Virus record (IMG/VR): IMGVR_UViG_3300006204_000270 | Direction: 5' to 3' (one strand) | DNA from: an uncultured virus (IMG/VR IMGVR_UViG_3300006204_000270) | Taxonomy: Duplodnaviria > Heunggongvirae > Uroviricota > Caudoviricetes | Length of the DNA: 20,000 nt | In this document: positions 1 to 20,000 of the stretch, one piece after another | Numbering within the stretch: the first letter of the stretch is position 1 | How the letters are laid out: each line of letters begins with the position of its first letter | Translations under genes and position numbers: made by a program | Notes under the pieces: generated by a model | Databases searched by the model: none | Told to the model about the DNA's origin: nothing | The model's input: the letters and a program-made list of their open reading frames with translations, nothing else

Positions 1-164
1 TTTACCAGATTGCGCAGGCCCCGCAGGTCGCTTGGCGGTGAAATCCAGTCCGCCGCCGCGTAGACCTCCTGCTCTGTAACCTGCTGGGAGGTGTCCGCTT
101 TCTCGACGGGGGCCTGCTGCCATTTGATAATCCGCGCCCGTATCCCTCTTTTGGAATTAGCCAC
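1..164 (-). CDS. Portal protein, N-terminal part (runs off window)
   Basis: Manually translated from GTG at 164: MANSKRGIRARIIKWQQAPVEKADTSQQVTEQEVYAAADWISPPSDLRGLRNLV, open to window edge; overlaps terL stop; WIxPPxDLxGL resembles PBSX-type portal N-termini; position after terL. Confidence 0.7.
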   Translation of the reverse strand, partial: MANSKRGIRARIIKWQQAPVEKADTSQQVTEQEVYAAADWISPPSDLRGLRNLV

Positions 165-1563
165 TCTTTTTCACCCCTCTCTTTTTCGGTGGCTTGACTG
201 GCAAGCAAAGCAGCAGCACACAGTCCGCCTCGTCCGGGGAGGGCTGCCCTCTTTTCTTCACCGCGTCCTTGCTCTCAATCTTGATTTTGCTGGCCTCTGT
301 CAGCCCGTACTTTCGCCCGGAAAGCTGGGCCACGAGGTCGTCGTCGTCCGGGAGTATCAGCTCCACGGGCTTTCTGTTGCCCTCCTCGTCGTAGGGCTGT
401 AAAAGGTTCTTCACCACGGACATCATGTAGGTAGTGCTGTCGTGGTAGTATTTGTGTTTTATCCTCTGGCCGAACTTCACGGGGTAAATCTCAAGCCACC
501 AGAAACGCTCCGGGTCGCCTCGCTTGACCTGCCGGAGGCGGTCTACTACGCCGCCGCCCACGCCGCCGTCGTCCACCTTGACGGGAATGGGGGTCGTGAG
601 CTTGTACCTCTGCGCCAGCTCCTCCCCAAGCAGGATAATGTCGTCCGCCGTTTTCATGGTGTCCTGCCCCTGCCGCTTGCGGTAGAACGTGACCTTTTCG
701 TCCACCTTGTAGCCTATCACCGTCTTGTCGTCTCCAAATCGGGCCACGTCGCACCCGATATGCACCATAAGCGGGTTTTTCCGGGGAGAAAACTCTGTCA
801 TAATGGAGTTTTCGACGAGCGAAAGAGGTATAAAAATATCGTCCTCTTGGAGCGGGAACTCCCCAGCGACACGCACTCGGAACACGTCGCTGTCCTCCCC
901 GTACATTCGGGCGATAGTGTCTACGAAGTCCTGCGATACCCGGCTGCTGTTCCTGCCGTCGATGTGGAACGTCGAGTAGCTGGCCCTGTTTTTGTTATGG
1001 CTGTCGTAGAAAAAGCCGGAAAGCTGCGTCGGGTTCCCGCACATCAGGAGCCGCGCCCCCGGCGTAGAGAGCGAGCCGAGTACAGGCTCGAATATGTTGT
1101 CCTCTACGCCGCTGGCCTCGTCGATGATGTATAGGACGTGTTCTGCGTGAAAGCCCTGTAGCGCGTCCGGCTTGCTGGCCGTCCGCGCTACTGCAAACCA
1201 CTCCTCTGGGTAGCCCCGCATATAGACCTTTTCCTTTGTCCAGATAAGCTCATTCGATAGGGCCGAGTTGTGCCTTATCCACTTGCTGACCTCTGCCCAT
1301 AGAATGTCAAATAGCTGGTGCTGCGTCGGGGCCGTGCAGGGTATCTTGGGGAATGGGCGCGTCAGCATAAACCAGATAACCGCCCACGCCTCCACCGTGC
1401 TTTTCCCTACGCCGTGGCCGCTCCTCACGCTTGTCATGGTGTTTGCCTCCAAGCTACGGAGTATCTTTGCCTGCTCCGGGTCTGGCGTGGCCCCGATAAC
1501 GTCCTGCACAAATTCGACGGGGTGGCTGTTGTAAAACAGAATAGCCCGCTCTAAATCACTCAC
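157..1563 (-). CDS. terL: Terminase large subunit
   Basis: Walker A VRSGHGVGKS, Walker B YIIDEASG, coupling motif GNP, RNase H-like nuclease GCDVARFGDD and SPDEAD; start reassigned to GTG 1563 (RBS GGGAGG), overlapping terS end. Confidence 0.95.
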   Translation of the reverse strand: MSDLERAILFYNSHPVEFVQDVIGATPDPEQAKILRSLEANTMTSVRSGHGVGKSTVEAWAVIWFMLTRPFPKIPCTAPTQHQLFDILWAEVSKWIRHNSALSNELIWTKEKVYMRGYPEEWFAVARTASKPDALQGFHAEHVLYIIDEASGVEDNIFEPVLGSLSTPGARLLMCGNPTQLSGFFYDSHNKNRASYSTFHIDGRNSSRVSQDFVDTIARMYGEDSDVFRVRVAGEFPLQEDDIFIPLSLVENSIMTEFSPRKNPLMVHIGCDVARFGDDKTVIGYKVDEKVTFYRKRQGQDTMKTADDIILLGEELAQRYKLTTPIPVKVDDGGVGGGVVDRLRQVKRGDPERFWWLEIYPVKFGQRIKHKYYHDSTTYMMSVVKNLLQPYDEEGNRKPVELILPDDDDLVAQLSGRKYGLTEASKIKIESKDAVKKRGQPSPDEADCVLLLCLPVKPPKKRGVKKSG

Positions 1564-2050
1564 CGCCGTCGCCCTCCCTCTTTTGGAATACGGATATGAT
1601 CGCGTTCGCAAACTGGGCCGGGCCGCCGCCCGCGCCCTTTTCGGCCTCCTCCTCAAGCGTCCTGTTGAGCCGTTCAAGGTCGGTCGCCATCTTGATATAC
1701 TCCTTGATGTCTTTGGGGGTCATGTCCTCGACTGACAGGCTCGATAGGGCCTCAAGAGCTTTCTTTTGGAGCTGCATGGCTATCCCGATATGGCGCTCTG
1801 TCATGGCTTTGCGGTCGGCCACAACCTTTTTCCGGGCCTCCCGCTCAAGGTCGTTTTCGTAGGCCCTGACGCGCTCCTGCCATCCTTTGTCCCGGCTCCA
1901 ACGCTGAATAAGCGACGCACTCTTGCCCAACTTTTGCGCAACCGCTCTTGTACTCCGCTCCGCGCCCATGCTGAGATAGGTAGAAAAAGCCTCATACGCT
2001 TGTGCGCTCTCGCCCTTTTGACGCTCCCACGGCTTGTCAGTCTTTGGCAT
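1556..2050 (-). CDS. terS: Terminase small subunit
   Basis: N-terminal HTH (PWERQKGESAQAYEAF...STRAVAQKLGKSASLIQRWS...W.ER), helical oligomerisation region, directly upstream of terL; RBS GAGGAGG. Confidence 0.85.
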   Translation of the reverse strand: MPKTDKPWERQKGESAQAYEAFSTYLSMGAERSTRAVAQKLGKSASLIQRWSRDKGWQERVRAYENDLEREARKKVVADRKAMTERHIGIAMQLQKKALEALSSLSVEDMTPKDIKEYIKMATDLERLNRTLEEEAEKGAGGGPAQFANAIISVFQKREGDGGE

Positions 2051-2065
2051 ATCCTCCTCTCCTTT

Positions 2066-2911
2066 TTATCGTTCTCGCGGCTCCGCCCCAACAATCCAAA
2101 AGAGAGCATTGTCTGTGTTGAGACCCTGCTCCAACAGGTATTTCATGGTCTTTGCCTCATACTGCGGGTGGAGCTTTAGCCCTCCTATACGCATTTTCTG
2201 CTGCTTTTCGTAGACAAAGCCCGGCGTATGGAAAAGGTCGTGGTAAATGAACTCCCGGCCTGCGCCGTATCGCTGGATAGTCGCCCGCACCTTTTCCCTG
2301 CGGTCGAACGCCGTGGATATGAGGTGAATGTTCTTCACTTTCTTCCCATATTTTTCCACACCGATAATCACGCCGCTGGCGGTTATCCCGCTCCCGCAGG
2401 TGATATAAAGGTCGTCGAGGTCGTCCGGGATATTCTGCACCTGTTCCGATACGGCACTCAAAAGCACCTCCCCGTAGTCGTCGAGGTTTATCCCGTACTG
2501 GACGAGGAACATTCCGCTCCGGGCCGCCAGCGCCTCCGCCTTTGCCTTGAGGACGTTGTGCCTGCCGCTTTTGGCTATCACTTCCACTCTGGCCCCGTAG
2601 CTCATGGCGAGCCGGGGCATAGCGCCTGTGGCGATTGCGTAGTCGCTGGCCCCCCCGTATGCCACAATGCAGGGTAGCCGATAGTGCCGGGCTGCTGCTG
2701 CCGTTATCGGCCCTTGCGGGGAGTGGATAGAGCAGTAGGTGATTATCCCCGTGGCCTCTGGTCTCCGCCGCAGTGCCGCCTCCACCAGTAGCATACACTG
2801 GCGCAGTTTCCCGCCGTTCACTCCTCCGGCCCCGAACGGGGCATATAGGTCGTCCCGCTTAAAGCGCATTCCGGCGATCTCCTGCACGGGGGTCAGGTCG
2901 TGGGCGTTCAT
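2066..2911 (-). CDS. PLP-dependent enzyme, fold type II (ACC deaminase/D-cysteine desulfhydrase-like)
   Basis: KRDDL...NGGKLRQ (PLP lysine motif), phosphate loop TCGSGITASG, LHPQYEAK matching the family LDPVYTGK motif; ATGA overlap with the radical SAM gene. Confidence 0.85.
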   Translation of the reverse strand: MNAHDLTPVQEIAGMRFKRDDLYAPFGAGGVNGGKLRQCMLLVEAALRRRPEATGIITYCSIHSPQGPITAAAARHYRLPCIVAYGGASDYAIATGAMPRLAMSYGARVEVIAKSGRHNVLKAKAEALAARSGMFLVQYGINLDDYGEVLLSAVSEQVQNIPDDLDDLYITCGSGITASGVIIGVEKYGKKVKNIHLISTAFDRREKVRATIQRYGAGREFIYHDLFHTPGFVYEKQQKMRIGGLKLHPQYEAKTMKYLLEQGLNTDNALFWIVGAEPRER

Positions 2912-3927
2912 TCCTCTGCCCCGAAAAGGCGCTTGTAGTATTCGGTCTTGCCTGCAAGCTCCTCCTGCATGAGGCCGTAGAAAGACTGGCCGTTGATTTT
3001 CTTGTTGATACCCGCTACCTGATTGAGGCTCTGGAAACAGCCGCCCGTCCCCACCTGTTTCATCAGCTCTGTCGGCTCCGGGCTTTTGCCGTTCACGAGC
3101 ATACAGAGGTTGTAGTCGTTCCCCTTAAAGCCCTCAAGCCCGTCTATCCCGCAGCACGTCATGCTGTCGCCCATTGGCCGCAGGCGGTTCTCCCCGGCGT
3201 AGAATTTCAGCCCGTGCCTGTGGCACTCCGCCCTGATGGCCTCGAAGTGTGGCCGCAGGACGCTCAATGGGTAGCAATGGTCGCCGCCGATTTTCACCAT
3301 GCCCTTTTTCCCCTTGTAGAATTTCATGCCCTCGACCACTACGCCGTAAACGCCTGCCGCCGCCAGCCGGGGGATATTCGCCATAACGTCTCTGAAAACC
3401 TCCGGCATATAGGGCTGTACCCGTACGATTACCCTCTGCACTCTGTGGGCGAGGGTTTCCACCATTTTCAGCCGCTCCTCGTAGGGCGGTGTCCCCGGTT
3501 CCAGCGGGTCGTACTTGCTGCATACCATGCTGATCTGCACGACGCAGTTGCTCTTTTCCAGCAGGTCGAGGTATTCCGGGTCTACGACGAGCCTGCCCTT
3601 TGTGCTGACGACGAATGGGTAGCGCGTCTCCGCCAGCAGCTTTAAGCACTCGTAGCTGGCCCGGATATTCTTCTCGATGGGCTGGAACGGGTCGCTCATG
3701 CCGCCCCAGTGAATGGGGATATTCCAGTCGCACCACGCCGTCTCCCGGCCCCGCTTGCCCTCGATGAACGAGCGCAGGGCCTCGACGCTCTCGTCCCGCT
3801 GTATCTTGGCAATGTTCTGTTTCTTCTGGGCGAAACAGTATTTGCACCCGTGGCTGCACCCCTTGTAGGTGTCAAAGCGCACGGGGAGGTTGCAGAGAAT
3901 GACCTGCGAGCCGCATTTGCACCCCAT
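2908..3927 (-). CDS. Radical SAM enzyme (spore photoproduct lyase-like clade)
   Basis: CxxxCxxC motif GCSHGCKYC preceded by DTYKG; GGMSDPFQPIE, STKG, LEPGTP..EERL, IVRVQP resemble SPL-like radical SAM proteins; extra Cys at N- and C-termini. Confidence 0.9.
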   Translation of the reverse strand: MGCKCGSQVILCNLPVRFDTYKGCSHGCKYCFAQKKQNIAKIQRDESVEALRSFIEGKRGRETAWCDWNIPIHWGGMSDPFQPIEKNIRASYECLKLLAETRYPFVVSTKGRLVVDPEYLDLLEKSNCVVQISMVCSKYDPLEPGTPPYEERLKMVETLAHRVQRVIVRVQPYMPEVFRDVMANIPRLAAAGVYGVVVEGMKFYKGKKGMVKIGGDHCYPLSVLRPHFEAIRAECHRHGLKFYAGENRLRPMGDSMTCCGIDGLEGFKGNDYNLCMLVNGKSPEPTELMKQVGTGGCFQSLNQVAGINKKINGQSFYGLMQEELAGKTEYYKRLFGAEE

Positions 3928-4497
3928 TTAGATTTCCCCCTTTACTTTCTGCATGATTACCTCGACAAGGGCCTCTTTGCCGTAGTCCTTGACGTAGGCT
4001 TTCAGCTCCTCTTGGTCTGCCTTGTCGAATTTGAGGCTGACGTTGAATAGCTCCTCGATGGCCCGCAGCTCCTCGTCCACGGTGTCGCCGTCGATAAGGC
4101 TGTCGATGTCGTTGGTGAGGCTGTCTATCTCCGCCTGCGTAAAGCCCGTGAGCGGCGCGTCGTCGCCCAGCTCCGCCAGCAGCAGGCCCAGCTTTTCCTC
4201 GTCCCAGCCGCCCTCGATTTTGTTGAGGGCCACGTTGAGCTGCCGCTCCTGCGTCTCGTCGAGGTCTACCACCGACACGTCCGCCTCTGCCTCCCCCTCG
4301 TTTTCGAGGACGGTGAGCCTCTGGTGGCCGCCGACTACCCTGTTGGTCTGCTTGTTCCAGACCACCGGGATAATCATGCCGTAGGTGAGAATGCTCCGGC
4401 GCAGGTTCTCGTACTCTGTGTCGCCGGGGATAAGGTCTATCCGGGGGTTGTATGCGGCCCTGTCCATGTCCGCGATTTTCTTCCGCACGATCTCCAC
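3928..4497 (-). CDS. ParB/Srx N-terminal domain protein (paralog 2)
   Basis: YNPR, LRRSI..YG...PVVWN, VVGGHQRL, LNVALNKIEGGWD; GTG start abuts upstream stop. Confidence 0.9.
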   Translation of the reverse strand: MEIVRKKIADMDRAAYNPRIDLIPGDTEYENLRRSILTYGMIIPVVWNKQTNRVVGGHQRLTVLENEGEAEADVSVVDLDETQERQLNVALNKIEGGWDEEKLGLLLAELGDDAPLTGFTQAEIDSLTNDIDSLIDGDTVDEELRAIEELFNVSLKFDKADQEELKAYVKDYGKEALVEVIMQKVKGEI

Positions 4498-5088
4498 TCA
4501 AATAACCCCCTTTACCCGGTTGATAATCGCCGTCGCCAGCTCCGTCTTTGCGTTCTCTGTCTGCTGGATATACTGCTCCACCGTCTCCCGCGCTCCCGCC
4601 GGGAGGCTGAATGTCATGGTGAATGTGTCGCGCTCTTTGCTGTCGCTGTAGCCGGAGAAGTCCTCCTCCATCAGGTCTTTGATGTGGTCGTACTGCATGA
4701 GGAGGCTTTGCAGCTCCCAATCCTCAAACCCCGTTACCTCCATCTCCCCGGCCTCGTCGAGCTGCTGCAAAAGGTCTGCCAGCTTGCCGATGTCCCAGCG
4801 GCCCTTAACCTTGTTCAGCAGGACGTTGAGGATTTTCTCGTCCTTTTCGTCGAGGTCTACGACGACGGCCTCGATGTCCTCCGCGCCCTTTTCCAGCAGC
4901 ACCTTGAGCCGCTGGTGGCCGCCCACGACGTTCCCGGTGCGCTCGTTCCAGATGATAGGTTCGATGTAGCCGAACGTCTCAATGCTCCGGCGGAGTTTCT
5001 GGTACTCCGCGTCCTCCGGCTGCAAGTCCCGCCGGGGATTGTAGGGGGCCGCCCTCAGTTGCGCCGCCTTTAGCGTCCGTATTTCCAT
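4498..5088 (-). CDS. ParB/Srx N-terminal domain protein (paralog 1)
   Basis: YNPR, LRRSIETFGYIEPIIWN, VVGGHQRL, LNKVKGRWD; RBS AAGGAG; first gene after the late promoter. Confidence 0.9.
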   Translation of the reverse strand: MEIRTLKAAQLRAAPYNPRRDLQPEDAEYQKLRRSIETFGYIEPIIWNERTGNVVGGHQRLKVLLEKGAEDIEAVVVDLDEKDEKILNVLLNKVKGRWDIGKLADLLQQLDEAGEMEVTGFEDWELQSLLMQYDHIKDLMEEDFSGYSDSKERDTFTMTFSLPAGARETVEQYIQQTENAKTELATAIINRVKGVI

Positions 5089-5131
5089 ATTTCCTCTCCT
5101 TTCTGTCCCTTTCCGCGTCGGAAATCCCCGT

Positions 5132-5170
5132 AAAAAATCGCCGCCCGATGGAAATTCCCATTAGGCGGCG
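5132..5170 (-). terminator. Intrinsic terminator/attenuator in late-operon leader
   Basis: Minus strand CGCCGCCTAATGG-GAATTT-CCATCGGGCGGCG followed by ATTTTTT. Confidence 0.7.
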
Positions 5171-5197
5171 TTTTCGCTCCGTGATTTTACAGGTTAC

Positions 5198-5254
5198 AGT
5201 ATAGCACATTTCATAGTGTCCTGTAAATGCCCGGTTTGTGCCTTTGCCTGTGTC
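5198..5254 (-). promoter_or_regulatory. Putative late promoter with upstream short repeats
   Basis: Extended -10 TGCTATACT (TATACT 5198-5203), weak -35 TTTACA (5222-5227, 18-nt spacer), three GGCA repeats at 5228-5248, right after the regulator stop. Confidence 0.6.
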
Positions 5255-5933
5255 ACGGGTTTTCAATGCCGCCTACCCCAAAAAACAGGGCCGTCAAATC
5301 CGCCACACATACGTCTATGTCCTTGTATACCGTGCGTTTGTCGATATGTTCTCTCTGGGCGATTGCCTCCGCCGTGGTATAGCTGTCTGCGAGGTAAAGC
5401 CCCTCCAACACGCGCCAGTGCCTTGCGTCGTCTGGCCTGCTCGACCGCTCGCACATGATTTTGTAGCAGTCCAGCATTTTGTTCACATGGGTCATTATGA
5501 TTTTGGTGGTGGCGTAGCTTTTCTGAATGCTCTCGACGATGATCTCCTCGTCTGCCACCCGGCCCATGCTCCGCATGATGTCCCCGAAATCCTCGTCCGC
5601 CTCCTCTGCGGCCTCTGTGCTGAACACGGCGTTCTCGTAGTAGGCGTTGAGCCGCCTGTAATTCCGTAGGAGGAGTTTGGTGTTGTGGTATTTCCAGTCA
5701 TACTGCTGCTGCCGGATTTTCTTGCGCTCCCGCTCCGCCGCTTTCACCGCTGCTGCGGCCCCGGTTTCCGCTCCGATTTTGCTGCCAACCTCCGCCCCTA
5801 TTTTTATTCCTATGGGCAGGGCGAGGTTTATGGCGGCCTGTATCTTCTCGTCCATGCCCCTTATCCCGGCCTCATGCGCCGCCGCGACCGCCGCCTCAAT
5901 CAATGCCTGTATGTCCAGCTCGCTTTCGTTCAT
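5253..5933 (-). CDS. Phage late transcriptional regulator (ArpU/RinA-like position, C-terminal HTH)
   Basis: YHNTKLLLRNYR N-terminal motif and sigma-4-like HTH TAEAIAQREHIDKRTVYKDI; last gene before the packaging operon; start reassigned to ATG 5933 (RBS AAGGAGG). Confidence 0.75.
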   Translation of the reverse strand: MNESELDIQALIEAAVAAAHEAGIRGMDEKIQAAINLALPIGIKIGAEVGSKIGAETGAAAAVKAAERERKKIRQQQYDWKYHNTKLLLRNYRRLNAYYENAVFSTEAAEEADEDFGDIMRSMGRVADEEIIVESIQKSYATTKIIMTHVNKMLDCYKIMCERSSRPDDARHWRVLEGLYLADSYTTAEAIAQREHIDKRTVYKDIDVCVADLTALFFGVGGIENP

Positions 5934-5986
5934 AGAGATAACTCCCTCCTTTGTTGCTTGGTATGGGAGTTGCCTCCCGCCCTGCC

Positions 5987-6130
5987 TCAAGGCCAGTCCC
6001 AATAGTCTGTGTCGTCCTCGTGCTCCCGCCACTCCGGGTCGTTTTTCATCTTGTCGATAGCGTTCACCCACGGTATTGCTATCGCTACCGCAATGGCCGT
6101 GGATAGCACTATCGCCACAACTATGCCCAC
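5987..6130 (-). CDS. Small single-pass membrane protein (47 aa; absent from ORF track)
   Basis: GTG 6130 after GAGGAGG: MGIVVAIVLSTAIAVAIAIPWVNAIDKMKNDPEWREHEDDTDYWDWP; fills the gap between recU and the regulator. Confidence 0.6.
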   Translation of the reverse strand: MGIVVAIVLSTAIAVAIAIPWVNAIDKMKNDPEWREHEDDTDYWDWP

Positions 6131-6149
6131 ACCGCCGCCCTCCTCTCCT

Positions 6150-6662
6150 CTACAAGAAATGGAGAGTGCCGCCTATGTACCTGACCTTGTACTCCTGCAC
6201 GTCCTCTAGGGTGATGTATTTCCTGCCGTAATGGTCTTTCATATCCCGGAAAACCTGCCACGGGATTTTGAAAAACTGCCGAAATCCAAACGACACCATC
6301 ACAAAGCAGTCCGCGCCCAGCGCCATATGGCGGTCGAGCTGCTTTTCCTGCTCCTCGCTTACGACGCTGCGCTGTAGCCTGTTGCTGTCCGTGTGCTTTG
6401 CCTCGAATACGACGGCCCGGCCCCCGGCCAGCGTCCCCTTGTAGTCCGGCTGGGCCTGCTTGGTGTAGCAGGCGAGGAATTGCCCTTTGGCGTTCTTCGG
6501 GCCGATGGGTTTCATCGGCTCCGGGGTCTTGGTGATCTCCGCCGCCCCCTTGAGGCGGTAGTGGCGGCAGGAGGCCTCAAGTAGCTCCTCCCACGCGCCG
6601 CCCGCCGCCCGGCTCCGCCTGCCTGTCATAACCGCCTTGAGGTGCTGCTCCCTGTTCGTCAT
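6150..6662 (-). CDS. recU: Holliday junction resolvase RecU
   Basis: G..WEELLE, ITKTPEP, PDYKG, VVFEAKHT, EQEKQL PD-(D/E)xK motifs of phage RecU. Confidence 0.9.
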   Translation of the reverse strand: MTNREQHLKAVMTGRRSRAAGGAWEELLEASCRHYRLKGAAEITKTPEPMKPIGPKNAKGQFLACYTKQAQPDYKGTLAGGRAVVFEAKHTDSNRLQRSVVSEEQEKQLDRHMALGADCFVMVSFGFRQFFKIPWQVFRDMKDHYGRKYITLEDVQEYKVRYIGGTLHFL

Positions 6663-6961
6663 GCCAGCCCCATTTCTGCGGCGAGCTGGGCCACCTTGTA
6701 GGCAATGCCGCTCTTAATGCCCTTGCATTTGCCCTCTGCAAGAGCCGTGAGGAGCGCCTGTACCGCCGAGGTGTTCCCGATAGGGCCAGCCGCCTCCGCG
6801 CCAGCCTGCGCCACGCTGGGGACGCTGGCGGCCATTTCCGGCTCTGCCGCCCGGTGGAACTGCTCGACGAGCTGCCTGTCCGTCATTCTCCGCAGCCGCA
6901 CAGCCTCCTCGTGAATGGCCTGCTCCGCCGGGGTGCGCCTACAGTTTTTCTTTTTACTCAT
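6659..6961 (-). CDS. Hypothetical phage protein
   Basis: 100-aa ORF, RBS GGAGG, overlaps both neighbours. Confidence 0.7.
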   Translation of the reverse strand: MSKKKNCRRTPAEQAIHEEAVRLRRMTDRQLVEQFHRAAEPEMAASVPSVAQAGAEAAGPIGNTSAVQALLTALAEGKCKGIKSGIAYKVAQLAAEMGLA

Positions 6962-7322
6962 GGTCGTCTCCCTCCAAAATCTTCTTTACTGCTTGGAGTT
7001 GTTCGAGGGTGTAGCGGTCGATATTCTCCCGGCTCATTGCCATTCGCAACAATATTTTCAGCTCCTCTCGTTCGAGGTATTCGCAAACCGCCTTGCTCGA
7101 TGGAAACAAAAGCCGGGGCGCTCCGTACTCTGTGTGTTCGACGAGGTAGGGCCTGCTCAAGGAAGTCTCTTTGAACTGACTGCCCCAATTCCCGCTGATG
7201 GTGACATACTTCCTTCCAACTTTCACAACCTCTGCTTCCGTCGTGCCGTATTTGTCTCTCCGGGTGCAACCGTCCCCCATAACGAAAACGGTCTGGCCGA
7301 CCTTGAAATTCTTAATTGTCAT
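6954..7322 (-). CDS. Hypothetical phage protein (SH3-like beta-barrel N-terminus)
   Basis: Start reassigned to ATG 7322 (RBS GAGGAGG); FKVGQTVFV...VVKVGRKYVTI. Confidence 0.7.
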   Translation of the reverse strand: MTIKNFKVGQTVFVMGDGCTRRDKYGTTEAEVVKVGRKYVTISGNWGSQFKETSLSRPYLVEHTEYGAPRLLFPSSKAVCEYLEREELKILLRMAMSRENIDRYTLEQLQAVKKILEGDDHE

Positions 7323-7332
7323 GGCAACCTCC

Positions 7333-7692
7333 TCAGTATTCCACCCGGCGGAGAATGCTCTCCGGCAAGCTGGGGAACATAGTGCAGAGGAAACTGTACT
7401 GCTCCTCCGGCTCCATGCCCTCCGCATAGTCAAGTATGCCGTCCAGCATGGCCGGGGCCAGTGTGCAGTTGTCGCCGGGGACGTTGTAGTTATCGTAAAT
7501 CCACTGCCGGAACTCGTCTTTGCTCATGATCTGCTCCTTTTCCTTGCTCTCTACCGCTTGCAGGATTTTGACCGCCTCCCGCAAGACCTCTGCGTCGTGA
7601 ACGAAAATGCTGTCCGGGTCGTCTTTCTCGATGAAACTCTCCCGGTCTAAAATAAGCTCGTTCAGCCCGTCGATAATCTCCTTGAGCGTCAT
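7333..7692 (-). CDS. Hypothetical phage protein (possible two-ORF fusion)
   Basis: ATG 7692 overlaps DUF5131 stop (ATGA); internal RBS AAGGAG plus in-frame ATG at 7527. Confidence 0.65.
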   Translation of the reverse strand: MTLKEIIDGLNELILDRESFIEKDDPDSIFVHDAEVLREAVKILQAVESKEKEQIMSKDEFRQWIYDNYNVPGDNCTLAPAMLDGILDYAEGMEPEEQYSFLCTMFPSLPESILRRVEY

Positions 7693-8486
7693 ACCTGCTG
7701 CGCCCCTTTCTCCCACGGCAGCTCCCGACGCATATTCACCTTGCCGACGATGGGCTTGAGGCTGTCTTTCATAAAGACCGACGCGCTGGTGAGGTCTGCC
7801 GCCTCGCAGATATTGTCCACCCACGCTTTCTCCGGGGTGATCTTCCCGGCCCGGTTCCCCGTCTCCGCCCCGATGATGATAAGGCGGTCGCCGCCGAAAC
7901 TGCCGAGGCCCACGTCCAAGTATTCGTGCAGGGGTTCTATGCTCAAAAACGTGTTGAGGCTGATTGTCCCGTTAAATCTCTGGCTGCTCTTGCTGGTGAT
8001 CGTGCTGCCATACCAGAAATTGTTCCGGCGGGGGAGGAGGGCCAGCCTGTCAAGCTGGGCATACCTCTGTGGGTTCTTGGTGAGGAACATATATCGGTGC
8101 TGCGGGGCCGCCTCGCAAGCGTCCAGCACCTCCACTATCCATCGGGTCGGCACCCACGGGCCGAAAAGGTCGGCCATACTGCACACGAAAATGGTCTGCG
8201 GCTCCCGGCGGTGCTGCGGTTCGTCCAGCCTATAGCGGTGGAGTGTCGGCTCAAAGCCAAAGGGGAACGGGGAGTTGACCGTTTTCCCGTTCTGCCGTGT
8301 GATGGTGAGGGGCTGGTGAAGTTCGGCGCGGGGGAGCGGGTTGTGCGTCGTGACGCTCCCGTCGCTGCTGTCGTAGCCTCCAAACCGGGCGGCAATCCGC
8401 CGGGCGTAGCAATACTCGCACCCATGCTTGCAACCCGTGACCGGGTTCCATGTGCTGTCGCACCATTCGATGTTGCTTTTCTGCAT
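7689..8486 (-). CDS. DUF5131 / phage Gp37-Gp68 family protein (radical-SAM-like three-Cys motif)
   Basis: SNIEWCDSTWNPVTGCKHGCEYCYA, IFVCSMADLF, FLTKNP, FLSIEPL, IIGAETG, VFMK; start ATG 8486 (or 8492). Confidence 0.9.
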   Translation of the reverse strand: MQKSNIEWCDSTWNPVTGCKHGCEYCYARRIAARFGGYDSSDGSVTTHNPLPRAELHQPLTITRQNGKTVNSPFPFGFEPTLHRYRLDEPQHRREPQTIFVCSMADLFGPWVPTRWIVEVLDACEAAPQHRYMFLTKNPQRYAQLDRLALLPRRNNFWYGSTITSKSSQRFNGTISLNTFLSIEPLHEYLDVGLGSFGGDRLIIIGAETGNRAGKITPEKAWVDNICEAADLTSASVFMKDSLKPIVGKVNMRRELPWEKGAQQV

Positions 8487-8488
8487 TG

Positions 8489-8977
8489 TCATGGCTCCTT
8501 TCTGCTCTGCGGTTTCATAAAGCAGAGCCAATGTGTGCTGTTGTTCTTCCCACTCCTGTTTCCGAATAGGGGCGGATAGGGGGAGAGGGGAAGTATCTCC
8601 CGCAAAGGCACCTGTATCTCCGACCACTTGAAAATCAGTACCCCGTCGTCGTCCAGAACTCGAAAGCACTCCTCAAACCCCTTTCGGAGCATTTCTTTCC
8701 AGTCTCCCTTGAGTACGCCATATTTCATAGCAGTCCACGAGCTTTCTCCTGCCCGCTTGAGGTGCGGCGGGTCAAAGACGGCTAATTTGTAAGCGCCGTC
8801 CGGGAACGGGAGCGCGGTAAAGTCGCATACCGTGTCTGGCGAAATCTCGATGTATCGCCCCGGATAATACTCCTGGCGTTCTATCGCCCGCTTGTCGCAA
8901 AATTCCACGTCCGGGTTGTCTTTGTCAAACCAGAACATTTTGCTGCCGCAAGCTACGTCTATCACCCGCTTTTCCAC
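8489..8977 (-). CDS. Small class I SAM-dependent (amino-type DNA) methyltransferase
   Basis: Motif I IDVACGSKMFWF, motif IV-like FDPPHL, ECFRVL..GVLIFKW; GTG start with RBS AAGGAGG. Confidence 0.85.
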   Translation of the reverse strand: MEKRVIDVACGSKMFWFDKDNPDVEFCDKRAIERQEYYPGRYIEISPDTVCDFTALPFPDGAYKLAVFDPPHLKRAGESSWTAMKYGVLKGDWKEMLRKGFEECFRVLDDDGVLIFKWSEIQVPLREILPLSPYPPLFGNRSGKNNSTHWLCFMKPQSRKEP

Positions 8978-8993
8978 TCTTTCCCCTCCTTTC

Positions 8994-9017
8994 TCCCCGG
9001 AGCTTTCGCTCCGGGGA
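8994..9017 (-). repeat. Perfect 10-bp GC-rich hairpin with GAAA loop (DGR-type cruciform candidate)
   Basis: TCCCCGGAGC-GAAA-GCTCCGGGGA, 16 nt downstream of the 9034 stop, no U-tract. Confidence 0.85.
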
Positions 9018-9033
9018 TTTTCTCGATTTTCGA

Positions 9034-9855
9034 TTAGATGTCAAAGCCCGGCGCGAACCCATCCGAGAAGTTGGCGTGGCTGTAGCTGCGGCTGCCGCCG
9101 GTACCGACGAGCCTGAAAATGCTCGTGCTCGTCGCATTGACGGAGCGGAGCCAGTAGGGATACGTCCCATTGTCCCCGCACTCTTTCACCCGGTCGCGCT
9201 CCCGCTTGAAGATTTCGAGCTGGAAACTGTCGTCGATGTCTTTCCAGTAGCCCTCCTCCGAGGGGCCGAACATATCGGTGGCAGAGGGGAGCCAGAGGAG
9301 GTCTGCGTACTCCACCGTTTCGCCGTCGATGATTTCCGCCATCTGGCGCGGCTTGAAGATGGCCCGCCACTCCTGCGCGATATGGGGCAGAATGTCCACG
9401 AGGACGTGCGCCCGGCCTTTGCTTTTGAAATAGCCGCCCTTGTTGGTGGCCTCGTCGTTCATCACAGCCTCGTCCCAGCAGTCTTTGAACACAAACCGGG
9501 CCGCGCAACTGTCGCTGTAGCCACAAACCGCCGTAACGGTTCCACCCGTGTCGAGCGGAATGTCGATTTCATCGAAAGGCTTGATAACCCCGTCCAAGCG
9601 GCCCTCCTTGATGGCCGCTCTCAGCGTCTCCGGGGTGACTTTGCAGGGGAGAACGCGCCGGGCGTTCATGGTGCCGTCCGGCTCCGGGCGCTGCTGCGTC
9701 CGCATTTCACGTCGCCACCGCTGGGCGGCCAGAATGTCCTCTCCAATTTTGTGCTTGAGGTAGTCGGTAAATGCCGCCCTCTCCTGTGCGATAACCTCCG
9801 CGCCGCCATTGACCATAAACTCGATTGCCCCAACCTTGATTTTCACCTGTGCCAT
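9034..9855 (-). CDS. DUF6273-like protein with C-terminal C-type-lectin-like variable region (probable DGR target)
   Basis: LWLPSATDMFG, QLEIFK, YWLRS...F..V...G......A....GFAPGF C-terminal signature; RBS AGGAGG. Confidence 0.75.
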   Translation of the reverse strand: MAQVKIKVGAIEFMVNGGAEVIAQERAAFTDYLKHKIGEDILAAQRWRREMRTQQRPEPDGTMNARRVLPCKVTPETLRAAIKEGRLDGVIKPFDEIDIPLDTGGTVTAVCGYSDSCAARFVFKDCWDEAVMNDEATNKGGYFKSKGRAHVLVDILPHIAQEWRAIFKPRQMAEIIDGETVEYADLLWLPSATDMFGPSEEGYWKDIDDSFQLEIFKRERDRVKECGDNGTYPYWLRSVNATSTSIFRLVGTGGSRSYSHANFSDGFAPGFDI

Positions 9856-9870
9856 TGCCTTTTCCTCCTG

Positions 9871-10083
9871 TTATTTGTATTCTTTTCCTGTGTCTTTGTC
9901 TCTCAATGTAATCCGGCCTACAACCTCAAATCCGGCCAGTTCCGCCGTCTGTTTCAGAACCGGGATAAGCCTGCCTATCACCGCGAGGCGTTCCGCCTCC
10001 TGCTGCTGGCGCTGCTCCCTCTGCATATTGTTGTAAGCCGTCCCCGCTGTCGGGTCTGGGTAGCCCTCCGAGTTTTTATACAT
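9871..10083 (-). CDS. Hypothetical phage protein
   Basis: MYKNSEGYPDPTAG...AGFEVVGRITLRDKDTGKEY, a recurrent Clostridial phage ORF type; RBS GAGGAGG before ATG 10083. Confidence 0.8.
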   Translation of the reverse strand: MYKNSEGYPDPTAGTAYNNMQREQRQQQEAERLAVIGRLIPVLKQTAELAGFEVVGRITLRDKDTGKEYK

Positions 10084-10094
10084 GGCCGTCCTCC

Positions 10095-10772
10095 TCAAGT
10101 CGCAGGCTGCAATGCTCCCTGCGCCGCGTCCGTTCCGGCCTCTTTCGGCGTGGCCGCCAGCCGCTCCGCGAGCCTGTCCAGCTTGTAGTCGGTTTCTTTC
10201 TGGATTTCCCTGTCCTTATCGAAAATGATAAGGAGCTGGGCCAGCATGATAATCACGTCCGCGATCTCCTCGATGATGTTGGCGTGGGCCTGCGCCCGTG
10301 AGCCTTGCCCAAACCCGCAGCGCCGTTCTTTACAGAGGGCCTTTGTCAGCTCGCTCATTTCCTCGATTGCCATATCCACCTGCGCATGGGTGCCGTAGGC
10401 GGCGACGGCCTCTTGCAGCACCTCCGGGCGCTTGATGGCTGGGAGGCCGCTCTCCTCATGCTGTTTCAGCCAACCGCGCACCTCCGCCATTCCCCAGAGG
10501 GCCATGTAGAGCGTCGCAAAAACGCCGTCGAGGTCGTCCGTGCCGTATTGCAGGTCGTCCATGAGGGTGTCGTTCAACTCTTGGTCGCTCAGCCCGGAAA
10601 TGCGCTCCGGGTCGCCGTGCTTGCCGATGATCTCCCGCATGAGGTTGAGGGCAGAGATTTCCCGCTCGAAATCCCTGTACCACGCCTCTTTGTCCTTGAT
10701 GAATACGAAGTTGTGGGCCAGCTCCCACATACCCATGTCGCTGGTATCCTCGCAAATCTTTCTCAGCTCCAT
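10095..10772 (-). CDS. Two-domain protein with C-terminal MazG-like nucleotide pyrophosphohydrolase
   Basis: YG..AQVDMAIEEMSELTKAL...NIIEEIADVIIMLAQL (EExxE / EExxD); unknown acidic N-terminal domain. Confidence 0.75.
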   Translation of the reverse strand: MELRKICEDTSDMGMWELAHNFVFIKDKEAWYRDFEREISALNLMREIIGKHGDPERISGLSDQELNDTLMDDLQYGTDDLDGVFATLYMALWGMAEVRGWLKQHEESGLPAIKRPEVLQEAVAAYGTHAQVDMAIEEMSELTKALCKERRCGFGQGSRAQAHANIIEEIADVIIMLAQLLIIFDKDREIQKETDYKLDRLAERLAATPKEAGTDAAQGALQPAT

Positions 10773-10782
10773 AGCTGCCTCC

Positions 10783-11688
10783 TTAGTCCGAAATGGTGAC
10801 GTAGGTGTCCCCGCGCCTGTTCAGCGTCAAGTCTACCGGGCTGCCGCAGTTCAGGCACGGCCACTCGAATGTGCCGTCCGTGACGTTCGTCCTGTAGTTG
10901 AACGTGCTGCCGCATTTGCACTTGAGGTGGAGCGGCTTGAGGTCGTGCAGCTCCGTCGTGTGGCCGCATTTGCAGGTATTCCGGGTGATGGGGGTCTTGG
11001 CACAAAACGCTCTGATTTCCCCGCACTGCTCGCACCTGATAATCAGAAAGCCCTTGTAGGCCTCCGGCTCTCGCTGCGGCTCCGGCTTTTTCGGCTCTAC
11101 CGTTTTGCTGGCCTTGAAATCCCCGAACATACGCTCCACACGGCTCTGCGGCCTCCCTTTAGCCTGCGGCGCTTTGGGCGGCTCCTGCGCTACGGGAGGG
11201 GCCTCCTGCGCCACTTTGGGCGCTGCCGTCTCCTGCCCGGCGGCATACTGGAAAGCCCTCTGTATGAGGTCTGTCGCCCGCTCCGGCGGCATATCGAATT
11301 TCATTTCCCCGAACGGGGTCGCCAATGTTATCTGCATATCGTTTCCTCCTGTCCTGTGTATTCCGAGGCTCTTTGTGAGGGCCTTTTCGATGTTGTGCAT
11401 TTCCTCCGCCGTGACGCTCCCGATGTGCCGTTGGAGCCTGCTCTTGCATACCGTGACGATCTGCTCGCAGAGGGCGATTGACGGCTTTTCTGCCGAGCCG
11501 ATATAGACGTGTGTGGGGAGGCTCGCTTTCTTTCTGGTGGTGAGGTAGACCAACTCGACGATAGGGGCGTGTCTGTTCCCCAAGTCGTTGCTGACTATGA
11601 CCGCCGGGCGGTCTGCGTTCTGCTCGCTGCCCGTCGCCATTCCGCCGACAACATAGAAGATGTCGCCGCGCTTTACGTTCGCTGCCGT
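10783..11688 (-). CDS. MazF/PemK-like domain fused to multi-zinc-ribbon domain
   Basis: KRGDIFYV...GSEQNADRPAVIVSND...LTT...SIALCEQIVTV..SRL PemK motifs; C-terminal CEQC, CKC, CKC, CLNC; RBS-appropriate codon at 11688 is ACG, first ATG at 11640. Confidence 0.8.
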   Translation of the reverse strand, partial: TAANVKRGDIFYVVGGMATGSEQNADRPAVIVSNDLGNRHAPIVELVYLTTRKKASLPTHVYIGSAEKPSIALCEQIVTVCKSRLQRHIGSVTAEEMHNIEKALTKSLGIHRTGGNDMQITLATPFGEMKFDMPPERATDLIQRAFQYAAGQETAAPKVAQEAPPVAQEPPKAPQAKGRPQSRVERMFGDFKASKTVEPKKPEPQREPEAYKGFLIIRCEQCGEIRAFCAKTPITRNTCKCGHTTELHDLKPLHLKCKCGSTFNYRTNVTDGTFEWPCLNCGSPVDLTLNRRGDTYVTISD

Positions 11689-11703
11689 TCCTGTTCCCTC
11701 CTT

Positions 11704-11880
11704 TCACTGTCGCCACGGCCACCCGATTACCATTGAGAGGTTGTAGATGTACTGGCCGCACCTCACGCAGATGTCGTGCTTGCCCCAAAAGCCCTGTTTC
11801 TTCATTCCCCGGACGCTCCCGGTGTAGTGGATAGAGGGGTGGCGGGCTTTCTCCGCCTGTGAAAGTCTCTCGTATCTCAT
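11704..11880 (-). CDS. Hypothetical 58-aa protein (absent from ORF track)
   Basis: ATG 11880 overlaps upstream stop, RBS GGAGG: MRYERLSQAEKARHPSIHYTGSVRGMKKQGFWGKHDICVRCGQYIYNLSMVIGWPWRQ. Confidence 0.7.
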   Translation of the reverse strand: MRYERLSQAEKARHPSIHYTGSVRGMKKQGFWGKHDICVRCGQYIYNLSMVIGWPWRQ

Positions 11881-12203
11881 GCTGCGCTGTCCTCCGCCTC
11901 CTGCAAGGCCGCCGCCAGTTCTTGCAGCATTTTGTCGATGTCCTCCGCGTCGTGTACCAGCTCACGGATAGAGGGTACACCTTTTGCCCCGTTATGCCGG
12001 GCCATAACCCACATTTCGATGTGTTCGTCCGGGTCGAAGTCTGCCGCGTATTTTTTGACATTCTCCACGAAGTTCTCCGCGTCAACGGCAACGATGAAGT
12101 CCTCCCCGGCGGGGGAATATTTCTCAAGCTCCACGGTGCCGTCGTCGAATACCGTGACGCTCCAATCCCGGTTTTCGCAAACCTCCCTGTACCGCTCGTT
12201 CAC
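11877..12203 (-). CDS. Hypothetical phage protein
   Basis: GTG 12203 (GTGA overlap, RBS GAGGAGG); VELEKYSPAGEDF...FDPDEH...GVPSIRELVHDAEDI. Confidence 0.75.
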   Translation of the reverse strand: MNERYREVCENRDWSVTVFDDGTVELEKYSPAGEDFIVAVDAENFVENVKKYAADFDPDEHIEMWVMARHNGAKGVPSIRELVHDAEDIDKMLQELAAALQEAEDSAA

Positions 12204-12400
12204 TCCTGTTCCTCCTCTCTGTCGAATAGGCTGCACTGATTTTTTGCCTCCTCCTTTGCCCGTGCCTCCTGCCGCATTTTCCGCAGGCAGCAGCTCCCGT
12301 AGCCGTCCTTGATGGCCTGTTCGCTGGTAAGGAGGCCGCCGCAACGCTTGCAGCGCCGGGCTGGTATGGTGAATACCCCGCTGTCCTGCTGCTTGTTCAT
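12200..12400 (-). CDS. DUF6011-like small zinc-finger protein
   Basis: RCKRCGGLLTSEQAIKDGYGSCC; start reassigned to ATG 12400. Confidence 0.75.
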   Translation of the reverse strand: MNKQQDSGVFTIPARRCKRCGGLLTSEQAIKDGYGSCCLRKMRQEARAKEEAKNQCSLFDREEEQE

Positions 12401-12410
12401 GGTCGCCCCC

Positions 12411-12761
12411 TTAATCCGGCAGGCCGATGTTGACGATGATGGCCTTTGTCCACGGGAGCGCGTCGTAAATCTTCCGGCACTCCTCCTCGCTCTCCGGCAG
12501 CGCGTCAAACTCCTCTCCGGGGAGAACTTTCTCCAAGGTGTCAAATACGTCGTCGTCGCTCTTGAAGATTACGGGTTCGTAGTCCTGCGGGGGAATGAGG
12601 TATTCGTCCGTGCAGGAGACGCCCCAGCTCCCCATCCATGTCCCAAAATCGTCTCCGGCGACGATTTCTCCGTCCACGAACGGTATAACAGGCAGCTCCG
12701 GGTTTTCCTGCATGAGCTTGAATAAGTAGTCGCGGCTTTCCCGCTCTCTATCGGAAATCAT
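12411..12761 (-). CDS. Hypothetical acidic phage protein
   Basis: ATG 12761 overlaps loader stop (ATGA); ENPELPVIPFVDGE...LPWTKAIIVNI. Confidence 0.75.
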   Translation of the reverse strand: MISDRERESRDYLFKLMQENPELPVIPFVDGEIVAGDDFGTWMGSWGVSCTDEYLIPPQDYEPVIFKSDDDVFDTLEKVLPGEEFDALPESEEECRKIYDALPWTKAIIVNIGLPD

Positions 12762-13720
12762 TCCTGCGTCTCCTCTCTGCCTCTGATGTCGGCCCATGCC
12801 ATCGTCATAACCGTGCTTGTCTCCCGGAGGCGGCTGATGATCGCCACGATTTTGGTGTCGTCAAAGCCTCTTGGGGTGAGCGCACGGGCGAGGTTGTCCG
12901 CGTTGTAATTGGTGGTGACGATGGTCGGTTTCATGTCCTCGTAGCGGTCGTTGAGAATGGAGTAGAGCGTACTCATGCTCCAATCGCTGCACTGCTCCTT
13001 GCCGAGGTCGTCGATGATAAGCAGGTCAACCCGCTTGTAGATGTCCAGCACCTCGCTCTCCCGCGCTCCCTCGCCGTCGAAAGACTTCTTGATGTCGAGG
13101 AGCAGGTCGCTTGAGGTCTTGCATATCACGGGAATGCCCTCGTTGATAAGCTGCAAGGCTATGGCCGCCGCGAGGTGTGTCTTGCCTGTGCCGTTCGTCC
13201 CCTCTATGTAGAGGCCGTCGCCTCTGGCCCGGTGGAGCGCGAAATTGTCCGCATACTCTTTGGCAATCCTGTAGTTTTTTGCCCGCCCCGGCGTGTCGGT
13301 GCGGAAGTTCGGGAATGTCCGCTGCTGAAAGCGTCGTTTGATACCGCTCTGGCCGAGGAGGCGCTGGATTTTCCTTTGCATGGCCGCCCGGCGCTTTTCC
13401 TCCTCCTCGGCGGCCTTGCGCTCCGCCTCCTGCCTGTCGTACTCCCGCCAATGTGCCTGCGCCTGCTCGCAGTCACAACGCGGGGGGTCTGGCCGCCAGA
13501 TAAACACCTCTCCAAAGATGGGAACACCAAGCGGCTGCAACTCTTTCCCGCAGTATTCGCACGTCCACGGCTCCGGGGGCTGGTGTCGAAATCGTAGCCC
13601 CATCTCCTTTGCCTGCTGCGGCGTTACAAAGCCGCCGCTATCCCTTAAAGCCTCCCGACGGCTTGAAGTCTCCGGGGCCTGCTGGCCCAGAATGTCCCCT
13701 ATCCGCGTAAGCTCCGCCAT
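12758..13720 (-). CDS. DnaC/IstB-like AAA+ helicase loader
   Basis: Zn motif CEYC...CDC, Walker A GTNGTGKTHLA, Walker B LLIIDDLGKE, RYE..KPTIVTTN, SRL; start ATG 13720 (RBS GAGGAGG). Confidence 0.93.
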   Translation of the reverse strand: MAELTRIGDILGQQAPETSSRREALRDSGGFVTPQQAKEMGLRFRHQPPEPWTCEYCGKELQPLGVPIFGEVFIWRPDPPRCDCEQAQAHWREYDRQEAERKAAEEEEKRRAAMQRKIQRLLGQSGIKRRFQQRTFPNFRTDTPGRAKNYRIAKEYADNFALHRARGDGLYIEGTNGTGKTHLAAAIALQLINEGIPVICKTSSDLLLDIKKSFDGEGARESEVLDIYKRVDLLIIDDLGKEQCSDWSMSTLYSILNDRYEDMKPTIVTTNYNADNLARALTPRGFDDTKIVAIISRLRETSTVMTMAWADIRGREETQE

Positions 13721-14435
13721 GACTGCCGCCTCCTCTCTTTTCAAATTCTTCATTGACGCGCTCTATCGTCCAGTTTAGAATGGCCCGGTAGTCGCTCTTG
13801 TAGGTTTTTCCGCTCTGGCCCTTGTAGTTGTCGAGGATTTCTATGGCCCTCTTTGCCTTTTCCTCTCCCAATTCCGCCACGAGCTTTTCATACTCCTCCT
13901 CCGTCATGGTGACAAATTCGGCGTACTTAACTTTCGGCACCTCCGGCTTTTTGGGCCTGCCCCGTTTCCTTTTTGGCGGCTCCTCTGCGCCGTCCGCCGG
14001 AGGCGGGGGAGGGGTGGGCGGTTCCGGCGGGGCCGGGGGCCTTTCCGCCTCCGATGGCTCTGTGAATGGCCTTGTGGGGGCCGATACTGTCCTCTTGGAA
14101 TAAACGTCCTGTAGGTTGTCCACGAGGCTCTGGCACCAGATTACCTTGCGCTCCTCCCAAAGCTCTTTGTCGATGTTTCCGAGGTCCGCCAGCGTTGCCA
14201 GTATCTCGTCAATGGTGGCCTGCTCAAGTTTCATCAGGGCCGCAAGGTACTTTTCATTCGCCAGCGCGTTGCAGTCGTAATAGTGGCCCTCGCTCCGGCC
14301 CAGCAATTCGAGGAGCTTGAACCAAAAGGCATACCCGTCGTTCCCCCAGCTTTGCTCAAGGATAAATTTTGTCCGGCTGTCCGTGCTGACGAAATGGGGG
14401 AAATAGTCTACCGTCTGTTTCCTCGGTCGTCCCAA
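13638..14435 (-). CDS. Phage replication initiator (DUF4373/Lin1244-like N-terminal domain)
   Basis: MGRPRKQTVDYFPH...GNDGYAFWFKLLE; Pro-rich linker; C-terminal V.MTEEEYEKL...LDNYK..SGKTYKSDYRAILNW; upstream of loader; TTG start with RBS GGAGG. Confidence 0.85.
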   Translation of the reverse strand: MGRPRKQTVDYFPHFVSTDSRTKFILEQSWGNDGYAFWFKLLELLGRSEGHYYDCNALANEKYLAALMKLEQATIDEILATLADLGNIDKELWEERKVIWCQSLVDNLQDVYSKRTVSAPTRPFTEPSEAERPPAPPEPPTPPPPPADGAEEPPKRKRGRPKKPEVPKVKYAEFVTMTEEEYEKLVAELGEEKAKRAIEILDNYKGQSGKTYKSDYRAILNWTIERVNEEFEKRGGGSHGGAYADRGHSGPAGPGDFKPSGGFKG

Positions 14436-14454
14436 CAGCTACACCTCCATTTCC

Positions 14455-14488
14455 GGGCTTTTCCGGGGCATAAAGCCCCGGATTGCCC
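14455..14488. repeat. Intergenic inverted repeat between sbcCD fusion and initiator
   Basis: TCCGGGGC-ATAAA-GCCCCGGA (14462-14482) with outer GGGC/GCCC pairing; no U-tract on the coding strand. Confidence 0.65.
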
Positions 14489-14493
14489 TGTTT

Positions 14494-17400
14494 TTACTCG
14501 TAAATAACCTTGCTGCCCTCCGGCGTTTTCACCACGTCAACGCTCTGGGGAAATCTCGACTTCATGGCCGGGTCGTGCGTGATCGCCATGACCTTGAGGC
14601 CGTCGTACCTCTGCTGGATTGCCTCAAGCGCGTCGCAGTACGCCTGCACTCCGGGGCTGTCGAGGAAAGGCGGTTCGTCGATAAAGAGAAATCCCAACTG
14701 CACCCCGGCCTTGCTGCTCTTGATCTCCGAGAGGGCGAGAATGACCGAGAGGGCCGCCTTGACGCGCTCGCCTCCGCTCCGGCTCATGTAGGGGAGCCGC
14801 CCGGTGTCGCTGTCGTTGATGATGATGTCGAGGGTCGTGACCTCTTTCTTGCTGTTGGATTTCAGCACCTTTTCCGTCACGAACTCCACGCTCATGCGTC
14901 CCTGCGACATCTGGCCGAGAATGTTGGTCGCCGTTGCCTCGAATACCGGGATAATGCTGCGAATGATGTTGTGGGGTATGCCGTCCTGCGAGAAAGCCTT
15001 TTTCAGCTCCTCGTACCCGGCGGCCTGCACACCCAGCACGTTCACCTGCTCTTGGCATTCCGCCGCCTGCTTGAGGGCAAGCTGCACCTGCTCCCGCTTT
15101 GCCCGCAGCCCGCCGATTTGGAAATCCGCCTGCCGTGCCGCGTCCTGCATGGCCTTGATTTCCGCCTCTGCCGCGTCTACCTGCGCTTGCAGCTCCTCTC
15201 TGCCGACAGTCTTGCCCTGCTCCTCTGCCAGCTCCTCCCGCGCCTCAGCGATCTCCCGGTCGATGTCCTCGACCTCTGCGTCCAGCTCAAGGAGGCGCTG
15301 CGCTGCCGCCGCCTTTTTCTCCCGCGCCACGGGGAGCTGCCGCTCTTTGTCTGTCCACTGCCGGGCCACGGCGATTTCGGCTTGCAGGCGGTCGTAGTCC
15401 GCGCTGGCCGCCGCGACGCTTTGGAGCTGCTGCTCAATCCCGGCCAGCTCTGTCCGGCCCTTTTCGGCGGTAGCCTCTGCGTCGGAAACGGCCTTTTCCA
15501 GCTCTGCGGCCCGCTCCTCCATCAGCGTCAGCTCGCTCCTCTGCGCCTCAAGGCTGTGGTACTCCCTTTCGGCGGCCTCAAGGAGGCGCTGGGAGGCCCG
15601 CAGAGAGGCGATTTCCTCCGGGACGTGTTTCTTGTCGTCATAGGCCCTTTGCGCCAGAGAGAGGCCCGCAGAGGCCGTCTGGCGGCTTTTCTGGTACTCT
15701 ACGTTGAGCGCAACCAGTTCTTCTTCTTTGTCGTGGACTGCACCTTTGGCTGCAACCGCGTCAGCAAGGAATTTGCATGTGGCTATAGCCTCGATTGGGC
15801 ACCCGCTGTTGTTCAGCAGCTCCACCTTTCCATTGAGTGTGGAGATATTCTGCTCAATCCGCGTCCGGGCGGCTGTGTAGTCGCGCTCAAGGCGCTCCAC
15901 CTCCGCCTGCGCCGCCGCGAGGCCGTCCTTTGCCGCCGTGTACTCTGGCATGAGCTTTTCCAGCTCCGCGAGCCTGCTGGCCGCCGCCTCGTACTCCGCG
16001 TGTTTCCCTGCCAGCTCCGCCGCCCGTGCGAGGGCCTGCTGCAAGGGGCCAATCTTCATCAACGTAATGGCCGCCTTTTTCTGCCGCATTTCCTGCGCCG
16101 AGCTTTCCGCCAGCGTGATCGCGTCGGCAATCTGCTGTCGCCGGGCGGTAAGGTTGTCGTAGGCGGCCTTGCCCTTTATCAGCTCTTTCTCCCGCTCCAA
16201 CAGGCGGCCCAGCTCTGCCACGCCTGCGGTGATCTCCGGCTCTGCCGCGAGTATGGTGTCTGCGGCTGTGATAAGCCCTACCTGCGCGGTCTTTGCGGCC
16301 TCTTTGGCGGCTTTCTGGCCCGTGAGTGAGGTGAGCTTGCTGTTGAGCCGCATAACCCGGCCCGCCGCCTCAAGCTGCGTGTTGAGCTTGACCTTGAGGC
16401 TGTCCACGGCTGCCGCCTTTTCCCGCGCCGCCGCCTCATAGCTGCTCCGGCACTCCTCTTGGTGCTTGAGCTGTGCGTCCAGCTCCGCGCTGTCCGGCAA
16501 TCCTGCGGTGATGGTGTCCACCTTGTCCATCAGGGCGCGGATTGTGCGGTTTGTCTCTGTGACCTTGTCCGCCGCCAGCTCCTCCATGCCCCCGTAAATC
16601 CCCAGCCCCAAAATGCTGCCGAGGATATTCATGCGGGCCTCTTTGTCCGCTTGGAGGAATAGGCCGTACTGGTCTTGCATGATAAGGGCGCAGGCTTTGA
16701 GTGTCAGGCTGTCCATGCCGATGATGTTGATGATCTCCTGCTGTGTGTCCTTGAACTTCTCTTTGCTGCGGTCTACCCACTCGCCCTCGACCTGCTCCGC
16801 GATATTCAGCGTGGCCTTTCCGCTTTTCTGCCGGGTGCGCGTCACGCGGTAGAGGCGGTCTCCCAGCTTGAACGTGAATTTGATAGCCCCGCTCCGAGCG
16901 TCCGGGGCGTTGCAAATCCAGCCCGTCAGCTCGCCCTCTCGCGGCTCCTCGTAGAGCGCGTCCAGCATAGCGTCCATGAATAGGCTGCTCTTGCCCACGC
17001 CGTTGCTGCCGTTGATGGTGCAAAACCGAATACCGTCAAAGGTAAAACGCTCCTCCCGGTAGTTGCGGTAGTTCTTGACCTCGATTTCCACCGGGACGAA
17101 TACTCCCGTATGCCGCTCCTGCGCGGCCTTTTCCGTGGCCTCCGCAATGATGGGCCGGGCCAGCTCCACCAGTTGCCCAACGCGCTCCGGCTCCATGCCC
17201 TTTTCTGCGAGGTAGTCGGTAAGGTTCCCCTCCGGGGTGCTGTCTGCGTCCATGCTCCGGCGGTCTACCGTGATGGTAATTTTCTGCGGGGTGATCTCCT
17301 GCACCCAAAAGGCTCCGGCCCGGTAGAGCGCATTTTCGTAGGCCGCGTGATTGAAAGCCTTGTTATGCTCGTCTGTGCAGTCGTAGAGGACGCGCACGAT

Positions 17401-18369
17401 TTTCCCTTTTACCTCCTCCGCCTGCTCATGCGTAAGGAGCCAGCCGTCGTTGTCCTGCGGGGCGTTCAGTATCAGCGCCTCTACGTCGCCGTCCTTGAGG
17501 CGAATGGTCTTGTACTGCCGCGTGGGGAGCTGCTGGAATGTGGAAGTGACCGCGCCGCTGTCGTCGATGTCGTGTATGTAGTAGCCGCGCTGCTGGCCCT
17601 CGTCGTTGAAGTTGAGCGCCGAGATCGCGCCGCAGTAGAACGTGTTCTTGCAGCCGTCGAGCTGCTGGGGGCGGTGGATATGGCCGAAACAAACGAGGTC
17701 GAAGTCCGCCGCCGCGAGCGTGGAGGGGTAGACCACAGGCTCGAACTGGCTGAAAAATGCCGTCTGGCCGCTCTCCATGTTGCAGCCCGTGATGGTGAAG
17801 TGAGATACCAGCACCGTCGGTGCGCCTGCGTCGCACTGCGCCTTGAGGCCCATAACGATGTCCTCCACGGCTTTGGTGAACACCTCGTTTTCCTCCTCCT
17901 TGGAGAGGCCGGGGTGCTTTGCCCGGTAGTAGCCTCGGTCAAATCCGGGGACGCAGGCGATTTGGATTTTCTTTCCGTGCCTATAGCCGTAGTAGGTCGA
18001 TACCCCCGGCTCTGCCACGATATGTACGCTGTCGTCTCCGGCGAATGTACTTTCCAGCGTGGCAAACTGCTCCGCGCTGTCGTGATTGGGGGTGCCGCGC
18101 ATAACCACCACGGGGCAAACGTCCGAAAACTCCCGCAGGAATTTCACCGCCGTCTGCTGCTCCTTGAGGCCCCGGTCGCTCCAAACGCGGGCCTGATGGA
18201 AGATGTCTCCGGCGATAACGGCAATGTCCGGCTGCTGCTTTTTGGCCCCGGCCACCAGTGCGTCGAGGCACTTGCAGATGTCCAGATACCGGGCGTTCTC
18301 TCCGCCCCGCTCCGGGCCGGGGAATGAGCCGATGTGCAGGTCGCCCGTGTGCAATACTCTGATACCCAT
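14494..18369 (-). CDS. SbcD(Mre11)-SbcC(Rad50) single-chain fusion nuclease/ATPase
   Basis: Phosphoesterase motifs HTGDLH, AGDIFH, GTPNHD, SH, FGHIH; Walker A GSNGVGKS, Q-loop IMQDQY, long coiled coil, signature SGGE, Walker B FIDE, H-loop ITHD in one uninterrupted frame. Confidence 0.93.
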   Translation of the reverse strand: MGIRVLHTGDLHIGSFPGPERGGENARYLDICKCLDALVAGAKKQQPDIAVIAGDIFHQARVWSDRGLKEQQTAVKFLREFSDVCPVVVMRGTPNHDSAEQFATLESTFAGDDSVHIVAEPGVSTYYGYRHGKKIQIACVPGFDRGYYRAKHPGLSKEEENEVFTKAVEDIVMGLKAQCDAGAPTVLVSHFTITGCNMESGQTAFFSQFEPVVYPSTLAAADFDLVCFGHIHRPQQLDGCKNTFYCGAISALNFNDEGQQRGYYIHDIDDSGAVTSTFQQLPTRQYKTIRLKDGDVEALILNAPQDNDGWLLTHEQAEEVKGKIVRVLYDCTDEHNKAFNHAAYENALYRAGAFWVQEITPQKITITVDRRSMDADSTPEGNLTDYLAEKGMEPERVGQLVELARPIIAEATEKAAQERHTGVFVPVEIEVKNYRNYREERFTFDGIRFCTINGSNGVGKSSLFMDAMLDALYEEPREGELTGWICNAPDARSGAIKFTFKLGDRLYRVTRTRQKSGKATLNIAEQVEGEWVDRSKEKFKDTQQEIINIIGMDSLTLKACALIMQDQYGLFLQADKEARMNILGSILGLGIYGGMEELAADKVTETNRTIRALMDKVDTITAGLPDSAELDAQLKHQEECRSSYEAAAREKAAAVDSLKVKLNTQLEAAGRVMRLNSKLTSLTGQKAAKEAAKTAQVGLITAADTILAAEPEITAGVAELGRLLEREKELIKGKAAYDNLTARRQQIADAITLAESSAQEMRQKKAAITLMKIGPLQQALARAAELAGKHAEYEAAASRLAELEKLMPEYTAAKDGLAAAQAEVERLERDYTAARTRIEQNISTLNGKVELLNNSGCPIEAIATCKFLADAVAAKGAVHDKEEELVALNVEYQKSRQTASAGLSLAQRAYDDKKHVPEEIASLRASQRLLEAAEREYHSLEAQRSELTLMEERAAELEKAVSDAEATAEKGRTELAGIEQQLQSVAAASADYDRLQAEIAVARQWTDKERQLPVAREKKAAAAQRLLELDAEVEDIDREIAEAREELAEEQGKTVGREELQAQVDAAEAEIKAMQDAARQADFQIGGLRAKREQVQLALKQAAECQEQVNVLGVQAAGYEELKKAFSQDGIPHNIIRSIIPVFEATATNILGQMSQGRMSVEFVTEKVLKSNSKKEVTTLDIIINDSDTGRLPYMSRSGGERVKAALSVILALSEIKSSKAGVQLGFLFIDEPPFLDSPGVQAYCDALEAIQQRYDGLKVMAITHDPAMKSRFPQSVDVVKTPEGSKVIYE

Positions 18370-19409
18370 TACTGATTACCTCCCTGTTTTCTCTGGCAGT
18401 TCATGCACAGCGTCCGCCCGTACTGCTCTTGGCTGTACTTCACCACGCCGTTGCTGCACTTTGCGCCGCACTCACTACACACGGTCGGGTCGAAGTCCGG
18501 CGCGGCCTCCGCCGCTCTCTGCTGGCGCTGCTGTGTCTCGCGGGGCGGCTCCTGCGGGGCCTGCTGGTAGGCCCGGTTGCCCGGCTGTGTAATCGGCTTG
18601 CCGGGTGTCTCGTACTCCATGCCCTCCTCCACGTCGTCCTCGACGAAGATGGCCCGTCGAGCGTCCGGGGTGTGGCCGCCGTAAAGCTCCTGCGACGTGG
18701 TGAACATATGCCTGACGGCCTCTGCCTTTACGGTTTCGTTGTCGAGGTTCGGGACGAGGTAGGCCACCACGAACGGCTTTTGCAGCTCCTGCAATGTGTA
18801 TGTACCCTTGATGTGCATGGCCGCCCGGAGCGCCCGGTTGATGGCCTTTGTCTCGCACATCTCCGAACGGAACTTGAGAAATTCCTTGCGCTGCGCCTCG
18901 CTCATTCCGTCGGTCACGTCCTGCACGATGATCTCCTTGTGGGCCACGATTTCGATGTTCTCCCCGGTAAGCTGGGGGACGGAAATCCGGGCCTCGAATT
19001 TTACGTCTTTGTTCCCGCAGGATCCGCAGTTGACCGGACGGCCAATACTCCGGTTGACCTCTGCGCACTTCTGGCAGGTGGAGGGGATGATGGGCCGGGT
19101 GCCCAAAATCTTGATGCCCGCCGCCCTCATGAGCTTGTTGAGGCCCTTTTTCGTCAGGGCGTATTTCGCCGGGGTCGCCGGGTGCCTCCTTCCTCCCCTG
19201 TCCGTCCATTCGTCTTTGGCCTTTTCCTGCACATAGATTTCCCCGTCGTTGAGATTGGTGGAAATCTGCACCGCGTTCATCACAGGGCGGTGAATGTCCG
19301 CAATCTCCGCCACCGTCTGCATCGGCACGAGGAGGTTGTACCTATCTGCCGGGTACTGCTGCGTGATCTGCAAGGCGTTTCCGCCCGTGGTCGCCAAACT
19401 GGTATCCAT
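18369..19409 (-). CDS. Hypothetical Zn-binding protein, putative ssDNA-annealing/recombination partner
   Basis: Coupled to the sbcCD fusion (TAATG overlap); CETKAINRALRAA helix, CQKC..CGSC insertion, C-terminal CSEC...YSQEQYGRTLCMNCQ Zn motif; function inferred. Confidence 0.6.
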   Translation of the reverse strand: MDTSLATTGGNALQITQQYPADRYNLLVPMQTVAEIADIHRPVMNAVQISTNLNDGEIYVQEKAKDEWTDRGGRRHPATPAKYALTKKGLNKLMRAAGIKILGTRPIIPSTCQKCAEVNRSIGRPVNCGSCGNKDVKFEARISVPQLTGENIEIVAHKEIIVQDVTDGMSEAQRKEFLKFRSEMCETKAINRALRAAMHIKGTYTLQELQKPFVVAYLVPNLDNETVKAEAVRHMFTTSQELYGGHTPDARRAIFVEDDVEEGMEYETPGKPITQPGNRAYQQAPQEPPRETQQRQQRAAEAAPDFDPTVCSECGAKCSNGVVKYSQEQYGRTLCMNCQRKQGGNQ

Positions 19410-19422
19410 AAAAATCCTCCTA

Positions 19423-19451
19423 TTGCATTTGTCGAACTTCTATGCTACAAT
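19423..19451 (+). promoter_or_regulatory. Antisense sigma-A promoter
   Basis: TTGCAT (19423-19428), 17-nt spacer, TG-c-TACAAT (19446-19451). Confidence 0.7.
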
Positions 19452-19741
19452 AGGGGTGGTTGAGGGGCGGCCCTGTGTTTTCGGACACGGGCTGTCCTTT
19501 TTATCCCCATATAGCAGTCCTCGAGCTGCGCCGTGAGCCGCCGCAATCGGTCGCTTCTCACGGCCTCTGCGATAAGCTGAGCCATGTACCACGGCTCCCG
19601 CCGCTGGCCCCCGCTGTCTCCGTAGTGCTTGATAATGTATTGGAGCTTTCGCTCCGCGCTCTCGCAGGCCCTACGCCACTCCTGCGGCTCTATGGCCGTC
19701 CCGAGGTATCGTTCCGCCTGCTGCTGCATCGGCTCTGCCAT
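19445..19741 (-). CDS. Hypothetical phage protein
   Basis: ATG 19741 best spaced from AGGAGG; AERKL..II...GD.GG.RREPWY.AQLIAE. Confidence 0.7.
   Translation of the reverse strand: MAEPMQQQAERYLGTAIEPQEWRRACESAERKLQYIIKHYGDSGGQRREPWYMAQLIAEAVRSDRLRRLTAQLEDCYMGIKRTARVRKHRAAPQPPLL
19465..19504 (+). terminator. Intrinsic terminator on + strand
   Basis: GGGCGGCCCTGTGTT-TTCG-GACACGGGCTGTCC followed by TTTTTAT; G-U pairs favour + strand folding. Confidence 0.7.
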
Positions 19742-19866
19742 TCTCTGCATCACCTCCTGTCGCAGGCTTGTCCTCTGCGTCGTCCGGCCTCCGGGTCAGG
19801 CAGTCGCACCGCTCACCGGGGGTCGAGGTGATCGCCGCAGTACGGGCATACGTTGTAATACGGCAC
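19671..19866 (-). pseudogene. Frameshifted small zinc-ribbon ORF
   Basis: RBS GAGGAGG, GTG 19866: MPYYNVCPYCGDHLDP then CGG TGA; removing one base of the run at 19818-19822 restores LDPGERCDC. Confidence 0.55.
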
Positions 19867-19871
19867 CTGTT

Positions 19872-20000
19872 CTATCCCTCCTCAACCAAGGTAAGGCCAT
19901 CCACGGCATAGCCGCCGGACTTACCCTCTAACTTGACAACCATCGTGCCGCAGCAATTCCACGGTTCGGATATGACCGTCCAAACCTTTCCTCTGTTGGC
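19872..20000 (-). CDS. Hypothetical phage protein, C-terminal part
   Basis: Open from window edge: ANRGKVWTVISEPWNCCGTMVVKLEGKSGGYAVDGLTLVEEG*. Confidence 0.65.
   Translation of the reverse strand, partial: ANRGKVWTVISEPWNCCGTMVVKLEGKSGGYAVDGLTLVEEG

Follow-up and report, generated by a model that had tools for sequence, protein, structure and literature searches.

The window, that is, the whole 20,000-nucleotide stretch of DNA that was analyzed, contains a cassette of four co-directional genes on the minus strand. The genes encode two ParB-like proteins (ParB1 and ParB2), a radical SAM (rSAM) enzyme and a PLP enzyme, at the coordinates given by the first-pass annotation. The cassette stands first in the packaging gene block of a prophage of a gut bacterium. 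The phage is temperate and its host an anaerobic Firmicute; a serine integrase is encoded in a near-identical phage record of 46.7 kb (98% identical to the window, 77% complete by CheckV). The features of the region, in the direction of the cassette, are:

5253-6071, minus strand: putative late-gene regulator, 272 aa (phrog_1558, E 3.4e-46; weak HTH)
5198-5227, minus strand: sigma-70-like promoter match, TTTACA-18-TG-TATACT, 10 of 12 consensus positions
5131-5170, minus strand: terminator-like hairpin, GCCGCCU...GGGCGGCG then AUUUUUUA, between the promoter-like site and ParB1
4498-5088, minus strand: ParB1, 196 aa
3928-4497, minus strand: ParB2, 189 aa, GTG start
2908-3927, minus strand: rSAM enzyme, 339 aa
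2066-2911, minus strand: PLP enzyme, 281 aa
1556-2050, minus strand: terminase small subunit, terS (phrog_6299, E 8.1e-34)
157-1677, minus strand: terminase large subunit, terL (phrog_5902, E 1.5e-66; phrog_2, E 2.2e-41)

The product of 5253-6071, which lies upstream of the cassette, may be a late-gene regulator. Its HTH_11 match (E 0.0027) was below the Pfam cut-off, 58 of 80 related loci have a homolog in this position, and its counterparts in more distant loci matched sigma-70 region 4 or DUF1492. A late promoter had been proposed ahead of the cassette. The sequence at 5198-5227 does match the consensus, but it is a consensus match only, as a scan of the region found 3 promoter-like sites compared to 2.1 expected from shuffles. 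The segment from 5089 to 5200 was predicted to fold with -36.3 kcal/mol (z -2.83; 2 of 200 shuffles were as stable), and the hairpin within it is a candidate attenuator or, alternatively, the end of an upstream operon. Downstream of the cassette, terS was found in 75 of 80 loci. The true start of terL probably lies further downstream than the listed TTG, because that start overlaps terS by 122 nt; terL relatives align from approximately residue 20-45 on.

The gene junctions were read directly from the sequence. The TGA stop of ParB1 (4500-4498) abuts the GTG start of ParB2 (4497-4495), the TAA stop of ParB2 (3930-3928) abuts the ATG start of the rSAM gene (3927-3925), and the ATGA at 2911-2908 holds both the start of the PLP gene and the stop of the rSAM gene. 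The abutting or overlapping arrangement claimed previously, with junctions at 4497/4498, 3927/3928 and 2908-2911, was therefore confirmed. The order of the genes recurs in 79-80 of 80 viral loci, which indicates that the arrangement is non-random.

The cluster motif of the rSAM enzyme, C24-x3-C28-x2-C31, was invariant in 17 close and 41 diverse homologs, and the alignment of diverse homologs revealed three further invariant cysteines (C12, C258 and C259). PF04055 matched the enzyme with 27.5 bits (gathering cut-off 29.5; E 4.2e-06) and is a precomputed annotation on most of its close homologs, while the NCBIfam matches PA0069 (2.1e-16) and Rv2578c (7e-16) were both far below their cut-offs. 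Alignment with M6 gp53 (hhalign, 98.1%, E 1.3e-13) covered 181 columns of the rSAM core only, with 21% identity, a distance at which reaction type is not conserved. The AF2 model (pLDDT 85.2) displayed the partial TIM-barrel fold of solved rSAM enzymes. It had 42 PDB matches at E <= 0.001, with rSAM enzymes at the top of the list and spore photoproduct lyase (SPL) first (Foldseek, 4fhc, E 3.2e-06, TM 0.52). A profile search of PDB sequences returned no SPL match, and its sole match was SkfB (E 0.26). Sequence and model place the enzyme in the SPL-like (COG1533) group, as a relative of M6 gp53.

In the PLP enzyme, K35 (NGGKLRQ) and the CGSGIT loop (residues 172-177) were invariant in 18 homologs. 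Matches were obtained to PF00291 (E 3e-09) and phrog_3650 (E 1.7e-44), and the family matched 348 phage records, mostly of Ackermannviridae-type genomes. The alignment with ViI gp226 spanned 260 columns with family-specific motifs common to both proteins (hhalign, 99.8%, E 2.8e-30), and tblastn gave E 2e-19 across 97% of the query. BLASTP with M6 gp52 gave a full-length match (E 6e-06) in which K35 aligned with K36. Identity to the characterized DNA-amino-acid decarboxylases was about 24-32%. The enzyme is a fold-type II member of the ViI gp226 / M6 gp52 family, with K35 as the predicted Schiff-base lysine. The first-pass annotation had described the CxxxCxxC, PLP-lysine and phosphate-loop motifs as intact and had pointed to thymidine hypermodification of the M6 type; the motifs proved invariant in the homolog alignments, and the kinship with gp53 and gp52 was borne out by the matches above.

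ParB1 consists of an N-terminal ParB/Srx-fold domain and a C-terminal domain of approximately 100 aa. It matched PF02195 above the gathering score (E 9.2e-08), as well as phrog_620 (E 3.9e-40) and phrog_498 (E 7.8e-40), the latter being the N-terminal part of ParB-methyltransferase fusions, and its YNPR and GGHQR motifs were invariant in 16 homologs. ParB2 is a paralog of ParB1 (40% identity, BLASTP E 7e-42) with conserved motifs in the homolog alignment and a phrog_620 match (E 1.1e-40); it had zero Pfam matches at E <= 0.01. No HTH family was detected in either protein with Pfam or PHROG, and the ParB_N or phrog_620 matches span the N-terminal part only. An N-terminal ParB-like nucleotide-binding domain followed by a C-terminal domain without HTH is also the make-up of the ParB partners of 5mYOX enzymes. 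Seeming fusions of ParB to the rSAM or the PLP enzyme have the appearance of assembly chimeras or one-off sequences and lend no support.

Linkage of ParB and rSAM genes was found in 79-80 of 80 viral loci (ParB1 in 79, ParB2 in 80) and 74 of 80 genome loci, and it persisted to approximately 30% rSAM identity. The PLP gene was present at 53 of the 80 viral and 9 of the 80 genome rSAM loci, and its presence and absence on the rSAM tree amounted to at least 19 state changes. Where PLP loci had enough flanking sequence, 66 of 67 also held the rSAM gene; a downstream tailoring step would be expected to show such asymmetric dependence. ParB(-ParB)-rSAM makes up the conserved core, and the PLP gene is an optional tailoring gene that was repeatedly gained or lost. 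The fixed four-gene cassette that had been envisaged was not upheld, since the PLP gene is missing from 27 of the 80 viral and 71 of the 80 genome loci.

The rSAM family comprised 262 viral contigs, 86 matches in species-representative genomes from several anaerobic phyla, and 1357 protein clusters at 90% identity; its hosts are mostly anaerobic, many of them Clostridia. In phages with 60-90% identical terL, the slot occupied here by the cassette held ParB, a TET-associated glycosyltransferase and rSAM in some, and a ParB-N6/N4 methyltransferase fusion with an amidoligase, or nothing, in others. Because terL relatives carry other modification genes or none there, the slot is a DNA-modification hot-spot that is dispensable for packaging. 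Distant members of the rSAM family neighbor Mom, PAPS reductase, SAM synthetase, GNAT and C5-methyltransferase genes, with SAM synthetase adjoining the rSAM gene in two loci (L187 and L450).

To our knowledge, every described thymidine hypermodification pathway begins with 5-hmdU, made either pre-replicatively or via O2-dependent dioxygenases. Searches of the window and the 77%-complete 46.7-kb record with Pfam, PHROG and NCBIfam revealed no thymidylate-synthase-like hydroxymethylase, P-loop 5-hmdU kinase or aGPT-Pplase, and no ORF scanned in either matched a TET/JBP-type Fe(II)/2OG dioxygenase. The absence of 5hmU kinase, transferase and hydroxymethylase noted earlier for the window therefore holds, and extends to the near-identical record. 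Dnd-type phosphorothioation was not supported: neither DndA, a cysteine desulfurase of fold type I, nor the PP-loop protein DndC, nor DndD or DndE was found in the window or the 46.7-kb record, and the PLP enzyme is fold-type II. No published description of a ParB-rSAM(-PLP) module was found in the literature.

The nearest characterized system is that of phage M6. According to Lee et al. (NAR 2021, PMC8989533), M6 gp53 is an rSAM N-alpha-glycinylthymine isomerase and gp52 a PLP decarboxylase, which corrects the order in which the two had been named, and their product is 5-(2-aminoethyl)uridine. In that paper, decarboxylation of thymine-attached amino acids in DNA is biochemically proven for ViI gp226 and M6 gp52, and gp53 is the only rSAM enzyme reported as installing a DNA modification. 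As in the window, an SPL-like rSAM gene of M6 adjoins a fold-type II PLP gene of about 280 aa, and both are homologous to those described here. Both M6 enzymes act on DNA, and gp53 apparently has two Fe-S clusters (PMC8989533); the window family has its extra invariant cysteines. M6 differs in that it requires 5-hmdU DNA, the kinase gp54 and the glycine:DNA transferase gp51, for which no counterpart was detected here; gp53 also has a 118-residue N-terminal extension, the gene order is reversed, and no ParB partner is annotated in the M6 cluster, whereas the window has two. The anaerobic Firmicute host and temperate phage further distinguish the window. ViI gp226 belongs to the same family as the PLP enzyme, yet has 424 aa with insertions. 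According to PMC8989533, it is a PLP decarboxylase of O-serinylthymine downstream of kinases and aGPT-Pplase on 5-hmdU DNA, and ViI, unlike the window, is without an rSAM homolog.

For the ParB proteins, the closest parallel is the 5mYOX176/ParB176 system (O'Toole et al., PNAS 2026, PMC13229309), in which a subclass of phage thymine dioxygenases depends, when acting on dsDNA, on ParB-like activators that co-occur with terminases. There too, a post-replicative base-modifying enzyme has a small ParB-like neighbor, whose nucleotide-binding and C-terminal domains come without an obvious DNA-binding domain; terminase and glycosyltransferase genes are often close by, and the reaction has been proposed to prime hypermodification (PMC13229309). 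The comparison made here drew on this domain description. The catalytic partner in that system is an Fe(II)/2-oxoglutarate, O2-dependent dioxygenase with one ParB, in contrast to the oxygen-sensitive rSAM enzyme, mostly anaerobic hosts and two ParB paralogs seen here. The idea that ParB serves as a partner of DNA-modifying enzymes has thus gained a published experimental precedent (PMC13229309). SplB (4fhc) is the closest solved fold of the rSAM enzyme and shares its CxxxCxxC core, but it was not matched in the PDB profile search, its conserved cysteines are different, and it does not share the phage late-operon context with ParB and PLP genes. SPL acts on DNA, with radical chemistry at the thymine methyl or methylene.

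On balance, the cassette probably encodes a phage-borne, oxygen-independent, post-replicative module for DNA base hypermodification. This reading is based on homology and motif matches, the order and co-occurrence statistics of the genes, and the lack of a 5-hmdU route; from these we infer that DNA is the substrate, what ParB does, which base is targeted, what adduct is formed and that it is decarboxylated. The earlier proposal that the rSAM/PLP pair modifies DNA with ParB helpers is supported as to homology and ParB precedent, with the qualifications that it is still inferential and that the PLP enzyme is optional. In the proposed mechanism, the SPL-family rSAM enzyme would carry out the priming step, using the 5'-deoxyadenosyl radical and no oxygen to functionalize a base in double-stranded phage DNA. 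ParB1 and ParB2 would serve as its DNA-loading or activating partners, comparable to the ParB activators of phage thymine dioxygenases. The target would most plausibly be the thymine C5-methyl, since the relatives SPL and M6 gp53 perform radical chemistry there. The rSAM product may be an amino-acid-bearing adduct on the base, and the gp226/gp52-type PLP enzyme, where present, may decarboxylate the amino acid tethered to DNA, leaving its amine. Since most rSAM loci are without the PLP gene, what the core makes may be something other than an amino-acid adduct.

An alternative that we consider unlikely is that ParB and rSAM modify DNA while the PLP enzyme supplies or couples a small molecule, for example sulfide or an aminoacrylate from cysteine/serine beta-elimination, to be attached to the group made by the rSAM enzyme, or sulfur in a Dnd-like supply. 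Fold-type II PLP enzymes typically catalyze beta-elimination or beta-replacement, and the top PDB matches to the AF2 model (pLDDT 90) were D-cysteine desulfhydrase (4d8t, E 9.6e-13, TM 0.76) and an ACC deaminase homolog (1j0a), enzymes whose substrates are free amino acids. Sulfur-inserting rSAM enzymes have an auxiliary cluster, which C12, C258 and C259 could hold here, and in Dnd systems a ParB-superfamily protein occurs together with a PLP desulfurase and an Fe-S enzyme (PMC10853773). However, the profile match to gp226 far exceeds any desulfhydrase sequence match: NCBIfam ACC_deam_rel gave 34 bits against a cut-off of 289, and no PDB sequence was matched at E <= 0.01. A supplier should also match the core in conservation, which the PLP gene does not, and no DndC/DndD-like genes were found in the window or the 46.7-kb record.

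Less probable still is a role in host takeover or counter-defence in which the module synthesizes or degrades a small molecule (such as a signal, cofactor or nucleotide analogue), leaving phage DNA untouched, with the ParB-fold proteins acting as NTPases or kinases. Viperins are rSAM enzymes that make nucleotide analogues, and the SAM synthetase genes beside two rSAM genes would be consistent with such a role, as would the NTPases and kinases of the ParB/Srx fold (ParB enzymatic roles are reviewed in PMC10853773) and a weak SerK-like match of a related ParB protein. In contrast, every characterized relative of the three components works on DNA, genes for DNA methyltransferases, Mom and TET-associated glycosyltransferases are found in the same slot, and the position at the start of the packaging block is fixed. 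That the rSAM enzyme is an SPL-analogous DNA repair enzyme, the ParBs packaging or partition factors and the PLP enzyme an unrelated auxiliary metabolic gene product is very improbable despite the SPL fold and the many clostridial hosts, given the lack of an SPL match in the PDB sequence search, the occurrence of the family in non-spore-formers (Collinsella, Bacteroidales, Elusimicrobia and Planctomycetes), close terL relatives without these genes, which argues against packaging factors, and the tight translational coupling with ParB genes and near-complete PLP-rSAM linkage, both unexpected for unrelated genes.

Within the hypermodification reading, we tentatively suggest a more specific scheme, for which our confidence is low. 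The ParB-loaded SPL-family rSAM enzyme might be the anaerobic counterpart of the ParB-dependent TET/JBP thymine dioxygenases, activating the C5-methyl of thymine (or 5-methylcytosine) in finished dsDNA by hydrogen-atom abstraction and coupling it directly to glycine or a SAM-derived aminocarboxypropyl group, without 5-hmdU, kinase or aGPT-Pplase. The mark would next be varied by tailoring enzymes, namely the gp226-type PLP decarboxylase in the window and, in sister cassettes, Mom, GNAT acetyltransferases or TET-associated glycosyltransferases. If so, the product of the window cassette would be a base resembling C-alpha-GlyT / 5-aminoethyl-uracil, reached by an entirely new route. A ParB-coupled rSAM route would show how phages of strict anaerobes decorate canonical DNA post-replicatively, and would be a second DNA-modifying radical SAM chemistry and a source of new base chemistries for biotechnology. 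As the rSAM family is common, gut-phage DNA may often bear a mark with effects on restriction, sequencing and CRISPR targeting.

Several points count against hypermodification as the main reading: the gp53 similarity is confined to the rSAM core, the PLP enzyme has modest identity to the decarboxylases and its nearest solved folds act on free amino acids, and no transferase was found in the window or the 46.7-kb record that would supply an amino-acid moiety. As that record is 77% complete, the phage may have further genes beyond it. The optional PLP gene offers a natural plus/minus contrast, with a predicted difference of 44 Da (CO2).

The window belongs to a temperate phage and spans its early-to-late region; all genes are on the minus strand. 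In the direction of transcription, the genes are arranged as follows.

Minus strand: RecT-like protein, first in the window's direction of transcription
14494-18369, minus strand: fused SbcD/SbcC-like nuclease, one 1291-aa protein with an SbcD-like metallophosphoesterase and an SbcC/SMC-like ATPase
Minus strand: replication initiator, then DnaC-like loader
10783-11640, minus strand: MazF-like protein, 285 aa, with an N-terminal PemK/MazF-like toxin domain (PF02452, E 3.7e-21)
Minus strand: MazG-like protein and DUF6273 protein
8489-8977, minus strand: DNA methyltransferase (phrog_954, E 4.7e-65; DPPH motif)
Within 7689-8977, minus strand: DUF5131 (Gp37/Gp68) protein, abutting or overlapping the methyltransferase; probable true start about 8490
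Minus strand: ProQ-C-like protein and RecU
5253-6071, minus strand: putative late regulator
4498-5088, minus strand: ParB1
3928-4497, minus strand: ParB2
2908-3927, minus strand: radical SAM enzyme (rSAM)
2066-2911, minus strand: PLP enzyme
Minus strand: terS, then terL, after the PLP gene

The junctions of the four-gene cassette formed by ParB1, ParB2, rSAM and the PLP enzyme were as first stated: TGA followed directly by GTG at 4498/4497, TAA followed by ATG at 3928/3927, and an ATGA overlap at 2911-2908. The late promoter proposed ahead of these genes amounted to a consensus match (5227-5198), and such sites are no more frequent in the region than chance predicts. A strong terminator-like hairpin (5170-5139), followed by a U-run (5131-5170 in all, minus strand), lies between this promoter-like site and the ParB1 ribosome-binding site. 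It could be a late-operon attenuator or antitermination point, or it could terminate the regulator gene.

Several genes outside the cassette also drew attention. The methyltransferase and DUF5131 genes (7689-8977) may form a second DNA-modification module; among 80 related loci, DUF5131 was present in 19 and the window's phrog_954-type methyltransferase in one. Close to the probable true start of the DUF5131 protein is a C-x3-C-x2-C motif, and the protein matches TIGR04471 ('radical SAM mobile pair protein A') with an E value of 5.4e-28 and a score far below the cut-off. The C-terminal half of the 285-aa MazF-like protein is Cys-rich, and no obvious antitoxin was noticed nearby. A 346-aa protein adjoining the SbcD/SbcC-like fusion contains Zn-ribbon-like Cys pairs and gave no match in the family search.

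The PLP-binding motifs reported in the first-pass annotation were intact, and both K35 (NGGKLRQ) and the CGSGIT loop were invariant among homologues. The enzyme was modeled as a fold-type II protein (pLDDT 90), and the closest solved folds were D-cysteine desulfhydrase and the ACC deaminase homologue 1j0a, which act on free amino acids. A tblastn search with the PLP enzyme matched 348 phage records, with at least 80% of its length covered in 347, mainly in phages of Salmonella, Klebsiella, Escherichia and Dickeya (~155 kb) and also of Vibrio. In Salmonella phage Vi01 (ViI) the match is orf00226 (gp226), shown by Lee et al. (PMC8989533) to be a PLP-dependent decarboxylase acting on O-serinylthymine in DNA, with 5-NeOmdU as product. 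The same paper describes in phage M6 the adjoining gp52, a PLP decarboxylase, and gp53, an SPL-like rSAM isomerase, which convert N-alpha-glycinylthymine to 5-NedU. Nominal nucleoside masses given there are 315 u for C-alpha-GlyT and 271 u for 5-NedU, compared with 242 u for dT. Profile comparison (hhalign) of the PLP family with ViI gp226 gave 99.8% probability (E 2.8e-30, 260 columns) with family-specific motifs in common, and BLASTP aligned the window's PLP enzyme with M6 gp52 over its full length (E 6e-06), with K36 aligned to K35. In Glutamicibacter phage Montesquieu, aGPT-Pplase2, kinases and a pyrimidine hydroxymethylase lie beside the PLP homologue.

The radical SAM motif was likewise intact, with C24xxxC28xxC31 invariant among homologues. 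The enzyme matched PF04055 weakly (27.5 bits, just under the cut-off). It was placed among the 'DNA repair photolyases' of the PA0069/Rv2578c group, although its scores fell well short of the curated thresholds. The closest fold to its AF2 model (pLDDT 85.2) was spore photoproduct lyase (SPL, 4fhc; E 3.2e-06, TM 0.52), but SPL-type repair was ranked low as a function for the cassette, as was a Dnd-like sulfur system. Across 41 diverse homologues C12, C258 and C259 were also invariant, a pattern compatible with a second Fe-S cluster. Comparison of the rSAM family with M6 gp53 (hhalign) gave 98.1% probability (E 1.3e-13) over 181 core columns, the similarity being confined to the rSAM core. The matches to gp226, gp52 and gp53 indicated that the window's rSAM and PLP enzymes are homologues of a proven DNA-hypermodifying pair, in agreement with the initial proposal. 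Sequence searches of solved structures returned nothing useful for either enzyme, and tblastn of rSAM against cultured and deposited phages returned 2 partial matches only, both in faecal phage contigs. The rSAM family comprised 1357 clusters at 90% identity (E <= 0.001) and 3100 at 50% identity, 244 of these below 1e-30.

Fusion proteins were considered as evidence of ParB-rSAM or ParB-PLP contact and were dropped, as they were chimera-like or single sequences. Clusters P0070, P0075, P0091 and P0094 have in common the C-terminal part of rSAM (from about residue 42, without CxxxCxxC) joined to unrelated DnaC-like, ParB-like or portal-like N-termini, and are probably metagenome assembly chimeras; fusions P0021 and P0222 are represented by one sequence each.

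To define the conserved unit, loci anchored on rSAM, on the PLP enzyme and on terL were surveyed. In 80 of 262 IMG/VR relatives of rSAM examined, ParB2 was found at all 80 loci, ParB1 at 79, terS at 75, terL at 65 and PLP at 53. In the 27 viral loci that lacked PLP, terS begins 30-150 nt past the rSAM gene. A second survey, of species-representative genomes with alignment A1 as query (80 loci of 86 relatives), found a ParB-like ORF immediately upstream of rSAM at 74 loci and PLP at 9. These matches lay mostly in gut, rumen or sediment anaerobes, and the carriers included Clostridia, Collinsella, Eggerthellaceae, Bacteroidales, Elusimicrobia, Planctomycetes and Victivallis. Named bacteria with homologues include Faecalispora jeddahensis, Anaerotruncus colihominis and Clostridium sp. 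D33t1_170424_F3. At 34 distant viral loci (rSAM ~40-59% identity), the ORF immediately upstream contained ParB_N (Pfam) in 15, the remainder mostly having a 200-245-aa ORF without family assignment at the ParB position, and PLP was present in 5. The survey anchored on PLP (91 IMG/VR relatives, 79 loci examined, 67 with at least 1.3 kb upstream) found rSAM at 66 of the 67 loci and ParB as well at 63, with one locus (L460) lacking both. When presence of PLP was mapped onto a tree built from 143 unique rSAM sequences, of which 55 had PLP and 88 lacked it, at least 19 changes of state were required, compared to a mean of 43.9 (range 37-51) in 100 label shuffles. The PLP frame lies in two overlapping pieces at five loci (L023, L024, L430, L439 and L459), several of which are 'PLP-less' contigs re-fetched by the PLP anchor; the split could stem from a mutation (frameshift or nonsense) or from an error in sequencing. 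Truncated PLP clusters of 179-202 aa were also common. These results indicated that the core is ParB(-ParB)-rSAM and that PLP is a dependent tailoring gene, gained or lost repeatedly. The cassette as a conserved functional module is well supported; ParB-rSAM recurred in 74-80 of 80 loci, and PLP in 53 of 80 viral and 9 of 80 genome loci.

The terL survey (60-90% identity) included 63 loci with >4.5 kb upstream, of which 19 carried rSAM and PLP, 27 an rSAM match without PLP, and 17 neither. Eight of the 27 matches were COG1533-type rSAM enzymes of 435-471 aa with 22-26% identity, and one was a remnant. Pfam and NCBIfam scans of 14 such loci showed what occupies the slot between the regulator and terS. 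Three (L277, L278 and L280) contained ParB_N, one or two TET-associated glycosyltransferases (TAGT) and a different rSAM enzyme; L288 contained TAGT and rSAM (the only ORFs scanned there); L250 and L267 contained rSAM-SPASM, TAGT, ParB_N and a COG1533-type rSAM; and L297 and L261 contained partial versions. The terL proteins of these eight loci are 73-87% identical to the window's. Their rSAM enzymes are of two kinds, one MoaA/SPASM-like and the other a PA0069/Rv2578c-type relative of the window's enzyme (435-471 aa), and no TET/JBP gene was found at the TAGT and rSAM loci. Other slots held a ParB-N6/N4 methyltransferase fusion with amidoligase and GGACT (L256), a methyltransferase with three ParB_N proteins (L284), or only two ParB proteins (L295); by the same scan, ParB and modification genes were absent from L251, L298 and L305. 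Among distant members, Mom adjoins the cassette at L161 and L207 and a PAPS reductase at L159. Gene order at L187 is ParB, PLP, rSAM, SAM synthetase (MetK), ParB; at L450 (99.8-kb contig, GC 30%) it is rSAM, MetK, GNAT and, further on, PLP; and at L455 (105-kb contig) C5 cytosine methyltransferase, intein-bearing ThyX, PLP and rSAM are followed at a distance by dUTPase. These slot contents and neighbours bear out the view that the ParB-terminase slot hosts DNA-modification genes, and further indicate that it is an exchangeable DNA-modification locus outside the packaging machine.

The two ParB proteins share 40% identity and are paralogues. The N-terminal domain of each is of the ParB/Srx type, matched by PF02195 in ParB1 and by phrog_620 (E about 1e-40) in both. 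They also matched phrog_498, which represents the N-terminal portion of ParB-methyltransferase fusions from phages, and conserve YNPR and GGHQR ahead of a C-terminal domain of ~100 residues; no HTH was detected in either. One subclass of phage thymine dioxygenases was shown to require a cognate ParB-like activator on dsDNA, in which a nucleotide-binding domain is paired with a C-terminal one and no DNA-binding domain is obvious (O'Toole et al., PNAS 2026, PMC13229309). The dioxygenase genes are reported there to co-occur with glycosyltransferases (31%), ParBs (27%) and terminases (19.2%). These activators offer a precedent for ParB1 and ParB2, and Burke et al. (PMC8256090) cite Aravind and co-workers for the earlier idea that modification enzymes are guided to DNA by ParB at packaging.

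The known hypermodification route through 5-hmdU was rejected. The window is 98.2% identical to G001, a 46.7-kb phage record (CheckV 77% complete) that extends from the serine integrase to the tape-measure gene, the tail end and lysis genes lying outside it. The ORFs of G001 included no thymidylate-synthase-like hydroxymethylase, P-loop (Ploopntkinase-type) 5-hmdU kinase or aGPT-Pplase, extending to this record the absence of such genes first noted for the window; no TET/JBP enzyme was found in either, and no DNA polymerase in G001. Filling its own DNA with 5-hmdU does not appear plausible for a temperate phage dependent on the host for replication. The starting point of the chemistry must be either canonical DNA or a gene within the quarter of the phage that G001 does not cover. 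An HNH/NUMOD4 homing-endonuclease-like gene (L006:334-852, G001 40334-40852) is inserted in the tail gene region of G001.

Taken as homologues of known enzymes, the cassette proteins are best read as a putative variant of phage DNA hypermodification, and base modification with PLP as a tailoring decarboxylase is the reading we favour, with some reserve. Late in infection, the ParB1/ParB2 pair would load or activate rSAM on replicated dsDNA. The rSAM enzyme would cleave SAM reductively, and the 5'-deoxyadenosyl radical would abstract hydrogen from a flipped-out base or from a position beside it, most plausibly at the thymine C5-methyl, where SPL and gp53 perform radical chemistry. An amino-acid-bearing adduct would result, which PLP, where present, would decarboxylate to an amine. 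The donor could be glycine or another amino acid bound at a second cluster, or SAM itself through its aminocarboxypropyl group, which by calculation would make a canonical nucleoside 101 Da heavier, or 57 Da heavier once decarboxylated. The adjoining SAM synthetase genes are in keeping with heavy consumption of SAM but do not separate these candidates. The core may make something other than an amino-acid adduct, PLP being missing from the majority of rSAM loci. It is conceivable, though rather unlikely, that the rSAM family is an oxygen-independent counterpart of the ParB-dependent thymine dioxygenases, making a GlyT/NedU-like base straight from thymine.

A literature search of main texts found no description of the ParB-rSAM(-PLP) cassette; Iyer et al. 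2013 could bear on priority. Kaljevic et al. 2025 (PMC12704722) uses neither 'radical SAM' nor 'rSAM', and likewise neither 'terminase' nor 'DNA modification'. What is new here is the gp226/gp52-type PLP partner, which provides a chemical handle on the cassette, together with the asymmetric statistics of PLP-rSAM dependence and the sister cassettes of TAGT plus rSAM.

A further PLP homologue is located in Mycobacterium phage Vincenzo (L235, 1-5800), where gp2 is annotated as a 'nucleoside deaminase'. The 479-aa gp1 has weak methyltransferase matches, and gp4, annotated as adenylate kinase/terS, strongly matches Ploopntkinase3 (E 1.6e-72). These three genes lie directly ahead of terL, and the gp1-gp4 region may be an unrecognised hypermodification cluster.

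Follow-up and report, generated by a model that had tools for sequence, protein, structure and literature searches.

The closest described cases of a diversity-generating retroelement (DGR) with a small second target come from Toutatisvirus and from gut myophages. According to the available part of the report by Egorov and Atkinson (bioRxiv 10.1101/2024.10.15.618418), Faecalibacterium phage FP_Toutatis carries a DGR with a second variable repeat (VR) gene. There, as at the locus described here, a tail-end hotspot contains a single template, with the reverse transcriptase on one side and the Avd gene (at our locus, an ORF in the Avd position) on the other, the first variable repeat (VR1) belongs to a 'Hoc-like' Ig plus DUF6273 protein, a small DUF6273 protein carries the second in its C-terminus, being encoded by a core gene far from the template (17,480 nt in FP_Toutatis), and some relatives possess the targets without the DGR. 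The gut myophage proteins nd4_tgt2 and nd12_tgt2, as presented in the accessible text of Baykov et al. 2023 (PMC10743442), are likewise small DUF6273-only proteins (234-294 aa) with the VR at the 3' end, which have their template in common with a larger target containing Ig domains, show an enrichment of serine and aromatic residues and vary in their N-terminal helical add-ons. In contrast to our locus, where the target is encoded ~32 kb away among replication genes, target 2 of nd4 and nd12 apparently lies within the DGR cassette, and a C-lectin-like fold was modelled there with a high confidence that was not reached for our protein.

Further examples are known from other phages. For the Faecalibacterium prophages Lelie and CP11, the available sections of Gulyaeva et al. 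2024 (PMC11792537) report 'small DGR target proteins' and two variable regions; as in our case, the large and the small target are both DUF6273 proteins with the variable region at the C-terminus, and alignments of cognate genomes are hypervariable. In that study Lelie showed no activity at the read level; its likeness to our locus is one by description. Roseburia phage Shimadzu carries a second VR (VR2, orf43) outside the tail module, for which rewriting was seen both in vitro and in mice (Cornuault et al., bioRxiv 10.1101/575076, available part), and the second target of Quimbyvirus (ORF 80/84) has methyltransferases as neighbours (Benler et al. 2021, PMC8008677, available part). Shimadzu and Quimbyvirus are unrelated phages with unrelated hosts and are likened to our locus by layout; our target gene, like the second target of Quimbyvirus, adjoins a DNA methyltransferase gene. 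In the survey by Wu et al. 2018 (PMC5758913, as far as accessible) non-adjacent targets occurred in 45 of 372 DGRs, and in phages they were located less than 50 kb from the enzyme, one target being adjacent and one not. For BPP-1, named in the available text of PMC8008677 as the only studied phage DGR system, target recognition depends on 5' homology, on a GC-rich IMH and, 4-34 bp further downstream, on a GC hairpin whose stem of 7-10 bp is closed by a GRNA loop (Guo et al. 2011, PMC3240598, available part). With respect to the accessible content of both PMC5758913 and PMC3240598, our locus shows no difference in mechanism.

The DNA analysed here (20,000 nt, hereafter the window) belongs to an uncultured tailed phage for which the GenBank phage collection yielded no near DNA match. 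Its DUF6273 target gene occupies positions 9034-9855 on the minus strand and, according to the translation, encodes a soluble protein of 273 aa, whose last 40 residues are exactly those quoted in the preliminary description of the locus. The protein (P0001, pI 5.3) was assigned to PHROG 21980 and matches Pfam DUF6273 (PF19789) over residues 128-266 with 31.1 bits at a gathering cut-off of 23.5; Pfam together with relatives matching residues 63/77-273 places the DUF6273 domain at about residues 63-273. Neither a signal peptide nor a membrane segment was found in it. Over residues 132-273 it shares 36% identity with the VR1 protein, in the C-terminal domain of the latter. The Toutatis protein and P0001 are not closely homologous, since tblastn of P0001 against the GenBank phage collection returned only Dulem virus 34 (37% identity), near records possibly lying outside this search.

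The gene is surrounded by replication and DNA-metabolism genes and not by tail genes, in keeping with its earlier designation as an early, non-tail gene, and a DNA methyltransferase gene follows it directly in the window. Its position in a tightly spaced, co-directional row between NTP-pyrophosphohydrolase/p75 and methyltransferase/DUF5131/RecU genes is kept in 16 of 21 related loci.

The 3' part of the gene contains a 108-nt stretch homologous to a template repeat (9046-9153, minus strand, codons 235-270), which very probably represents a second, non-adjacent variable repeat (VR2) of a DGR in the same temperate phage. Two template copies matching VR2 (L104:8352-8459 and L105:6547-6654) differ from it at 14 adenine sites and at no other position, so that over 108 nt all 14 differences between VR2 and its cognate template coincide with the 31 adenines of the template (hypergeometric P = 1.9e-9). 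The preliminary description had suggested looking for a copy of this kind beside a reverse transcriptase, and it was found on contigs continuing the nearest viral record. When viral contigs were scanned for the 3' motif of the template, 40 loci were obtained, two of which (L062, L075) showed no non-adenine mismatch to the window repeat over 105 nt, the next best having seven. In ten relatives with their own template the mismatches to VR2 fell at adenines in 154 of 155 instances, one occurring elsewhere, in addition to one 3-nt indel. Within the window an adenine-tolerant scan recovered only VR2, as had been claimed for the lack of a template there; the next-best site carried 50 non-adenine mismatches over 137 nt or 37 over 108 nt. 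A 70-nt stretch of the repeat, in precisely the allele of the window, had no match in viral or metagenome contigs.

A codon table of template versus window confines the mutable core to 9061-9138 (minus strand, codons 240-265), in which 11 AAY codons of the template and eight other adenine-holding codons set the variable residues; Tyr, Ser, Gly and Asn are enriched at these sites. The originally proposed reading of NNY codons as variable positions is largely borne out, as 13 of the 14 candidate codons lie on adenine-holding template codons, the exception being CTC (L249). Taken by itself, the NNY codon argument is weak evidence for a DGR target: such codons make up 21 of 27 in residues 240-266 and 136 of 246 in the remainder of the gene (Fisher p = 0.025).

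The variation among relatives follows the same pattern. For this comparison 31 proteins (P0001-P0003 and P0122-P0149) were examined, of which the 29 with a length of 273 aa were used and two of other lengths omitted. These 29 near-identical proteins differ at 9-18 of 27 residues within 240-266 and at 0-7 of 246 residues outside, their varying columns correspond to the adenine-holding codons, and each of the 29 variable stretches is unique, which points to recent diversification in the lineage. Evidently, it is the restriction of the hypervariation to the repeat together with a cognate template differing only at adenines that lifts VR2 far above chance. As a DGR target the case is one more instance of the published layout.

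The elements expected at a DGR target site are present as well. The GC-rich, IMH-like 3' end of the repeat, GGGTTCGCGCCGGGC, was located at 9046-9060 (minus strand) from the sequence and the VR/TR alignment; it is conserved among relatives, its last base being C in the window and A in the template of this lineage. At 8994-9017 (minus strand), starting 16 nt past the stop codon, a target-recognition hairpin/cruciform element follows with a GC-rich stem of 10 bp and a GAAA loop. Folded as DNA it reaches −15.7 kcal/mol (z = −6.45), and none of 200 shuffles folded as well. Across 16 aligned loci 98.8% of the cells pair and 5 of the 10 base pairs show compensatory change, whereas in the controls none of 500 shuffles equalled the observed pairing and slid partners stayed at or below 54.4%. 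Both the tract and the perfect hairpin had been recognized in the preliminary description, which thereby gains the support of compensatory changes for the latter. A similar hairpin stands downstream of VR1 and is absent after the template; a U-tract after the hairpin was not found on the sense strand. Tract and hairpin of the window satisfy the published target-site requirements (PMC3240598, available part). With the template differing only at adenines, the local hypervariation, the GC tract and the hairpin, the proposal of a real DGR target is confirmed.

The cassette of template and reverse transcriptase was traced to the end of the tail/baseplate module of the same phage lineage, ~32.5 kb from VR2. 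It starts with a 609-aa Ig-like plus DUF6273 protein bearing VR1; an ORF in the Avd position comes next, then the template repeat and finally the reverse transcriptase. The nearest viral record, G001 (77% complete), is 98.2% identical to the window over 19,761 nt; it has no reverse transcriptase and no template, and blastn and the adenine-tolerant scan detected no second repeat copy in it. Consequently, the link between VR2 and the cassette runs through overlapping contigs from other samples: the end of G001 is overlapped by G019 (99.3%, 5.3 kb) and G017 (98.0%, 1.3 kb), and G017, G018 and G019 are mutually 99.4-99.8% alike and all carry VR1, template and reverse transcriptase. PF00078 matches lie directly downstream of the template in all three. 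DGR reverse transcriptases are marked by the motif [I/L/V]GxxxSQ; the open frame of the enzyme in G018 and G019 comprises 443 aa and holds YMDD and LGSEISQ, which we take to be this DGR-type motif, and that in G017 comprises 371 aa with YMDD. The templates of G017 and G018 are intact, with no non-adenine mismatch to the window VR2, and the copy in G019 has lost 15 adenines. The ORF in the Avd position (L104:7779-8309; L029:2894-3434) gave no Pfam match and belongs only to an unnamed PHROG.

Among the viral records with a homologue a reverse transcriptase was present in 7 of 10, and in all three of those that are at least 90% complete. In the complete 61-kb genome G002, VR1, template and VR2 could all be mapped. 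The phage is temperate, its host setting being mouse-gut Oscillospiraceae prophages; this phage group and host, together with the distance of ~32.5 kb, set the locus apart from Toutatisvirus. The DGR that had been suspected elsewhere in the phage or its host, acting in trans, is thus found in the same phage.

According to the mechanism we propose, the template RNA would be copied into cDNA with errors at adenines, and the mutated cDNA would replace VR1 and, independently, VR2, each target being recognised via its 5' homology together with two further elements, the GC-rich tract at its 3' end and the GAAA hairpin that follows. By this route about 19 residues on the C-terminal face of the small soluble DUF6273 protein would be re-randomised, with Tyr, Ser, Gly and Asn favoured.

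Two other accounts of the variable stretch were weighed against this mechanism. An origin in which no retroelement took part, but only ordinary recombination or diversifying selection, has practically negligible probability: apart from the window itself having no template and no reverse transcriptase nothing speaks for it, whereas the confinement of the differences to template adenines (14/14 in the window, P = 1.9e-9; 154/155 in relatives), the exact coincidence of the varying protein columns with adenine-holding codons and the conserved target-site hairpin all argue against it. The other account concerns current activity. VR2 in this genome could be a fossil, recently written by the DGR and frozen in sequence after the cassette had been swapped or had decayed. 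Such replacement is seen nearby, as G012, of the relatives with full context the closest (94% nt identity in the region of the gene), has another type of tail-end cassette, whose template (WWLRSPNTNN...GVRP type) rewrites its own target and shows 27 non-adenine mismatches to VR2, no further template being found in G012 by blastn or beside its six reverse-transcriptase matches, and G006 carries an FGE-sulfatase-type template instead. Decay is indicated by the template copy of G019, which differs at 15 adenine sites, and by the shortened enzyme open frame of G017 (371 aa); furthermore, relatives keeping both targets without the DGR are reported in the available part of bioRxiv 10.1101/2024.10.15.618418. 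With these swapped cassettes, the decayed template and the short enzyme frame, VR2 of this particular genome may be silent or orphaned. We nevertheless consider a fossil unlikely, since G017, G018 and G019, which overlap the nearest record, carry the cognate cassette type, the templates of G017 and G018 are intact, and the different variable stretches in all 29 near-identical proteins indicate recent diversification.

The question common to such cases is why a small soluble protein encoded among replication genes should be hypermutated. The target protein is presumably a hypervariable binding module. Tentatively, and short of calling it probable, we lean towards an action within the cell, during infection or lysogeny, alongside genes of DNA or nucleotide metabolism or of conflict, and not as a part of the virion. 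The position in the early block, the lack of a signal peptide or membrane segment and a domain fusion in a sister clade make an intracellular role, which the preliminary description had suggested with anti-defence as an example, no more than plausible. In this sister clade, another phage group, a single open frame (P0172) joins the same DUF6273 domain (~55% identical, variable scaffold and hairpin being the same as well) to a DUF4406 / PHROG 355 'nucleoside 2-deoxyribosyltransferase'-like domain. The DUF4406-DUF6273 fusion is DGR-diversified and located among replication genes, and a published description of it was not found in the limited collection of literature searched. It is the strongest hint for the intracellular reading and suggests that effector and sensor are combined as in cellular conflict systems. 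The sensor-effector logic resembles that of the DGR-diversified C-lectin 'antigen sensors' with N-terminal effectors of multicellular bacteria, which are predicted to be cytoplasmic (Dore et al. 2024, PMC10907252, available part). Those sensors are cellular and combine STAND or MoxR NTPases with FGE-type lectin folds, whereas our protein is phage-encoded, small and without an NTPase. A conflict role for a non-structural second target is not new, having been proposed for Quimbyvirus by Benler et al. 2021 (PMC8008677, available part).

On a broader view, which we regard as more doubtful still, the small DGR targets that recur far from their cassettes in the replication regions of gut phages could be intracellular hypervariable sensors or binders rather than receptor-binders of the virion; one template would then diversify both an outer adhesin and an internal protein, the latter recognising changeable molecules of the host or of rival phages and acting with nucleotide- or DNA-modifying enzymes. 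If true, phage-host conflict would gain a new kind of player in the form of an intracellular hypervariable binder encoded by a phage, and the early-block position together with the newly noticed fusion makes an intracellular role directly testable in the mouse-gut system, for which lysogens are probably within reach.

It is rather unlikely, in our estimation, that the target protein instead acts, like BPP-1 Mtd, as an adhesin or receptor-binding protein, released or associated with the virion, which happens to be encoded outside the structural module. To our knowledge, the phage DGR targets studied by experiment all bind surface receptors; VR2 and the tail-module target share one template and hence one binding-loop chemistry, the C-terminal part of P0001 resembles the C-terminal domain of the VR1 protein (36%), and the enrichment of Tyr, Ser, Gly and Asn fits a binding surface. 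The N-terminal hairpin and 35-residue helix of the model could serve as a docking or oligomerisation module, and receptor binding is favoured by the authors of the closest cases in the accessible parts of PMC10743442 and bioRxiv 10.1101/2024.10.15.618418. Against these points stands the gene's location, in 16 of 21 related loci, within a block of early, replication and DNA-modification genes, with a like placement of the second targets published, in the text available, for unrelated phages, as well as the fusion to a nucleoside-2-deoxyribosyltransferase-like domain in the sister clade. In addition, the N-terminal beta-prism and beta-sandwich domains by which Mtd docks to the fibre as a trimer (PMC10743442, available part) are missing from the modelled target protein, the confident part of which consists of hairpin and helix, and according to the accessible part of bioRxiv 10.1101/575076 the VR2 alleles of Shimadzu were under weaker selection than those of VR1 during spread in mice.

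Structure predictions contributed little to this question. The AlphaFold2 model of the target protein has a mean pLDDT of 61.7, residues 189-267 staying below 50. Its secondary structure shows an N-terminal beta-hairpin and a long helix in about residues 1-55, the confident part being the hairpin at 2-17 and one helix at 19-53 (pLDDT 75-86). A Foldseek search of this model, which is poor in its C-terminal half, gave no PDB match at E <= 0.001, and the profile of the target family gave nothing meaningful among solved structures by sequence (best E = 0.2). The Atlas model aligns with DUF6273 clusters over residues 62-273 (TM 0.75), while look-alikes outside DUF6273, for the whole protein and for residues 1-75, all scored below 0.9. 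In the VIA structure search the best domain-level row was 9qa6_A, a weak match (Z 4.8, rmsd 4.9, 138 aligned, model residues 85-273), residues 31-322 of which are termed DUF6273 (PMC12402451). The top VIA rows (Z 4.1-5.3) were rejected as long-helix look-alikes of residues 1-62. Support for the putative lectin-like fold of DUF6273 comes from published models. The model of the fusion protein P0172 was useless (mean pLDDT 33.7), and a sequence search with the N-terminal part of this protein gave no solved structure. The PADLOC library contained no family for the target protein or the fusion at E <= 0.001. In G024 the fusion gene appears adjacent to an ORF in the Avd position, a template and a reverse transcriptase; this arrangement was set aside as a possible assembly chimera, the gene being split into two ORFs with the join at the repeat.

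With respect to the metagenomes, the 24 listed sequencing runs were examined at the level of contigs. In three of four runs (X3, X6, X16) contigs break at the repeat; the stretch also has VR1 and template copies, so that extra contigs there prove nothing. Contigs from an RNA library span 9124-9920 at low depth, which is no demonstration of transcription. The phage is common in mouse-gut metagenomes, the stretch being present in 20 run rows from 14 studies.

The stretch 8994–9156, singled out in the preliminary description, comprises the 3'-terminal part of a minus-strand gene (9034–9855) and the spacer beyond it, and the C-terminal end quoted there matches the translation exactly. The encoded protein, P0001 (273 residues by translation, pI 5.3), matches Pfam DUF6273 over residues 128–266 with 31.1 bits (cut-off 23.5) as well as PHROG 21980, a family of unknown function, and no membrane segment or signal-like N-terminus was found in its sequence. 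Among 1,928 candidates from one library 700 relatives were obtained at E ≤ 0.001, and a 50%-clustered library yielded 519. The 150 representatives listed from the latter are mostly stand-alone proteins of ~200–230 aa which align to P0001 residues 63/77–273; consequently, the conserved domain spans ~200 residues and the first ~60 residues are, on these alignments, evidently an exchangeable add-on.

Three independent lines of evidence indicate that the 3' stretch of the P0001 gene is the variable repeat of a diversity-generating retroelement (DGR), here termed VR2 (window 9046–9153, minus strand). Homologues with 95% identity to P0001 differ from it only within residues 240–266. For a closer comparison 31 proteins were examined (P0001–P0003 plus 28 from two 90% clusters); the 29 with 273 aa were kept and two of other lengths excluded. 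All 29 variable stretches were unique, and compared with the window protein 9–18 of the 27 positions differed inside the stretch, against 0–7 (mostly 0–2) of the 246 outside. When viral contigs were searched with the 3' end specific to the template, 40 loci were obtained, two of which carry a template with no non-adenine mismatch to VR2 over the 105 nt that were compared, and the runner-up has seven; in relatives the template repeat lies ~730 nt upstream of the reverse transcriptase. Over the full 108 nt VR2 and its cognate template differ at 14 sites, all of them among the template's 31 adenines (hypergeometric P = 1.9e-9), and in the 10 relatives with a template of their own VR2 differs at 154 adenine sites, one other site and one 3-nt indel. 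Furthermore, the varying protein columns coincide exactly with the adenine-holding template codons (11 AAY as well as ACG, AGG, ACC, GAC, AGC and TAC). The preliminary reading as a DGR target was thus right, given the confined hypervariation and a cognate template differing at adenines only, and 13 of the 14 NNY codons proposed as variable positions fall on adenine-holding template codons, CTC being the one that does not; the NNY enrichment then used as an argument is weak by itself (p = 0.025). Among the residues that the 29 proteins carry at the 11 sites with an AAY template codon, Tyr was enriched 3.8-fold over a uniform NNY expectation, Asn and Gly 1.9-fold and Ser 1.4-fold, while Pro was absent and Val, Cys, Phe, Leu and Ile were rare. 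This composition fits a selected binding surface, with the caveat that the enzyme's own mutational bias may have contributed to it.

A scan of the window bore out that it holds neither template nor reverse transcriptase. Neither was found in the nearest record of the phage (G001, 46.7 kb, 77% complete, with 98.2% identity to the window across 19,761 nt), which breaks off before the tail module is complete. Three contigs continue this record: G019 overlaps its last 5.3 kb at 99.3% identity and G017 its last 1.3 kb at 98.0%, and G017, G018 and G019 share 99.4–99.8% identity among themselves. In all three the cassette follows baseplate genes (Baseplate_J, YQBQ-like) in the order 609-aa target protein, ORF in the Avd position, template, reverse transcriptase. 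The 609-aa protein combines Ig-like parts with a C-terminal DUF6273 domain ending in a variable repeat of its own (VR1), which shows 0 non-adenine and 12–14 adenine-site mismatches to the template; for the ORF in the Avd position no family match was found. The motif [I/L/V]GxxxSQ is a mark of DGR reverse transcriptases, and the open frame in G018 and G019 contains LGSEISQ and YMDD. Counted through the contig overlap, the template lies ~7.0 kb past the end of G001 and ~32.5 kb from VR2; the remote template postulated earlier does exist, together with its reverse transcriptase, in the same phage lineage. The same plan is present on a single molecule in a complete relative with terminal repeats (G002, 61,290 bp), with VR1 at 2750–2861, the template at 3472–3583, the reverse transcriptase at 3658–5169, followed by endolysin and holin, and VR2 at 31517–31628. 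Reverse transcriptases were found in seven of the ten viral records with a P0001 homologue, including all three that are at least 90% complete, and six of the seven also carry the cognate template.

The 3' end of VR2 reads GGGTTCGCGCCGGGC; the final base, C in both variable repeats, is A in the template of the lineage. Beyond it, starting 16 nt past the stop codon as previously described, a hairpin with a GC-rich 10-bp stem and a GAAA loop was confirmed at 8994–9017 (minus strand). Its DNA fold reaches -15.7 kcal/mol (z = -6.45); across 16 aligned loci 98.8% of the cells pair and both sides have changed in five of the ten pairs, values reached by none of 500 shuffles, slid partners giving at most 54.4% pairing. 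A similar GC hairpin with GAAA loop follows VR1 and none follows the template. Published target-site rules comprise a GC-rich IMH (the 3' tract of the repeat), a GC stem of 7–10 bp with a GRNA loop, placed 4–34 bp beyond the repeat, together with 5' homology (PMC3240598), and the VR2 tract and hairpin fit them. The stem lacks a following U-tract on the sense strand and so does not represent an ordinary terminator in that direction. On the plus strand a T-rich tail follows the same hairpin (8994–9017), which looks terminator-like for antisense transcription. Over the last codons of P0001 a sigma-70-like match (TTGACA, 16 nt, GAAAAT; 10 of 12) lies at 9017–9044 (minus strand); its -35 hexamer coincides with conserved F-D-I codons, and transcription from this match would enter the methyltransferase gene.

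With respect to activity, the runs with this stretch are available as contigs. Contigs break at VR2 in three of the four runs examined, and several short contigs lie on VR2; because VR1 and template copies would align there too, this is only a weak hint of activity. It is unlikely that VR2 is silent in this very genome, a reading favored by the turnover seen in relatives, among which the cassette is unstable. G012, with 94% nucleotide identity around the gene, has a tail-end DGR whose different template disagrees with VR2 at 27 non-adenine sites, the template of G006 is of the FGE-sulfatase type, and the reverse transcriptase frame in G017 comprises only 371 aa. The copy in the template position of G019 (L106:2630–2737, minus strand) differs from the templates of G017 (L104:8352–8459) and G018 (L105:6547–6654) at 15 sites, all adenines, yet keeps the template-type 3' end; it is either a mutagenised template (self-homing) or an assembly chimera. 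The G012 template (WWLRSPNTNN...GVRP-type, L058, G012:C23, ~62556–64712) rewrites its own target with 0 non-adenine and 20 adenine-site mismatches; in this locus and in the reverse-transcriptase locus of G006 (L022) the tail-end cassette has been swapped among close relatives, and both have an early VR2 with no cognate template. In run X2 a 2,053-nt contig carries two repeat copies (cf. window 9043–9153) 723 nt apart, the spacing of VR1 to template, with 0 and 15 differences from the window VR2; the VR2 contig of X2 itself has 13. A VR1 allele identical to VR2, VR1/VR2 gene conversion or repeat mis-threading in an assembly are possible causes, and the exact window allele was not found in viral and metagenome contigs beyond this one.

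The AlphaFold2 model of P0001 (mean pLDDT 61.7, pTM 0.51) was confident at the N-terminus (strands 2–8 and 11–17, helix 19–53, block pLDDT 75–86) and for part of the first half of the domain, and poor over residues 189–267. With this model, poor over that region, Foldseek gave nothing against the PDB at E ≤ 0.001. In a wide VIA search residues 1–62 gave long-helix look-alikes, and the sole domain-level row was a weak one (model residues 85–273, chain 9qa6_A, Z 4.8, rmsd 4.9, 138 aligned); residues 31–322 of that protein are termed DUF6273 by its authors (PMC12402451). An Atlas model of the exact P0001 sequence (pTM 0.72) matched DUF6273 clusters with TM 0.75. The likeness of P0001 to C-type lectins rests on published DUF6273 models (PMC10743442; bioRxiv 10.1101/2024.10.15.618418) and not on our own model. 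The most confident part, an N-terminal beta-hairpin and a 35-residue helix (residues 1–55), is replaced by other modules in relatives, and viral FGE-sulfatase-domain proteins grouped in one Atlas cluster begin with a similar structure (TM 0.50). By these models, this part may be a docking or oligomerisation module common to small phage DGR targets.

The P0001 gene belongs to the replication/DNA-metabolism block in the genome of a tailed phage, and the terminase follows ~7 kb downstream. All on the minus strand, the order is fused SbcD/SbcC-like nuclease, replication initiator, DnaC-like loader, PemK/MazF-like protein, NTP pyrophosphohydrolase, 75-aa protein, P0001, DNA methyltransferase, DUF5131, ProQ-like, RecU, two ParB-like, radical-SAM, PLP-dependent enzyme, and the small and large terminase subunits. 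The far side of G001 carries genes for a large serine recombinase and an HTH repressor-like protein, homologous loci are embedded in long contigs of metagenome-assembled Oscillibacter/Oscillospiraceae genomes, and the stretch is present in 20 run rows (14 studies), almost all of them with a mouse-gut label; the source is a temperate phage of mouse-gut Oscillospiraceae.

We tentatively read P0001 as an intracellular binder or sensor, with slightly less than an even chance of being right. In 16 of 21 related loci it lies on the same strand between the NTP pyrophosphohydrolase/75-aa and the methyltransferase/DUF5131/RecU genes, and in four of the other five RecU is still 2–3 kb downstream; this conserved early-block place points to a role inside the cell. 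Second targets of unrelated phages likewise lie among early or DNA-modification genes (bioRxiv 10.1101/2024.10.15.618418; bioRxiv 10.1101/575076; PMC8008677). The missing export signal is a weak pointer, as virion proteins lack one too. Against an intracellular role, the authors of the closest cases favor receptor binding (bioRxiv 10.1101/2024.10.15.618418; PMC10743442), the P0001 domain has the same template as the tail-module target and 36% identity to the C-terminal domain of the latter, and the modelled hairpin and helix could dock P0001 to the virion. A virion or released binder is somewhat unlikely, and some role other than these two is unlikely.

A further pointer to an intracellular role comes from a fusion protein of another phage group, P0172 (327 aa), with 54% identity to P0001 residues 73–273 and an N-terminal DUF4406 domain (E = 2.7e-20; PHROG 355 'nucleoside 2-deoxyribosyltransferase', E = 1.3e-24). 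The fusion occupies one uninterrupted reading frame in five viral contigs (L107:5088–6065, L108:5740–6717, L109:7682–8659, L110:4891–5865 and L111:4872–5846; proteins P0172 and P0313–P0319), with flanks of DNA-binding/transposase-like versus helicase and primase genes, and it shares the P0001-type variable scaffold and GC hairpin. Its cluster of eight members shows 93–96% identity, the variable stretch accounting for almost all of the differences, and an Atlas cluster of 52 members has both families together. The template of contig G024 differs from the repeats of the five contigs at 0–2 non-adenine and 15–19 adenine sites. In G024 itself (L116, 8,960 nt; 3732–7096, minus strand) the fusion gene stands directly upstream of an ORF in the Avd position, the template (5354–5461) and the reverse transcriptase, with an endolysin further on; it is split into two ORFs joined at the variable repeat, so that G024 may be a VR2/VR1 assembly chimera. 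A limited literature search returned no published account of a fusion of this type as a DGR target. Its enzyme-like N-terminus and hypervariable C-terminal lectin-like domain recall the cytoplasmic DGR-diversified sensors of multicellular bacteria (PMC10907252).

As a DGR target, VR2 is of low novelty. Wu et al. 2018 (PMC5758913) already described non-adjacent phage targets within 50 kb, and small DUF6273 second targets have been reported for Toutatisvirus (bioRxiv 10.1101/2024.10.15.618418), Lelie and CP11 (PMC11792537) and nd4/nd12 (PMC10743442), which makes VR2 a further case of a known layout. Remote second repeats are likewise described for Shimadzu (bioRxiv 10.1101/575076), Quimbyvirus (PMC8008677) and four species of induced gut phage (PMC12629997). 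The early-region target is of interest as it recurs without explanation, and the fusion adds to this.

Some neighboring genes deserve mention. Just upstream of the P0001 region, a 285-aa protein (10783–11640, minus strand) joins an N-terminal PemK/MazF-like domain (PF02452, E = 3.7e-21) to a long C-terminal extension; no antitoxin partner was identified among the window gene annotations, and the NTP pyrophosphohydrolase (PHROG 2245; 10095–10772, minus strand) follows. Directly ahead of the small terminase gene, and preceded by the two tandem ParB-like genes, the radical-SAM-like and PLP-dependent (PALP) genes (2066–3927 and 3928–5088, minus strand) may form a DNA- or nucleotide-modification set. 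The nuclease is one ORF of 1,291 aa (14494–18369, minus strand), an N-terminal SbcD-like phosphoesterase joined to an SbcC/SMC-like ATPase.
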